Below, piece by piece: positions 1-64,000 of a stretch of DNA of 64,000 bases; positions within the stretch are counted from its first letter, which is position 1, and every line of letters begins with the position of its first letter. The notes under the pieces are model-generated. The model ran no database searches and was not told where the DNA came from. It saw only the letters and a list, made by a program, of their open reading frames with translations. The translations under genes were made by a program, and so were the position numbers. The DNA is taken from contig JBCQUH010000004.1 in NCBI GenBank assembly GCA_047174185.1, forward strand, positions 2,656 to 66,655, read 5' to 3'. This DNA is from Rikenellaceae bacterium (GTDB lineage Bacteria > Bacteroidota > Bacteroidia > Bacteroidales > Rikenellaceae).

Positions 1-2395
1 TGAAATCTTCAGACTCTTTATACATCTCAAAAAATTCAGCACACTTCTCGGGATTGCTATGTATCACCGTAGAGTCGATAACAAAATTATACTTCGACGT
101 ATCGGCTTGAACAGTATTTGTACTAGCATCAAAAGAGTAGCCCAAACCCACATTCAAACTCTCACCCTCCAAAGGCATCGAGGCACACCTGTCCGACTCG
201 TCGATACCCGTGCGCTGATCATCCATCGTCGCAACATAACCAACCGTGCCGTAAGGCATCTTGTTGTGATACAACAACTCATTAGTTGCGGTGGATACAT
301 ACTTTACATCATCGTTATAACTGCTCCAAACCAAGGAGCGTCGAAGATCCTCATCGCAGTAGAAGTCCAAGAATCTATCCATCGACGAATATGTTCTATT
401 GGCCGCCTGATCTAGTATTGTAAATTTAAACAGATCGAAAAATGGACTGTAATTACCACGATTGAAATATCGAGTAGAGATTGTCGGATAGCACCCCTCT
501 TGTTTCACACGACACTCTACGCCCAGTTCACTCTCAAAATAGTCGTAGGCGCGTTCATCGGGGCGATATTCACTATCGATGATAAAAAATCCACTACTCA
601 TTTTATCTTTGTCGTCACTCTCGCCCATGAGATTTAGATTCATTCCGACATTGATATCTCCATATAGATCGCCAATATTGACATTGAAGCGATTGTCCGC
701 CCCCTTTATTTTGCGCGACAACATTTTAGTTGCAATATTATATGGATCTATTGTCATATCCGATCTATACGAAGATGGCCTATCGTAGACATATGCAAGA
801 TTCATCACAATTAGATCTATATGGCTCTACGTTTCGCGACGGTACATCTACCCACCGCCCCTCGTAGAAAGGTATTATACGAGTATTAAAATAACTAGAT
901 GACATGTCAAACGCCTTAACATACTCATAGTCTCCGAAAGAGTCATTCTCCCTATAACGCTCGTCCCAATATTGTTTAAACACTCGACCATACAGCGTTA
1001 GACTCTTCTCATATTTAAATAACATCTCGCTCGAGGTATTTTCGGTCATATCATCCCATTTGTAGCGACTCCAACCGTAAACCATCATTACAAGGTCGAG
1101 ATTGCGCGCGCGCTCCTCGTCCTCAGCCTCGAAGTAGTAATTTGCATTGGGGATATACCCTCTCACCTCCGAGCTTAGAAGAAGGCTCGTGTAGATATTG
1201 TTTGAAGCGGTGCCCAACGCCCCATCATCGTCGCATACCGACAACGAGAAGTTGGTAGCAACGCCTTCCCCCTCGTCATTCAAGACCCTAAACGCAAGCT
1301 CTTGACGAGCATGAGGGGCAGAGTCGCCACTTCGCTGCGCCTCGATCGATAGTTGCGGTTGAGATCCATTCTTAACATATATTAGTCGCGAGGCCAGCTC
1401 TTGACCGCTGTTACTATCGTACAACACAATTTGGTTAACTCCCTCGCAGAGGTTGCTCTTGGGGATGGTTAGGCTTCGACTCTTGGTCACTCGCTTCACA
1501 AACGACACCTCGCCACGGCTAATTATTGCCACTCCAATAGCTCTCGAATATGCCGAAGATATCGAGATCTCGACACTCTTGCTATCAGCCAGATTTTCGA
1601 CCGACAGCACGCAACCTGTCTTGAGCGGTTGCGGTAGTTCGTATTGTGTCTCGTCGCCATCGATCACCATATAGTATTGATTCATGGTCGCAACGATGTC
1701 AAATAGGCCAATGCCGAGATGTGTAGATCTAACATCGGCCACAACCCCCTTACGATCATAAATCTTACCACTAACCTCGATCGGTTCGCCATTTTGATCT
1801 TTAACCTGAAATGCTACGGTAGACCACAGCCCCATCACCATATCTCCACCCTCGGGATAGAATGTTACGCTATACTCGGGCAACCCATCTATAAATCGCG
1901 TTATTTTACTCTGCTCTCTCTTTGATTGACTCTTTGTCGGATACCCCACGGTGCGCAGGCGGTCGAGGATCTCGGAGGATTGCTGCGTCCCCTCAAAATG
2001 GGGAATACGCGTGTGAAGTAGTTTTGGTCGCCGAAGTTGAGCATCGCTTTGGTGTAGGCACGTATCTCGAAAAATCCCGACAATAGCTCCTTATCTAGCT
2101 TTATCGAACCAGCGCACTTGCCACCCTCTAGGCGATACTTTTGCGTGCGGACGACGACACCCTCGGGGTTGAGCAGTTCGACATGCAGGATCGTGCTCTC
2201 CTCAGTCGGTTTGTTCTGCGAAGCGTTGACCGCATAGGCCTTGAACCACAGCATATCCTCCACAAAGTATGATCTATTATCCATATGCAGATAGACCTTT
2301 TCGAGAGGATTGGCCGCAATAAACTGCTCCGCAACCGTCGCATAGCCACTCAACGAGTTGCCATTGGCAAAAGAGCCGACCGTAGCACCAACCAC
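1..2395 (-). pseudogene. MG2 / alpha-2-macroglobulin-fold large surface protein (Bacteroidota family), split into three frame segments; runs off the left edge
   Basis: Three consecutive minus-strand open pieces: 2395-1901 (GTG start), 1949-780, and an unlisted open frame 757-1 that I translated by hand (MTIDPYNIATKMLSRKIKGADNRF...). Family motifs are present: YLHMDNRSYFVEDMLWFKAY, ELLNPEGVVV, FEIRAYTKAMLNFG, TFYPEGGDMVMGL. Codon phase goes 1 -> 2 -> 1, with junctions near 1990-2003 and 815-826. Confidence 0.55.
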
Positions 2396-2459
2396 GATCA
2401 GCAGCGATGCAACTTTGCATGTCGGTTTGTCCCCATTTTAGTTCTATGCGTAAGCGACT

Positions 2460-3722
2460 TTACACCAGCAACTCGAACAAATCGGGTTGGTCGTTGAGAT
2501 ACTCATACTTGATACCGTTACTCTCCATACGCGACACCAGACCATCGAAATCGCTGCGACGCTGCAACTCAATACCGATCAACGCTGGACCCTTTTCGCG
2601 CGCAATCTTCTTCTTATACTCAAAGAATGTGATATCGTCGTCTGACCCCAACACATCGCTCACGAAGTCACGCAACGCACCTGCTCGCTGAGGAAAACGA
2701 ACTATGAAATAGTGTTTCAAACCCTCAAACAGCAGCGAACGCTCCTTGATCTCCTCGTTACGCGTGATGTCGTTGTTACCGCCACTCACGATCGAGACTA
2801 CGCACTTACCTGCGATCTTATCCTTGTAAAGCCCCAATGCAGCGATGCTCAATGCACCTGCTGGCTCCACGACGATCGCCTCGCGATTGTACATATCCAA
2901 AATCGTCGTACAGATCATACCCTCTGGAACAGAGATTATATCATCTAATACCTGACGGCCAATCTCGAAGGTCAAATCACCAACTCGCTTAACCGAAGCT
3001 CCGTCGACAAACTTATCGACCTCGTCCAACGTAACCACTCGACCAGCCTCCATCGAAGCCCTCATCGAGGCGGCACCCGCAGGTTCAACACCGATAATCT
3101 TGGTGCGAGGCGAGATCTGCTTGAAGTAAGAACCCAAACCCGACAACAATCCACCTCCGCCAATCGGCACAAACAGATAGTCGATCGAACGATCCGAATC
3201 CTCGACAATCTCGACACCCACCGTCGCCTGACCCTCGATAATACGCTCATCGTCGAAGGGGTGAACAAACGACATATTGTGCTCCTCGCAGTAGGCCTGA
3301 GCCTGAGCTGCCGAGGCATCGAATGTATCGCCTGTCAAGATAATCTCAATCGAGCCATTACCAAATGTCTCTACCTGACGCACCTTCTGCTTTGGCGTGG
3401 TAACAGGCATGAAAATAGCCCCACGGATCCCCAACTTATTGCACGAAAAGGCAACACCCTGAGCATGATTTCCTGCACTTGCACAAACCACTCCGCGCGA
3501 ACGCTCATCGGCACTCAACGACAAAATCTTGTTATACGCACCGCGCAACTTATAGGAGCGCACAACCTGCAGATCCTCGCGCTTGAGGCGAACATCGGCA
3601 TCGTAGAGACGGCTCAAAAAGTCGCTATGCATTAGAGCAGTGTGGTTGACACACCCTCTAATGCGTTGACGAGCTTCGATAATATCAGTGAGCGAGGGAA
3701 AGTAACCCATCTTCTCAGACAT
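2460..3722 (-). CDS. ilvA: threonine ammonia-lyase (biosynthetic threonine dehydratase, short form with one ACT-like domain)
   Basis: 420 aa with the PLP-lysine motif SYKLRGAYNK and a C-terminal regulatory domain. Last gene of the ilv cluster. Confidence 0.9.
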   Translation of the reverse strand: MSEKMGYFPSLTDIIEARQRIRGCVNHTALMHSDFLSRLYDADVRLKREDLQVVRSYKLRGAYNKILSLSADERSRGVVCASAGNHAQGVAFSCNKLGIRGAIFMPVTTPKQKVRQVETFGNGSIEIILTGDTFDASAAQAQAYCEEHNMSFVHPFDDERIIEGQATVGVEIVEDSDRSIDYLFVPIGGGGLLSGLGSYFKQISPRTKIIGVEPAGAASMRASMEAGRVVTLDEVDKFVDGASVKRVGDLTFEIGRQVLDDIISVPEGMICTTILDMYNREAIVVEPAGALSIAALGLYKDKIAGKCVVSIVSGGNNDITRNEEIKERSLLFEGLKHYFIVRFPQRAGALRDFVSDVLGSDDDITFFEYKKKIAREKGPALIGIELQRRSDFDGLVSRMESNGIKYEYLNDQPDLFELLV

Positions 3723-3743
3723 CTTTAATTAATTATTCTCTGA

Positions 3744-4790
3744 TTAGTTATTCTCAGGACGCAAGCTGCGAACAGTCTCACCAGCACGCCACATCTCTGA
3801 CTCGCGCAACTCCTTAAGCTCTGCCTCCAACTTCTCACGATAGTCAACCTTTGAGTTGGTATCGATAGAACGCTGTGCCTCGTTGCCACAAGCTACCTCA
3901 GAATACAACTTCTCGAAAACTGGTTTCGTAGCGTCACGGAAAGGCTTCCACCAATCCAACGCTCCGCGCTGTGCAGTAGTCGATGTGTTAGCATACATCC
4001 AATCCATACCATTCTCTGCTACAAGTGGCATCAACGACTGTGTAAGCTCCTCAACTGTCTCGTTGAAAGCCTCTGATGGTGAGTGACCATTCTCGCGAAG
4101 AACCTCATACTGAGCTGCAAAGACTCCCTGAATACATCCCATCAATGAACCACGCTCTCCTGTAAGGTCAGAGTAAACCTCCTTCTTGAATGTTGTCTCG
4201 AACAAATAGCCCGAACCAACACCGATTCCCAACGCAACAACGCGATCCTGAGCACGTCCTGTAGCATCCTGGAAGATAGCGTACGAAGAGTTCAAACCAC
4301 GACCTGCAACAAACATACGACGAAGCGATGTTCCAGAACCCTTAGGAGCAACCAAAATAACATCTACATCTGCTGGAGGAACGATACCTGTACGCTCCTT
4401 ATATGTGATACCAAATCCGTGTGAGAAGTACAACGCCTTACCAGGTGTCAACGACTTCTTAACGGTTGGCCATGCATCGATCTGACCAGCATCCGACAAC
4501 AAGAACTGAATGATTGTAGCGCGCTCGCAAGCCTCCTCAATCTCGAAAAGTGTCTCTCCTGGAACCCAGCCATCCTCTACAGCCTTATCCCATGAACGAC
4601 CACCCTTGCGCTGACCAACGATAACGTTGATTCCGTTGTCGCGTAGGTTCATCGACTGGCCTGGGCCTTGAACTCCATAACCCAATACCGCTACTACCTC
4701 ATCCTTCAATACCTCTTGTGCCTTCGACAATGGGAACTCCTCACGTGTGATAACGTTCTCCTCTGTCGTACCAAAAATCATCTTTGCCAT
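3744..4790 (-). CDS. ilvC: ketol-acid reductoisomerase (class I)
   Basis: 348 aa with the NADP Rossmann motif LGYGVQGPGQSMNLRDNG and typical KARI C-terminal knot region. Sits in the ilv operon. Confidence 0.92.
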   Translation of the reverse strand: MAKMIFGTTEENVITREEFPLSKAQEVLKDEVVAVLGYGVQGPGQSMNLRDNGINVIVGQRKGGRSWDKAVEDGWVPGETLFEIEEACERATIIQFLLSDAGQIDAWPTVKKSLTPGKALYFSHGFGITYKERTGIVPPADVDVILVAPKGSGTSLRRMFVAGRGLNSSYAIFQDATGRAQDRVVALGIGVGSGYLFETTFKKEVYSDLTGERGSLMGCIQGVFAAQYEVLRENGHSPSEAFNETVEELTQSLMPLVAENGMDWMYANTSTTAQRGALDWWKPFRDATKPVFEKLYSEVACGNEAQRSIDTNSKVDYREKLEAELKELRESEMWRAGETVRSLRPENN

Positions 4791-4832
4791 AATTACTTGT
4801 CTATTATAAATAAATTAAAATTAAAAAATTCT

Positions 4833-5141
4833 CTACTCTATTAAAAACTCTGCCAACAACTCACGCTCCCTCTTGGGCGTAATCATCGACTGTGAATACT
4901 CCTCTGTGGTCTGAATCAAAGCCTTCAAAACCTCCACCTTCTTCTCGATCTGTTTGGCCACATTCTCAACCCTCTCGACATCGGCCGTCACATCGATTAT
5001 AAAACGGTGGATACCGCTAATCGACGAACGCTCCGTCTTAAGCATCTCGATATTCATATGCCTCGACGTAAAGACTGTCGTTATGAGACCCAACACTCCT
5101 GCGTGGTTCTCCGAAAATACAGTTAACGTATACTTTGCCAT
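4833..5141 (-). CDS. ilvN: acetolactate synthase small (regulatory) subunit, short ACT-only form
   Basis: 102 aa with an ACT-domain N-terminus (YTLTVFSENHAGVLGLITTVFTSRHMNIE). Lies 6 nt downstream of ilvB. Confidence 0.8.
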   Translation of the reverse strand: MAKYTLTVFSENHAGVLGLITTVFTSRHMNIEMLKTERSSISGIHRFIIDVTADVERVENVAKQIEKKVEVLKALIQTTEEYSQSMITPKRERELLAEFLIE

Positions 5142-5147
5142 AACTCA

Positions 5148-6917
5148 CTATTTTTTATACTGCTCGTTAATTCTCCCCTTGCAACCTGGGCACTTCGACC
5201 CAGCCTCGACACCGTCGCTCAACATAATGTCGACCAACGACTTACCTGGGGCAACCATCGGCAACACATTATCATTACACTTAACCTTGACCTCCAACAG
5301 ATATGCACCCTCGCTACTCTTCATCTGCTCTACCGCAGCCGCCAAATCCTCGCGCTTATCGCAGAAGCCATAGCCCACGCCATTGGCCTCGGCAATGAGT
5401 CCAAAGTTAGGGTTCAACATCGGCGTAAACGAATACCTATTATTAAAGAAGAGCTGCTGCCACTGGCGCACCATGCCCAAATAGTTATTATTAATCAACA
5501 CGATCTTGACATCTACCCTCTCCTGCATGATCGTTGCCAACTCCTGAATATTCATCTGAATACCTCCGTCGCCAACAAACAACACTACATCGCGATGCGC
5601 AGCTCCGATCTTCGCGCCAATAGCCGCAGGCAGACCAAAGCCCATCGTACCCAAACCTCCAGAGGTGATCAACGATCGACTCCTCTTGAAGCTCGTATAT
5701 CGAGCAGCAACCATCTGGTGCTGACCAACATCCGTAACCGTAATATTCTCGCCATTATAAGCGGCATCGACCGCCTGAACAGCCTGATGCAGGTGGATCT
5801 CACCACATCCATCACCCTCGACCGACTCCACAACAAGGCGATTCTCCTCTTGATTATAGATCTTCAAACGCTCCATCCACTCCGAGTGGTCACGCTCCAC
5901 GATCAACCCCACCAAGCTCTCCAACACACTCTTAGCATCACCCACAACGCCAACCGTAGCGGTGATCACCTTGTCGATCTCTGCTGGGTCTATATCTATA
6001 TGGACAATCTTGGCATTGGCACCAAAGGTATCGGGGTTGCACGTCACGCGATCATCAAATCGCATACCTACAGCCACGATCAAATCACACTCGTGGTTGG
6101 TAATATTTGGCCCATAGTTACCATGCATACCGATCATTCCAACATAGTTAGGATCGCTAACATCCAATGCCGAGAGTCCCAAAAGAGTCGAGGCCGCAGG
6201 CATTCCGCTGCGTCGCAAGAACCTCTTAAAGACATCCTCCGCACCCGACAAGATGACACCTTGACCAAAGATCACAATTGGTCTCTTCGCCTTATCGATC
6301 AACTTCGCAGCCTTAGCGATCTTGACCGAGTCGGCTATCGGACGTGGCACATAGCTTCGAATTGGCGGACATGGTTTGAATCCAGCCCACTCTGCCAATC
6401 CATTCTGAGCATCCTTAGTCACATCGACCAACACAGGGCCTGGGCGACCACTCTGAGCGATATACATCGCCTTGGCGATAGCAGGCGCAAGCTCCTCGGC
6501 CTTGCGAACAAGGACATTCCACTTCGTGATAGGGTGAGTAACACCCACAATATTTATCTCCTGAAATGAATCAACACCCAAAATTGTCGACGGCACCTGA
6601 CCTGTGATAACTACCAACGGTGTTGAATCCAACATCGCATCAGCAATTCCCGTAACAGTATTCGTAGCACCTGGACCAGACGTTACAAAACAGACACCCG
6701 TACGACCCGTAGCACGTGCATAACCCTGAGCCGCATGAACAGCTGCCTGCTCATGGCGAACCAAGATATGACGTATCTGATCCGAATAGTCATACAACGC
6801 ATCATAGAGTGGCATGATCTGCCCCCCAGGATACCCAAAAACGGTATCAACCCCACACGCAACAAGCGAGTTGAGGATCACCCTCGTACCCGTAATTACA
6901 CTACCCTTCTTCTCCAT
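5148..6917 (-). CDS. ilvB: acetolactate synthase large subunit (ThDP-dependent)
   Basis: 589 aa with ThDP and FAD family motifs (GYPGGQIMPLYDAL, GDGGIQMNIQELAT). The C-terminal tail carries a CPGC motif. Confidence 0.92.
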   Translation of the reverse strand: MEKKGSVITGTRVILNSLVACGVDTVFGYPGGQIMPLYDALYDYSDQIRHILVRHEQAAVHAAQGYARATGRTGVCFVTSGPGATNTVTGIADAMLDSTPLVVITGQVPSTILGVDSFQEINIVGVTHPITKWNVLVRKAEELAPAIAKAMYIAQSGRPGPVLVDVTKDAQNGLAEWAGFKPCPPIRSYVPRPIADSVKIAKAAKLIDKAKRPIVIFGQGVILSGAEDVFKRFLRRSGMPAASTLLGLSALDVSDPNYVGMIGMHGNYGPNITNHECDLIVAVGMRFDDRVTCNPDTFGANAKIVHIDIDPAEIDKVITATVGVVGDAKSVLESLVGLIVERDHSEWMERLKIYNQEENRLVVESVEGDGCGEIHLHQAVQAVDAAYNGENITVTDVGQHQMVAARYTSFKRSRSLITSGGLGTMGFGLPAAIGAKIGAAHRDVVLFVGDGGIQMNIQELATIMQERVDVKIVLINNNYLGMVRQWQQLFFNNRYSFTPMLNPNFGLIAEANGVGYGFCDKREDLAAAVEQMKSSEGAYLLEVKVKCNDNVLPMVAPGKSLVDIMLSDGVEAGSKCPGCKGRINEQYKK

Positions 6918-6928
6918 ATTATCTACAA

Positions 6929-8740
6929 TTACTCATTAAGAATACGAATCGCACCCAAATCGGCCGACGATACATTCTGTGCATAGAATTTCAACGATTT
7001 CGACACCTCGCGGTTGCGACTCTTAGGCTTATACACACCATTCAACGCTGCCATACGCTCAGCAATCTCCTCGTCGCTAACCAACAGATCCAACGTTCTA
7101 TTTGGAATATCGATCAAAATCTTATCATCATCCTCGACAATTGCGATCTGACCGCCCGACGCAGCCTCAGGTGAGACGTGACCAATCGACAAACCCGACG
7201 TACCGCCCGAGAAGCGTCCATCGGTGATCAAGGCACAAGCCTTACCCAAATGCATCGACTTTAGATACGACGTTGGATACAACATCTCCTGCATACCTGG
7301 CCCACCCTTAGGACCCTCATAACGGATCACAACCACATCGCCTGCCGTAACCTTGCCGCCCAAGATTCCTGCCATAGCATCCTCCTGAGACTCAAACACA
7401 CGTGCCGTACCCTCAAAACGCAAGATCGACTCATCGACTCCTGCCGTCTTAACAATACATCCATTCTGCGCAATGTTTCCGAACAAAACAGCCAAACCGC
7501 CATCTTGACTATAAGCGCTCTCCACCGTACGGATGGCACCCTTCTCGCGATCTAAATCCAACTCGTCATAGTGGCTATCCTGAGAACCCAATACTAAGTT
7601 AAACTTGCCACCAGGTGCGCTCTTAAACCACTCATCAGTCGCTGGATTGGTGTAATCACAATATACTTTAAACAGCTCCTCGAAGCTCTCGCCCGTCACA
7701 TTGTGTGCCGTGCCATCGAACTTACCAGCCTTATACAACTCATTCAAGATCGCAATAACTCCTCCTGCGCGGTGAATATCCTCGATATGGTAGGCGATAG
7801 ATGGCGCAACCTTACACACAATAGGTGTCGTGCGCGAGATCTTATCCACATCGCTCATCGTAAACTCTACACCAGCCTCCGAAGCGATCGCCAACAGGTG
7901 CAACACCGTATTCGACGAACCACCCATAGCAATATCCAACGTCATAGCGTTGCGGAAGGCACTCTGCGTAGCAATATTACGTGGCAACACACTATCGTCA
8001 CCATCCTCATAATAGGCATAAGCCATCTCGACAATGCGCTTTGCAGCCTGCTCAAACAACCTCTTGCGGTTGGCATGCGTAGCAACAACAGTTCCATTGC
8101 CCGTCAACGCCATTCCCAAAGCCTCGGCCAAACAGTTCATCGAATTGGCTGTAAACATTCCCGAACAAGAGCCACACGTTGGACATGCACTACGCTCGAT
8201 ACGCTCGATCGTCTCGTCGCTCGTCGCAGGGTCGGCACTCTCGATCATTGCATCAATCAGATCCAACTTACGATCTCCATCGCGGCCAGCCTCCATCGCT
8301 CCACCCGAAACAAATATCGTAGGGATATTCAGACGCATCGATGCCATCATCATTCCTGGGGTGATCTTATCACAATTCGAGATACAAACCAATGCATCCA
8401 AACAGTGAGCATTGGCCATATACTCCACCGAGTCGGCAATTATATCGCGCGATGGCAGAGAGTACAACATTCCGCTATGACCCATCGCAATACCATCATC
8501 AATAGCAATCGTATTGAACTCACACGCAAAGCAACCCTGCTGCTCAATTAGAGACTTGACATACTGCCCAATCTCGTGCAGATGGGTATGACCTGGCACA
8601 GTCTGTGTAAATGAATTTACAATACCAATAATTGGTTTGCCAAAATGCTCCTCGCGCATTCCATTGGCGCGCCACAGACTGCGTGACCCCGCCATTAAAC
8701 GTCCCGATACGGATGTACTACTTCTTAATTTGTTTTTCAT
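6929..8740 (-). CDS. ilvD: dihydroxy-acid dehydratase
   Basis: 603 aa with IlvD/Edd motifs ([27 protein letters not shown]). First gene of the ilv operon. Confidence 0.93.
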
Positions 8741-8771
8741 TGCTAGCTCTTAATAACTACACATAAGGCGA

Positions 8772-8779
8772 CAAATGTA
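8772..8779 (-). promoter_or_regulatory. candidate Bacteroidota -7 box (TACATTTG) for the ilv operon
   Basis: The minus strand reads TACATTTG (TAnnTTTG consensus) about 32 nt upstream of the ilvD ATG. Confidence 0.4.
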
Positions 8780-8826
8780 CCTAAGTTTCCACAAATAAAC
8801 AAATATTTGCCCCACAATCTACAAAT

Positions 8827-8869
8827 AATTGGCACAATCAAAGCATCGCATGCCTCAATTGTGCCAATT
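8827..8869 (-). terminator. hairpin downstream of proA (12-bp perfect stem), probable terminator between the pro and ilv operons
   Basis: aattggcacaat (8827-8838) and attgtgccaatt (8858-8869) are exact reverse complements. On the minus strand the hairpin is followed by ATTTGTAGATTG. Confidence 0.5.
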
Positions 8870-8894
8870 TCACAAATATAATATTTACCTATAT

Positions 8895-10142
8895 TTAATC
8901 TCGAACCTGACCGTTACCCGTGATCAAATACTTATAGGTCGTCAACTCGGGTAGAGCCATCGGCCCTCGAGCGTGCAGCTTCTGTGTCGAGATACCAATC
9001 TCGGCTCCAAAACCAAACTGCCCTCCATCCGTAAAGGCAGTCGATACGTTGTGATAGACACACGCAGCATCGATCACACGCAAGAAGCGTTGGGCTGCGG
9101 CCATATCCTCCGTAACGATCGTCTCGCTGTGGTGAGAGGTATTTTGCGTAATATGAGCCATCGCCTCCTCTTGCCCCCTCACACACTTAATCGACATCTT
9201 GTAGTCCAAAAACTCCGTGCCATAACTATCCTCATCGGCCGCCTCCAACAGCTCCGACGGATAGCTCGCACTCAATACCCCATAGCTCAACTCATCGGCA
9301 TAGATCACCACACTCTTCTTGGCCAAATCGGCACATATCTCCGACAGATCGCCAACCCTCGACGCATCGATAACCAGACAATCCAACGCATTGCAGACAC
9401 TCACCCTACGCGTCTTGGCATTGGTCACTATCGCGCGCGCCTTCTCCACATCGGCACTCTGCTCGACATAGGTGTGGCAGATACCTGCCCCCGTCTCGAT
9501 AACTGGGATAGAGGCGTTGTGACGCACATAATTGATCAAAGACGAACTTCCGCGAGGAATCAACAGATCGACATAACCCTCGGCCGCCAACAGCTGTGCC
9601 GTAGCCTCGCGATCGGGGGGCAACAGCGTCACAACCCTCTCGTCGACACCCTCGGCACGCAACACCTCGCGAATAATCTCCACGATGGCGACATTCGAGT
9701 TGTGGGCATCGCTTCCGCCCTTGAGCACACACGCATTCGAACTCTTGAAACACAACCCAAAGACATCGAAACTAACATTAGGACGCGCCTCGTAAATCAC
9801 ACCGATAACACCGAACGGTACGCGAACCTTGCGTATCTCCATACCATTAGGGCGCTTCACATGGCTCAACTCCTCGGCAACAGGCGAATTGAGTGTCGAG
9901 ACCGAACGCAAATCATTGGCGATACCCTTGATACGATCCTCGGTCAACAACAACCTATCATACAACGGGTTCGACCGCTCCATACGGATCAAATCCATCT
10001 CATTGGCGCGCAATATACGCTCCGAATTAGCCTCCGCAGCATCGGCCAACGACTGCAACACAGCATCGATCTTCGACTGCTCCATGAGATTCAACACCCT
10101 CGAGGCCTCTAACGCCCCCTCAAAAAGTGGTTTCAAATCCAT
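8895..10142 (-). CDS. proA: glutamate-5-semialdehyde dehydrogenase (gamma-glutamyl phosphate reductase)
   Basis: 415 aa aldehyde-dehydrogenase fold with typical ProA motifs (VIGVIYEARPNV, NALDCLVI). Sits in proCBA order. Confidence 0.92.
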   Translation of the reverse strand: MDLKPLFEGALEASRVLNLMEQSKIDAVLQSLADAAEANSERILRANEMDLIRMERSNPLYDRLLLTEDRIKGIANDLRSVSTLNSPVAEELSHVKRPNGMEIRKVRVPFGVIGVIYEARPNVSFDVFGLCFKSSNACVLKGGSDAHNSNVAIVEIIREVLRAEGVDERVVTLLPPDREATAQLLAAEGYVDLLIPRGSSSLINYVRHNASIPVIETGAGICHTYVEQSADVEKARAIVTNAKTRRVSVCNALDCLVIDASRVGDLSEICADLAKKSVVIYADELSYGVLSASYPSELLEAADEDSYGTEFLDYKMSIKCVRGQEEAMAHITQNTSHHSETIVTEDMAAAQRFLRVIDAACVYHNVSTAFTDGGQFGFGAEIGISTQKLHARGPMALPELTTYKYLITGNGQVRD

Positions 10143-10155
10143 ATCCTTATACTTT

Positions 10156-11247
10156 TTACTCCAAATATAAATAATCGTAGTGAACTAACGCCTTCAACCC
10201 CTTTACACCCATACTCTCTCTTGCCGCTTCGCTATCCAAACTAACTCTACCCACACCAATCTCAACCCCCTCGGGCGAGACAATCTTCACGATATCATCC
10301 TTCTCAAAATCGCCATCTACTGCACTAACCCCCACAGGCAACAGACTCGTCGCCTCGGGTTGCATCAATGCTCGATAAGCTCCATCGTTGATATGCAGCG
10401 CCCCCTTGGCAAAGCCATCGCTATGGGCGATCCACTTCTTTACATCCGACATCGGTTTGTCCGATGGTGTGAAGCGAGTACAGACCAAATCTTTACCCTC
10501 TAAAATCAAATCACACAACACATCATCGCGCTTGCCATTGGCAATCACAACCTCGATCCCCTCGTCGGCAACCTTGCACGCAATGCGACACTTCGTCAAC
10601 ATTCCGCCACGGCCAAACTGCGACTTGGTGGTCGATATATATTGGCTCAAATCCTCGGCATCACCACTCACAACCCGAATAACCTCCGAGCTTGGATCCT
10701 TCGGATCGCCGCTATAGATGCCATCTATATTGCTCAAGATAAACAACCCATCGGCACCCATCATCGAGGCAACCATACCCGACAACTCATCGTTATCGGT
10801 AAACATCAACTCCGTAACCGAGATGGTATCATTCTCATTGATTATCGGCACAACACCATTCTCCAACATCACACTCATGCAGCGACGTTGGTTGAGGTAG
10901 TGACCTCTCGTCGACAACGACTCCTTAGTCGTCAACACCTGACCACACACGATATCGTACTCGCCAAACAGATCGTAATACCGATTTATCAACTTCGCCT
11001 GACCAACGGCCGAGAACAACTGACGTGCCGCCACTGCATCCAACCTCTTGACACGAGGCGTAATCTGGCTACGACCCGATGCCACAGCACCCGACGACAC
11101 AACAATAACCTCGACACCAGCCCTATACAACCGAGCAACCTGATCGGTCAACGCTGCGATACGATCCATATCCAACGTCCCCTCGGGCGTAGTCAACACA
11201 TTGCTGCCAATCTTTACTACTACACGCTTATACTCCCTTTGCGCCAT
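10156..11247 (-). CDS. proB: glutamate 5-kinase with C-terminal PUA domain
   Basis: 363 aa with amino-acid kinase motifs (VVKIGSNVLT, NENDTISV) and a PUA-like C-terminus. Confidence 0.92.
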   Translation of the reverse strand: MAQREYKRVVVKIGSNVLTTPEGTLDMDRIAALTDQVARLYRAGVEVIVVSSGAVASGRSQITPRVKRLDAVAARQLFSAVGQAKLINRYYDLFGEYDIVCGQVLTTKESLSTRGHYLNQRRCMSVMLENGVVPIINENDTISVTELMFTDNDELSGMVASMMGADGLFILSNIDGIYSGDPKDPSSEVIRVVSGDAEDLSQYISTTKSQFGRGGMLTKCRIACKVADEGIEVVIANGKRDDVLCDLILEGKDLVCTRFTPSDKPMSDVKKWIAHSDGFAKGALHINDGAYRALMQPEATSLLPVGVSAVDGDFEKDDIVKIVSPEGVEIGVGRVSLDSEAARESMGVKGLKALVHYDYLYLE

Positions 11248-11258
11248 ATTCTAATCCT

Positions 11259-12050
11259 CTATCTACTAGACTTCAAACCACTAATCACGGCCTCCGTGAA
11301 GCCCGCCTCGCGCATAGCGTCCAGACCCTTGAAGGTGATACCCCCCTTGGTGGTCACCTTATCGATCTCGGGCTGGGGCATCGTGCCATTTGTCTCCAAC
11401 ATCATCAACGCACCGCGAACCGTCTGCAACACAATATCGCGCGCCATAGACTCCTCGATGCCCATCTCGACACCGCCCTGAATCGACGCGTCGATATACT
11501 TATAAGCAAAAGCGATACCACACGACGACAACGAAGTAAGAGGTGTCATCTGCGACTCCTCAACCACAAAGCTGCGACCCACAGCATCGAACACGGACAA
11601 CAACTTCTCATCCGACTCTGACGTAGTATTGTGACGACATATGAAGCTCACACTCTGCGCAATAGCTATAGCCGTGTTGGGTATAATTCGATACATACCC
11701 ATCGCACCACGCTGCGCAACGGACAACATCTCCTCCAACTGCTCGAAGGTAACGCCTGCAGCGATCGAGACCAACGATTGTGTGGTACGATCCAACGCTG
11801 GCGAGATCTCACCCAACACCTCCTCCATCATCCATGGTTTGACGGCCACAACAACCAAATCGGCACCCTCGACACACTTTGCATTATCATCTTCGATAAC
11901 GATCTGGTCGCGAAAACCCTCGAATAGAGGCTCGCACTTAGATTCTAAATGCGAAATTGTAACGTCGCAACCTGTGACAACTCCTGCGCGGATCGCACCT
12001 GCTGCGATCGCACCACCCATATTTCCACCACCTATAACTGCTATTTTCAT
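11259..12050 (-). CDS. proC: pyrroline-5-carboxylate reductase
   Basis: 263 aa with an N-terminal Rossmann motif (KIAVIGGGNMGGAIAAG) and the C-terminal TTKGGIT motif. Confidence 0.9.
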   Translation of the reverse strand: MKIAVIGGGNMGGAIAAGAIRAGVVTGCDVTISHLESKCEPLFEGFRDQIVIEDDNAKCVEGADLVVVAVKPWMMEEVLGEISPALDRTTQSLVSIAAGVTFEQLEEMLSVAQRGAMGMYRIIPNTAIAIAQSVSFICRHNTTSESDEKLLSVFDAVGRSFVVEESQMTPLTSLSSCGIAFAYKYIDASIQGGVEMGIEESMARDIVLQTVRGALMMLETNGTMPQPEIDKVTTKGGITFKGLDAMREAGFTEAVISGLKSSR

Positions 12051-12120
12051 AATATTACAAATTAATCATATTTTACTCCACCTCCAAAGAGGATATATAA
12101 CAAATCACAATTCACCCTGC

Positions 12121-12222
12121 TCGTCATTGCGGACTTGATCCGCAATCCCTCCTGCTAACATATCTAGAGAGCCTCTGATGCCACTTCGTTCGAGGGATTG
12201 CGGATCAAGTCCGCAATGACGA
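12121..12222. repeat. REP/MITE-like nested palindrome: 30-bp perfect inverted repeat arms around a 42-bp spacer
   Basis: tcgtcattgcggacttgatccgcaatccct (12121-12150) is the exact reverse complement of 12193-12222. Each arm is itself a hairpin (attgcgga-cttga-tccgcaat). Lies between the rsmA stop and the proC start. Confidence 0.8.
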
Positions 12223-12266
12223 ACGAAAAACACTACTTATTGGCCACCCTCTTAATTATTTTATTT

Positions 12267-13076
12267 TTATTCTATTTTATTAGTGTTAACCAAAACCCGA
12301 TTCTCGGCAACCCACTGAGTAAGCTCCACAAAATCAGCCACCGACAGACGCTCTGCCCTATCGGTGAAGAACCTATGCTCCGCACCCCCGAAGTCGCCAA
12401 AAACCGCCTTCAATGCATTGCGCAACATCTTGCGACGTTGACCAAAGGCCGCCTTCACAACCTTCACAAACAACCGCTCATCGCAGGCCAACGACTGCGT
12501 CGAGTTGCGACGCATACGGATCACCGCACTCTTGACCTTGGGCGGAGGATTAAAGACACTCTCATTGACCGTAAAGAGATACTCAATATCGTACCACGCC
12601 TGCAACAGAACGCTCAAGATCCCATACTCCTTCGACCCTGGAGGCTCAGCCATACGAACCGCCACCTCGCGCTGGATCATACCAACACACTCGGGTACAA
12701 GGTCGCGATTATCCACAACCTTGAAAAATATCTGCGACGATATATTATACGGAAAATTACCGATCACACTAACCCCGTCGGGGAACATCTCACGCAGATC
12801 CATCTTCAAAAAATCACCCTCGATCAAACGAGGCGTAAAATCAGGGAAATGGCCGTGCAGATACTCCACACTCTCCGTATCGATCTCGGCACCCCACGTA
12901 ACAACTCCCTCTCGACCAAGAAGATACTGCGTCAAAACACCCATTCCACAACCCACCTCCAATGCCACCACTGGCTGCTCGACGCTTCCGCCCTCTAGCG
13001 AATTAGCTATCTTCTGCGCTATATTTAGATCCGTCAGGAAGTGTTGCCCCAACGCTTTTTTTGCTCTTACACTCAT
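12267..13076 (-). CDS. rsmA: 16S rRNA (adenine1518/1519-N6)-dimethyltransferase
   Basis: 269 aa with KKALGQHFL and the SAM motif LEVGCGMGVLT, plus GNFPYNISS. Confidence 0.9.
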   Translation of the reverse strand: MSVRAKKALGQHFLTDLNIAQKIANSLEGGSVEQPVVALEVGCGMGVLTQYLLGREGVVTWGAEIDTESVEYLHGHFPDFTPRLIEGDFLKMDLREMFPDGVSVIGNFPYNISSQIFFKVVDNRDLVPECVGMIQREVAVRMAEPPGSKEYGILSVLLQAWYDIEYLFTVNESVFNPPPKVKSAVIRMRRNSTQSLACDERLFVKVVKAAFGQRRKMLRNALKAVFGDFGGAEHRFFTDRAERLSVADFVELTQWVAENRVLVNTNKIE

Positions 13077-13156
13077 CTATACCTTTATATATATTACACA
13101 CCGACCACCCTCACATCTACCCAAACTCTCACCAACCACACTCGCACCACTCGCAC

Positions 13157-15352
13157 TTAATTGCCCTCGTCGCACAGGAATTGGATGCGGATCAAACGGA
13201 TCTCCTCCTCAGTATAATCACCGCCCAGCTCAGCCTCCGCCTCGGAGAGTGAGTCGCTCTGAGCATCCTCCTTGAAGTATAGATATATATCTTCGGCCTT
13301 CTCCTCATCCATATACCTCGACACATAGTATGAAATATCCAACTTCGTACCCGAATTGACAATTCCCTCAATCTCGCTCAACAGCTCATCAGAGTCCATA
13401 TTTTTCGCCCTCGCGATATCCTCGAAATCCATCTTGCGATCGATCGACTGGATAATAAATATCTTATTGGCCGAACGGTTACCCACCGACTTGACGACCA
13501 TATCCTGAGCACGCACAATATCGTGCTCCTCGACATAGCTCTTAATCACCTTCAAGAACTCTGCGCCATAGCGCTTCGCCTTACCAGCTCCAACACCCGA
13601 GATATTCTGCAACTCCTCCATCGTGATGGGATAGTGGATCGACATATCTTCGAGCGACGGCTCCTGAAAAATCACAAACGGAGGCAACCCCTCACGCTTA
13701 GCCACCGACTTACAGACCGCCTTCAACATCCCAAACAACACCTCATCGGCAACTCCACCGCCACGCACCTGCGCCTGTGCCGTATCTTTATCACGTCCCA
13801 TCTGCTCGTAGTCGTAATCCATCGCGATCTTGACACTCGTCGGCTTTTGGATATACTCCTCGCCAGCCTTATTGATCGAGATCAAACCATAGTTCTCGAT
13901 ATTCTTATCAATCAAACCCATTATCAGCGCGTGACGCATCACCGCACCCCAATGTTTATTGTTGTGCGCACTACCCGAACCAAACCCCTCGTGCTCGTGG
14001 TGGCCATAGCTCTTGATCAAGGCCGTGGTCTTACCCAACAACACATTGATCAGATAGTCGACCTTGAACTTATCACCCAAACTACGCAATAGCTCCAACG
14101 CCATCTTCATATCCTCCATCACCTCAACCCTCTGGGGAGGATTCATACAGTTGTCACAGCTTCCACAATTAGGTTGATCAAACGTCTCCCCAAAGTAGTG
14201 CAGCAGAGTCGTGCGACGACACATCGAACTCTCGACATACGACACCGTCTCCAATAGCAACAATCGGCCAATCTCCTGCTCGGCAATCGGCTTACCCTGC
14301 ATAAACTTCTCCAACTTCAAGATATCCTTATAGCTATAGAAGGCCAAACAGTAACCCTCACCACCGTCGCGACCTGCACGCCCCGTCTCTTGGTAGTAAC
14401 CCTCCAACGACTTGGGGATATCATAATGTATCACATATCGCACATCGGGCTTATCGATTCCCATACCAAATGCGATCGTAGCCACGATCACATCTACCCT
14501 CTCGTGCAAGAAGTCATCTTGGTTATCCGATCGCGTCTGGGCATCCATACCTGCATGGTAGGCCTTACACCTCACACCGTTGGCTATCAACAGGGCGGCC
14601 AACTCCTCAACCTTCTTACGGCTCAGACAATATATGATACCGCTCTTACCCTCGCGCTGCTTCACAAAACGGATAATATCGTGGTCAATATTGAACTTCG
14701 GGCGGATCTCGTAGAATAGATTTGGGCGATTAAACGACGATTTAAAGACCGAGGTGTCGCTCATACCCAGATTCTTCTGAATATCCATCTGCACCTTGGG
14801 GGTAGCCGTAGCCGTAAGGGCGATCAACGGAGCCTGACCAATATCGTTGATAATAGAGCGTATACGACGATACTCAGGGCGGAAGTCGTGACCCCACTCC
14901 GAGATACAGTGCGCCTCGTCGACGGCATAGAACGACACCTTGATTTTGCTCAAGAAGGCCACATTATCCTCCTTGGTAAGTGACTCTGGAGCAAAGTACA
15001 ATAGCTTGGTCTTGCCTGCCAAAACATCCGAGCGCACCTGTTGCACGGCACTCTTATTGAGCGACGAGTTAAGAAAATGGGCTATACCATCGTCGGCCGA
15101 GAAGGCGCGCATGGCATCCACCTGATTCTTCATCAAAGCAATAAGAGGCGAGATAACAATCGCTACACCATCCATCATCAACGCTGGAAGCTGATAACAC
15201 AACGACTTGCCTCCACCCGTAGGCATGAGCACAAACGTATCGTTACCCTCCAACACATTGCGGATAACAGCCTCTTGATTCCCCTTGAAACTTGAGAAAC
15301 CAAAATACTCCTTTAACTTGCTCTGCAACAATTCACTATTACACTGCTTCAT
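13157..15352 (-). CDS. recQ: ATP-dependent DNA helicase RecQ
   Basis: 731 aa with [32 protein letters not shown], a RecQ zinc-binding Cys cluster (CRR..CGSCDNC) and a C-terminal HRDC-like region. Confidence 0.93.
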
Positions 15353-15415
15353 AGTTCAAAAGATCACTTTTTTGCAATTCTTTAGTAAAGATAGTGATTT
15401 ATTTGTGAAAAATCA

Positions 15416-15423
15416 TAACTTTG
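15416..15423 (+). promoter_or_regulatory. candidate -7 box (TAACTTTG) for lptB
   Basis: Matches TAnnTTTG 21 nt upstream of the ATG at 15444. Confidence 0.35.
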
Positions 15424-15443
15424 TAAAAAAATTTTTACACAAA

Positions 15444-16232
15444 ATGAGACTATACACAAGCGAGCTAGTCAAAAAGTATAAATCGAGAACCGTCGTCAAC
15501 CACGTTTCAATCGATGTCAAGCAGGGCGAAATCGTCGGGCTACTGGGGCCAAATGGTGCTGGAAAGACCACGTCGTTCTATATGATCGTGGGTTTGATCA
15601 AGCCCAACGAGGGGGATATTTTTCTCGAGGATGACAACGGATCTGTGACCAATCTAACGCAGCTGCCCGTCTACAAACGAGCGCAGTTAGGAGTGGGGTA
15701 TTTGGCTCAGGAGGCATCGGTGTTTCGCCAACTCAGTGTCGAGGACAATATCCGCGCGGTGTTGGAGTTGACCGACTATAGCAAGGAGTATCAGCACGAA
15801 CGACTAGAGGCGCTCATCGAGGAGTTTCGCCTACAGAAGGTTCGCAAAAGCCTTGGTATTCAGCTATCGGGAGGTGAGCGACGACGCACCGAGATTGCGC
15901 GGGCGGTGGCCATCAACCCATCGTTCATCCTACTCGACGAGCCGTTTGCAGGTGTCGACCCAATTGCCGTAGAGGATATTCAGAGTATCGTTGCGACGCT
16001 CAAGAATAAGAACATCGGTGTGATTATCACCGACCACAACGTCGACGAGACGCTGGCCATCACCGACCGCACCTACCTGCTCTTCGAGGGCAAGATCCTC
16101 AAGGCTGGAAGTGCCGAGGAGTTGGCGGCCGACGAGATGGTGCGCAAGGTCTATTTGGGTAAGAATTTCGAGTTGCGACGCTCGCCACAGTTTGAGAAGG
16201 CTGCGGCTGCCGCACCAACAGATCAGGAGTAA
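15444..16232 (+). CDS. lptB: LPS export ABC transporter ATP-binding protein
   Basis: Walker [10 protein letters not shown], signature LSGGERRR and Walker B ILLDEP. I prefer the ATG at 15444 ([15 protein letters not shown]) over the listed 15285 start, which overlaps recQ. Confidence 0.85.
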
Positions 16233-16273
16233 AAATAGAGATTAATAATTATAGAGACAAAAACCATCTAATC

Positions 16274-17521
16274 ATGGAAATAGCCTTATCCCAGGGGGGT
16301 GTCGACGGAGTCCTCACCCCCCCATCATCCAAAAGTTACGCACAACGTGCAATTGCCGTGGCTCTGCTGGCCAACGGAAAATCTACGCTTCGCGGATTGG
16401 ACTTCTGCGACGACACCCTATCGGCCTTGAAGTGTGCCGAATCGTTGGGTGCCAAAGTAGAGCATATCTCGGATGACACGATCGAGATCACGGGCGGATT
16501 GAACCCCAAATCGGGATCGCTCTCGATTGGTGAGTCGGGGCTTTCGACCCGTCTATTCACGCCATTGGCATCGCTGTTGGCCACCCCCATCACCATCGAT
16601 GGGCATGGTTCGATCCTCAAACGTCCGATGACGATGATGATCGAGCCGTTGCGCGACCTGGGTGTCGAGGTCAAGGACAACAATGGCTATCTGCCATTTG
16701 AGGTCACAGGCCCTCTGCGCGGTGGCGAGGTTAATGTGGATGGTTCGGTATCGTCGCAATTCATCACAGGGTTGTTGCTCTCGTTGCCATTGGCGCAGGA
16801 GGATACCACGCTTAATGTTGATCGAGCGGTATCGACTCCATATTTGGATATGACAATCGAGACGGCACGTCGATTTGGCGTAGAGATAGCACATCGCAAC
16901 TACAAGGAGTTCTTCATCGAGGGGGAGCAGGAGTATAAGGCGACAGACTTCACGATCGAGGGTGATTGGAGCGCAGCATCGGCACTTTTGGTGGCTGGTG
17001 CGGTGGCTGGAAGCATCAAGCTCAACAACGTATCGTTGATCTCGAAACAGGCCGACACGGCCATCTGCATCGCACTCGAAAGAGCTGGTGCCGAGGTGAT
17101 TAACGAGGAGGATGCCATCACGGTACACAAGCGCGAGTTGATGGGATTTGAGTTTGACGCTACGCAGTGCCCCGACCTATTCCCAGCACTTGTGGCATTG
17201 GCTGCAGCGGCCGAGGGCGAGAGTACTTTTACGGGTACTTCGCGCTTGATACACAAGGAGAGCAATCGTGCCGAGACGCTACGTGCGGAGTATGCCAAGG
17301 TGGGAATAGAGGTGATATTAGATGGTGAGGATACGATGATCGTGCGAGGCGGTGAAATCCACTCGACGGTGGTCGATAGCCACAATGACCATCGCATTGC
17401 GATGTCGTTGGCCGTATCGGCTCTACGCGGCCACGGAGAGATGGTGATCAAGGGTGCGGAGTGTGTAGCCAAGAGCTATCCCGACTTCTTCGAGGATCTA
17501 AAATCAATACAAATTAAGTAG
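16274..17521 (+). CDS. aroA: 3-phosphoshikimate 1-carboxyvinyltransferase (EPSP synthase)
   Basis: 415 aa with EPSP synthase motifs (PSSKSYAQRA, LGESGLSTR, DHRIAMS). Confidence 0.9.
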   Translation: MEIALSQGGVDGVLTPPSSKSYAQRAIAVALLANGKSTLRGLDFCDDTLSALKCAESLGAKVEHISDDTIEITGGLNPKSGSLSIGESGLSTRLFTPLASLLATPITIDGHGSILKRPMTMMIEPLRDLGVEVKDNNGYLPFEVTGPLRGGEVNVDGSVSSQFITGLLLSLPLAQEDTTLNVDRAVSTPYLDMTIETARRFGVEIAHRNYKEFFIEGEQEYKATDFTIEGDWSAASALLVAGAVAGSIKLNNVSLISKQADTAICIALERAGAEVINEEDAITVHKRELMGFEFDATQCPDLFPALVALAAAAEGESTFTGTSRLIHKESNRAETLRAEYAKVGIEVILDGEDTMIVRGGEIHSTVVDSHNDHRIAMSLAVSALRGHGEMVIKGAECVAKSYPDFFEDLKSIQIK

Positions 17522-17528
17522 ACAAATT

Positions 17529-18533
17529 ATGAATAGTTTCGGGCGAATATTTCGCGTCTCTATATGGGGCGAGTCGCACGGCATACAGATCGGAGTTTCG
17601 ATCGATGGTGTGCGCGCAGGATTGCCACTTAGCGCAGAGGATTTCGAGCGCGATATAGAGCGTCGTCGCAGCGGCAAAAAGGGTACGACTCCTCGCAAGG
17701 AGAGCGATCGACCACAAATCGTCGCAGGTCACTTCCAAGACCATGCAACGGGAGCACCAATGACAATTGTCTTTGAGAACGAGAATACAATATCGAAGGA
17801 TTACTCCAATTTGGTCAACCACCCTCGCCCCTCGCACGCCGACCGTGTGGCACAGGTGAAGTATGGCGGATGGCAGGATTATCGCGGTGGCGGACACTTC
17901 TCGGGACGTATTACGTTGCCTGTGGTGGCAGCAGGTGTTGTGGCCAAGAAGATGCTCGAGAAGTTGGCTGGCGAGGTTGCGATCGAGAGTGAGATTGTGG
18001 AGTTAGCAGGGGTGTCTGATAGGTCGCAATTTGACCAGATCGTCGAGCAGGCGGTCAAGTCGTGCGACTCTGTGGGAGGTGTTATCGAGTGCCGTATTAA
18101 GGGTATCCCGACGGGTATTGGTGAGCCATTTTTCGACTCGGTCGAGAGTGTGATTGCCCACATTTTGTTCTCGATCCCAGCGGTCAAGGGTGTGGAGTTT
18201 GGAGCAGGATTTGAGTCGACACGCAAGATGGGGTCGACCAACAACGATATGATTTTAAGTAGCGACGGTGAAACCTCGACCAACAATGCAGGTGGCATCA
18301 ACGGAGGAATCACCAACAGCAACGAGATTGTGGTGCGCGTAGCGTTGAAACCCACACCAAGTATCGCAAGCGAGCAGATGACCTACAACACGTTGAGCGG
18401 CAAGGTGGAGCCATTGGTGATCCATGGTCGTCACGACGCTTGTATCGCACTACGCACAGGGGTGGTTGTCGAGGCGGCTATGGCTATCGCTTTGACCGAT
18501 TTGATGCTCTGTGCACAACCAGCCATAAAGTAA
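17529..18533 (+). CDS. aroC: chorismate synthase
   Basis: 334 aa with FGRIFRVSIWGESHG, the GGGHFSGR-type segment and RHDACI. Confidence 0.9.
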   Translation: MNSFGRIFRVSIWGESHGIQIGVSIDGVRAGLPLSAEDFERDIERRRSGKKGTTPRKESDRPQIVAGHFQDHATGAPMTIVFENENTISKDYSNLVNHPRPSHADRVAQVKYGGWQDYRGGGHFSGRITLPVVAAGVVAKKMLEKLAGEVAIESEIVELAGVSDRSQFDQIVEQAVKSCDSVGGVIECRIKGIPTGIGEPFFDSVESVIAHILFSIPAVKGVEFGAGFESTRKMGSTNNDMILSSDGETSTNNAGGINGGITNSNEIVVRVALKPTPSIASEQMTYNTLSGKVEPLVIHGRHDACIALRTGVVVEAAMAIALTDLMLCAQPAIK

Positions 18534-18543
18534 CACAACCCCC

Positions 18544-19386
18544 ATGACACGTAGGCAGTTATATGAGCAGCTAGTGGCTACAGCAGAGCCAATCTATGGC
18601 ACGGGCGAGGCGCAACAGATTGCACGTATGATTGTGGAGGAGTTGTGGGGAGTGTCGCGAATAGAGATGATCGCAAACCCCGATGTGGAGGTAGATACGA
18701 CGGAGTTGGAGAGGGTCACGAGGGAGTTGGCCGCAAGCCGACCAGTACAATACATTATTGGTGAGGCGGATTTCTGCGACTTTCGGTTGAGGGTTCGCGA
18801 GGGAGTGTTGATCCCACGCCCCGAGAGCGAAGAGTTGATACGGTGGGTTGTGAGCGAGAGCCATGACTCCGTGCAACGCATAGTCGATGTGGGGACAGGT
18901 AGCGGAGCGTTGGCAATCGCACTTAGCCGCAAGATCGAGGGGGCAGAGGTGACGGCGATAGACATATCGCAGACGGCGATAGAGATTGCACGAGAGAATA
19001 TCGCACAACTCGCCCCCGATGTGGCCATAGTCGAGGGCGATGCTCTGAGGGGCATCGAGGCGGTTGTCGAGGCGAGGGTGGATATTATCATATCGAACCC
19101 TCCATATATCCCACGTAGCGAGATAGAGCAGATGCGCGACAATGTGGTACTGCACGAGCCTCATGTGGCACTATTTGTGGAGGATAGCGATCCGTTGATC
19201 TTCTATCGCGAGATTGCTAAATCGGGCTTGAAACTACTGCGTAGTGGCGGTCGATTGTACTTCGAGATACACGAGAACTTTGCCACCGAGTGTCGAGATA
19301 TGTTATCGCAGATGGGGTACACGGATGTACGGATACGACTCGACATCAACGATAAAGCGAGGATGGTATGCGCCCAAAAAGAGTAG
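18544..19386 (+). CDS. prmC: release factor glutamine N5-methyltransferase
   Basis: 280 aa with the SAM motif VDVGTGSGALA and the catalytic NPPY motif (IISNPPYIP). Confidence 0.88.
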   Translation: MTRRQLYEQLVATAEPIYGTGEAQQIARMIVEELWGVSRIEMIANPDVEVDTTELERVTRELAASRPVQYIIGEADFCDFRLRVREGVLIPRPESEELIRWVVSESHDSVQRIVDVGTGSGALAIALSRKIEGAEVTAIDISQTAIEIARENIAQLAPDVAIVEGDALRGIEAVVEARVDIIISNPPYIPRSEIEQMRDNVVLHEPHVALFVEDSDPLIFYREIAKSGLKLLRSGGRLYFEIHENFATECRDMLSQMGYTDVRIRLDINDKARMVCAQKE

Positions 19387-19922
19387 ACAATGCACCACGC
19401 CCAAAGAGTGCCGAGCAGGCTCTCACCTCGCTCATGGCACTCTGCGCAAGAGCCGAACGTTCATCGGGTGACGCACGACGTTTGATGAGCCGATGGGGAG
19501 TAGCCAAAGAGGAGCAAGAGGGGGTGTTGGCGCGATTGATCAAGGAGCGATTTATCGACGATCAGCGATACGCCACAGCCTTTGTTCGCGAAAAGACCAA
19601 CCTCAATGGTTGGGGAAGATATAAGATTAGAGCCGAGTTGCAGAGAAAAGGTGTGGCAGCAACGATCATCGACGAGGAGCTGTCGCACATCGATCGAGAT
19701 GAGATGAGCGAGAGACTCGACACGCTATTGGCCAAAAGAGCGCGTAGCGTGAAGTACAACTCAAAGTACCACCTTCGCGACAAACTAATCCGATATGGAG
19801 CCTCGCTAGGCTACGATTTCGCCACGGTGAGCGAGGCTGTCCAAAAGAGAATAGCTGCGATCTCATTTGATGAGGCAATGGATGAGAGTGAGCATTTCGA
19901 GGGGTCGGATTTTGAAATCTAA
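19368..19922 (+). CDS. recX: RecX family regulatory protein
   Basis: 184 aa with a helical-repeat RecX-like sequence (ALTSLMALCARAERSSGDARRLMSRWGV..., DDQRYATAFVREK). Overlaps the prmC 3' end by 19 nt. Confidence 0.75.
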   Translation: MRPKRVDNAPRPKSAEQALTSLMALCARAERSSGDARRLMSRWGVAKEEQEGVLARLIKERFIDDQRYATAFVREKTNLNGWGRYKIRAELQRKGVAATIIDEELSHIDRDEMSERLDTLLAKRARSVKYNSKYHLRDKLIRYGASLGYDFATVSEAVQKRIAAISFDEAMDESEHFEGSDFEI

Positions 19923-19933
19923 CAAAAAAGTAG

Positions 19934-19941
19934 TACTTTTG
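19934..19941 (+). promoter_or_regulatory. candidate -7 box (TACTTTTG) for the MscS-like gene
   Basis: Matches TAnnTTTG 25 nt upstream of the ATG at 19966. Confidence 0.35.
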
Positions 19942-19965
19942 TAGCAATTAATTTTTTGAGTAATT

Positions 19966-20883
19966 ATGCCATTTAGCAACATTATACCTACGAGCGAGGT
20001 AGCAGCCGATAGCACACAAACAATGAGTATGGTCGAAATTCTGAAGCATAGCGAGAATATCGACTATATGGCTATTGTGAGCTATGTGGCCGAGGGGTTC
20101 ATACACTTGGTGATCAACATTGCATTTGCGTTGGCGGTCTTTGTTGTTGGCCGTTGGGTGGTGGGGCGATTGGTAGGCATTGTCGATATAGCGTGCAAGA
20201 ATCGCCACTTGGATGTCTCGGTATGTTCATTTGTCAAGAGCCTGATAAAGGTGATCTGTTATATCATCCTGCTGCTCATCATAATCCAGATATTGGGTAT
20301 CAACACCACGTCGCTGGTGGCGATGTTGGCCTCGGCAGGATTGGCGGTCGGTATGGCGCTGAGTGGCACGTTGCAGAATTTTGCAGGTGGTGCGATGATC
20401 TTGTTGCTCAAACCTTATCGCGTGGGAGATTACATCTCGACCCAAAATGAGTCGGGAATCGTCAAGGAGATAATGCTCTTTACGACGGTGCTAGAGACCT
20501 ACGATCGCCATACGATTTTTATCCCCAACAGCACAATCTCGACATCGGTGATCGACAACTCGACCTTTGCCAACACCCGTCGCGTGGATATAAACGTGGG
20601 GGTCTGCTATGGTGCCAACATAGCACACATACGCGAGGTCGCTATGGAGATATTGGCCGCAGACAAACGAATATTTGACAATACAAATAGAGCTACGGCA
20701 CCGATGGTGGGAGTCACTGCTTTGGCCGATAGCTCGGTGAATATCGTGATCCGAGCGTGGGTCAAGACGGAGGATTATTGGGATGTATTCTACCACCTCA
20801 ACGAGACGGTCTATGAGACACTGCCAAAACGAGGCATACCATTCCCATTCCCTCAACTAGATGTACATATTAAACAATCCTAA
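19966..20883 (+). CDS. small-conductance mechanosensitive channel (MscS family)
   Basis: 305 aa with three N-terminal TM helices followed by the MscS beta-domain motif (YRVGDYIS...GIVKEIMLFTTVL...IFIPNS). Confidence 0.85.
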   Translation: MPFSNIIPTSEVAADSTQTMSMVEILKHSENIDYMAIVSYVAEGFIHLVINIAFALAVFVVGRWVVGRLVGIVDIACKNRHLDVSVCSFVKSLIKVICYIILLLIIIQILGINTTSLVAMLASAGLAVGMALSGTLQNFAGGAMILLLKPYRVGDYISTQNESGIVKEIMLFTTVLETYDRHTIFIPNSTISTSVIDNSTFANTRRVDINVGVCYGANIAHIREVAMEILAADKRIFDNTNRATAPMVGVTALADSSVNIVIRAWVKTEDYWDVFYHLNETVYETLPKRGIPFPFPQLDVHIKQS

Positions 20884-20910
20884 CAATTTAAATAAACAAA
20901 ATTAAAACAG

Positions 20911-21327
20911 ATGAAATTGAAAGAAATCTTGGCCATCGCTGGCCAACCTGGACTATACAAGTATGTGGCGCAAGCATCGCGTGGTTTGATCATCGAGTCA
21001 CTCAAAGATGGTAAGCGCAGCAATGTGTCGGGACACTCGAACGTAAGCTCGCTAGCCGAGATCTCGATGTTTACTGAGGGAGAGGATATCGCCCTAGCCG
21101 AGGTGTTCACACGCCTATATGCAATCACCGAGGGCAAGGAGTCGATCAGCCACAAGGAGTCGGGCGATGTGATTCGCAAAGAGTTCGAGAAGGTGTTGCC
21201 CGAGTATGACCGCGATCGCGTACATCTATCGGATATGAAGAAGTGCTTCGCATGGTTCAATATATTGGTGGGTGCAGGTGCAACATCATTCGACATTGAG
21301 GATCCAGCAGCTGAGGCTGAGGAGTAA
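20911..21327 (+). CDS. DUF5606 domain protein
   Basis: 138 aa. The N-terminus MKLKEILAIAGQPGLYKYVAQ...IIESL matches my memory of the conserved Bacteroidota DUF5606 family. Confidence 0.65.
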   Translation: MKLKEILAIAGQPGLYKYVAQASRGLIIESLKDGKRSNVSGHSNVSSLAEISMFTEGEDIALAEVFTRLYAITEGKESISHKESGDVIRKEFEKVLPEYDRDRVHLSDMKKCFAWFNILVGAGATSFDIEDPAAEAEE

Positions 21328-21367
21328 TCACATATATTTATTACGACAAAACCAACCATAGCATCAA

Positions 21368-22342
21368 ATGAAGATTGCAGATATAGACCTCGGCAATGAG
21401 CCACTACTCCTCGCACCTATGGAGGATGTCACCGACCCATCGTTTAGGCATATGTGCAAATCATTTGGTGCCAATATGGTCTACACCGAGTTTGTATCGA
21501 GCGATGGATTGATCCGCGACGCGGCAAAATCACGCGCTAAACTCAATATCGACGAGGCGGAGCGCCCCGTAGGTATCCAGATATATGGCCACCTGATCGA
21601 ACCAATGGTCGAGGCGGCACGAATTGCCGAGAGCGCCAACCCCGATATTATAGATATTAACTTCGGATGCCCTGTGCGCAAGATCGCAGGCCGAGGGGCT
21701 GGATCGGGGATGATGAAGGATGTGCCACTAATGGTCGAGATGACACGCCAAATTGTCAATGCCGTAAAGACCCCCGTGACGGTCAAGACGCGATTGGGGT
21801 GGGACGAGGAGAGCAAGAACATCGAAGAGATCGCCATGCGACTACAAGATGTAGGGATCCAAGCGCTCACTATCCATGGTCGCACTCGCGCCCAAATGTA
21901 CAAAGGCGAGGCTGATTGGACTCTAATTGGCGCGGTCAAGAACAACCCCCAAATCCATATTCCAATCATCGGCAATGGCGATGTAGATAGTGGCGCTAAG
22001 GCTCGCGAGATGTTTGATCGATATGGTGTCGATGGTATTATGATTGGCCGCGCGACATATGGTCAACCATGGATATTTAGAGATATAAAGCACTACCTTC
22101 GAACAGGCGAGCAACTAGCACAACCATCGGTTCTGGAGCGAATAGAGATCGCACACCGCCACCTCGACAAATCAATCGAGGTAAAGGGCGACAAGGTGGG
22201 GATCCTAGAGATGCGTCGCCACCTATCCAACTACTTCAAAGGTCTGCCCGATTTCAAAGAGACACGACTCAAACTAGTGACACTCAACGACCCCACAGAA
22301 CTACACCACGTAATCGAATCAATCGCCCAGCGTTGGGGGTAG
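21368..22342 (+). CDS. dusB: tRNA dihydrouridine synthase
   Basis: 324 aa with LAPMEDVTD, DINFGCP and TIHGRTR Dus motifs. Confidence 0.9.
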   Translation: MKIADIDLGNEPLLLAPMEDVTDPSFRHMCKSFGANMVYTEFVSSDGLIRDAAKSRAKLNIDEAERPVGIQIYGHLIEPMVEAARIAESANPDIIDINFGCPVRKIAGRGAGSGMMKDVPLMVEMTRQIVNAVKTPVTVKTRLGWDEESKNIEEIAMRLQDVGIQALTIHGRTRAQMYKGEADWTLIGAVKNNPQIHIPIIGNGDVDSGAKAREMFDRYGVDGIMIGRATYGQPWIFRDIKHYLRTGEQLAQPSVLERIEIAHRHLDKSIEVKGDKVGILEMRRHLSNYFKGLPDFKETRLKLVTLNDPTELHHVIESIAQRWG

Positions 22343-22606
22343 AGTGTGTTAATGTAGTCGGGAACTGCCCTATGCGGGCGGCGGCGGGGATTGCACCCCC
22401 GCGGGTGCTACGAGATACTCCGTATCTCTTTTGCATTGTCGATTTTTTATATAAGTTGAGGGGTAGATGATCTTTTTTAAGATCATCTACCCCTCAACTT
22501 AATTTAGATCCGATTGCAGGAGAGAGAAGCGCAGCTTCTCAAAGCTCTGCGGGGAGCACCCCGCCGCCGCCCGCATAGGGCAGTTCCCGACTACACCAAC
22601 ACCCTA
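22343..22606. repeat. 264-bp imperfect palindrome filling the whole dusB/sulfatase convergent intergenic region (MITE-like or structured RNA element)
   Basis: The 36-bp outer arms are exact reverse complements: gtagtcgggaactgccctatgcgggcggcggcgggg (22354-22389) and 22559-22594. Equivalent short hairpins sit in each half, around a 20-bp perfect central hairpin. Confidence 0.85.
22453..22500. terminator. bidirectional rho-independent terminator (20-bp perfect stem)
   Basis: aagttgaggggtagatgatc (22453-22472), loop ttttttaa, then gatcatctacccctcaactt (22481-22500). Both flanks are T/A-rich, and it lies between convergent genes. Confidence 0.8.
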
Positions 22607-24103
22607 CTACTCCACAGCGTTAGGAGGAAGTGGCACGTTGTTGTTGGCACGCCATGTGTGAACCATGTCGAGCATTGATTTGAGGATTGCTGGTTCGCTA
22701 TCCGCTAGGTTTTTGCTCTCCATTGGGTCATCCTTGAGGTTATACAATTCAACTGCGCCTGTTGCCAAGAACTCGATCAGTTTATAGTCACCACTTCTCA
22801 TCGCGGTACATGTGCCGTGTGTATATCGGCTGCTAAGTTGCCAGATGATCGGACGCTTATACCCCTTGGCGCTATCCTTTTTGAGATATGGAAGAACGGA
22901 CTCACCATCCAACACACCGTCGTAGTCGATATTAGCTATATCGAGGAATGTGGGGAAGTAGTCAACACTCGACACAGGCACCTGCGACACGCGCCCCTCG
23001 GTCTTACCACTCCAATAGATAAACGTCGGAACGCGCACACCGCCCTCGTACACAGCACCTTTGGCACCGCGCATCTTACGGTTGCCACTCACAATGCCGT
23101 TATATCCGTTGTCGGATGTAAAGATCACAACTGTATTCTCCTCCAGACCCGACTCACGCAGGAAGGTCATGATCTTGGCCACGTTATCATCCAACGACTC
23201 GATCATCGTTGCATAGGCGCAATGCTCGTCGCGATTCTTTCCAACACCCTGTCCCAATATCTCGTCACCCTCCTTTGCGGTATACTTCTGATACATCTCC
23301 TCGCTACGCTTCACGATTGGGCGATGCACTGTATAGTAGTGTAGGTTGATGAAGAATGGCTCGTCGCGATACTCCTTCATAAATCCGATTGCATCATCTG
23401 TCAAACGATCGGTCAACCACTCATCGCCAGCCTTAGGCTCGATAAATGGATTGGTGAATGGAGCCTTATAACCTCCGCTTGGATTCTTATATCCACCATC
23501 ACACAGCGCAGGATCGCCACGATATGTACCACCAACATTCTCCACAAATCCGCGCTCCTGAGGGTAATATTTGGTAATCTCAGGGTCGGCCTTATGATCT
23601 GGCACCCATGTATATATTCCTGGATTGGGCTGCGAGAGGCTCTTGGCAAATGGATACTCCAGAGACTCCTCCAACTTCGGATCTGGCCCCACGATATGCC
23701 ACTTACCCAGATGTATCGCCTTGTAGCCCACCTCGCTCAACACCTCTGAGTAGAGCGGAATATCGGTACTCACGCACCATCGCGAGAAGATATTCTCCTC
23801 GGCAGTTCCCTTCTCCAACACTGGCACCGTGTAGACACCCGTTCTAAAGGATTGCTGCCCTGTGAAGATCGCCGATCTCGATGGCGACGATGTGGGATAC
23901 ATATAGGAGTTGTCGAACACAACACTCTGCGAGGCTAGCTGGTCGATATTAGGAGTCTCGAAAAACTTCGAGCCATTGAATCCAACATCGGCATACCCCA
24001 AATCATCGACCAATATAAAGATTATATTGGGACGCTCCACACCCTTTTGGGCTGCGAAGGCTGTTGCCGACAATGCGCACAACAATAGTGGTGAATACTT
24101 CAT
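22607..24103 (-). CDS. sulfatase (S1 family, Ser-type formylglycine motif), secreted
   Basis: 498 aa with a signal peptide, metal-site motif NIIFILVDDLGYAD, and SSPSRSAIFTGQ (S-x-P-x-R). Confidence 0.88.
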   Translation of the reverse strand: MKYSPLLLCALSATAFAAQKGVERPNIIFILVDDLGYADVGFNGSKFFETPNIDQLASQSVVFDNSYMYPTSSPSRSAIFTGQQSFRTGVYTVPVLEKGTAEENIFSRWCVSTDIPLYSEVLSEVGYKAIHLGKWHIVGPDPKLEESLEYPFAKSLSQPNPGIYTWVPDHKADPEITKYYPQERGFVENVGGTYRGDPALCDGGYKNPSGGYKAPFTNPFIEPKAGDEWLTDRLTDDAIGFMKEYRDEPFFINLHYYTVHRPIVKRSEEMYQKYTAKEGDEILGQGVGKNRDEHCAYATMIESLDDNVAKIMTFLRESGLEENTVVIFTSDNGYNGIVSGNRKMRGAKGAVYEGGVRVPTFIYWSGKTEGRVSQVPVSSVDYFPTFLDIANIDYDGVLDGESVLPYLKKDSAKGYKRPIIWQLSSRYTHGTCTAMRSGDYKLIEFLATGAVELYNLKDDPMESKNLADSEPAILKSMLDMVHTWRANNNVPLPPNAVE

Positions 24104-24140
24104 ATTATTTATTTTGTTAATAGGTTTTAGATATACTCTA

Positions 24141-24148
24141 CAAATTTA
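24141..24148 (-). promoter_or_regulatory. candidate -7 box (TAAATTTG) for the sulfatase gene
   Basis: The minus strand matches TAnnTTTG 38 nt upstream of the ATG at 24103. Confidence 0.35.
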
Positions 24149-24251
24149 GTAAAAAAAACTGAATTCAAACAAAAACAGAGACTCCAATCTCATTTACACC
24201 TTGCACCATCCACATATTATTTATACCTTCGCAAGAAAAGACCAAAGAGCT

Positions 24252-24788
24252 ATGTTGACCAGAGAGAGAATTTCGACACAAGAAAACCCACTATTCCCAC
24301 TCTGCTGGGGGCTATACGAGAGTGCATTTCCGCTCGAGGAGCGTCGCGCACATGATTATCACATCGAGACGCTCGAACGCCCCAATTACCACTTCGAGGC
24401 TATCTTGGATCAGTCGCAACCCATCGGTTTTATCGGGTGGTGGGATCTAAATGAGATGGTATATATTGAACACTTTGCCACATCGCCCACGCTTCGTGGT
24501 GGCGGATATGGCGGCCGCGTGCTACAACAATTCATCGAGCAGATGCAGCGCCCCATAATCTTGGAGGTAGAGCACCCCACCGACAATATTTCGCAACGGC
24601 GCATAGGGTTCTACCAACGGTTGGGATTTCAGCTCAATCAACACCCATACTCACACCCATCGTACCAACAACCTAGCGACGAACGAGTATCATTGATGAT
24701 CATGACACACCCAGCAGAGGTGTCATATGAGCAGCTCGAAAACTTTTCACACAACCACATTCCGCTGATTCACTTCCGCAGCCGCTAA
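24252..24788 (+). CDS. GNAT family N-acetyltransferase
   Basis: Acetyl-CoA motif region RGGGYGGRVLQQF and the GNAT beta-bulge context. I prefer the ATG at 24252 (MLTRERIS) to the listed TTG at 24201. No signal peptide. Confidence 0.7.
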   Translation: MLTRERISTQENPLFPLCWGLYESAFPLEERRAHDYHIETLERPNYHFEAILDQSQPIGFIGWWDLNEMVYIEHFATSPTLRGGGYGGRVLQQFIEQMQRPIILEVEHPTDNISQRRIGFYQRLGFQLNQHPYSHPSYQQPSDERVSLMIMTHPAEVSYEQLENFSHNHIPLIHFRSR

Positions 24789-25195
24789 CCCTTCGAGGCC
24801 TCGGCACTAAAGCTGCGTTTGATATAGCACATTCCATCGGCTAATGCGATCAACTCGCCCTCTTGGTTGGTTATCTCGGCACGGCAATTCGACAGACTCT
24901 TGCGACCAAAAACAAAGGTCGCACGAGCCGTGAGGGTATCGCCCACACGCCCTGCCGAGAGGAAACGAATGTCGGATTGGATCGACAACGAACCCATATT
25001 GACATAGTTGGCGATGGCGGCCATCGCAATATCGGCCAACGTATAGATCAATCCGCCATGCGCTACCCCCCCACCATTGAGGTGACGTGGTTCCACCTTG
25101 ACCGACATTACGGCCTGCTGCTCGTCGAGATGCTCGATTGTGATCCCTGCCTCGTTGGCAAAGATGTCGTTTTTATATATCTGTTCGAATGTCAT
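24785..25195 (-). CDS. PaaI/hotdog-fold thioesterase
   Basis: 136 aa with the NGGGVAHGGLIYTLADIAM motif typical of PaaI-type 4HBT thioesterases. Its stop overlaps the GNAT stop (ctaa). Confidence 0.75.
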   Translation of the reverse strand: MTFEQIYKNDIFANEAGITIEHLDEQQAVMSVKVEPRHLNGGGVAHGGLIYTLADIAMAAIANYVNMGSLSIQSDIRFLSAGRVGDTLTARATFVFGRKSLSNCRAEITNQEGELIALADGMCYIKRSFSAEASKG

Positions 25196-25198
25196 AAT

Positions 25199-26752
25199 TT
25201 AGTTATTTTCTTTTAAATATGGATACTCACCCCTAACCATCGTCCGTTCAACACGCTCAATCAACTCGGAGCGCAACTGAGCCAAAATATCGGGGTACTT
25301 AGAATTCATCTCATAACGCTCCTGCTTATCTATCAATATACTGTAGAGGTCAAACCCCTGAGTCACTGGATTGTAACGCACCTTCCATCCATCGTTACGA
25401 ACTATCATTGGCCCCTCGTAGGAGTCGACCACCACCGTGCGATCGGCTGGCAAGTGACGCTTCTTGTGATTTAATAACACGTCGCAGTATGACACAGCAT
25501 CCTTGTTTTTGTTGATTGCGACACCCAACATATCGGCCATCGTTGCGATAAAATCATAATTGGCCACAACATCCGTCGACACCCCAGCCTCGATTTTACT
25601 AGGCATATAGTAGGCCAACGGAACACAGACACCACCCTCGAGATTCGAACGTTTCAGTCCAGCCATACCCATATTACCATCGAAGATATCGCCACACAAC
25701 ACACTGCGATACTTCACCGAGCTATTATCGACCTTCACACGCGAGGGTTGAATCGTCTGTTTAGATGTCGAGCTATTCGAGGTCTGGGTATAGATCTCGT
25801 GTCCATTGTCCGACGAGAATATAAACATCGTATTGTCGGCAATTCCCAACCTCTCAACCTCCTCCATGATCATCCCCACCGCCTCGTCGAGCAGGATCAT
25901 CATCGTCGCATACTCCTTTTCGCCATGTGTCAACCCCTTGACATCCTTCACCTGTTCGTGCAATTCGGGCACACTCAATGGCCCATGAGGCAGCTGCGAA
26001 GGGTGGTACAAGAAGAATGGTTCGTCGCTATGGTCGCGTAAGAAGTCACGGATCCAACTATTAAACAGATCCTGCGAATATTGCACCTTGCCATCCATAT
26101 TCAACCTCCGCTCCTCGTTTTTGGGCACATCGTATGGCTCACCCGACTTCGCGCAGTCGTTGTGGGTATTCCCCTCGATCATATCTATCCTACCACTATT
26201 AAATAGGAATGGTGGGAAGTAGCCGTGACAACGCACATGATCCAAGAAGCCATAGTAGTAATCCCACCCTTGATCCGTCATCTCCCGTCGAGTCGAACAG
26301 AAAGCATAACCCAACTTTCCGACCTGAGCCGTGGTATAACCTGCGCGCTGAAACATCTCGCCCAGATAGTCATCGTTGTCGGCCAATCGCACACGTTGAG
26401 CATCGATCGTAGCCTCCACGTTGGCTATCTTCGAGGTGTCGACCTTAAACTGACCACCCTTGCCAATCGTAAATATATCGGCTCGACAATCCGAATATCC
26501 CGTGAGCAACATCGCACGAGCAGGCGACGAGAAGTGTCCGCCATAGGCATTCGAGAACTCCAACCCACCTTTGACGATCTTATCAATATTTGGGGTCTGC
26601 AAAAACTGTTGACCATAGGCCGAGAGCATCCCCTTGCCCATATCGTCGGCATAGATAAATATCACATTGGGACGACCCAAACTAGGTTTTGCCACAGCGG
26701 CACTCGAGAGAGTCAACAGACACGAAGCTAATAATATATTTTTACCATTCAT
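25199..26752 (-). CDS. sulfatase (S1 family, Ser-type), secreted
   Basis: 517 aa with a signal peptide, NVIFIYADDMG, and SSPARAMLLTGY (S-x-P-x-R). Confidence 0.85.
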   Translation of the reverse strand: MNGKNILLASCLLTLSSAAVAKPSLGRPNVIFIYADDMGKGMLSAYGQQFLQTPNIDKIVKGGLEFSNAYGGHFSSPARAMLLTGYSDCRADIFTIGKGGQFKVDTSKIANVEATIDAQRVRLADNDDYLGEMFQRAGYTTAQVGKLGYAFCSTRREMTDQGWDYYYGFLDHVRCHGYFPPFLFNSGRIDMIEGNTHNDCAKSGEPYDVPKNEERRLNMDGKVQYSQDLFNSWIRDFLRDHSDEPFFLYHPSQLPHGPLSVPELHEQVKDVKGLTHGEKEYATMMILLDEAVGMIMEEVERLGIADNTMFIFSSDNGHEIYTQTSNSSTSKQTIQPSRVKVDNSSVKYRSVLCGDIFDGNMGMAGLKRSNLEGGVCVPLAYYMPSKIEAGVSTDVVANYDFIATMADMLGVAINKNKDAVSYCDVLLNHKKRHLPADRTVVVDSYEGPMIVRNDGWKVRYNPVTQGFDLYSILIDKQERYEMNSKYPDILAQLRSELIERVERTMVRGEYPYLKENN

Positions 26753-26881
26753 AATACCTAAAATTCACTTAGAAACAAAGTTAATGCTTTTCGTCTAGTA
26801 AATCCCTATTTTCGTATATTTTTTTTGCAAAACCAAAAATATTTTTTTATCTTAGTTGCATTAACATTAAACAGAATTACT

Positions 26882-28582
26882 ATGCGTATAAAACAGACTC
26901 TCTTTGCTGCACCATTGTTGGCGGCGGCATTATTGGTGGGTTGCCAAGGAGATGGCAGCTCTTCGGGCTACACACAAGTGGCTACAGGACAGGTAAACAC
27001 CTACAACCTCAAGGGCGAGGTTGTGAATGGACTCAGCACCTCGGATGATCTATATGGTCAGGATGCCGACTTCAAACGCGGTGCTCCGATGGCCTATCGC
27101 TACAATGGCGACGGCACGGTGACAGACCTCAACACGGGGTTAACATGGCAGCAAACGCCACCGTCGCAGGGTATGTCGTGGGCTGAGGCTCAGGCCTATT
27201 GCGACTCGCTCAACCTAGCAGGTCATGGCGATTGGCGACTACCAACGGCCAAAGAGCTATATTCGATTAGCGACTTCAACACTGGGTGGCCATACATCAA
27301 CACCGACTACTTCCACCTATCCAACGGTCGTGTCGACAAGGATGAGCAGTATTGGACATCTCACAAATATGTGGGCACGACGGTCGAGGGTCGCAACAAC
27401 GCGGCATTTGGTGTCAACCACGTAACGGGACATATCAAAGCCTATGCCGCAGGGTCTAATCGCGGTGGTGGTGGCGAAGGCGGCATGCAGCGCGGTGGCG
27501 GTGAGTCGCAAGGCGAGGGCAACATGCGCGAAGGTAACATGCGCGAAGGCGGTATGCGCGAAGAGGGCATGCAACGCGAAGGCGGCATGGGCATGCGCGA
27601 GGGCGGTATGTCTCGCGATAGTATGATGGCACAGCGTGGTATGCGCGAAGGTATGTCACGCGATAGCATAATGGCACAGCGCGGTATGCGTGAGGGCATG
27701 TCACGCGATAGTATGATGGCACAGCGCGGCACACGCGAAGGTATGCAGGGCGGACAGCAGCAGATGGGTGGTCAAGGCCAAATGAGTGGTCAAGGCCAAA
27801 CAACCCAAGGACGTGGCGAGATGCAGAGCGGACGCTCGGAGCAGAGCGGACGTTCGGATATGATGCAACGTGACCAATCATCATCGAGTCAAGGTCGCCC
27901 AAGTATGCAGGGCGAGCAGAGCAGCAGCGGCAGCGGTCGTCCACAGCGCGAGGGTCAGGAGGCAACAACTACGGCACAACGTAGCGGCGGACAGAGCGCA
28001 GGTCGAGGCATGATGATGGCTGGCGGCAACAGTCCGATGAACAAGCAGGTGCGTGCCGTACGCGGAGCTGCTTATGGTCAAAACGACTTTGTGGATAACA
28101 ACGACGGAACGATCAGCGACAAAGCGACTGGCTTGATGTGGGCCAAGGGCGATGGCGGCAAGGCAATGGAGTGGGGCAAGGCATTGATCTATGCCAAGGA
28201 GTCGACTCTTGCAGGATACGACGATTGGCGATTGCCAAATGTCAAGGAGTTGCAGGGAATCGTCGACTACAACTACGCACCGACATCGACTCGTCTAGAG
28301 GCTGCTATCAACCCAATGTTCTACTGCACAGTGTTTGAGAACGAGGCTGGCGACAAGGATTATGGTTACTACTGGACAGGCACATCGGCATGTTTCCGCA
28401 AGGGTGATCCATTCTACTTCGCATGGTACGTGGCATTTGGTCGCGCGGTCAACAATGCAGGAGCCGATTTCCACGGAGCAGGTGCTGTAAGATTTGACTC
28501 AAAGAGCGACGACGGAACAGTGGTCGAGGGTGGCGAGGAGCGCTACTACAACTTTGTTCGTCTGGTACGAGACATTAAATAA
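26882..28582 (+). CDS. lipoprotein with two DUF1566 (Lcl C-terminal-like) domains separated by a ~200-aa Met/Arg/Gly/Gln/Ser-rich low-complexity region
   Basis: Lipobox LLVGC. DUF1566-like motifs occur twice: GLTWQQ...MSWAEAQAYCDSLNLAGHGDWRLPTAKEL and GLMWAKGDGGKAMEWGKALIYAKESTLAGYDDWRLPNVKELQ. I prefer the ATG at 26882. Confidence 0.75.
   Translation: MRIKQTLFAAPLLAAALLVGCQGDGSSSGYTQVATGQVNTYNLKGEVVNGLSTSDDLYGQDADFKRGAPMAYRYNGDGTVTDLNTGLTWQQTPPSQGMSWAEAQAYCDSLNLAGHGDWRLPTAKELYSISDFNTGWPYINTDYFHLSNGRVDKDEQYWTSHKYVGTTVEGRNNAAFGVNHVTGHIKAYAAGSNRGGGGEGGMQRGGGESQGEGNMREGNMREGGMREEGMQREGGMGMREGGMSRDSMMAQRGMREGMSRDSIMAQRGMREGMSRDSMMAQRGTREGMQGGQQQMGGQGQMSGQGQTTQGRGEMQSGRSEQSGRSDMMQRDQSSSSQGRPSMQGEQSSSGSGRPQREGQEATTTAQRSGGQSAGRGMMMAGGNSPMNKQVRAVRGAAYGQNDFVDNNDGTISDKATGLMWAKGDGGKAMEWGKALIYAKESTLAGYDDWRLPNVKELQGIVDYNYAPTSTRLEAAINPMFYCTVFENEAGDKDYGYYWTGTSACFRKGDPFYFAWYVAFGRAVNNAGADFHGAGAVRFDSKSDDGTVVEGGEERYYNFVRLVRDIK
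27611..27745 (+). repeat. three tandem 45-bp in-frame coding repeats (SRDS[M/I]MAQRG[M/T]REGM), preceded by about five 15-21-bp G-x-M-R-E units from about 27520
   Basis: The units 27611-27655, 27656-27700 and 27701-27745 align with only a few, mostly synonymous, differences. Confidence 0.9.
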
Positions 28583-28594
28583 CGCGAGTTCGAC

Positions 28595-28645
28595 AATTAA
28601 GAAAACCCTCTTTTACATTGTTGTCCTTAAAGGGTTTTCTTAATT
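28595..28645 (+). terminator. hairpin after the DUF1566 gene (15-bp perfect stem, 21-nt loop); possible terminator
   Basis: aattaagaaaaccct (28595-28609) pairs with agggttttcttaatt (28631-28645). No clean T-run follows, so it is uncertain. Confidence 0.4.
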
Positions 28646-28732
28646 ATCGCCCCTCGTTAATTTTACATTTTACCCCACCCCCAACCCCCTCCCTTAGGGA
28701 TGGGGCTTGGTCGCTAAAGCTCCGAAATAGGT

Positions 28733-28756
28733 GTTAGTTCGAAAATTCGAACTAAC
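28733..28756. promoter_or_regulatory. 24-bp palindrome (11-bp arms, 2-nt spacer) just upstream of ogt; candidate operator
   Basis: gttagttcgaa-aa-ttcgaactaac ends 21 nt before the ogt ATG. The spacer is too short for a hairpin loop, which favours a dimeric protein site. Confidence 0.35.
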
Positions 28757-28776
28757 GTTAAATTAAGTATATTACA

Positions 28777-29301
28777 ATGACAAGCTGTTGGGCAATATAC
28801 AAATTGTCGATCGGCTATCTTAGAATCGAACACCGAGATCAACGGCTCACGCTTGTGCAGATGTTGCAGCGTGAGCCGTTGCACTTTGGAGAGGCCGACG
28901 AATTTTGCGATCGAGTGGCAGAGCAGTTGAGCGAATATCTGCGAGGTGAGCGGTGTGAGTTCGATTTGGAGATAGCAACGAGCGGATGCACCCCCTTTCA
29001 ACAGAGGGTGCTAGAGCAGTTGCGTCGCATCCCCTACGGTCAGACACGCACCTACAAAGAGATTGCCGAGGCGATTGGTTCACCACGCGCCGCACGAGCT
29101 GTGGGCATGGCCAACAACCACAACCCCATACAGATCATAATCCCCTGCCACCGTGTAGTCGGTTCGTCGGGGCGGTTGGTGGGTTATGCCGCTGGCATAG
29201 AGACAAAATCTAGGTTGTTGGAGATTGAGAGAACCTACGACAAGGCCACCTTCGAGATGGGGCGCGAGTGGTCGAGCGAACGATCAAAGATAAAGATATA
29301 A
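28777..29301 (+). CDS. ogt: methylated-DNA--protein-cysteine methyltransferase
   Basis: 174 aa with the active-site motif IIIPCHRVVGSSG and the upstream YGQTRTYKEIAEAIG helix. Confidence 0.88.
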   Translation: MTSCWAIYKLSIGYLRIEHRDQRLTLVQMLQREPLHFGEADEFCDRVAEQLSEYLRGERCEFDLEIATSGCTPFQQRVLEQLRRIPYGQTRTYKEIAEAIGSPRAARAVGMANNHNPIQIIIPCHRVVGSSGRLVGYAAGIETKSRLLEIERTYDKATFEMGREWSSERSKIKI

Positions 29302-30836
29302 CTCTGGTTTGCACCCTGCCACAGGTAGTAGTGTTGACCTGGTTTTGCATCTATGTAAGGTGGTGGCAGAGTGAGTTTTTCGACCATACCAGCCTCGGCA
29401 CGTCGCAGCGACAAACCACTCTCAATCCACGCTATCGAGACCATATCGGCATACTCCGCACCCACACAATCGCAGCAAAACGCAAACAGCAACGCACCTC
29501 GACGATCCAACGACAAGGGGCGATCAAGCAGCTCCATCGGCAGAAGATACTCCAAGAAGCGCTCCAAAAAGCGATCGTCCGCCTCAATCAACATCTTCAT
29601 GGGTTGTTGCCACGCCTTAGCGTTATAAAATTTATCGATTAGTTTAGATAGTTGACGAGCACGATCCAACTCCGCAACGGTAATTACTGGGGTCTGCAAC
29701 ACCTCGTAAGGGGGTTGCGACGAGTAGCAAATCCCCAATTCAGCGGCTTGGCGACGCATGCGCGTACCAGGCAGGAGCTTCAACAACTCGAGCTGAATCT
29801 CATCGGCACCAAGTTGCACCAACTGTCGCACATCTCGAAAAATTTGCGACAATGTGTAGTGCGGCAACCCTGCGATAAGATCGGCATGAGTCTCAAAATT
29901 TGACATCTCACACAATCGCGCCAGCCCCCTAATGGCGGCTTCGTTGGCACCAATTCGCCCCGAGGACTCGATCACTCGGTCATCGAGACTCTGCATCCCA
30001 GCCTCAAGATGCAACAACCCATTGGGCATTGCCGAGAGAGCGTCGCACAATGAATCGGTGAGCAGCGCAGGGTGGATCTCGAGATGGAAATTCATCGATG
30101 GGAAGTCGCAAAACATAGCCAACAACTCCTTGGCACGACGTGGCGAGTAGTTAAACGTGCGATCCAAAACCCTCACATCGCGTATGCCTCGTGCGGCAAT
30201 ATCGGCAATTCGCTCGCGTGCCTGCTCTATCGAACGGTCGCGAATCGGTTTGTCGCCACCACTCACACAAAATGCACAGTCGTTGAAACACCCTCGCGAA
30301 AACTCCATCTGTACAAATGGCGCGCAGAGCGAGAAAAAACGGCTCGACTCAGGCGGTGGCAGCTGGGCAAAGTTGGCTACACGCGCCGCTCCATTGTCGC
30401 AATATCGACCCTCGGAGTCGAGATAACACAATCCAACTATCGAGGACAACTTCTCGCCCCTCAGCAGGCGATGAAACTCCACCTCGCCCTCGCCTCGAAA
30501 AACCTTATTAATAAATGTGTTGCGACGCAGAAACGACTCGTTACAACCATCGAACTCAGCCCCACCGAGGATGATCTCGACATGGGGCACGAGCGCCTTG
30601 ATACGTTGGCAGATGCTCAACACCACATCGTGGTTGAACAACCACAGAGTGGCTGCGATAATCGTTGGCTGAGCCTCGTAAAGCTCGCGCGTCAACGCAA
30701 ACAGATCGCTATTGATCGTGCCACTCACGCAGCTCCACTCATAACCGTCGTCACCCTCGCGACACGCCTCGATGGCGGGCAGAGCCAACGACGAGTGCGA
30801 GTAGGAGGCACTAATATCTAACCAAACAAGATTCAT
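29235..30836 (-). CDS. B12-binding-domain radical SAM protein (DUF4080-like C-terminus), function unknown
   Basis: 533 aa with an N-terminal cobalamin-binding-like Rossmann region, a CxxxCxxC cluster (SRGCFNDCAFC) and a long helical C-terminal domain. Confidence 0.75.
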   Translation of the reverse strand: MNLVWLDISASYSHSSLALPAIEACREGDDGYEWSCVSGTINSDLFALTRELYEAQPTIIAATLWLFNHDVVLSICQRIKALVPHVEIILGGAEFDGCNESFLRRNTFINKVFRGEGEVEFHRLLRGEKLSSIVGLCYLDSEGRYCDNGAARVANFAQLPPPESSRFFSLCAPFVQMEFSRGCFNDCAFCVSGGDKPIRDRSIEQARERIADIAARGIRDVRVLDRTFNYSPRRAKELLAMFCDFPSMNFHLEIHPALLTDSLCDALSAMPNGLLHLEAGMQSLDDRVIESSGRIGANEAAIRGLARLCEMSNFETHADLIAGLPHYTLSQIFRDVRQLVQLGADEIQLELLKLLPGTRMRRQAAELGICYSSQPPYEVLQTPVITVAELDRARQLSKLIDKFYNAKAWQQPMKMLIEADDRFLERFLEYLLPMELLDRPLSLDRRGALLFAFCCDCVGAEYADMVSIAWIESGLSLRRAEAGMVEKLTLPPPYIDAKPGQHYYLWQGANQSYIFIFDRSLDHSRPISKVALS

Positions 30837-30938
30837 AAATACTTCATATTAACCCCCAAAAGTACGACTTTTTGAGTTATATAACTACTCGTGCAACTAT
30901 ATTTATATAGGCGATTTTGAAAATCAATAGAAAATACA

Positions 30939-30946
30939 TATCTTTG
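30939..30946 (+). promoter_or_regulatory. candidate -7 box (TATCTTTG) for the lipoprotein pair
   Basis: Matches TAnnTTTG 38 nt upstream of the ATG at 30984. An 8-bp stem hairpin (30954-30980) lies in the leader. Confidence 0.4.
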
Positions 30947-30983
30947 ATGCGGATTTGAATTGTGAAAACTAAAATTCAAAAAC

Positions 30984-33704
30984 ATGAAAACATTTAAATT
31001 AACAGCTATGCTGTTATCTTTGGTGATGGCACTCTGCTTTACATCATGTGAGGATTTGATCGAGGATGTGGATCTCCCCACTGCATCTGCAGCTACGATT
31101 TCGAGTGCTGAGGCAGGAGATGGTCGTGTGAAGGTCGCATGGGAGATTCCAGAGGATGAAAATATCACCAAATGTATGCTGATTATCGTAGCGGAAGATA
31201 ACTCCGTGGCTCAGAGCAAAGAGTATACCGTTAGCTCACTGGAGCAGAGCTTCAGCGAGAGTATCACCAATCTTGAGGCTGGGACATATACGATAATGGT
31301 CAAGAACTATGGGGCTACCCTGATCAACTACACAGCAGTGACTACGGTTCTAACCGTCTACGATGCAACGACGTACGAGACAATTCCGACGATCACGGCA
31401 GTTACGGATGGCGACTGGAGCGAGGCCTATTTTACGGTGAAAAATCTACCCGACGATCTATATAACATAACCATTACATATAATAAAAAGGCGAATAGCT
31501 ATCTTGCGACAGAGATTCCCGAAGATGGCATCATCACAATTGCATATGTGACAGATATCTTTGACTTCACCTATACCGCTTCGTTTATGCCCGAGGGGGG
31601 ATTAGACGAGGTTGTGTCGCAGAGCATCGGAAGTGGCAGCATCCTACTATCCGACCCAACAATTCCAATCGTGGCATCGCCTACAGTTTCGAGCGCCAAG
31701 GCAGGAGATGGCCGAGCGGTGATTGCATGGAGCGTTCCCGAGGATGAGTATGTCACAAAATGTGGATTAACCATCACCGCATCAGACAACACCGTTGTCA
31801 AGAGCGTCGAGTACGCTGTCGAGAGCTTGGGACAGAACTTTAACGAGACCTTCACAGAGCTTGCGGTGGGCACCTACACGGTAAAGATCCAAAACTACGG
31901 AGATATAGAGATCAATTCGACGGCTGTGGTTAGAACAATAACCGTTTACGACGCTGCGAGCTATACATCGATCCCAATAATTACGGCAACGACAAATAAG
32001 TTGGGTGGCGAGATTGAGTTTACGGTGACCGACCTACCCGACGATCTATACTATATAACGATCTCATACAACGGTGATGATTACGAATTCTTCGCAACGG
32101 AGATCTCTTCGGAGGGCGATGGAGTGCTCACCATCGAGTATGTGACGGATATCTATGACTTCACATACACCTCATCATTCAAGCCAACGGGAGGTCTCGA
32201 CGAGGTCACTTCGGCAAATATCGGACAAGGTAGTGCAACGACAATGATTTTTGATATTGTCTTCGATGGTACGACATATGAGATCTATACCGAGGTAGGA
32301 TTTGCAGCCTTCTCGAATCTTGTAAATGGAGGCACGACGTATAAAGATGCTAATATTTATGGCGATGGCATCCCTACATTTGGAACGCTCAACAATAATA
32401 TCAACGCTAAGTTGATGGAGGATATTGACCTTAGCACCATCTGTAGCGCGACACTTGGCAGCTGGACACCTATCGGCGATTGGGAGACCATAAATACATA
32501 CATGTACTATGGCGGTACGTTCGATGGCAATGGCAAGAAGATCTCGGGATTGTATATCTCAACTGCAGATAAGTCATATCAGGGGTTGTTTGGATATACA
32601 TCGGAGACGGCAGTGATCAAAGACTTCACGCTGGAGTCACCAGTGATTATCAGCACCTCGACGGCCAAAGATAACGCTATTTACATTGGAGGCTGCATTG
32701 GTTATGCCACTGCATCTACGATCTCGGGCATTACGGTTAACAACCCAACAATCTCGTCGGACGATGCAGGTATTGGAGGAGTCGTTGGATATGGCGCAGC
32801 CTATGCTACCGTTAGCGATTGCCACACCATCGGTGGTACTATCGCTTGGTCTGGAACCTACCTAACATCAAGTGGAGGAGTCGGAGGCGTTGTTGGCCGA
32901 GCACAGCTTACCGATATCTTCTACTGCACGAATAGCGCCACGGTAACAAGCGGCAGACTGGTTACATCTACCGATACAGGAGTTGGTGGAATCGCGGGGC
33001 GATGTGCAGGAAATCTATTTGTTGGATGTTCAAATTCGGGAAGGATCGAGGGCTACACTTGTATTGGAGGAATCTGCGGTCGTGGTCAGGCTGGTATCTT
33101 TATTGGTTGCTACAACGACACAGATGCGGAGATTGTCTCTACAGGAGACATGCACAGTGGCGGTATTGTAGGCTATAACCATGGTGCAGCAGGAATAGCT
33201 ACTGGACATGCTCGAGTTTATGGATGCTACAACAGAGGTACAGTTAATGGCAGTGTTAACACTGGAGGTATCGCTGGCAACAATAGTATCAAGTATAGTA
33301 AGATTGCAGGTTGCTACAACATTGGAGCCATCTCTAGTTCAGATGATACGACTATTGGAGCGATCGCAGGAACGACGGCATACGATGGGTCACATACCAC
33401 AATCTATACATCTTACTACTTGAATAGCACCTGTTCACTAGGTCTTGGAGGTACTTATGCCACCACCTTTGCAGGTGTGATGATCGGAGTTGACAATATC
33501 TCAGATATCAATACAGCCGAGGCTGTTGCTGCATTGAACGCTGCGCTTGATAACGTTTACGAAAATACAGATAATAAGTCAGGCACAACGATATTCCCAG
33601 ATGGTATCGACACATACTGTAAGTATCGATGCAAGTGGGAGGTTGACGCTTCGGGGTCGGAGCCTAAGATTGTAATATACGATAATCCTTACTACGCGGA
33701 GTAA
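30984..33704 (+). CDS. surface lipoprotein: two ~188-aa Ig/Fn3-like modules plus a GLUG-motif beta-helix-like C-terminal region
   Basis: Lipobox LCFTSC. Module 1 is 31083-31643 and module 2 is 31674-32237. The C-terminal part has FDGNGKKISGLYI...GLFGY and many GG(I/V)(A/V)G repeats about 25-30 aa apart (GLUG-like). Confidence 0.7.
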   Translation: MKTFKLTAMLLSLVMALCFTSCEDLIEDVDLPTASAATISSAEAGDGRVKVAWEIPEDENITKCMLIIVAEDNSVAQSKEYTVSSLEQSFSESITNLEAGTYTIMVKNYGATLINYTAVTTVLTVYDATTYETIPTITAVTDGDWSEAYFTVKNLPDDLYNITITYNKKANSYLATEIPEDGIITIAYVTDIFDFTYTASFMPEGGLDEVVSQSIGSGSILLSDPTIPIVASPTVSSAKAGDGRAVIAWSVPEDEYVTKCGLTITASDNTVVKSVEYAVESLGQNFNETFTELAVGTYTVKIQNYGDIEINSTAVVRTITVYDAASYTSIPIITATTNKLGGEIEFTVTDLPDDLYYITISYNGDDYEFFATEISSEGDGVLTIEYVTDIYDFTYTSSFKPTGGLDEVTSANIGQGSATTMIFDIVFDGTTYEIYTEVGFAAFSNLVNGGTTYKDANIYGDGIPTFGTLNNNINAKLMEDIDLSTICSATLGSWTPIGDWETINTYMYYGGTFDGNGKKISGLYISTADKSYQGLFGYTSETAVIKDFTLESPVIISTSTAKDNAIYIGGCIGYATASTISGITVNNPTISSDDAGIGGVVGYGAAYATVSDCHTIGGTIAWSGTYLTSSGGVGGVVGRAQLTDIFYCTNSATVTSGRLVTSTDTGVGGIAGRCAGNLFVGCSNSGRIEGYTCIGGICGRGQAGIFIGCYNDTDAEIVSTGDMHSGGIVGYNHGAAGIATGHARVYGCYNRGTVNGSVNTGGIAGNNSIKYSKIAGCYNIGAISSSDDTTIGAIAGTTAYDGSHTTIYTSYYLNSTCSLGLGGTYATTFAGVMIGVDNISDINTAEAVAALNAALDNVYENTDNKSGTTIFPDGIDTYCKYRCKWEVDASGSEPKIVIYDNPYYAE

Positions 33705-33775
33705 TATATCACCTTACTCGATAGGAATTTACCCCTCCTCTCGAGTAATATTACTCAAATAAAAAAAGCTGAAAT

Positions 33776-35596
33776 ATGAAAAGAATAACGAAACTAATAA
33801 CCTCTCTACTCTCGTTGGCCATGATCCTCTGCGCCACATCGTGTACAGAGGATTCAAATGTCGATCTATCTATACCCGATGTAGATCCATCGGTAATTGT
33901 CAATCTACAGGCAGGAGACTCTAAGGCAGCAATATCGTGGGTCGCACCAGAGGACGAAAACATCACATCGTGCTACATGAGTATCAAATCATCAGATGGC
34001 ACGATACTCAGTAAAACTAAATATGATGTACTAATCACAAGCCAACGATTCAACGAGACCATAACCGACCTAGAGGCTGGGGAGTACACCTTCGTGATCG
34101 AGAACTATGGCACAACCGATATAAACTCGGATGTTGCCACCAAGAGTGTGACCGTTTACGACGCTACGACCTACACCTCGATCCCAACCATCACGGCAGC
34201 TACGGATGAGAGCAATAGCGAGTCGATATTTAGCGTATCCGACCTGCCCGAGGATCTATATAGCGTAACAATCAGATACAATCAGGCAAATTACACCTAC
34301 GACTATGCGGATTTTGCGACAGAGGATATTACGATTGCATATGTTTCGAATGTTAGCAAATATACATATACAGCAGCATTCAAACCAGAGGATGGACTCG
34401 ACGAGGTAACTAGCGAGAAGTCAGGAAGCGGCACAATCACCATAACAGGAGCGGTGGAGCCAGAACCTGAGCCTGAACCCGAGCCTGAACCTGAGCCAGA
34501 CACACAGATCTACAATGGACTTATCCACACGGACGCGACGATCCTAAATATGAGTAAGATCATAGAGGCTCAAAACTTCTCGAGCGAGGCCTATAAGTGC
34601 TATATCTATATGATTCAGCACAATAAGGCACAGGCCGATTTCTCCTATACGGCCGTAGAGGATATGGATATTCAGTTGGCTGCAAGCAACTACGTCAATG
34701 ATTTCGCTGCAATCTATATGAACGCCATACTATACGCCACAACAGGCGATGAGGATCATGCAAATATGGCTGCGACGATAATCAAAAATTATATGACTGC
34801 ATGCACAATCTATAAGACATCGCCAACGACCAACACCCCTCTACTTGTCGGAGTGGGATATAGCCTCTTCTGCGCTTTTGAGCTGCTCAAGACCTATGGC
34901 ACATTCTACGAGGATAACTACGACGAGTTCTCGGCATGGATTCGAGAGATGTATGAACCGATGTTTGAGTACTTCTACAACCTAACACCATATACCAATG
35001 GTAACTGGGGAATGACGGTTTCCAACACATACCTTACGATGGCCGCCTTCTTGAAGGATGAGGCGATGTATGAGGATGCAAAGGATAAATTCCTCCACCG
35101 CTACGACAACGGTTCGATGGATCACTATCTCGACTCTGTGACTGGTCAGTGCCAAGAGTCGGGTCGCGATCAGGGACACGTGCAGTTTGGACTCTCGCGT
35201 GCCGCTACGGCCTGCGAGGTTGCATGGAACCAAGGCGACGACCTCTACTCCTATAACGACAACGTTCTGCTCAAGGGTTTTGAGTATACGGCAAAGGTTC
35301 TACTCAACTACCTAAAGGGCACGAATTACGATGTTCCATATACAAAATGGACTGACATAACGGGTAAATATTGTAGCTGGAGCAGCATCAATGCAGGAGG
35401 AGGAGATAGCAACAACTACTACCGTCCATGTTGGTTCATCGCCTACAACCACTATGTAAATCGCATGGGGCTAGAGATGCCATACACCAAAGAGTTTATC
35501 GAGTACTCGGAGTGGGGAAAAAACCCTGGCAACTACTACTTCTACGACGGCACGTGGTTTGAGGCATTCCAATGGAACCACGAGTATATAGAGTAA
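33776..35596 (+). CDS. surface lipoprotein: one copy of the same ~188-aa module, an (EP)7 linker and an alginate-lyase-like (alpha/alpha toroid) domain
   Basis: Lipobox LCATSC. Module 3 is 33884-34438. The C-terminal motifs NGNWGMTVSN and QESGRDQGHVQFGL resemble Alginate_lyase (PF05426-type) proteins as I remember them. Confidence 0.6.
   Translation: MKRITKLITSLLSLAMILCATSCTEDSNVDLSIPDVDPSVIVNLQAGDSKAAISWVAPEDENITSCYMSIKSSDGTILSKTKYDVLITSQRFNETITDLEAGEYTFVIENYGTTDINSDVATKSVTVYDATTYTSIPTITAATDESNSESIFSVSDLPEDLYSVTIRYNQANYTYDYADFATEDITIAYVSNVSKYTYTAAFKPEDGLDEVTSEKSGSGTITITGAVEPEPEPEPEPEPEPDTQIYNGLIHTDATILNMSKIIEAQNFSSEAYKCYIYMIQHNKAQADFSYTAVEDMDIQLAASNYVNDFAAIYMNAILYATTGDEDHANMAATIIKNYMTACTIYKTSPTTNTPLLVGVGYSLFCAFELLKTYGTFYEDNYDEFSAWIREMYEPMFEYFYNLTPYTNGNWGMTVSNTYLTMAAFLKDEAMYEDAKDKFLHRYDNGSMDHYLDSVTGQCQESGRDQGHVQFGLSRAATACEVAWNQGDDLYSYNDNVLLKGFEYTAKVLLNYLKGTNYDVPYTKWTDITGKYCSWSSINAGGGDSNNYYRPCWFIAYNHYVNRMGLEMPYTKEFIEYSEWGKNPGNYYFYDGTWFEAFQWNHEYIE
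34457..34498 (+). repeat. (Glu-Pro)x7 coding microsatellite linker
   Basis: gagcca/gaacct/gagcct... hexanucleotide units that encode EPEPEPEPEPEPEP. Confidence 0.95.
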
Positions 35597-35646
35597 CGAG
35601 AGTTAAAGGGTAGGAGTTTATCGTCCCCCTACCAACAATAAATAAT

Positions 35647-35702
35647 AGGGTTCTATCTAAGGTCACACACCATTCGTGATTTTGGATAGAACCCTTTTTT
35701 AT
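35647..35702 (+). terminator. rho-independent terminator after the lipoprotein pair
   Basis: agggttctatc (35647-35657) pairs with gatagaaccct (35685-35695), followed by a tttttt run. Confidence 0.7.
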
Positions 35703-35809
35703 TTTATTATGAAGAATGAATCGAAGCTAAAATATCGATAGCGATTGTATAATCCCATAATTTTCGTACATTTGTGGCAAGTTCTTACACTTCTAACAGT
35801 CGTATTAAT

Positions 35810-36451
35810 ATGTCAAAGTTCACTACCCAAACGCTCCCATTCGATGGGCCGATAATCATAACTCCCAACAGCGTGGGAGAGCCTCGTAACTACCTCACCG
35901 ACATCAACGATACGGATGAGCTTCTGCCACTGTTAGAGATGGAGGAGGGTGAGGAGTTTGTTGTCCAGAGCGTTGAGACAATGCCTCGTGGTGTGCTGCG
36001 CGGCCTACACTTCAACCGCAAAACGCCACAGGGGTTGTTGATTGGTGCCACATCGGGGGCGATACTTATGGTCGTGGTCGACCTGCGCCCCGAGAGCAAA
36101 ACCTTTGGCGCATCACACGCCATAGAGCTGTCGGCCGAGAACCAACAGATGATCTACATCCCCAAGTTCTATGCCCAAGGCCTGCTAACGCTCGAGCCAC
36201 ACACCGAGGTGGTGATCAACTACACGACCGAGAGCACCCCCAACAGAGAGTCGGGGATCATCTGGGACGATGAGATATTGATGATCGATTGGAAGTTCGA
36301 CCGCTACGACATCGACTCAAACCGTCTAAACATGACGGCAAAGGATAAGAAACTACCGAGCTTCCGCTCCTACAACCAACACGACCTATGGCCAGGGCGC
36401 ATAATCAAGAGAAGTTATGCGCTTAAACGTCTGCTTAATAGCAAGTTATAG
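35810..36451 (+). CDS. RmlC-like cupin (dTDP-4-dehydrorhamnose 3,5-epimerase family), probably divergent or non-canonical
   Basis: 213 aa from the ATG at 35810. It has RGVLRGLHFN and VVVDLRPESKTFG...LSAENQQMIYIPKF, as in RmlC. There are no rmlA/B/D neighbours. Confidence 0.65.
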   Translation: MSKFTTQTLPFDGPIIITPNSVGEPRNYLTDINDTDELLPLLEMEEGEEFVVQSVETMPRGVLRGLHFNRKTPQGLLIGATSGAILMVVVDLRPESKTFGASHAIELSAENQQMIYIPKFYAQGLLTLEPHTEVVINYTTESTPNRESGIIWDDEILMIDWKFDRYDIDSNRLNMTAKDKKLPSFRSYNQHDLWPGRIIKRSYALKRLLNSKL

Positions 36452-36483
36452 AGTTATAACCATTCCGTTGCTCGTCCGCGTCG

Positions 36484-37161
36484 CTAGCGGATCGAGTTCA
36501 TGCGTATGCTCGCCTTGACCAATGCTAGGGCGCGTATGCGACTCATCTCTATATCCTTATCGGCATGGTGCTGGTTCTGACTCACGAGACGAACACACTC
36601 TGGGCGATCGCTCTTTTGGATATATTTCACCGTAACATACTCCTCGCCGTCGAGATCTATCGACAACAGATACATATCGCCCCAGAAGATATCGCCAATA
36701 TCGGACAACTGTTTGTAGAGCACTATATCACCACTCTTAAGCAGCGGATACATCGAATCACCAACGATATATATAGCCCCATCGCACTTTGGCAGATTGG
36801 GAATATGTATATAATTGACTGGTTTGGTATTGTTCGAACTATTGAACAGCGGCACCAAACCAGCCGTCCCCTCGATAGCATAGAGGGGCACACTCTGTAG
36901 CGGCACTGCCGAATCTGTGCGATGCATAAATGTCTTTAGATTTGGCTCGGCACTAAACATCTCACCCACACCACTCTCCACCCACTCGGGGTTGACATTA
37001 AATTCTTGAACCAAGATGTTTAGATTGCGAGCCGACAACCCTGCCTTCCCAGTTTCGATCATCGAGAGTGCCGCTTTTCCCACCCCTAGATGTTGTGCAA
37101 GCTGCTCCTGAGTCATCTCTAGTCGCTTGCGAATTAGCTTAAATCTTTCATTAGGCATCAT
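36484..37161 (-). CDS. cI/LexA-type repressor: XRE-family HTH plus S24 peptidase domain
   Basis: 225 aa with the HTH MTQEQLAQHLGVGKAALSMIETGK, the S24 motif IVGDSMYPLLKSGDIV, a later Lys (TVKYIQK) and a possible Ala-Gly cleavage pair in IEGTAGLVP. Confidence 0.8.
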   Translation of the reverse strand: MMPNERFKLIRKRLEMTQEQLAQHLGVGKAALSMIETGKAGLSARNLNILVQEFNVNPEWVESGVGEMFSAEPNLKTFMHRTDSAVPLQSVPLYAIEGTAGLVPLFNSSNNTKPVNYIHIPNLPKCDGAIYIVGDSMYPLLKSGDIVLYKQLSDIGDIFWGDMYLLSIDLDGEEYVTVKYIQKSDRPECVRLVSQNQHHADKDIEMSRIRALALVKASIRMNSIR

Positions 37162-37204
37162 AATATAATCAATTTATTTAATTTTTTAACTCAAATACTA
37201 TTGC

Positions 37205-37231
37205 AATATCAATATTTTGATATTATCTTTG
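37205..37231. promoter_or_regulatory. candidate operator palindrome AATATCAA-N4-TTGATATT abutting a TATCTTTG -7 box for rightward transcription
   Basis: The palindrome is 37205-37224 and the TAnnTTTG match is 37224-37231. Both lie in the 133-bp AT-rich divergent region between the repressor and the 97-aa ORF. Confidence 0.45.
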
Positions 37232-37294
37232 CAGCTACAAAGTTAAACCATTTATTATAAACAAACAAATTTTATAACAAAATTATCTCAAAAA

Positions 37295-37588
37295 ATGTTC
37301 AAAATAGACAACACAATCTACAAACAGCTGGCCGAAGAGCTAGCGCAACAGATCCAATACAATAGATTATTCGCTGGATCTATCTCGATCGACACCGACG
37401 ATGCCGACGTAAAATTTACCGCCACCCTAATCCCCCACTTCAAAACCATAGAGTTTGTCGACGACTCGGCCGATGTGCTAGACGACATCACACCCGTATG
37501 GTGGGAGGTCGATACCACGACACTCGACGGAAAGGTGCTAAACGACTTCGATTTTCAAACATTCAAAGAGTATATCTGCCAATGGTAA
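37295..37588 (+). CDS. hypothetical very acidic 97-aa protein
   Basis: The ORF has an ATG start. By my count it has 19 D/E versus 7 K/R. Its stop overlaps the terminase start (ATGGTAA). I do not recognise a family. Confidence 0.5.
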   Translation: MFKIDNTIYKQLAEELAQQIQYNRLFAGSISIDTDDADVKFTATLIPHFKTIEFVDDSADVLDDITPVWWEVDTTTLDGKVLNDFDFQTFKEYICQW

Positions 37589-39087
37589 AGCACAAAACAT
37601 CAACCACTTCAACTTGCGACACAAGTACAATTTTAGAGCCAAAAGAGAAAACAACTCAACAAAATAGCACAACGCCCGAACAGACACCATCGCTCGAGGA
37701 GTTTGCACGCACCATATCGCCCTCCATCGAGTTCGAACACTTCCACGAGATATACTACAAGTTGCTCGAGAGTTTCGCCATGGGCGAGATCCGCAAACTC
37801 ATCATCACCATGCCTCCGCAACATGGCAAGAGTCTGGGGGCGACCACCATACTCCCAGCATATATGTTGGGGCTAAATCCCGATTTGCGCATAGCCATCG
37901 CCTCCTACTCCTCGTCGCTCGCCTCGAAGTTCAATCGTCGCGTACAGAGAATCCTAGAGTCTAAGGAGTACAACGAGCTATTCCCCCAGACCACCATCAA
38001 AAAGGGGGCAAAACCTGCAAACTACATCCGCACCAGCGAGGAGGTCGAGATCATCGACCACCAAGGGTCGCTACTATCGGTCGGACGCGAAGGGTCGCTC
38101 ACGGGCAACCGTGTCGACTGTTTCATCCTCGACGATCTATACAAAGATGCTATGGAGGCCAACTCGCCCCTCATACGCGAAAACTGCCTCGAGTGGTATA
38201 CATCGGTAGTCAAGACCCGCATGCACAACGACTCAAGCGAGCTGATCGTATTTACGCGTTGGCACGAGGAGGATCTAATCGGCACCCTCACACAGCGCGA
38301 GCGATACCACCCATTCTACGCCTTCGACCAACTCCTCTCGACACCCGATCAGGAGTGGACATATCTCAATTTCGAGGCGATCAAGACATCTGAACCCACC
38401 ACCATCGATCCGCGCCAGATTGGCGATGCGCTGTGGCCAAGCCGCCAAAATGCCGACCTTCTGCTCCAAAAACGCGCCCTCGATCCCATGCGCTTCGAGT
38501 GTATGTACCAAGGCAACCCATCGTCGCGCGACGGACTGCTCTATGGCGACAACTTCAAGGAGTACGACGAGCTGCCCACCTCGATCCTGCGACGCGAGAA
38601 CTACACCGACACGGCCGACATGGGCGACGACTATCTATGTTCGATCTGTTACTGCGTGGGCGACGACGAGCTGATCTACATCACCGACATCGTCTACACG
38701 CGCCAACCCATGGAGGTAAGCGAACCGATGGTAGCCCAGATGCTAATCGACCAATCTACGACGCGCGCCGCCATCGAGAGCAACAACGGTGGACGCGGAT
38801 TTGCGCGTGCCGTGCAACGCCTCGCCCCACACGTCAAGGTGGAGTGGTTTCACCAGAGTGCCAACAAACAGGCACGCATACTCTCCAACTGTGCCACAGC
38901 GATCCACCGTCTACGCATGCCACGCGGATGGAAACAAGAGTGGAGTGAGCTTGCAGCCCACCTCACGACATATCGCCGCTCCTATCGCGCCAACCGTTGG
39001 CACGATGCGGCAGATGTTATAACTGGAATTGTTGAACGCGAGAATATATTGGCGAAAAGCGCCAAACGCTCTCTCACATTCATTTAA
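37582..39087 (+). CDS. phage-type terminase large subunit (TerL; Terminase_6-like ATPase plus RNase-H-like nuclease)
   Basis: Walker A MPPQHGKS, Walker B-like VDCFILDD, and nuclease acidic motifs YTDTADMGDD, IESNNGG and WHDAADV. I prefer the ATG at 37582 (MVKHK...). Confidence 0.75.
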   Translation: MVKHKTSTTSTCDTSTILEPKEKTTQQNSTTPEQTPSLEEFARTISPSIEFEHFHEIYYKLLESFAMGEIRKLIITMPPQHGKSLGATTILPAYMLGLNPDLRIAIASYSSSLASKFNRRVQRILESKEYNELFPQTTIKKGAKPANYIRTSEEVEIIDHQGSLLSVGREGSLTGNRVDCFILDDLYKDAMEANSPLIRENCLEWYTSVVKTRMHNDSSELIVFTRWHEEDLIGTLTQRERYHPFYAFDQLLSTPDQEWTYLNFEAIKTSEPTTIDPRQIGDALWPSRQNADLLLQKRALDPMRFECMYQGNPSSRDGLLYGDNFKEYDELPTSILRRENYTDTADMGDDYLCSICYCVGDDELIYITDIVYTRQPMEVSEPMVAQMLIDQSTTRAAIESNNGGRGFARAVQRLAPHVKVEWFHQSANKQARILSNCATAIHRLRMPRGWKQEWSELAAHLTTYRRSYRANRWHDAADVITGIVERENILAKSAKRSLTFI

Positions 39088-39100
39088 AAAAGAGTAGGGA

Positions 39101-39550
39101 TCAACGGTCTGATGGGCTACACATCTCATCGAGCAGGTCGAGATACAGATTCTCTTTGCGACGCATCTCGGGGGCTTCGGCCTCCGATTTGTCGCCCTGC
39201 CCACAGAGGTGCAACACACCGTGGACAACTATTCGGTGCATCTCGCGCAGAGGTGTGGAGTCGAAGTTACGGGCATTATCCGCCACCGTCTCGACATCTA
39301 TATACAATTCACCTGCGATAAATCGCATAATATCCAAATCGCTATAGTCGAACGTTATGATATCGGTATAATAGTCGTGTCCCAAAAATTCGCGATTCAT
39401 AGCCAACAGACGCTCGGCCGAGCAGAAGATCACCCCCACATCTTCAAGTTCATACCCCTCACGTGCGGCCACCTCACGCAGCCAACGACCAATCAGCCTA
39501 CGCTGCCCGAACTTATACTTGCACCCATCGTGGTGATAATGTATCGCCAT
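39101..39550 (-). CDS. ybeY: rRNA maturation RNase YbeY
   Basis: Zinc motif HGVLHLCGQGD. I prefer the ATG at 39550 (MAIHYHH), 4 nt after the upstream gene's stop. Confidence 0.88.
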   Translation of the reverse strand: MAIHYHHDGCKYKFGQRRLIGRWLREVAAREGYELEDVGVIFCSAERLLAMNREFLGHDYYTDIITFDYSDLDIMRFIAGELYIDVETVADNARNFDSTPLREMHRIVVHGVLHLCGQGDKSEAEAPEMRRKENLYLDLLDEMCSPSDR

Positions 39551-39554
39551 AATT

Positions 39555-40673
39555 TTACCTTTTAAAGCAGTTTGCAGCACTCACCTTCTCCGTCGATTTT
39601 GGCGGATATAATCCAAAGACAATCTTATATTCGCTCTCCAACGTGATGATGTTTACCGACTCACCGATCACACCAATCTGTTGGTCACGCGCCACGACAT
39701 CACCCTTAGCCACAGAGATTTGAGACAATCCGCCATACGAGGTAATATACTCACCGTGAGCGATATAGACATCATAATTATTGGTGATCTTATTGCGCTT
39801 CACATCCATCACCTTACCAGCATAGATCGAGGTCACCTTCGCACCACGCGCACCCAACACCTCGGCCATATTCTCCATATACTGCTTCACACGCCCCCCT
39901 GCGACAGGGAGTGTGAGACCCGAGGTCTTGGCCGAAAACGAGGCTCCCGTCTGATTGCCAATGACCAGCGCCTGCAACTTCTTGATCTCGGTATCGAGCT
40001 GACGCTTCGCCAATTCGCTCTGCTGCATCGCCTTGCGCTCACGGCTCGACATCGAGTTGATAGTCGCACGAGCCGAATCGACATCGCTCTGCAAACGGCT
40101 CCGCTGAAGTGTCAAATCCTTCACCACACCATCCAACTCCGCTTGACTCGCCACCAACGCCATACGCTGCACACCCAACTGTGCAGACAACGAGTCGATA
40201 TGATCCATACGCTCTCTGCGCAACTCGGCCAAAGCCCTCACATTCGACATTCGATAGGCCAACTCATTGAAATCGCTCGACGTAAAGATATAGCTCAACA
40301 ACGTGCGACCATGGTAGCTACGGTAGGCCTCGCGAACCATCTGAGCATACCCCTCACGCTCCGCCTCCAACTCACCGCTCAACGTCGTAGCGTTCATATC
40401 GAGTGTCGCCACCTCCGAACGCAGACGCACCGCCTCGAGTCGCTGCGCCTCCAACAGACGGTTACGCGTAGCAATCTGTTGAACCAACGCCCCCACACGC
40501 TCCTCGCTAGCCGCCTTATCCTTGCGAAGCTGTGCCACTTCGCGTTCGCTGCTGGCGATCTGCTTCTCCAACGTCGCGATCAAGCTACGCTGCTTATCTA
40601 TTGCATCATCGGCTCGCGACACCTCAAACGTCAAGAGCATCACCACACACAATATAATATCTCTCAATCTCAT
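39555..40673 (-). CDS. EnvC-like murein hydrolase activator (coiled coil plus degenerate M23/LytM domain)
   Basis: 372 aa with a signal peptide, a long coiled coil rich in Q/R/E/L, and a C-terminal LytM-like fold that lacks the HxH metal motif. Confidence 0.7.
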   Translation of the reverse strand: MRLRDIILCVVMLLTFEVSRADDAIDKQRSLIATLEKQIASSEREVAQLRKDKAASEERVGALVQQIATRNRLLEAQRLEAVRLRSEVATLDMNATTLSGELEAEREGYAQMVREAYRSYHGRTLLSYIFTSSDFNELAYRMSNVRALAELRRERMDHIDSLSAQLGVQRMALVASQAELDGVVKDLTLQRSRLQSDVDSARATINSMSSRERKAMQQSELAKRQLDTEIKKLQALVIGNQTGASFSAKTSGLTLPVAGGRVKQYMENMAEVLGARGAKVTSIYAGKVMDVKRNKITNNYDVYIAHGEYITSYGGLSQISVAKGDVVARDQQIGVIGESVNIITLESEYKIVFGLYPPKSTEKVSAANCFKR

Positions 40674-40678
40674 ATCCT

Positions 40679-42421
40679 CTACTTTTTACTTTTCTCTCGT
40701 CGCAACTGCGCCTCTTCGCGCCCCTCGGCCACTTGGTCGGCTTCAGCCCCCCACTCCGCGGCTCGACCCCAATATATGTCAGCCACTGCATCTTCGCCCA
40801 ACACCAACAACACAGCGGCGTAGTGAAGCGCTATCTCCGAATTTTTATCGGCATCCAACGACACTGCACGTCGCAGCGTCAACTTCGCCTCCTCATACTC
40901 CCCCAGCTTATACAACACCCAACCATGAGTGTCGAGATAGGTTGGCGATCCATCGACCATCTGGGTGGCCATCTGCGACATCTCCAACGCCCGTTTCAGC
41001 TCTCTCTTCGAGCTACTGCCCACACTAATGGCATAGGCATAGTTATTGAGTGTCAACACATTATCACCCACATAATCCAACGACCGCTCATACGCCTCAT
41101 AGGACTCTTTGGTCAAACCTCCAAACTGACACATATCACCGATCATGCACCACACCTCGCTGCGACGCACACTATCGACCGACATCTCCAACAATATATT
41201 ATACTGCTCCAGAGCCTCCTCATAGCGACGATGATAGGTCAACATATGCGCCAACGACTCCACAAACGCCCCATTATCCTCAAACACCTCACACGCCAAA
41301 CGGGTGTAGTGCTCCGCAGAGTCGACACGGTTGAGATAGCGCTCAATATCGATCACCATCTCGTAGTAGTACTCATGGGGTTCATCGCGTTCGATATGCC
41401 CTTTGAGCAGAATCAAAGCCACCTCCAGACTACCCTTTGCGATAAAGAAGTTGACCTGCATCTCGGCAACACGCAGATCACGAGGATACTCCGTCACCAG
41501 AGTCTCCACAACCTCGATCAAAAGGCTGCTCTGCGACTGCCACACCTGGCGATTCTTCAACATCTCCTCGACCAGCGCGATCTTCTCATCCAAACTCGCC
41601 TCGTCGCTGCGCAACAGACGCTTCAACACCACTAAATAGTCGCCATACTCCCCCCTCTCACTCATATATCCACCCAACGACACCAGTGCATTGAACGACA
41701 TGGAGTCGATGCTCAACGCCTCCAAATACTCGACATAGGCCATCGAGTCGCGACCCATCGAGCCATACAGCTCAGCCATCGAGACTCGCAGATCGGCATC
41801 GTATGGCATCTGCGCAATCAGCTCCATCATCTGCTCCACAGCGCGATCCGATTGATCGGTCGACAACAACAACTGACGTTTTATATCCATCAAGTAGGGG
41901 TTATACCCCACTCGCAGCTCAGCTGTATCGAGCAGTGCGATGGCTCGCTGAGCCTCATTGGCCCTCTGATACAGAATAGCCAACAGTCGATAGGCATTGA
42001 CATCGCGAGGCTGCTGCTCCAAGATCTGCTCGTAGACCTGCTGCGCCTTGGCATAGGAGCGTTCGCTCAACAGCGACCGTCCATAGGCATCCAGATACCA
42101 ATAGTTCGCACTATCCTGCTGATAGGCCACAAGGGCATGCTGCGCAGAGCGCGATGCGTCGCTATACATAAATAACTGAGAGAGCGTATAATGCGCTGGT
42201 GCATAGAGCGTATCGAGACACAATGCCGACTCCAAATCACGCTGCGCCTGCGCCATATCGCCATAGAGGTACAACTGCGTAACTCCACGATTGGTATACT
42301 CCACGACGCTATCGACACGCGGCGTAACCTCCTCCACTCGACTCTGGGCACACACCCCCCACAGCGACGCAAAAGAGAGCACCACCATACAGATCAGAGT
42401 ACGCAGAGTTACGGATACCAT
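40679..42421 (-). CDS. tetratricopeptide repeat protein, secreted
   Basis: 580 aa with a signal peptide and repeated A/Y/L TPR-like helices throughout. Confidence 0.7.
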   Translation of the reverse strand: MVSVTLRTLICMVVLSFASLWGVCAQSRVEEVTPRVDSVVEYTNRGVTQLYLYGDMAQAQRDLESALCLDTLYAPAHYTLSQLFMYSDASRSAQHALVAYQQDSANYWYLDAYGRSLLSERSYAKAQQVYEQILEQQPRDVNAYRLLAILYQRANEAQRAIALLDTAELRVGYNPYLMDIKRQLLLSTDQSDRAVEQMMELIAQMPYDADLRVSMAELYGSMGRDSMAYVEYLEALSIDSMSFNALVSLGGYMSERGEYGDYLVVLKRLLRSDEASLDEKIALVEEMLKNRQVWQSQSSLLIEVVETLVTEYPRDLRVAEMQVNFFIAKGSLEVALILLKGHIERDEPHEYYYEMVIDIERYLNRVDSAEHYTRLACEVFEDNGAFVESLAHMLTYHRRYEEALEQYNILLEMSVDSVRRSEVWCMIGDMCQFGGLTKESYEAYERSLDYVGDNVLTLNNYAYAISVGSSSKRELKRALEMSQMATQMVDGSPTYLDTHGWVLYKLGEYEEAKLTLRRAVSLDADKNSEIALHYAAVLLVLGEDAVADIYWGRAAEWGAEADQVAEGREEAQLRREKSKK

Positions 42422-42452
42422 ATGAGTTATGAGTTATGAGTTATAAGTATAG

Positions 42453-43478
42453 TTATAGCGCTTTATCAAACTGATTCAAGAATCGTACATCATTCTCGAA
42501 ATATAGACGCAGATCCTTCACGCCATAGAGCAACATCGCAATGCGTTCAACACCCATTCCAAAGGCAAATCCACTATATCTCTTTGAATCAATTCCGTTC
42601 GACTCCAACACATTAGGGTCTACCATTCCGCAACCCATAATCTCCAACCAACCTGTACCCTTGCAGACATTACAACCCTTACCGCCACACAGATTGCACG
42701 ACACATCAACCTCGGCCGATGGTTCGGTAAATGGGAAGTATGACGGACGCATACGGATCGTCGCACCCTCGCCGAAGATCTCCTTGGCGAAGTAGAGGAT
42801 CGACTGCTTCATATCGGCAAACGAAACACCTTCGTCGATATACAGACCCTCTATCTGGTGAAAGATACAGTGTGCGCGATACGAGATCGCCTCGTTACGA
42901 AAGACTCGTCCTGGGCAAATCACACGAATCGGCGGATCCTCGCGCTCCATCGTGCGCACCTGAATCGACGAGGTGTGGGTACGCAACAAAATATCTGGAG
43001 AGCTCTGGATAAAAAACGTATCCTGCATATCACGAGCTGGGTGCTCTGGCGGAAAATTCAGTGCCGAAAAGACATGCCAATCATCCTCGATCTCAGGCCC
43101 ATCAGCCACCGTATACCCTAGACGAGCAAAGGTCTCGACGATACGATTCTTAACTATCGAGATAGGATGACGCGATCCAACAGGCAACTGCGACGCTGGG
43201 CGCGACATATCGCCCACACTACTCGACGGTTGCTCGACAGAGGTCGACAACTGCTCTTTAAGGGCATTGATACGCTCCAAAGCACGACCCTTCACCATAT
43301 TAAGTTGTTGTCCCAATTCGCGTTTCAACTCTGGGGCGACACCCTTGAACTCCTCCATCAAATCATTCAACTCACCCTTTTTACCCAATATCTTGATACG
43401 CAACTGCTCAACTTGAGCCAAATCCTGAGGAGCATACTCCTCCAAACGATGCAACAGATCCGCTATTTTACTCTTCAT
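42453..43478 (-). CDS. pheS: phenylalanine--tRNA ligase alpha subunit
   Basis: 341 aa with class II aaRS motifs (HPARDMQDTFF, FRNE, GFAFGMGVERI). Confidence 0.93.
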   Translation of the reverse strand: MKSKIADLLHRLEEYAPQDLAQVEQLRIKILGKKGELNDLMEEFKGVAPELKRELGQQLNMVKGRALERINALKEQLSTSVEQPSSSVGDMSRPASQLPVGSRHPISIVKNRIVETFARLGYTVADGPEIEDDWHVFSALNFPPEHPARDMQDTFFIQSSPDILLRTHTSSIQVRTMEREDPPIRVICPGRVFRNEAISYRAHCIFHQIEGLYIDEGVSFADMKQSILYFAKEIFGEGATIRMRPSYFPFTEPSAEVDVSCNLCGGKGCNVCKGTGWLEIMGCGMVDPNVLESNGIDSKRYSGFAFGMGVERIAMLLYGVKDLRLYFENDVRFLNQFDKAL

Positions 43479-43514
43479 TTATAATATTTTATTAACGTTT
43501 ATCTTGCTTTTGCA

Positions 43515-43522
43515 CAAAGCTA
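43515..43522 (-). promoter_or_regulatory. candidate -7 box (TAGCTTTG) for pheS
   Basis: The minus strand matches TAnnTTTG 37 nt upstream of the ATG at 43478. Confidence 0.35.
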
Positions 43523-43523
43523 C

Positions 43524-43557
43524 AACAAAAATCTGGGATTAAGAAATTTCGTCCCAG
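43524..43557 (-). terminator. short hairpin plus T-run after the lyase-like gene
   Basis: On the minus strand: ctggga-N13-tcccag followed by ATTTTTGTTG. Confidence 0.45.
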
Positions 43558-43585
43558 CAAATCGCCATATACTCGCGCCATTGCA

Positions 43586-46369
43586 CTACTCTATATCGTA
43601 GAGCATACGAACACCCGACTGCGTCTTGGCACGACGACCAACAATCGTATGCTCCACGCCATGCTGATCAACATAACTCAACTCCGCTTTTGTCGAACGA
43701 GGCAACGCCAAACTAAACGCGCCATCCGACTCGATCGACAACACGCCATCGCGCCACTCAACAAGAGCCGTCACACAATCATCACTTGCAATAATCGCGC
43801 AATCCGCCATAGATATATAACGGCCATTCCCCAAAAATAGTCTCTCCAATTTATCGCTAGACGACATAGCCACCACGCCATAGATACCCTCGAACTCCAC
43901 ACCCTTAAATGGCGTGCGCTCCGCCGCCACCTCCGTATTATTGAATATCAACTCGCGGCTCTTGTCGCTGTGGCAAACCTCAACCATCACCAAATCAGAC
44001 GTGCGGCTATCGGTGTAGTTCACCGATTCGATCGAACGACCCTCGCTCTGTGAATATGGCTCATAGATAGCCACAAATGGACGATCCCATGCCTCGCCAC
44101 TTTGACGCACCAACAACAACGGAATCTCCATATCATCGAGACTCTTTGGCAACACACCACTATACCCCTTAGCAACCTTAGGTGTCATAACCGAGAAGAT
44201 CGTACGCCCCTCCTCTCCCTTCATCCAGACATCCATCGAGACCTTGTCGCGACCATCAGTAGGATCCAACTCAAAGGTTGCACGAATGTCGCCATCGTAA
44301 CTCACCTCACGCTTTTGAGTCATATAGTCATACCCCTTGGCACGACCCCCTGCCGATGTCAAATCTTGGCTCTCGCCCATCGCCAACGCCTCGCCACCAG
44401 CGGCCGAAATGGTCAACGACTGACCCACATTGTGATACAAATATTCATGCATCTTATCACCCCCTTCGATCTTGCTCGAACGGAAGATGTCGACATAGTA
44501 ACCGCTGCTCTCCGAGGTGCGAACCACACCATTGGTACGACGCTGCTGTGAATTGGTCGAGGTCTCGTGGAACGTATTATCCGCATACAGAATCGACACT
44601 TCACGCGCTGCATCGCCCCTGTTCGACACAGGGAAATATGACAACAGAGCATGTTGTGGCGACGACTCACCAGGCAACATCTCGGGACTACTATTCTTCG
44701 AACGGCCATCGACCACAACTGTATTGTGGCTCACCGCAGCCTTATAGTATTCACGATGGTCGGCCGACCAGTAGCTGCTACCACGACCCTTGTCGACACC
44801 CAAAACGTAACCCTCACCATACAACTCCAGACTCATTCCATTGTCGCTATTGTGGTTGAAACCTGTTCCTGCATTGATCAACATCAAGGCATTTTGGCGA
44901 TCCAAACCACTGCGCAACATCGACAAATTGACATTGGGAGCGTAGAACAATGCCGAATAGAGCGAACTTCCGTCGGCTCTGATATCGCCCAGATCCTCAA
45001 CATAGTTAAACAACTTATACATCGTCACACCACGCTTTCTCTCATAGAGCCCATTGGCCACTCGATCGTTGAGAACCGCGGCTGTGCTCTGCAACTTATC
45101 ATCCATACCATATCGTTTATAAAACGACAAGAGAGATTCAAACATCGTATTATCAATCAGCGAATATCCATTGTCGCCAAATCCCGTAGTTCGAAGATTG
45201 GGCATCTCATACTCCATCGAAGCCACCGCAGCACGCTCCACGATCTCGAAATCGCACAGCAGGTTCTCCCCATCCAATCCATCGAGCAACAAAAGAGCCT
45301 CAAGCAGATCCTTGGTGGTGTTTGTCGAGTAGATAGGCGACTCGTTCCACATCGCTGTATTGGGGTCATAAATATCACGCACCTCTTTGAGTGCACGCTG
45401 ACGCTCCACACTCTTATTCAACAAGAAGTCGGCATAGTACTCGCGCCCCTTGCCATTCTCATAGTCTGCGTCGCTCTCTAGAACCAATGCCAAATATGAG
45501 ATGAAACGCGCTTGGAACACATTCCAGTTATTATCCGACACTCCATTTACAATCACCTGGTCGGCAAACTTCTGGAACACCGCCTGCATACGAGCCACAT
45601 CTGCACGACGCTCATGCAGATAGTCGTACAAGAAGTCGTAGCACAAAGTCATCGAAGGGATCACACCTTCGTGGATCACCTCAAACGAGGTCAAACCCAC
45701 CACATGAGCATTGCGAGTATCGCCCTCGGCCACAGGAGCTTCGCGATAGTACAACCCATCGGTAAAGACCTTGAGAATATCATATGCAAACTTTGCATAT
45801 CGCTCATCGCCATCGAGCCAATACAAGAATGCACTATACATCGCCTTGGTTACGATCGAGACATTGATACCCTCTACCTTATGGGCACTCTTGCCAGTGT
45901 CGACCCACTCCCATGGAGAGCCTGGCTTAGTGGGATTTTGCAGATATATCTGATCGTCATTATAATCCATAAATGGTCGTATATCCTCCAACGACGGAGT
46001 ACGATAGATGCTCGACCAATCACGTCCTCCCGTAAAACGAACCGTTGGCACTGGCGCATGACCCTCGGCACGAGAATACTCGCCACCATTAATGTAAGGG
46101 GTCGTATAGTGATTTTTCCAATACATCTGCAATCGCGAGATGATCCAAATGCTATCACTAACATGACGCTCTACATATTGATCCACCTGATCGTGCGCCA
46201 TCTTAAGCATAGGTTTCGCCCACTCCAAACGCTCCATTCTCTCGACCACCTCGCCCTTTGTCATCGAGGGGTATGTACGAATTGTCTTGTCGGCAGAGGC
46301 CTCTGCGGCCAACGGCAATAGTGTTGCGCCTAGCAGCAGCGCCGAGATAAATAATCCTTTTGATTTCAT
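43586..46369 (-). CDS. heparinase II/III-like polysaccharide lyase family protein, secreted
   Basis: 927 aa from the ATG at 46369 (MKSKGLF...). The C-terminal segment HNSDNGMSLELYGEGYVLGVDKG...AVSHNTVVVDG resembles the Hepar_II_III domain, and the N-terminal part is an alpha-helical toroid-like region. Confidence 0.6.
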   Translation of the reverse strand: MKSKGLFISALLLGATLLPLAAEASADKTIRTYPSMTKGEVVERMERLEWAKPMLKMAHDQVDQYVERHVSDSIWIISRLQMYWKNHYTTPYINGGEYSRAEGHAPVPTVRFTGGRDWSSIYRTPSLEDIRPFMDYNDDQIYLQNPTKPGSPWEWVDTGKSAHKVEGINVSIVTKAMYSAFLYWLDGDERYAKFAYDILKVFTDGLYYREAPVAEGDTRNAHVVGLTSFEVIHEGVIPSMTLCYDFLYDYLHERRADVARMQAVFQKFADQVIVNGVSDNNWNVFQARFISYLALVLESDADYENGKGREYYADFLLNKSVERQRALKEVRDIYDPNTAMWNESPIYSTNTTKDLLEALLLLDGLDGENLLCDFEIVERAAVASMEYEMPNLRTTGFGDNGYSLIDNTMFESLLSFYKRYGMDDKLQSTAAVLNDRVANGLYERKRGVTMYKLFNYVEDLGDIRADGSSLYSALFYAPNVNLSMLRSGLDRQNALMLINAGTGFNHNSDNGMSLELYGEGYVLGVDKGRGSSYWSADHREYYKAAVSHNTVVVDGRSKNSSPEMLPGESSPQHALLSYFPVSNRGDAAREVSILYADNTFHETSTNSQQRRTNGVVRTSESSGYYVDIFRSSKIEGGDKMHEYLYHNVGQSLTISAAGGEALAMGESQDLTSAGGRAKGYDYMTQKREVSYDGDIRATFELDPTDGRDKVSMDVWMKGEEGRTIFSVMTPKVAKGYSGVLPKSLDDMEIPLLLVRQSGEAWDRPFVAIYEPYSQSEGRSIESVNYTDSRTSDLVMVEVCHSDKSRELIFNNTEVAAERTPFKGVEFEGIYGVVAMSSSDKLERLFLGNGRYISMADCAIIASDDCVTALVEWRDGVLSIESDGAFSLALPRSTKAELSYVDQHGVEHTIVGRRAKTQSGVRMLYDIE

Positions 46370-46456
46370 AAAATATATTTTAGTTTTAGCATCCTTCCAG
46401 ATCTGCAAATTTATAAAAAATAAGGTGAAAAATAGCGTAATTCAAGAATAAAATAG

Positions 46457-46464
46457 TATATTTG
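46457..46464 (+). promoter_or_regulatory. candidate -7 box (TATATTTG) for the tandem sulfatases
   Basis: Matches TAnnTTTG 50 nt upstream of the ATG at 46514. Confidence 0.4.
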
Positions 46465-46513
46465 CGATAGATTAAAGTATAACGTTTAACCAAAATTAAC
46501 TAAAATAAAAAAC

Positions 46514-48091
46514 ATGAAGAGCGTAAAATTACTTGCAACAGGATTGGCCTGCATGGCAGCTGTGGGAGCTACACAGGCCAAAGAGAGCCAACCAAATGTA
46601 ATCTTTATCCTTGTCGACGACTTGGGGTATGGCGATTTGAGCTGCTATGGAGCGGATCTGGTCAGCACACCCAACATCGACAAATTGGCGGCCGAGGGTC
46701 GTCAGTTCCTCGATGCCCACTCAGCATCGTCGGTCTCTACAGCATCGCGTTACTCAATGCTTACAGGACAATATGCATTCCGTGGTTCAGACAACCCAAA
46801 GAATCCAAATGCTGGAATCTGGGGACCATTGGCGATCAACTCACAGCTAATCATCAAGGATGATCTATTGACTATGCCAGAGTTGATGCAGGCTCAGGGC
46901 TACACCACAGGATGTATCGGCAAGTGGCACTTGGGATGGGGCGCGACGACTCCAACAGATTGGAACGACCCTAAATCTCTATCTGTAGGACCTATGTCGG
47001 CAGGTTTCGACTACTCGTTCACAATTCCACACGTATCGAGTGCTCCACCATATCTATTCATCGAGAATGACCATATCGTTGGCGGCGACGCTTCGGATCC
47101 ACTTATCTATGTGGGTAAAGATGGCAAGAATATCTCTCCGACACCAGACTATCCAGACAAGGTAGGCAATCTGTTCAGCGGTGCATTGGCGGCTCACGAG
47201 CTATATAAGGATGATGAGTTGGGCGAGAAGATGGCCGAGGTGAGTGTGAAGTGGATCAGCGAAAACAAGGACAAACCATTCTTCCTATACTTGGCAACTC
47301 CTCATATCCACCACCCATTCACCCCTGGTAAGAAGTTCTTGGGATCGAGCAAGTGTGGATTGTATGGTGACTTCATTCAGGAGATGGATTGGGTTGTTGG
47401 CGAGGTGATGGCGTGTTTGGAGCGCGAGGGAATCGACAAGAATACATTGGTTGTATTCACTAGCGACAACGGAGGAATGTTCCACATCGAGGGACAGAAC
47501 GCCTTCAAGGCTGGTCACCGTCAGAACGGAGATTTGTTAGGTCACAAATTTGGCATATGGGAGGGAGGCCACCGCGTACCATTCATCGCACGTTGGCCAA
47601 AGCAGATCAAGAAAGGTTCGACTTCGGATCAGTTGATCTGCAATGTCGACATGATGGCTACGATGGCTGCACTTACTGGTTACAAACTTCAAGATGGAGA
47701 TTGCGTAGATAGCTACAATGTGTTGGATGCCTTCACTGGCAACCCTAAGGAGATGATCCGTCCAGAGCTACTTTTGACATGTCGTCAGGCTGCACATCAG
47801 GCGATCCGCGTTGGTGACTGGGTATATATTCCAAAGCAGGGTGAAGGTGGATTTGGCGGCAGCAAGCCAGGAATGCATGGTTTCGGAGGTGCTCCAGCGG
47901 TGACGTTTGAGGGACTCGAGAATAGCGACATCGAGAATGGCAAGTTCAAGGCAGACGCTCCAAAGACACAGCTCTACAACGTGGTTGATGATATGTCCCA
48001 GACAAAGAATGTAGTTGCTGAGAATCCAGAGATCGCAGCTCAGTTGAAGGCTCGCTTGGCTGAGATCAAGAGTTCGACTACATCTAGATAA
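46514..48091 (+). CDS. sulfatase (S1 family, Ser-type with Ala in the Pro position: S-T-A-S-R)
   Basis: 525 aa with a signal peptide, NVIFILVDDLGYGD, and SVSTASRYSMLTGQ. Confidence 0.88.
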   Translation: MKSVKLLATGLACMAAVGATQAKESQPNVIFILVDDLGYGDLSCYGADLVSTPNIDKLAAEGRQFLDAHSASSVSTASRYSMLTGQYAFRGSDNPKNPNAGIWGPLAINSQLIIKDDLLTMPELMQAQGYTTGCIGKWHLGWGATTPTDWNDPKSLSVGPMSAGFDYSFTIPHVSSAPPYLFIENDHIVGGDASDPLIYVGKDGKNISPTPDYPDKVGNLFSGALAAHELYKDDELGEKMAEVSVKWISENKDKPFFLYLATPHIHHPFTPGKKFLGSSKCGLYGDFIQEMDWVVGEVMACLEREGIDKNTLVVFTSDNGGMFHIEGQNAFKAGHRQNGDLLGHKFGIWEGGHRVPFIARWPKQIKKGSTSDQLICNVDMMATMAALTGYKLQDGDCVDSYNVLDAFTGNPKEMIRPELLLTCRQAAHQAIRVGDWVYIPKQGEGGFGGSKPGMHGFGGAPAVTFEGLENSDIENGKFKADAPKTQLYNVVDDMSQTKNVVAENPEIAAQLKARLAEIKSSTTSR

Positions 48092-48099
48092 TATTAACT

Positions 48100-49683
48100 A
48101 TGAAAACGACTAATCTATTAACCGCTTCTTTGGCCTGCGTGGCCACACTTGGTGCTGCGCAGGCTAAAGAGAGCCAACCCAACGTGGTATTTATCATGGT
48201 GGATGATTTGGGATATGGCGATTTGAGCTGCTATGGCGCAGAGTTGATCAACACCCCAAATATCGATAAATTAGCGGCCGAGGGGCGACAATTCCTCGAC
48301 GCACACTCGGCATCGGCAGTCTCGACTCCATCGCGCTACTCGATGCTTACGGGTCAATACCCATTCCGTGGATCGGACAAACCAAATGATCCAACTGCGG
48401 GCATTTGGGGACCATTGCGCCTCAACTCACCACTCATCGTCGAGGATGATTTGACAACCGTGGCCGAGGTGATGAAGGCTCAGGGCTACACCACAGGATG
48501 TGTGGGCAAGTGGCACTTGGGATGGAGCGATACAGAACCAACCAATTGGAACGACTATGAGTCGCTCAAGACAGGCCCTTGTTCGGCAGGTTTCGACTAC
48601 TTCTTTGGACTACCTCACGTATCGAGTTCGGCACCATATTTCTTTGTAGAGAATAATGTGGTAGTGGGCGGTGACCCCGAGAATGACCCTATCCTATTCA
48701 AGGATAAGAGCAATCCAGCACCGATCACACCGACTCAAATCTACCCAAACAAGAACGCCAACAAATTCACTGGTGGCGTGGCAGCTCACGCTCTTTATAA
48801 GGATGATGAGATGGGCGAGATGATGGCCAAAAAGAGTGTGGCATGGATCAAGGCCAACAAGGATAAGCCATTCTTCCTCTACTTGGCGACACCTCATATC
48901 CACCACCCATTCACCCCTGGCAAGCAGTTCTTGGGATCGAGCAAGTGTGGCTTGTATGGTGACTTTATTCAGGAGATGGATTGGATCGTTGGCGAGGTGC
49001 TCAACACACTCGAAGAGGAGGGGTTGGACAAAAATACCTTGGTGATCTTTACAAGCGACAATGGCGCGATGTTCAATGCTGAGGGTCGCAATGCGTTCAA
49101 TGCAGGACACCGTGCGGTGGGCGATCTATTGGGCTTCAAGTTTGACGTATGGGAGGGTGGTCACCGCGTACCATTCATCGCACGTTGGCCAAAGCATATC
49201 AAGAGCGGTTCGACTTCGGATCAGTTGATCTCGAATGTCGATCTATTGGCTACGATGGCTGCCCTTACAGGCTACCAACTCAAGGCAGGCGAGGGTGTCG
49301 ACAGCTACAATATGTTGGAGGCATTGGTTGGCAATCCGAAGAAGATGATTCGTCCCGAGTTCTTGTTGACATCGTGGAAGGCATCGCATCAGGCGATCCG
49401 CGAGGGAGATTGGATCTACATCCCAGCCAAAGGCGGTGGCGGATGGGATAGCACAAACCCTAAGACTAACGCATGGGGAGGAGTATCGGCAGCGGCCTAC
49501 GTGGGTCGTGAAAATAGCGACATTGAGGATGGCAAGCTAAAGGCAGATGCTCCAAAGGCTCAGCTCTACAACATCGCCAAGGATCTATCGCAAACCACCA
49601 ACGTGATCGAGGAGAACCCCGAGGTGGCAAAGAGGTTGGCCGAGAAGTTGGCCGAGATCAAAAAGTCGACTACGACACGCTAG
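48100..49683 (+). CDS. sulfatase (S1 family, Ser-type S-T-P-S-R), tandem paralog of the preceding gene
   Basis: 527 aa with NVVFIMVDDLGYGD and AVSTPSRYSMLTGQ. Collinear high similarity to 46514-48091 along its whole length. Confidence 0.88.
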   Translation: MKTTNLLTASLACVATLGAAQAKESQPNVVFIMVDDLGYGDLSCYGAELINTPNIDKLAAEGRQFLDAHSASAVSTPSRYSMLTGQYPFRGSDKPNDPTAGIWGPLRLNSPLIVEDDLTTVAEVMKAQGYTTGCVGKWHLGWSDTEPTNWNDYESLKTGPCSAGFDYFFGLPHVSSSAPYFFVENNVVVGGDPENDPILFKDKSNPAPITPTQIYPNKNANKFTGGVAAHALYKDDEMGEMMAKKSVAWIKANKDKPFFLYLATPHIHHPFTPGKQFLGSSKCGLYGDFIQEMDWIVGEVLNTLEEEGLDKNTLVIFTSDNGAMFNAEGRNAFNAGHRAVGDLLGFKFDVWEGGHRVPFIARWPKHIKSGSTSDQLISNVDLLATMAALTGYQLKAGEGVDSYNMLEALVGNPKKMIRPEFLLTSWKASHQAIREGDWIYIPAKGGGGWDSTNPKTNAWGGVSAAAYVGRENSDIEDGKLKADAPKAQLYNIAKDLSQTTNVIEENPEVAKRLAEKLAEIKKSTTTR

Positions 49684-49712
49684 TTGATCGGAGCTAATAA
49701 ATTCACAAAGAT

Positions 49713-49751
49713 AGGGTGTGACTCAATAAAACGAGTCACACCCTGTTTTTT
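49713..49751 (+). terminator. rho-independent terminator after the sulfatase pair
   Basis: agggtgtgactc (49713-49724) pairs with gagtcacaccct (49733-49744), followed by gtttttt. Confidence 0.8.
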
Positions 49752-49764
49752 AGACATAATTGCA

Positions 49765-51246
49765 CTACGACTGCTGCTCAACACCGCTCTGTTCGTAGTG
49801 GAATGGGGCGAAGGCCTCGCCATCCTCGCTATTGCGCCACGATGGTTTGCGCATGGCGTAGATCACAAATGGAGCGGCCACCACAACCACACACCCGACG
49901 ATCAAAACCCCAAACCAGACAAGATTGCTACCCGTCGAGATCTGCCCTGGGGGGATAAAGCTCAATACAAAGGCCAACAGCGCACCCAAGAAGCCCATAC
50001 CGCCCAACAGCCACATCAAGCCATTGCCACGCCCCAAACGGAAGGGACGCTCGGCATCGGGCATACGATAGCGCAAGACGATGGCCGAGGCGAACATCAA
50101 CATATACATGATGAGATACAACATCACCGTGAGCTGTGAGAGGATCTGGTAGAATGACTGCACCGATGGCATGATGACAAATAGCAGACTCAGCAGCGTC
50201 ACCAGCGCACCCTGCATATACAATATATTACGCTGCACACCACGTTTGTTGGCGCGCTGAAAGATCGGCGGCAGATAGCCTGCACGCCCCACTGCAAAGA
50301 TACCCTTCGAGGGGCCAGCTACCCACGTCAATACGCCTGCCAACACACCAAACATCAACGCCACAGCGATGATGGGCGATGCCCACGACATCTTGAGATA
50401 TGCGAAGTAGTTGTCGAAGCCTATCAATAGCGACTGCGTGAGGTTGATGTCACGCTGCGGAATGATAACTCCCAAGGCAAATGTGCCTAGGATAAAGATT
50501 GCAACGGTTGTGAGCGAACCCAAAATAATCGCTTTAGGGTAGTTGCGACTAGGGTTCTCGACCTCCATAACGTGTATACCCATCATCTCCATACCTGCGT
50601 AGAAGAGGAAGATGCTGCTGGCCAAGACGATATTGTCGAGTTTTGTAAGGTCCGGGAAGAAGCTGCCGTGCAGATCCAAATTGTTGTGACCACCGCTAGC
50701 CAAATAGACCACACCCAATATAATAAGTAGTGCGGCAGGGATGATCGTGCCAATAATTCCACCCCACTTGCTAATGCGCCCGACCCAGCCAAGACCACGC
50801 AGAGCGATGAAGGTGGCACTCCAATAGATGGCCAATACCACCACCAACGTAAAGAGTTTATTGGATGCCAACGCCATATCGGCACTCTCGTTAAAACCGA
50901 TAAAGGCCAACGACACTGCGCCAAAGGTCAACACCGTAGGGTACCAGATGGTCGATTGAATCCACTGCAACCAGATGGCCAAGAAACCAGTATGCGCTCC
51001 AAATGCCTCACCAACCCAACGAAATACTCCACCCTGCTTATCCGAAAACATAGCGGCCAACTCAGCAGCAACCAACGCTGTAGGCACCAAAAAAACAACC
51101 GCTGCAAATAGATAAAAGAAGGCTGACGACAGACCATATACCGCCTCAGCGGCCAATCCTCGCAGGCTCACCACCGCCGTAATATTCATTACAGCCAGCG
51201 TAAATACACTTAACTTAAAACCCATTGGGTTTTTTTTACTCTCCAT
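49765..51246 (-). CDS. APC-superfamily amino acid permease/antiporter (GadC/YjeM-like)
   Basis: About 493 aa with 12 or more predicted TM helices and an N-terminal sequence (FTLAVMNITAVVSLRGL...ELAAMF) typical of the glutamate:GABA antiporter-like subfamily. Confidence 0.75.
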   Translation of the reverse strand: MESKKNPMGFKLSVFTLAVMNITAVVSLRGLAAEAVYGLSSAFFYLFAAVVFLVPTALVAAELAAMFSDKQGGVFRWVGEAFGAHTGFLAIWLQWIQSTIWYPTVLTFGAVSLAFIGFNESADMALASNKLFTLVVVLAIYWSATFIALRGLGWVGRISKWGGIIGTIIPAALLIILGVVYLASGGHNNLDLHGSFFPDLTKLDNIVLASSIFLFYAGMEMMGIHVMEVENPSRNYPKAIILGSLTTVAIFILGTFALGVIIPQRDINLTQSLLIGFDNYFAYLKMSWASPIIAVALMFGVLAGVLTWVAGPSKGIFAVGRAGYLPPIFQRANKRGVQRNILYMQGALVTLLSLLFVIMPSVQSFYQILSQLTVMLYLIMYMLMFASAIVLRYRMPDAERPFRLGRGNGLMWLLGGMGFLGALLAFVLSFIPPGQISTGSNLVWFGVLIVGCVVVVAAPFVIYAMRKPSWRNSEDGEAFAPFHYEQSGVEQQS

Positions 51247-51460
51247 AAACATCGTATAATTTAGAATTCCTAACAGCTTAAACAATTATCGTGCAAAAGA
51301 GAAATCCAAAGCACAAAGAGCTATTAATCAGCATATATAAGTTTATCTTATCGGCTGATAAAAAATGATTATCAAAATTTTATACTATTTTTGATTTTTA
51401 TATCTATATTTGTGACTGAAACAGGTATACATTTACAAACAATTAAAAAATTATACAGTT

Positions 51461-52012
51461 ATGGCAATGAAATGGCGTTGTACCGTATGCGGGTACATTC
51501 ACGAGGGAGCAGAGGCTCCAGAGAAGTGTCCTCTATGTAAGGTTCCACAGGAGAAGTTCGTAGAGTGCGAGGAGCAGAGCGAGGGTCTTGAGTTTGTAAC
51601 AGAGCACAAGCTAGGCGATGGTAAGGGTTCTAGCCCAGAGCTTTTGGATGGTTTGATGGCACACTTCTCGGGCGAGTGCTCGGAGGTAGGTCAGTATTTG
51701 GCAATGAGCCGTCAGGCTGATCGCGAGGGTTATCCAGAGATCGCAGAGGCTTTCAAGCGTTACGCTTGGGAGGAGGCAGAGCACGCTGCTAAGTTCGCAG
51801 AGTTGTTGGGCGATGTAGTTTGGGATACTAAGACCAACCTATTCAAGCGCATGAACGCTGAGTCGGGAGCTTGCGAGGATAAGATGCGTTTGGCTCGTTT
51901 GGCTAAGGAGCAGAATCTTGATGCTGTACACGACACAGTACACGAGATGGCGAAGGATGAGGCTCGTCACGGAGCTGGATTCCAGGGACTCTACAACCGC
52001 TACTTCAAGTAG
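51461..52012 (+). CDS. reverse rubrerythrin (N-terminal rubredoxin domain, C-terminal diiron ferritin-like domain)
   Basis: CTVCGY...CPLC lies at the N-terminus, followed by the E..H diiron motifs ([18 protein letters not shown]). Confidence 0.85.
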
Positions 52013-52058
52013 TCGACACACCCTCTTCGAGTAGGGGGAGGAGAGTTATTATAACAGC

Positions 52059-52096
52059 AGCGACCGCCTTGGCTTAAGGCGGTCGCTTATTTTTTG
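52059..52096 (+). terminator. rho-independent terminator after the rubrerythrin gene
   Basis: agcgaccgcctt (52059-52070) pairs with aaggcggtcgct (52076-52087), followed by tatttttt. Confidence 0.8.
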
Positions 52097-52105
52097 CTCG
52101 TATAT

Positions 52106-52151
52106 AAATAGGGCGACCCTTGCACAAAAAAAATAGGGCGACCCTCGCACA
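52106..52151. repeat. two direct copies of a 21-bp unit, 25-bp period
   Basis: aaatagggcgacccttgcaca (52106-52126) and aaatagggcgaccctcgcaca (52131-52151) differ by one mismatch. Each contains the mini-palindrome aggg-cga-ccct. Confidence 0.85.
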
Positions 52152-52190
52152 GAGAGCCGCCCCACATTATCTATATTCCTAGAGCTGATC

Positions 52191-54221
52191 TTACATCTTC
52201 AACATCTCCTTCACCTCTTCGTAGACCGTGCGGCCGTTGAAGCCGAACTTATCATCCAACACCTTGAATGGTGCAGAGTAACCGAAGTGGTCTAGACCAT
52301 GGACAAATCCACTATCGCCAACCAATCCACGCAATGTGATCGGCAGACCAGATGTCAAACCATAACGAGGCACACCATTGGGGATAACGCTCTCCTTATA
52401 TGAGTCGGGCTGATCGCGGAATAGACCCTCGCTAGGCACATTCACAACTCGAACACTGATTCCATCCTCGGCCAACAGACGCGCCCCATCGACCAACGTT
52501 GCAACCTCGGAACCCGATGCCAACAACACAACCTGTGGATTGGCCGAGTCGACAACCACATAACCACCCTTCGACACCTGCTGCGCCTCTTGGCGACGGC
52601 TGCTACCCAATGCTGGCAAATCATTAATATTTTGACGCGACAAGATCAAACCTACAGGACGATCCTCCGACATCGCATGTCGCCACGCCATAACCGTCTC
52701 GTCGCAGTCACCTGGGCGCAACACCACCATCGAACGATCGCCATCGTGGTTGCGCAGATGCTCCATCAAACGGATCTGCATCTCCTGCTCAATAGGCTGG
52801 TGCGTAGGGCCATCCTCGCCTACGCGGAATGAATCGTGTGTCCACAAATAGATCACGTGTAGACGCATCAAAGCCGACAAACGAACCGCTGGTTTCATAT
52901 AATCCGAGAATACGAAGAACGTACCGCACACAGGGATCACACCGCCATGCAGCGCCATACCATTCATCACACACGCCATAGTCAACTCCGAGACTCCAGC
53001 CTGAAAGAACTTACCACTAAAGTCACCCTTCACAAAGGCCTTTGTACCCTTTAAGTAACCATCCGTCTTATCCGAATTGCTCAAGTCGGCCGACGAGACG
53101 ATCATATTGTCAACACTCTCGCAATAGTGTGCAAAGACCGTTGCCGAGGCTGCACGTGTAGCCTGATTTGGCTTTACAGCTATTGAGTTATAATCAATAT
53201 CTGGCACATCACCCTTCAAGAAGCTATCCAACTTAGCGGCCAACTCCACATTCTTTGCTCGCCAATCACCCTCGACAGCCGAACACTCAACCATCTGTGC
53301 GATCAACTCCTCGCGACGCGCAGCATAGATCTCAGCACTCTCGGCAAAGATCTCAAATGGCTCCTCGGCGTTACCGCCAAGCCCCTTGATAGTCGTTGCG
53401 AAGTCTGCTCCAGCGGCCGACAATGGCTGACCGTGAGTCGACAACTTGCCCTCGAAGCTAGCGCCATCCGCCCCCTGCGCACCCTTGGCCATCGTCGTAT
53501 GACCGATGATAAGGGTTGGACGATCACTCTCGGCATTGGCTCTCACCAACGCAGCACGCAACTCATCGACATTGTGGCCATCGGCTGTCAAAACCAACCA
53601 ACCCCACGCCTCATATTTCATCTTAACATCCTCGGCATCGACCTCATCTACGAGTGTCGACAACTGAACATTATTCGAGTCATAATACATTATGAAGTTG
53701 CTCAACCCCAAGTGACCTGCAATACGGCCTACACCCTGCGATATCTCCTCCTGAATAGCTCCATCCGAAATATAAGCATAGGTCTTGTGAGCCATCCACT
53801 CACCAAAGCGAGCACACATAAAGCGCTCAACGATCGCAGCTCCCAGAGCCATAGCATGACCCTGTCCCAATGGGCCAGAGGTATTCTCGATACCGCGCAT
53901 TACATCCACCTCGGGATGACCTGGCGTGATACTATCCCACTGACGAAAACCCTTCAAATCATCCAAACTAAAGTTCCCTGCCAATGCCAAAACCGAATAC
54001 AACATCGACGACATATGACCAGGATCCAAAAACAAGCGATCGCGATATGGCCAATCCATCTGCTGAGGATCGTAGTGCAAGAACTCTGTATAGAGAAGAT
54101 TTATAAAATCTGCTCCTCCCATCGCTCCGCCTGGGTGACCCGAATTGGCACGCTCTACCATAGATGCTGACAAGATACGAATATTATCTGCCGCTCTATT
54201 TAACTTCGAATTATCAAACAT
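52191..54221 (-). CDS. tkt: transketolase
   Basis: 676 aa with the ThDP motif SGHPGGAMGGADF and the transketolase signature segments (GEDGPTHQPIE). Confidence 0.93.
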   Translation of the reverse strand: MFDNSKLNRAADNIRILSASMVERANSGHPGGAMGGADFINLLYTEFLHYDPQQMDWPYRDRLFLDPGHMSSMLYSVLALAGNFSLDDLKGFRQWDSITPGHPEVDVMRGIENTSGPLGQGHAMALGAAIVERFMCARFGEWMAHKTYAYISDGAIQEEISQGVGRIAGHLGLSNFIMYYDSNNVQLSTLVDEVDAEDVKMKYEAWGWLVLTADGHNVDELRAALVRANAESDRPTLIIGHTTMAKGAQGADGASFEGKLSTHGQPLSAAGADFATTIKGLGGNAEEPFEIFAESAEIYAARREELIAQMVECSAVEGDWRAKNVELAAKLDSFLKGDVPDIDYNSIAVKPNQATRAASATVFAHYCESVDNMIVSSADLSNSDKTDGYLKGTKAFVKGDFSGKFFQAGVSELTMACVMNGMALHGGVIPVCGTFFVFSDYMKPAVRLSALMRLHVIYLWTHDSFRVGEDGPTHQPIEQEMQIRLMEHLRNHDGDRSMVVLRPGDCDETVMAWRHAMSEDRPVGLILSRQNINDLPALGSSRRQEAQQVSKGGYVVVDSANPQVVLLASGSEVATLVDGARLLAEDGISVRVVNVPSEGLFRDQPDSYKESVIPNGVPRYGLTSGLPITLRGLVGDSGFVHGLDHFGYSAPFKVLDDKFGFNGRTVYEEVKEMLKM

Positions 54222-54258
54222 AATTTTGGTATATTATTTCGTTTACTTTTAAAACTAT

Positions 54259-55569
54259 TTAACTAGAAAATCCCGATGCCTCAACACGCTGTTTGGCATA
54301 CTCCAACGTCACTACAAACTCCGTAAGTCCCTGTTGTGCCTGATTTGGAATATCGTACATCGACTCGATCATAATCGACTCGCAAATCGAGCGCAGACCG
54401 CGAGCACCCAATCGGCACTCCACAGCCTTGTCGACGATATACTCCAAAACCTCTGGCTCAAATCGCAACTCCACGCCATCCATCTCAAACAATCGCTCAT
54501 ATTGACGAACAATAGCATTCTTCGGCTCAGTGAGGATCGAACGCAAAGCCTCGCGGCTCAACAGCTGCATCGATGTCAACACTGGTAGACGACCAATCAA
54601 CTCAGGGATCAAACCAAAACTCTTGAGATCCAACGGCGTGAGATACTTCATCAAATTCTTGCGATCCACACTATCCGTCTCGACCTTACCATAGCCCACC
54701 GCGCGCGTATTCAATCGCTGAGCTATACGCTTCTCGATTCCGTCAAACGCACCACCACAGATAAACAATATATTCTTCGTATTGACCTGTATAAACTTCT
54801 GATCGGGGTGTTTACGCCCACCCTGCGGTGGAACATTCACAACCGTCCCCTCCAATATCTTCAACAGAGCCTGCTGCACACCCTCGCCCGAAACATCGCG
54901 CGTGATGCTTGGATTGTCGCCCTTGCGAGCGATCTTATCTATCTCATCAATAAAGACGATTCCGCGCTCCGCCTCCTCGACCTTATAATCGGCCACCTGC
55001 AACAACCTCGACAGAATACCCTCGACATCCTCGCCCACGTATCCAGCCTCGGTCAACACCGTAGCATCGACAATAGTAAATGGAACCTTCAACAACTTCG
55101 CAATCGTACGAGCCATCAACGTCTTACCAGTTCCCGTAGGTCCTACCAACACGATATTGCTCTTATCGATCTCCACCTCATCTTCACTCACACCCTCGGC
55201 ATCCATCACACTCAACCTCTTATAGTGGTTGTAGACGGCCACCGACATATAGCGCTTCGCCTCATCTTGACCAATAACATATTGATCCAACATCTCCTTG
55301 ATCTGTGAGGGACGCAACATATCGGCCATATTCAACGGCTCGACACTCTTTGCCTTTGCCTTAGCCACGGGCACCGCACGACGCGACATCCCCCCCTCGA
55401 CCAATATATGATAACCATTCTCGACACAGTCGTTACAGATATTCACTCCATCGACACCCGAGAAGAGAATCGACACATCCGAACGCTTTGCACCACAGAA
55501 ATCACACTTATCCTCTCGCTGACCCCCTTGCTGACCCCCTTGGTCTGCTCTACTACCCTTTTTTGCCAT
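54259..55569 (-). CDS. clpX: ATP-dependent Clp protease ATP-binding subunit ClpX
   Basis: 436 aa with an N-terminal zinc-binding domain (CDFCG...CNDC), Walker A GPTGTGKT and the IFIDEIDK motif. Confidence 0.93.
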
Positions 55570-55575
55570 AAATTA

Positions 55576-56238
55576 TTATCTCTTTGTCAATACAGAGTCG
55601 ATCAAACCATACTCTTGAGCCTCGGCCGATGTCATCCAGTAATCGCGATCGGCATCGCGCTCCAACTGCTCCATCGACGCGCCCGAGTGGTGCGAAATGA
55701 TTTTATACAGCTCCTCGCGAGTCTTGACGATCTCACGCGCCGTAATCTCGATATCGCTCGCCTGACCCTGAGCACCGCCCAACGGCTGGTGGATCATCAC
55801 ACGCGAGTGGGGCAACGCCATACGTTTGCCAGCAGCTCCTGCGCACAACAACACAGCACCCATCGAGGCTGCCAATCCCGTACAGATCGTCGCCACATCG
55901 GGCGAAACCAACTGCATAGTGTCATAAATCCCCAAACCTGCCGAGACCGAACCGCCAGGTGAATTGATATAGATTTGGATATCCTTCTCGGGATCCGTAG
56001 ACTCCAAAAACAACAACTGCGCCTGAATAATATTGGCCGCATCGTCATAGATGGGCGCACCCAAAAAGATAATGCGATCCATCATCAAACGCGAAAATAC
56101 ATCCATCGTCGCTACATTCAATCGCCTCTCCTCGGTGATTGTTGGTGACACATATCCGCTCTGGATCGACTCGAAATCGTGGAGTCGCAACGAGCTAATG
56201 CCGCAGTGCCCCCTTGCATATTTCTCAAACTCTGACAT
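55576..56238 (-). CDS. clpP: ATP-dependent Clp protease proteolytic subunit
   Basis: 220 aa with catalytic motifs ([21 protein letters not shown]). Confidence 0.93.
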
Positions 56239-56285
56239 AATCTTAACTCTTAAGTTATAATATTCGTACTAAAACATCAACATAG

Positions 56286-56325
56286 CACAAACAAAAACTC
56301 TGCAAACACGAATGTTTACAGAGTT
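56286..56325 (-). terminator. terminator between tig and clpP
   Basis: On the minus strand: aactctgtaaaca-ttcg-tgtttgcagagtt (13-bp stem with 1 mismatch), followed by TTTTGTTTG. Confidence 0.6.
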
Positions 56326-56374
56326 CAAAGGTAATACTTTTTATTGGATTGTCAACCAACTAAAAATATATTTT

Positions 56375-57706
56375 TTACATTTTCAAAGCCTCTACAGCCT
56401 TTCCAAACTCCTCCAACGAGATTTTCTTCTCGTTGACAGTAATCTTCGACTTCATCGACGCAATAACCTTGCCCTCGAACAGACGCTCGTAGACCTTCTG
56501 ACCCTGCTGCTTGTCAGACAGCATCTGCTGTGCATAGTTAGCCAACATATCCTCTGGAGCCATGCCCATACCATACTGCGCCAACTGCATCTGAGCCAAC
56601 GCCTTAGCCTCAGCAACTGCCTCCTCCTGAGTAACGGTAATCTCCTCCGTCTCGATCGTCTTTTTCTGGATATAGTTCCACGAGAACATCTCGATGAAAC
56701 CTGCGAAATCACGCTCTATCTCCTCCATCGAGAAACGTCCCTCGTTGATCGCCACCAACCATCTCTTCAAGAATGGCTCAGGCATCTGCAAGTTAGCCTT
56801 CTCACGAACATACTTCGACAACTGAGCAGCAAACAAATTGTCGCTCTCGCGCGCAAGTTCAACTGCAATTTGTGCATCTACATACTCATCCAACTGAGCC
56901 TCCGATGTTACATCTCCCTCGGGGAATGCCATCTTAAAGAACTCCTCATTAAGCTCTGGATCGGCGAACTTACGGATGTTAGTAATCTCCAACTCAAACT
57001 CTGGGTTGATCGACTCCAACTCCTCCTCCTTAACACTCAAGATCGACGCACGCTGCGAAGCCGTCTTATACAACTCGTTGACATTCACCGTCATCTTGTC
57101 GCCCTTCACCTTGCCAATGAATGGAGCACGCTCCTCCTCGCTCATCGAGATAAGACCCACATAGGCATCCTCGATCTGCATATCACCATTGTCCAAAGTA
57201 ACCGTCAACGCCTCGTCCGATGTCACCGACTCAGCATCGGCCAAACGGCCGAACTTACGAAGGTAATTCGAACGGTAGTCATTGTGCATAGACTCCTCGA
57301 TAGCGATCACATTGTAATCCACCGAGTCGGCTGTGCTAAGAGCCAAGTCATAAACTGGTGCCTCACCAATCTCAAATACAAACTCAAACTCGGTGTTGTT
57401 GTCGAAGTCAAAATCACCCTGCTCCTCCGATGGGATCACATCACCCACGTAGTCGATTCCCTGCTCCTTTAGGTAGTCAAAAACACCCTTCGATGCCGAC
57501 TGATAGGCCTGCTCTGCAAGCACTCCCTTGCCATACATCTTCTTAACAATACCCATAGGCACCATTCCTGGACGGAACCCTGGCACGTTAGCCTTGCGCT
57601 TGTAGTCGCGCAACACCTTATCTACGGCTGTAGCATAATCTGCCTCGCCGACAACAACTTTGATTAGCGAAACACCCTGTTCGCGCTGCTCTCTTACGAT
57701 ATTCAT
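56375..57706 (-). CDS. tig: trigger factor
   Basis: 443 aa with the ribosome-binding N-domain motif (GFRPGMVP). Lies upstream of clpP-clpX as in many bacteria. Confidence 0.88.
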   Translation of the reverse strand: MNIVREQREQGVSLIKVVVGEADYATAVDKVLRDYKRKANVPGFRPGMVPMGIVKKMYGKGVLAEQAYQSASKGVFDYLKEQGIDYVGDVIPSEEQGDFDFDNNTEFEFVFEIGEAPVYDLALSTADSVDYNVIAIEESMHNDYRSNYLRKFGRLADAESVTSDEALTVTLDNGDMQIEDAYVGLISMSEEERAPFIGKVKGDKMTVNVNELYKTASQRASILSVKEEELESINPEFELEITNIRKFADPELNEEFFKMAFPEGDVTSEAQLDEYVDAQIAVELARESDNLFAAQLSKYVREKANLQMPEPFLKRWLVAINEGRFSMEEIERDFAGFIEMFSWNYIQKKTIETEEITVTQEEAVAEAKALAQMQLAQYGMGMAPEDMLANYAQQMLSDKQQGQKVYERLFEGKVIASMKSKITVNEKKISLEEFGKAVEALKM

Positions 57707-57751
57707 ATCTTATTGATCTAAAATTATTTACACACTCCAATACCACATTCA

Positions 57752-57759
57752 CAAATGTA
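57752..57759 (-). promoter_or_regulatory. candidate -7 box (TACATTTG) for tig
   Basis: The minus strand matches TAnnTTTG 46 nt upstream of the ATG at 57706. A second match (TACCTTTG) lies at 57765-57772. Confidence 0.35.
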
Positions 57760-57865
57760 GCGCACAAAGGTATGAAAAAATTTTCAGATTTCATAATTTT
57801 TCGTCGCATCATCACCCAAGGTGTGTTTTTTTTATTAAGGTGTCGAGTATTTCGAGATAAAAGAT

Positions 57866-57873
57866 TATCTTTG
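57866..57873 (+). promoter_or_regulatory. candidate -7 box (TATCTTTG) for the cyclase-metH-metF unit
   Basis: Matches TAnnTTTG 23 nt upstream of the ATG at 57896. Confidence 0.4.
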
Positions 57874-57895
57874 TGAGTTAAAGTATATATTGTAT

Positions 57896-58666
57896 ATGAA
57901 CACTCTTCGTCTAACCCTCTGGCTCATTGTAGCCATTGCCGCAACGACCAGCACAACGATGGCAGCCGTAACCCAATATGGCTACCAAGTCGTCGCACGC
58001 CTACCCCACGCCACAGATCGCTATACGCAGGGGCTACAGGTGGTCGACGGTGAGATGTACGAGAGCACAGGGTTGTATGGCGGTCGATCACGCCTCATGC
58101 GCGTCGATGCCTCGAGCGGTGCGGCTCAAACGCTCGCCACTCTACCCAGCGACCAATTTGGCGAGGGGATAACCATCTTGGGCGACACCATCTATATGCT
58201 CACATGGCGCGAGAACATGCTCTATATGTTTGACCGCACAAGTGGCAAAATAGTAGATACTCGTCAATACATGGGCGAGGGGTGGGGACTCACCAGCGAC
58301 GGCCAACAGATATACATGTCCAACGGATCGAGCCAGATCACCATCCGCCACCGCGAGACATTCGAGCCGATCTCGAGCCACACCGTCACGCTCAACGGAG
58401 AGCCGCTGAAGCTGCTCAACGAGCTGGAGTGGATCGAGGGGCGCATATGGGCAAATATCTACACCACCGATTTCATCGCGATCATCAACCCCACGACGTG
58501 GCAGGTCGAGGGTTGCATAGATCTAAGCGGATTGCTCCCCGACAAGGATCGCACCGCGCAGACCGACGTGCTCAATGGCATAGCCTACGACGAGGCGACG
58601 GGGCGGATCTACCTCACGGGCAAGCTGTGGAACACACTATTCGAGATAAAAATTTTTGAGAGATAA
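57896..58666 (+). CDS. glutaminyl-peptide cyclotransferase (plant-type beta-propeller QC), secreted
   Basis: 256 aa with a signal peptide, YTQGLQVVDGEMYESTGLYGGRS, and WIEGRIWANI...NGIAYD motifs. Confidence 0.8.
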   Translation: MNTLRLTLWLIVAIAATTSTTMAAVTQYGYQVVARLPHATDRYTQGLQVVDGEMYESTGLYGGRSRLMRVDASSGAAQTLATLPSDQFGEGITILGDTIYMLTWRENMLYMFDRTSGKIVDTRQYMGEGWGLTSDGQQIYMSNGSSQITIRHRETFEPISSHTVTLNGEPLKLLNELEWIEGRIWANIYTTDFIAIINPTTWQVEGCIDLSGLLPDKDRTAQTDVLNGIAYDEATGRIYLTGKLWNTLFEIKIFER

Positions 58667-58679
58667 ATATTTTTTTTAC

Positions 58680-61600
58680 GTGCAAAAAAACATCTACACC
58701 GCCCTAGCCGAGAAGATCCTACTTCTCGATGGCGCAATGGGCACAATGATTCAACGTTATGGACTCGCAGAGGAAGATTTCCGCGGCGAGCAGTTTGCTG
58801 CGTGGCACCACAAGTTAAATGGATGCAACGACCTATTGGTGCTCACACGCCCCGATATTATATCACAAATCCACCGCGAGTATCTGATGGCGGGAGCCGA
58901 CATCATCACCTCGTGTACGTTCAATGCCCACCCCATATCGCTTGCCGACTATGGATTGGAGGAGTATTCGTACCAAATATCATATGCAGGGGCGGCCATA
59001 GCGCGTGCGCTGGCCGATGAATTCAATGCACTCAACCCCAATAAACCACGCTTCGTGGCAGGCTCCATTGGCCCTACAATTCGCACCGCGTCGATGTCGG
59101 CCGAGGTCTCGGATCCAGCCTCTCGTAAGGTATCGTTCGACCAGTTGGTCGAGGGGTATACCCCTCAGATCAATGGATTGCTCGATGCAGGAGACGACAT
59201 CATAATCATCGAGACGATCTTCGACTCGCTCAATGCCAAGGCGGCACTCTATGCCATCGACACCGTGGGGCGAGAGAGGGGATACACCATCCCCACGATG
59301 GCCTCGGGTACGTTGGCCGACGCTAGCGGCCGCACACTCACTGGGCAGACTGTCGAGGCGTTTTACGCCTCGCTGTCACATGCAAAGTTGATTTCGATTG
59401 GTTTCAATTGCGCCTTCGGAGCGAAGCAGCTACAGCCATATCTCGAGCAGCTATCGCAGATCGCGAAGTGCGCCATCTCGGCCTATCCCAACGCTGGATT
59501 GCCAAATGTGATGGGTGGCTACGACGAGACACCCGAGATGTTTGCGGCCGATGTCGAGGAGTATCTGCGTCGCGGGTTAATCAATATCGTGGGCGGATGT
59601 TGCGGCACAACGCCTCAACACATCATGCGATTGAGCGAGATTACAAAAAATTACACCCCTCGCATAGCACCACACATCGACCTCTCGACAACGCTGAGCG
59701 GATTAGAGTCGCTGAGCATCTCTCCCGAGGCCAATTTCATCAATGTTGGCGAGCGCAGTAACGTCGCAGGGTCTGCCAAATTTGCACGTTTGATCCGCGA
59801 GGAGCGTTTCGACGAGGCGCTGTCGATCGCCCGTGCACAGGTCGATGCAGGGGCACAGATCATCGACGTATGTATGGACGATGCGATGATCGACGCATCG
59901 CACGCCATGGAGCACTTCTTGTGTTTGATGGCATCGGAGCCAGAGATTGCGCGTGTGCCTGTAATGATCGACTCCTCGAAGTGGGATGTTTTGAAGGTGG
60001 GGTTGAAGGTGTCGCAGGGCAAGAGCATTGTCAACTCGATCTCGATCAAAGAGGGCGAGGAGGAGTTTCTGCGCAAAGCGATGGAGATCCACCGAATGGG
60101 TGCCGCGGCCGTCGTGATGTTGTTCGACGAGCGCGGGCAGGCCGATAGCTACGAGCGCAAGGTGGAGATCGCACAACGCGCCTACAGGCTACTCACCGAG
60201 GCTGGATTCCCAGCCGAAGATATAATCTTCGATGCCAATGTGCTGGCCGTGGCCACAGGCATGGAGGAGCACGACGGATATGCCAAAGCCTTTATCGACG
60301 CTACACGATGGATCAAGGAGAATCTACCCTACGCCAAGGTGTCGGGTGGTGTAAGCAACCTATCATTCTCGTTTAGGGGCAACAACACGGTGCGCGAGGC
60401 TATGCACTCCATCTTTTTGTACCACGCGATCAAGGCTGGAATGGATCTGGCCATTGTCAATGCCCAGATGTTACAGATCTACGACCAGATCGAACCAGAG
60501 CTATTGGCGCGTTGCGAGGATGTAATTTTGTGTCGACGCACAGACGCTGCCGAGCGATTGATCGAGTTGGCAGAGAAGATCAAAAACGAAGCGAGCAACG
60601 ACACAACGGCCAAAACGACCAACATCGTTGAGTGGCGCACACTGCCGCTCGACGAGCGAATTATGTATGCCATGACTAAGGGTGTGGTAGATCATATTGC
60701 CGAGGATGCACAAGAGGGTTACGAGCAGTTGCAATCGCCCATGCGCGTGATCGAGGAGCTGTTGATGCCTGCGATGGAGCATGTGGGGCGACTCTTTGGC
60801 GAGGGCAAGATGTTCTTGCCTCAGGTGGTTAAGACGGCACACGTAATGAAACAAGCAGTAGCACAGCTCACCCCCTATATCGAGGCTCTGCGCGAGGGCG
60901 ATGAGTCGAGCCAAAGCAGCAGCGGCAAGGTGTTGATCGCTACGGTCAAGGGCGATGTGCACGACATTGGCAAAAATATAGTCTCGGTTGTAATGGCCTG
61001 CAACGGCTATGAGATCAACGATCTGGGGGTGATGGTCGAGACCATGCGCATTGTCGACGAGGCGGTGGCGTGGGGAGCCGAAGTGATCTGCATGAGCGGC
61101 TTGATCACTCCATCATTGGAGGAGATGATCCGCGTGGTGGAGGAGTGCGAGAGCCGAGGGTTGCAGATACCTGTCATCATTGGAGGTGCGACCACCTCGC
61201 CTATCCACACCGCGGTGAAGATCGCCCCCCACTACTCGGGAGTTGTGATCCATGCCAACAATGCGAGCGACAACCCTAAGATCCTCGCGCAACTACTAGG
61301 CGAGGAGCGCGAAGAGTATATGAACGATATTCGCCTCATGCAGCAGTCGCTGCGCGAGGAGTATGAGCGAGCGGTGCAACGTCGCAAACTCATACCATTG
61401 GCCACCGCTCGCAAGGCGGCAGAGCCACTGACGACGCAAGATATTACGGCACCACTCCATACGGGTCGATTGGTTCTACCCGATTTCGATATTTCGGATG
61501 TCGAGGAGCTGATAGATTGGAACTTCTTCTTCCCTGCATGGGGGTTGAAGGGTCGCTATCCCGAGATATTGGAGAGCGAGAGGTATGGCGAGGAGGCTCG

Positions 61601-62315
61601 CAAGCTCTTCGACGACGCACAACAGATGTTAGCCAAGTTGCGCGACTCACGGGGGCTAACGCTCCAAGGGGTCGTGGGGATATTCCCTGCACGCAGCGAG
61701 GGTGACGACATAGTGGTTACATCGACAAAGGGTGCGGAGGTTCGCATGGCGATGTTACGCAACCAGACTCAAGGCGAGCGAAACTCTTCGTTGGCCGACT
61801 TCGTGGCGCGCGAAGGTGATCACATCGGCTGCTTCGCATTGACGGCAGGCGTGGGGTTGGAGAGGCTCACAGCGGAGTATCGAGACTCGGGCGACGACTA
61901 CTCGGCAATGTTGGCTAAGTTGTTGGCCGACCGATTGGCCGAGGCCTTTACACACAGAGTACACTCTTTTGTGCGTCGCGAGATGTGGGGCTACGAGAGT
62001 GGCGAGCTGCTAAGCGCCAAAGAGATTATTGCCGAGGAGTATCAAGGTGTCCGCATGGCCTTTGGCTACCCTGCCTGCCCCGACCACTCGCTCAAACGCG
62101 ATGTATTTAGGCTGTTGGGGGTAGAGATGACCACCGCCATGAAGCTCAACGAGAGCAATATGATCGCCCCTGCCGAGTCGCTATGCGGATTGATATTTGC
62201 TAAGGGCGACTACTTCTCAGTTGGTGTGATCGACGAAGATCAGATAGCCGACTATGCGTCGCGTCGCGGAGTGAGTACCGATGAGGTGCGCAGATTATTA
62301 CCAAAAAACATTTAG
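58680..62315 (+). CDS. metH: cobalamin-dependent methionine synthase
   Basis: All modules are recognisable: Hcy (LLLDGAMGTMIQ), pterin, the B12 motif (GDVHDIGKNIV) and the AdoMet activation domain. There is no in-frame ATG before the conserved core. Candidate starts are GTG 58680 or TTG 58656. Confidence 0.9.
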   Translation: MQKNIYTALAEKILLLDGAMGTMIQRYGLAEEDFRGEQFAAWHHKLNGCNDLLVLTRPDIISQIHREYLMAGADIITSCTFNAHPISLADYGLEEYSYQISYAGAAIARALADEFNALNPNKPRFVAGSIGPTIRTASMSAEVSDPASRKVSFDQLVEGYTPQINGLLDAGDDIIIIETIFDSLNAKAALYAIDTVGRERGYTIPTMASGTLADASGRTLTGQTVEAFYASLSHAKLISIGFNCAFGAKQLQPYLEQLSQIAKCAISAYPNAGLPNVMGGYDETPEMFAADVEEYLRRGLINIVGGCCGTTPQHIMRLSEITKNYTPRIAPHIDLSTTLSGLESLSISPEANFINVGERSNVAGSAKFARLIREERFDEALSIARAQVDAGAQIIDVCMDDAMIDASHAMEHFLCLMASEPEIARVPVMIDSSKWDVLKVGLKVSQGKSIVNSISIKEGEEEFLRKAMEIHRMGAAAVVMLFDERGQADSYERKVEIAQRAYRLLTEAGFPAEDIIFDANVLAVATGMEEHDGYAKAFIDATRWIKENLPYAKVSGGVSNLSFSFRGNNTVREAMHSIFLYHAIKAGMDLAIVNAQMLQIYDQIEPELLARCEDVILCRRTDAAERLIELAEKIKNEASNDTTAKTTNIVEWRTLPLDERIMYAMTKGVVDHIAEDAQEGYEQLQSPMRVIEELLMPAMEHVGRLFGEGKMFLPQVVKTAHVMKQAVAQLTPYIEALREGDESSQSSSGKVLIATVKGDVHDIGKNIVSVVMACNGYEINDLGVMVETMRIVDEAVAWGAEVICMSGLITPSLEEMIRVVEECESRGLQIPVIIGGATTSPIHTAVKIAPHYSGVVIHANNASDNPKILAQLLGEEREEYMNDIRLMQQSLREEYERAVQRRKLIPLATARKAAEPLTTQDITAPLHTGRLVLPDFDISDVEELIDWNFFFPAWGLKGRYPEILESERYGEEARKLFDDAQQMLAKLRDSRGLTLQGVVGIFPARSEGDDIVVTSTKGAEVRMAMLRNQTQGERNSSLADFVAREGDHIGCFALTAGVGLERLTAEYRDSGDDYSAMLAKLLADRLAEAFTHRVHSFVRREMWGYESGELLSAKEIIAEEYQGVRMAFGYPACPDHSLKRDVFRLLGVEMTTAMKLNESNMIAPAESLCGLIFAKGDYFSVGVIDEDQIADYASRRGVSTDEVRRLLPKNI

Positions 62316-62323
62316 AAAAAGAG

Positions 62324-63289
62324 ATGAGAGTTACAGATATTATAAAGGAGGCGATCGCTGAGCGTCGCACACGATTTGCATTTGAGCTGCTTCCGCCCCT
62401 CAAAGGTGCAGGGTTGGAGCGTATATACGAGGCTATCGACCCATTGATGGAGTACGATCCAGCCTATATCAATATCACCTTCCACCGCGAGGGTATCATG
62501 GAGAACACCGATAGCGAGGGTTCGACACAGTGGCACGTGGTGCGTCGTCGCCCAGGTACGGTGGGTGTCTCGGCGGCGTTGACCAAGCGCTATGGAGTGC
62601 CTACGGTTCCGCACCTGATATGTGGAGGATTGTCGAAGTACGATACGGAGGATGCTCTGATCGACATGGATTTTTTGGGAATAGAGAATGTATTGGCTCT
62701 GCAGGGTGACCGTTCGCAAAACGAGCGCCACTTTATGCCCCATCAGCAGGGACACTCCCACGCTATTGGATTGGTCAAGCAGATCGCAGCGATGAATCGC
62801 GGAGAGTTTATCGACTCGCAGACTCAGGAGAGCCACCATACCAACTTCGCAATCGGTGTGGCAGGCTACCCCGAGAAGCACTTCGCGGCCAAGAGTTTGG
62901 AGAGCGACATCCAACACCTACGCTCGAAGATCGAGGCTGGTGCGGAGTATGTCATCACACAGCTATTCTACGACAACAGCCACTACTTCCGCTACGTGGA
63001 GGAGTGTCGCAAGGCAGGTATTACGGTGCCTATTATCCCAGGATTGAAACCCCTCTCGACCTATCGTCAGCTCACGGTGTTGCCCGAGACCTTCGCATGT
63101 TCGATGCCCCAGACATTGGTGCGCGAGGTGGAGGCATACAAGGATGACAGCGAGGCTGTTCGCCAGATCGGAATCGAGTGGGCGATTGCCCAAGGTCGCG
63201 AGCTAATGGAGGCAGGAGTGCCTGTGTTGCACTTCTACACCATGAGCCGCACTACGAATATACAGCAGATTGCAAAGTCACTATTTTAA
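62324..63289 (+). CDS. metF: methylenetetrahydrofolate reductase
   Basis: 321 aa with FAFELLPP, TFHREG and the ITQLFYD motif. Confidence 0.9.
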   Translation: MRVTDIIKEAIAERRTRFAFELLPPLKGAGLERIYEAIDPLMEYDPAYINITFHREGIMENTDSEGSTQWHVVRRRPGTVGVSAALTKRYGVPTVPHLICGGLSKYDTEDALIDMDFLGIENVLALQGDRSQNERHFMPHQQGHSHAIGLVKQIAAMNRGEFIDSQTQESHHTNFAIGVAGYPEKHFAAKSLESDIQHLRSKIEAGAEYVITQLFYDNSHYFRYVEECRKAGITVPIIPGLKPLSTYRQLTVLPETFACSMPQTLVREVEAYKDDSEAVRQIGIEWAIAQGRELMEAGVPVLHFYTMSRTTNIQQIAKSLF

Positions 63290-63302
63290 ACCATCTACAA
63301 CC

Positions 63303-64000
63303 ATGAATACGATCGACCCCATAGCCCTGCGCCGACATCTGCATCGCTACCCCGAGCTATCCTACGAGGAGCACGCCACCTCGAGCTACATCTCCCAAGC
63401 GCTCAATGCGTTGGGCATCGAACATAGAGCAGTGGCCAAGACGGGCGTTTTGGCCAAGATCGAGGGGCGAGGCGATCTGCACCGTGCCGTTGTGCTGCGT
63501 GCCGATATCGACGCGCTACCTGTTCACGAGCAGACGGGGTTGGAGTACGCCTCGCAAAACGAGGGTGTGATGCACGCATGCGGACACGACATCCATGCCG
63601 CGGTGTTGTATGGCGTATTGGCCAAGTTGCAGGAGAGTCGCGACTTCGAGGGTACGATTTTTGGGGTGTTCCAACCAGGCGAGGAGCGCAACCCTGGCGG
63701 AGCGTCGTTGGTGTTGGCCGAGGAGCCATTCGAGGGTTACGATGTTGTGGCGGTTGTTGGCCAACATGTCGAGGGTCAGTTCGAGGTTGGGCGATTGGGA
63801 TTTCGTTGTGGCAAGTATATGGCCTCGAGCGACGAGATACGCTTCACGATCCATGGCGTAGGCGGCCACGGAGCTATGCGCGAGCGGATCAAAGATCCAG
63901 TGCAGGCGGCGGCAGCGATGTTGTTGAATTTGATCTCGCTCAACAAAGAGGAGTTGGTGTTGTCGATCGGCAAGGTGGTGGCCGACGGAGCGACGAATGT
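63303..64000 (+). CDS. M20D family amidohydrolase (N-acyl-amino acid amidohydrolase-like), 3' end outside the window
   Basis: Open frame from the ATG at 63303 that I translated by hand: MNTIDPIALRRHLHRYPELSYEEHATS...RADIDALP...MHACGHDIH. It is not in the ORF track because no stop lies within the window. Confidence 0.8.
   Translation, partial: MNTIDPIALRRHLHRYPELSYEEHATSSYISQALNALGIEHRAVAKTGVLAKIEGRGDLHRAVVLRADIDALPVHEQTGLEYASQNEGVMHACGHDIHAAVLYGVLAKLQESRDFEGTIFGVFQPGEERNPGGASLVLAEEPFEGYDVVAVVGQHVEGQFEVGRLGFRCGKYMASSDEIRFTIHGVGGHGAMRERIKDPVQAAAAMLLNLISLNKEELVLSIGKVVADGATN

Follow-up and report, generated by a model that had tools for sequence, protein, structure and literature searches.

A three-gene unit of a Rikenellaceae bacterium combines a phage-type repressor gene, a small orphan gene and a gene for a large terminase, with housekeeping genes on both sides. 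The reading we favour, and regard as probable, is that this unit is a domesticated phage module, vertically inherited by the Rikenellaceae, wherein a self-contained divergent switch drives a full packaging motor. The unit, hereafter called the trio, consists of the repressor gene and, divergently transcribed from it, the pair orf97-terL, and it occupies positions 36484-39087 of the window, which is the whole 64,000-nucleotide stretch of DNA that was analysed. The features of the locus are collected in Table 1.

Table 1. Positions within the window of the trio, its immediate neighbours and the predicted regulatory elements
Feature	Position	Strand	Description
RmlC-like gene	35774-36451		Left neighbour; profile match to dTDP_sugar_isom
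Repressor	36484-37161	-	225 aa; cI-type, HTH_3 and S24 peptidase
Candidate operator O1	37206-37223		18-bp perfect palindrome
Rightward -7 box	37224-37231	+	TAtcTTTG; predicted for the orf97-terL transcript
Leftward -7 box	37238-37245	-	TAACTTTG on the - strand; predicted for the repressor transcript
orf97	37295-37588	+	97 aa; first gene of the operon
TerL	37582-39087	+	501 aa from the likely ATG at 37582
ybeY	39101-39580	-	Right neighbour; YbeY profile match

Organization of the locus

An ORF listing places the three reading frames (225, 97 and 501 amino acids) where the first-pass annotation had put them, and the gaps of 32 nucleotides to the RmlC-like gene and 13 nucleotides to ybeY are as it had claimed. 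All of the motifs that it quoted are present, namely MPPQHGKS, VDCFILDD, YTDTADMGDD, IESNNGG and WHDAADV in the terminase and GDSM and IEGTAGLVP in the repressor. Profile searches agree with its domain assignments, yielding HTH_3 and Peptidase_S24 for the repressor and Terminase_6N and PHROG 38 for the terminase. The orf97 stop codon overlaps the TerL start codon as ATGGTAA, and the two genes overlap or stand within 12 nucleotides of each other in most species. An alternative TerL start, an ATG at 37498, would give an ORF of 529 amino acids; the start at 37582 is also used by an independent gene call (P0001).

The same annotation saw no other phage genes. None was found among the ORFs of the window that were scanned, which comprise the trio's flanks and ten large ORFs, mostly rightward of the trio and none of them among those at positions 1-30000. 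The large ORFs encode sulfatases, a permease, transketolase, ClpX, trigger factor, MetH and MTHFR. No tRNA, Rfam RNA or att-like flanking repeat was detected around the trio. The GC content drops to 0.39-0.43 in the intergenic region and orf97, and low GC is limited to the promoter region and this gene.

Conservation, selection and descent

There are 286 matches from a peptide-pattern scan of species-representative genomes, and the best 80 of these, which were analysed, are all from Rikenellaceae/Alistipes. Gene order, orientation and adjacency are constant in essentially all of these best 80 loci that are sufficiently long. Independent gene calls in one abundant Alistipes of the human gut reveal the same trio, and its orf97 protein is found in 4190 blocks of the collection. 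Across about 75 species the reading frames are intact. Exceptions exist, wherein terL is interrupted after codon 188 (loci L096 and L098) or truncated near codon 443 at a site adjoining a Mu-like prophage (L091). Some lineages can do without the module, which counts against the favoured reading.

The trio is found in at least eight different housekeeping neighbourhoods, with flanks that include beta-galactosidase, RimP-NusA-IF2, KorAB, TsaD-TamB-ExbBD, KduI/KduD and ybeY-M23-PheS, and in one locus (L014) it is inverted relative to ybeY. These neighbourhoods are stable inside sub-clades, as ordinary genome rearrangement predicts. Of the synteny next to ybeY that the first-pass annotation had proposed to check, the trio itself is kept, whereas the ybeY block accompanies it in no more than about 8 of the 80 loci. 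No phage structural genes are located within 10 kb of the trio in the 80 loci or in L083-L086, and there are no integrase or replication genes beside the trio in the best 80 loci.

All three genes evolve under constraint, with dN/dS values of 0.005-0.05 for the repressor, 0.03-0.29 for orf97 and 0.03-0.12 for TerL, the last being the ratio that the earlier annotation had singled out and one that indicates purifying selection. In matched genome pairs, the omega and dS of TerL and the repressor equal those of NusA, IF2, RimP, TsaD and KorAB. Because the dS of the trio is that of its flanking genes, vertical descent is indicated. In a neighbour-joining tree, the chromosomal TerLs group as one clade, which points to a single origin. 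Their nearest phage relatives, which are 53-65% identical, belong to temperate IMG/VR phages with a canonical TerS (PHROG 606) upstream.

The repressor

The N-terminus of the repressor is an XRE/HTH_3 DNA-binding domain (HTH_19/HTH_3 at 1e-12 in Pfam) and its C-terminus is a Peptidase_S24 domain (2e-11 in Pfam). The protein also matches PHROG 4, 'transcriptional repressor' (1e-32), and its closest phage relatives are the repressors of Mu-like Porphyromonas phages, to which it is 46-54% identical. It is the best conserved member of the trio, with 71-86% identity and omega values down to 0.005. Among 73 orthologues, the candidate cleavage site A100-G101 is 99% conserved, as is the base K179, and the nucleophile S136 is invariant (100%). 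The distance from Ser to Lys is 43 residues, which is likewise the spacing in lambda cI. The conserved Ala-Gly, Ser and Lys residues suggest that the repressor probably responds to RecA and DNA damage. A BLASTP comparison with the C-terminal domain of a validated non-canonical LexA (WP_025606010.1 of P. actiniarum) aligns 30 residues around GDSM with an E value of 0.02, and nothing beyond them; the two proteins are not orthologous.

Candidate promoters and operator

The -7 promoter consensus of Bacteroidetes/Bacteroides is TAnnTTTG. Two such boxes are arranged head-to-head in the intergenic region, where 6 nucleotides separate them, and the corresponding pattern TAnnTTTG-N(3-7)-CAAAnnTA is found at the equivalent place in 62 of 64 orthologous intergenic regions. 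The leftward box is near-invariant as CAAAGTTA in an anchored alignment of these regions. Rightward transcription would be driven by the TAtcTTTG box, and the leftward box presumably acts as the promoter of the repressor, in which case its position implies that the repressor leader would traverse O1.

The candidate operator O1 has the sequence ATATCAA-TATT-TTGATAT, with the core ATCAA-N4-TTGAT at 37208-37221, and it stands immediately next to the -7 box predicted for orf97-terL. O1 is the sole perfect match within the window, and neither the window nor 1.33 Mb of flanking DNA, taken as 20-kb flanks per genome, contains another perfect operator. Most of the 64 orthologous regions carry a dyad at the equivalent place, usually TTCA-N5-TGAA and with the consensus TYCA-N5-TGRA. 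Both halves of the dyad covary between lineages, which yields symmetric variants such as TCCA..TGGA and ATCAA-N4-TTGAT. In 1.33 Mb of locus sequence, perfect TTCAA-N3-TTGAA sites are confined to the trios. The O1 dyad is the likely binding site of the repressor.

The large terminase

TerL matches the Terminase_6N profile (6e-8) and, over residues 60-521, PHROG 38 'terminase large subunit' (1.4e-82). Its nuclease part matches TIGR01630 (7.6e-15, residues 378-513 of the 529-amino acid ORF) as well as PHROG 5573 and 30251. The ASCE ATPase includes Walker A (G82-K83-S84), Walker B (D184-D185) and T225-R226-W227-H228, whereas the RNase H-like nuclease carries D343/D346/D350, E399 and D475/D478. The GKS, FILDD and TRWH motifs and the acidic nuclease residues are 100% conserved in 75 TerL orthologues, and these motifs are common to the TerL of Bacteroides phage B40-8. 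At the non-catalytic position M347 within YTDTADMGDD, most orthologues have Thr. Over terminase and repressor together, the catalytic residues of the quoted motifs are 99-100% conserved across 73-75 orthologues. The terminase is intact, as the first-pass annotation described it.

In total, 188 of the 501 TerL positions (38%) are at least 98% conserved. Residues 1-35 form a disordered, Ser/Thr-rich N-terminal extension, and the C-terminal tail keeps the pattern [basic]-x-x-F-[LM], resembling phage relatives. In Foldseek searches, the AlphaFold2 model of TerL matches solved structures of full-length terminases (PhiV-1 at E 5e-19, T4 gp17, Sf6 gp2 and D6E) and its nuclease domain matches the nuclease structures of Sf6, RB49 and SPP1, with Ydc2 resolvase and RecBCD subunits low-ranked in the list. 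TerL is predicted to be a complete DNA translocase and nuclease powered by ATP. The context of phage morphogenesis is lacking in that there is no upstream TerS, portal or capsid gene in loci extending up to 10 kb.

The acidic protein orf97

The orf97 protein is acidic, with a pI of 4.05 and a net charge of -12, and the medians for its family are 4.4 and -11. A search at 90% identity yields 348 homologues, and at 50% identity there are 440 clusters. All members are about 95-100 amino acids long and either unnamed or called 'hypothetical', and the family is restricted to Rikenellaceae/Alistipes. The gene is located upstream of terL in 65 loci. Residues W69, W70, D84 and F85 are invariant. The AlphaFold2 model (pLDDT 94.3) has an alpha-beta4-alpha arrangement for which Foldseek finds nothing significant in PDB or BFVD, and there are no matches to the protein in Pfam, PHROG, NCBIfam or PADLOC. 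These features characterize orf97 as an orphan with a confidently modelled, apparently novel alpha/beta fold. Assignment as a small terminase was considered and rejected, as there is no TerS profile or structural match, unlike for the corresponding protein of phage L089.

A possible mechanism and role

At rest, the cI-type repressor would occupy the O1 dyad as a dimer. Since the operator abuts the -7 box for orf97-terL, RNA polymerase would be kept out there, and since it also lies within the repressor's own leader, the repressor would be expected to autoregulate. Upon DNA damage, RecA filaments might prompt the repressor to cleave itself at Ala100-Gly101 through Ser136/Lys179, which would derepress the orf97-terL operon such that both proteins are produced jointly. 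The orf97 protein, which takes the place of the small terminase without being one, most likely binds TerL as a regulator, an adaptor or a DNA mimic.

A decoy or blocker alone has no need of conserved catalytic residues, nor a nuclease alone of the ATPase, and neither simple model fits perfectly. The conserved motor, nuclease and phage-like basic/hydrophobic C-terminal tail lead us to propose, tentatively and with about one chance in three, that TerL acts on capsids that the trio does not itself encode, in packaging piracy or interference. Candidate capsids might be supplied by prophages co-induced by the same signal, by infecting Bacteroidales siphophages whose TerLs are 55-65% identical, or by an unlinked GTA-like head/tail set, and TerL would show no sequence specificity in packaging or cutting DNA. 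To our knowledge, TerL is linked to head genes in all gene transfer agents (GTAs). With no linked head genes here, a role on capsids needs an unlinked or foreign partner.

Two observations weigh against a role on capsids. Capsid, portal and tail genes are absent within 10 kb at every locus and from the scanned ORFs of the window. In addition, TerL is extremely conserved, and tracking the portals of diverse phages might favour diversification instead.

Alternative explanations

One possibility is that derepressed TerL alone acts as an ATP-driven nuclease or translocase on chromosomal or phage DNA, triggered by severe DNA damage or by phage-triggered SOS. It might then serve in altruistic self-destruction or abortive infection, in the degradation of induced-prophage DNA or in repair-type processing of ends or junctions, with the acidic orf97 as a DNA-mimic safety catch similar to an antitoxin. 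Isolated terminase nucleases cut DNA non-specifically, which favours this possibility, although TerL monomers on their own generally have poor ATPase and nuclease activity unless portal or TerS is present. Structural genes are absent nearby in all of the eight or more contexts, and the co-translation of TerL with a partner that has a charge of about -11 and is not a TerS suits an inhibitor or mimic. Furthermore, the nuclease fold is RNase H/RuvC-like, as reflected in the low-ranked Ydc2 and RecBCD hits, and units of an S24 repressor with divergent cargo normally have DNA-damage functions (PMC13148647). However, the motor, linker and C-terminal tail of phage-like character are fully conserved, which a simple nuclease would not require, and neither TerL nor orf97 matches a PADLOC defence model. 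On balance, we consider action without capsids unlikely, yet the most serious of the competing explanations.

Perhaps the repressor is the true host asset, either as a Bacteroidales SOS-type global regulator or as a repressor that gives immunity to related phages, and orf97-terL is silent adjacent cargo that is retained by linkage or by an addiction-like effect wherein loss of the repressor would release a toxic terminase. The superior conservation of the repressor within the trio favours this explanation. So does the fact that Bacteroidales are reported to be without both known groups of non-canonical LexA (PMC8565304), so that the place of an SOS regulator stands empty, and the 4-N5-4 geometry of the dyad is the same as in CTAA-N5-TTAG and TTAC-N5-GTAA. 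However, silent cargo would decay, whereas TerL has low omega values, near-invariant positions over more than a third of its length and intact catalysis in 75 species, and addiction would select for the repressor rather than for retention of the toxin. The lack of extra perfect operators in the window and the 1.33 Mb of flanks, together with a BLASTP similarity to validated non-canonical LexA that covers the GDSM region only, also render this explanation improbable.

Finally, although TerL is 48% identical to that of Bacteroides phage B40-8, the repressor resembles those of Porphyromonas phages, GC content dips locally and neighbourhoods differ between lineages, a decaying or recent prophage remnant, phage satellite or mobile element that is intact here by chance is very hard to credit given housekeeping-level selection, vertical descent, a monophyletic chromosomal clade, the absence of integrase, replication gene, att repeat and tRNA, the ordinary nature of the rearrangements and the confinement of low GC to the promoter region and orf97. 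A neutral prophage remnant in particular was rejected on the basis of its housekeeping-level omega values and intact catalytic residues across about 75 species. The earlier judgement that an ordinary remnant explains the locus poorly is thus reinforced by the conserved trio, its purifying selection, its invariant catalytic residues and its preserved promoter/operator layout. Of the functions then suggested, a retained module or domesticated terminase gains from family-wide conservation and from purifying selection like that on translation factors, whereas a satellite-like element is disfavoured by vertical inheritance and by the missing integrase, replication gene and att site.

Comparison with known systems

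One close parallel to a domesticated switch of this kind, and a precedent for the favoured reading, is FddR of Francisella, a clade-wide, cI-like S24 phage repressor with divergent cargo, for which induction and binding were demonstrated experimentally (PMC13148647). Like the trio, it is a self-contained unit with a repressor of phage origin and a palindrome in the shared promoter region, and FddR is autoregulated; both its lineage and the Rikenellaceae are without canonical LexA. In contrast, its motif is GTG-N11-CAC rather than TYCA-N5-TGRA, its repressor is of a different lineage, and its cargo is one uncharacterised gene or dinB instead of a terminase with an orphan acidic protein.

Two groups of non-canonical LexA, which recognize CTAA-N5-TTAG and GGA-N5-TCC, are both reported to be absent from Bacteroidales (PMC8565304, Sanchez-Osuna et al. 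2021). The non-canonical LexA proteins of Bacteroidetes, a further precedent for the clade-wide co-option of a phage S24 repressor with divergent cargo, share with the trio repressor the phylum, the HTH_3 and S24 domains with AG/S/K residues, a chromosomal location and phage origin, and their operators are likewise dyads, with arms of 4 bp around a 5-bp spacer. However, the operator in the orthologous intergenic regions is neither of these two sequences, and non-canonical LexA controls canonical SOS genes for repair and mutagenesis (recA, uvr, dinB/umuDC and others), whereas the sole demonstrable target of the trio repressor is the terminase operon.

TerLs of Bacteroidales siphophages were compared using the B40-8/B124-14 group, the Parabacteroides/Alistipes 'Paboviridae' and the temperate IMG/VR phages L088-L090. 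They exhibit full-length homology to the chromosomal TerL (43-48% identity for isolates, 53-65% for IMG/VR phages) and share with it every catalytic motif and the character of the C-terminal tail. The phage enzymes follow a canonical small terminase (PHROG 606 in L089) amid portal, head or tail genes, whereas the chromosomal TerL does not; it branches as a separate clade, its low-complexity N-terminal extension is variable, and a cI-type repressor lies immediately beside it as its presumed regulator.

GTAs such as RcGTA of Rhodobacter also rely on a vertically inherited, host-controlled packaging enzyme of phage origin under purifying selection with a link to SOS/LexA, and their small-terminase partner is degenerate or non-specific. 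The terminase of known GTAs is located within or beside the head-tail cluster, whereas structural genes are absent locally from all loci of the trio, and we know of no GTA in Bacteroidota. Phage satellites (SaPI/PICI with TerS and Ppi, P4, PLE) redirect or block helper packaging and thus act on foreign capsids, and derepression of a satellite packaging gene with the helper phage resembles the behaviour proposed for the trio. Satellites have an integrase, att sites and functions for replication, and they spread horizontally; what they typically encode is TerS or a terminase inhibitor rather than TerL. The trio lacks these hallmarks, including mobility, and its dS equals that of its flanks. In PADLOC-DB v2, TerL and orf97 have no match and the repressor matches generic HTH models only.

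Significance

The first-pass annotation knew of no described system with this composition, and our literature search likewise found no published description of the trio. Terminases are regarded as hallmark virus genes, and a free-standing terminase that is kept for its own sake across a major gut family would be a new example of a host recruiting viral machinery. There is also a practical consequence. TerL is in wide use as a phage marker and for host assignment, and the chromosomal TerL will score as 'prophage' in Alistipes genomes and metagenomes, and several IMG/VR 'viral' contigs hold it merely as host flank. The compact operator and the orphan acidic partner make the trio easy to test.

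A bolder reading of its role, which we hold only tentatively and well short of probable, is that a recruited complete motor and an acidic partner of new fold that replaces TerS constitute a damage-triggered host effector, either as an unlinked packaging arm or as a capsid-free nuclease. If true, this would be a domesticated phage function of a class not described so far. As a packaging arm, it would represent capsid piracy or GTA-like DNA export, the first in Bacteroidota; otherwise, it would be a capsid-free, ATP-driven nuclease in defence or the damage response. The trio is in line with the proposal that SOS networks can be rebuilt from self-contained units of a repressor and its cargo. It would provide the Bacteroidales, at present described as having no LexA-like regulator, with a minimal SOS-type circuit, the first candidate in that order.

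Gene organization and neighbourhood

The three-gene unit, or trio, comprises a cI-type S24 repressor gene and two genes on the opposite strand, orf97 for an acidic protein and terL for a large terminase, and the ORF listing places all three where the first-pass annotation had put them. ATGGTAA forms the overlap between the orf97 stop and the most likely TerL start, and an independent gene call (P0001) uses this same start at position 37582. The earlier assignments of a repressor and a terminase are upheld by profile searches, wherein the repressor matches HTH_3/HTH_19, Peptidase_S24 and PHROG 4, and TerL matches Terminase_6N, PHROG 38 (at 1.4e-82, near full length) and, on its nuclease part, TIGR01630. 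No PADLOC model matches orf97 or TerL.

Features of the trio and its intergenic region (window coordinates)
Feature	Position	Strand	Basis or description
Repressor, 225 aa	36484-37161	minus	ORF listing
Candidate operator	37206-37223		perfect 18-bp palindrome, extended ATCAA-N4-TTGAT; sole perfect match in 64 kb
Putative rightward -7 box, TATCTTTG	37224-37231	plus	conserved intergenic motif
Putative leftward -7 box, TAACTTTG	37238-37245	minus	conserved intergenic motif
orf97, 97 aa	37295-37588	plus	ORF listing
TerL, 501 aa from likely ATG	37582-39087	plus	ORF listing and independent gene call P0001

The left neighbour is a dTDP-sugar-epimerase-like gene at a distance of 32 nt, and the right neighbour is a convergent ybeY gene at a distance of 13 nt, followed by genes for an M23 peptidase and a TPR protein and by pheS. 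Searches found no tRNA, Rfam RNA or att-like flanking direct repeat. A Pfam scan beyond the trio covered ten large ORFs, nine of them rightward and one just upstream, all beyond position 30000. Those with informative matches (8 of 10) are ordinary metabolism and proteostasis genes, and the remaining two have DUF4998/GLUG matches alone or none.

Two adjacent large predicted lipoproteins (30984-33704 and 33776-35596) have in common a repeated DUF4998-like N-terminal module. GLUG repeats and an internal duplication characterize the first; in the second, an (EP)7 linker (EPEPEPEPEPEPEP, near 34450) leads into an alginate-lyase domain. Together they look like a polysaccharide-degrading surface pair. 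Another ORF of 940 amino acids (43586-46408, minus strand), with pheS on one side and two sulfatase genes in tandem on the other, has no Pfam match at E ≤ 1e-5.

Conservation among relatives

Relatives of TerL were sought by peptide patterns in one genome per species, with 20 kb of DNA examined per related genome and 64 kb for the source genome. There are 286 such relatives, and the best 80 of the 286 are all from Rikenellaceae or Alistipes. With the window proteins as tblastn queries, essentially every sufficiently long locus has the same gene order and orientation (repressor minus, orf97 plus, TerL plus). Identity to the window proteins is 62-86% for the repressor (71-86% except at one locus), 64-80% for TerL and 21-56% for orf97. 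When flanking ORFs are clustered, just the three trio families are common to the loci (74, 72 and 65 loci), and the next cluster is found in 19. Independent gene calls and precomputed Pfam matches identify an identical trio in an abundant human-gut Alistipes, whose orf97 protein is found in 4190 blocks of the collection. The trio is a conserved unit, not debris.

Synteny next to ybeY, which the first-pass annotation had raised, holds for the window and its closest relatives (ybeY-M23-TPR-PheS on the right) and fails at most other loci. There are at least eight flank arrangements in all. These include beta-galactosidase / trio / RimP-NusA-IF2, KorAB-EamA / trio / nitronate monooxygenase-TsaD-TamB-ExbBD, KduI/KduD / trio, and an inverted trio with ybeY-M23-TPR-PheS on the left (locus L014). 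None of the arrangements includes portal, capsid, tail, lysis, integrase or replication genes.

The ybeY block adjoins the repressor end of the trio in L014 (8403-11419) and the terL end in the window (36484-39580), which indicates that these lineages differ by an inversion of the trio, or of a larger segment that has a breakpoint exactly at the 3' end of ybeY. Two different trios with differing flanks (L002 and L018) are present in one MAG (JAWXSU01, isolate FM_05_G121_IV), and their TerL proteins are 73% and 74% identical to that of the window. Either there are two copies per genome, or the bin mixes two species.

Selection and catalytic integrity

Omega values were calculated by the Nei-Gojobori method for unsaturated pairs, and close pairs alone are interpreted because dS is saturated in distant ones. 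The resulting ranges are 0.03-0.12 for TerL, 0.005-0.05 for the repressor and 0.03-0.29 for orf97, alongside 0.02-0.13 for NusA, IF2, RimP, TsaD and KorAB in the same genome pairs. The dS values of the trio and its flanking genes are of the same order, as expected if the trio and the chromosome diverged together.

Among 75 orthologues, 188 of the 501 TerL positions are at least 98% conserved, and these encompass every residue of MPPQHGKS (Walker A), FILDD (Walker B), TRWH, DTAD-GDD, ESNNGG and HDAAD. The same motifs are carried by the TerL of Bacteroides phage B40-8. An AlphaFold2 model of TerL (mean pLDDT 79), in which disorder is limited to the termini and three short internal segments, matches the full-length solved terminases of PhiV-1 (E 5e-19), T4 (gp17), Sf6 (gp2) and D6E. 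The retained motifs and the modelled fold bear out the earlier claim that the terminase is intact. Sequence searches of the PDB with TerL and the repressor gave distant matches only. Conservation is 99-100% at A100-G101, S136 and K179 of the repressor, whose recognition-helix region is almost invariant.

At many loci, chromosomal TerL proteins have a Ser-, Thr-, Lys- and Pro-rich low-complexity extension at the N-terminus (window 37582-37690). It is 0 to more than 60 residues long, with free variation from species to species and a prediction of disorder (pLDDT <40), and it is absent from phage relatives aligned over their full length.

In three IMG/VR contigs terL is interrupted or truncated, which counts against the indispensability of the trio. 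In L096 (1358-1882; 3300029417_000148) and L098 (3300029592_000166), the gene is cut just after Walker B (…FILDDLYRK*, codon ~188). The DNA past the break is low in GC, foreign and homologous between the two contigs (91% over 1.1 kb across the junction), and it includes a gene for an 819-aa leucine-rich-repeat surface protein. The break goes back to a single ancestral insertion or else to an element with terL as its target. In L091 (2399-8019; 3300029706_000261), terL is truncated at codon ~438-443. Next come another, unrelated S24 repressor (26% identical) and an ORF of 667 aa, likened by size and position only to the transposase found in this slot in Mu-like Porphyromonas phages. A transposable Mu-like prophage looks to have landed in this trio, which would explain the viral cataloguing of this host region.

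Regulatory region

A set of 64 orthologous intergenic regions was anchored on a common motif. Head-to-head Bacteroidetes-type -7 boxes, TAnnTTTG-N(3-7)-CAAAnnTA, are found in 62 of them with a spacer that is mostly 5 or 6 nt, and this layout implies that two promoters overlap. Directly upstream of the rightward box is a dyad that is usually TTCA-N5-TGAA and that takes the form ATCAA-N4-TTGAT in the window and two other loci (L006 and L010). In some lineages it is TCCA-N5-TGGA, wherein both halves are altered together, a symmetric change as expected under constraint from a dimeric DNA-binding protein. The -33 and -7 elements of the terL-side promoter enclose the dyad, which also falls within the leader of the repressor transcript, and this position would suit autoregulation as well as repression of orf97-terL. 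A second, imperfect dyad (TACAA-TTT-TTGAA) is seen at many Alistipes loci approximately three helical turns further upstream.

Within 1.33 Mb of fetched loci, perfect TTCAA-N3-TTGAA is confined to trios, and relaxed TTCA-N5-TGAA shows no enrichment outside them. The window gives little sign of a wider regulon, as its 7 one-mismatch operator matches versus 3.1 expected are only marginally above chance and fall in coding regions or gene ends.

A perfect operator-like palindrome, TTCAA[AT]TCTTGAA or GTTCAAGA[AT]TTGAAC, is located ~145 nt inside the repressor coding sequence at ~35 loci (e.g. L021:9377) and is absent from the equivalent window position near 37010. A third operator at this site was rejected, as the palindrome is judged a by-product of the conserved codons for V-Q-E/D-L-N and is lost wherever CAG replaces CAA. 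Less probably, it could act as a weak auxiliary operator.

The orf97 family

A 90%-identity search returned 348 homologues of orf97, and at 50% identity the family makes up 440 clusters in a set of 1.84 billion representatives. Members are without exception ~95-100 aa long and unnamed or 'hypothetical', and every named source is Alistipes or Rikenellaceae. orf97 is a real, conserved gene, with W69, W70, D84 and F85 invariant in the family. An exhaustive HMM search of the 1.84 billion representatives returned this family alone, with no fusions to known domains.

In the AlphaFold2 model, which is confident (pLDDT 94.3), a sheet of four strands, two of them very long, comes between two helices. 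In Foldseek comparisons with the PDB and BFVD no match had an E value under 0.01, the best TM being 0.46 with an unnamed viral protein, and the profile gave nothing below E 0.5 against PDB sequences. There was no match in PADLOC, NCBIfam, Pfam or PHROGs, and 48 orthologues searched singly against PHROGs at E ≤ 1 produced scattered noise only. In viral contigs, the back-translated PVWWEFH pattern recovered trio-bearing host flanks, plus two contigs (L095 and L097) without a tblastn match to any trio protein.

Strong acidity runs through the whole family (median pI 4.4, median net charge -11), and at 47 of 64 loci a terL start codon is found overlapping the orf97 stop codon or no more than 12 nt away. 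In phage L089, which has an integrase, a tape measure protein and a TerL 58% identical, the orf97 slot is occupied by a canonical small terminase (PHROG 606), which indicates that the small terminase has been replaced in the trio. Identification of orf97 itself as a small terminase was rejected on the grounds of this phage arrangement, its lack of similarity and its strong acidity. DNA recognition by so acidic a protein seems unlikely, and it would more naturally be read as a TerL-binding regulator, adaptor or DNA mimic.

Phage origin and known systems

The closest phage TerL proteins, from IMG/VR temperate phages, are 53-65% identical to the chromosomal protein, followed by those of the Bacteroides B40-8/B124-14 group (43-48%) and Parabacteroides phages (~44%). 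All 76 chromosomal TerL proteins form one clade that excludes phage sequences in a simple neighbour-joining tree. The closest phage repressors (46-54% identical) belong to Mu-like Porphyromonas phages and a Winogradskyella phage.

The trio resembles Francisella FddR (PMC13148647), a clade-wide co-opted phage S24 repressor with divergently transcribed cargo, and the non-canonical LexA units of other Bacteroidetes (PMC8565304), which likewise pair a co-opted phage S24 repressor with divergent cargo. Although the trio would work much as they do, its repressor falls outside both families. Orthology to non-canonical LexA was rejected because BLASTP against a validated member aligns just the region around the nucleophilic serine (GDSM), and both non-canonical LexA groups are stated to be absent from Bacteroidales (PMC8565304). 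We file the trio with domesticated phage repressor-cargo units, the new element being the cargo.

Proposed mechanism and role

The cI-type repressor is proposed to bind the dyad, which lies both at the terL-side promoter and within the leader of the repressor's own transcript. Upon DNA damage, RecA would stimulate its self-cleavage, as predicted from the conserved Ala-Gly, Ser and Lys residues, and derepression would yield orf97 and a catalytically complete terminase by co-translation. This regulatory half of the mechanism appears well supported by the anatomy of the locus.

A whole packaging motor normally requires a portal. In the trio, conservation covers the ATPase, the linker and the nuclease, TerL retains a basic/hydrophobic C-terminal tail like that of its phage relatives, and the specificity subunit has been lost. 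This combination suggests that the whole packaging motor is used, and a capsid-linked role is ranked first for that reason. Tentatively, then, TerL might act on foreign or unlinked capsids, supplied by co-induced prophages, by infecting phages whose TerL belongs to this lineage or by an unlinked GTA-like set. The outcome would be non-specific packaging or packaging interference. Close behind in rank, though doubtful when taken singly, is a capsid-free nuclease or translocase role in which orf97 would be a safety catch. It is improbable that the repressor is the real asset and the terminase silent cargo, a reading hard to reconcile with the housekeeping-level constraint on TerL. Selection on the trio genes, the monophyly of the chromosomal TerL proteins and the absence of any mobility gene at trio loci together refute a remnant or satellite, as the first-pass annotation had anticipated for a prophage remnant, and they leave its satellite-like option with next to no likelihood.

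In the literature, no large terminase was found that a bacterial lineage keeps free-standing under a switch of this sort, and there was nothing relevant on stand-alone or domesticated terminases or on an Alistipes terminase with a repressor or SOS. This agrees with the initial view that no system of this composition is known. Once the function of its terminase is known, the trio has a substantial chance of proving to be a new functional class.
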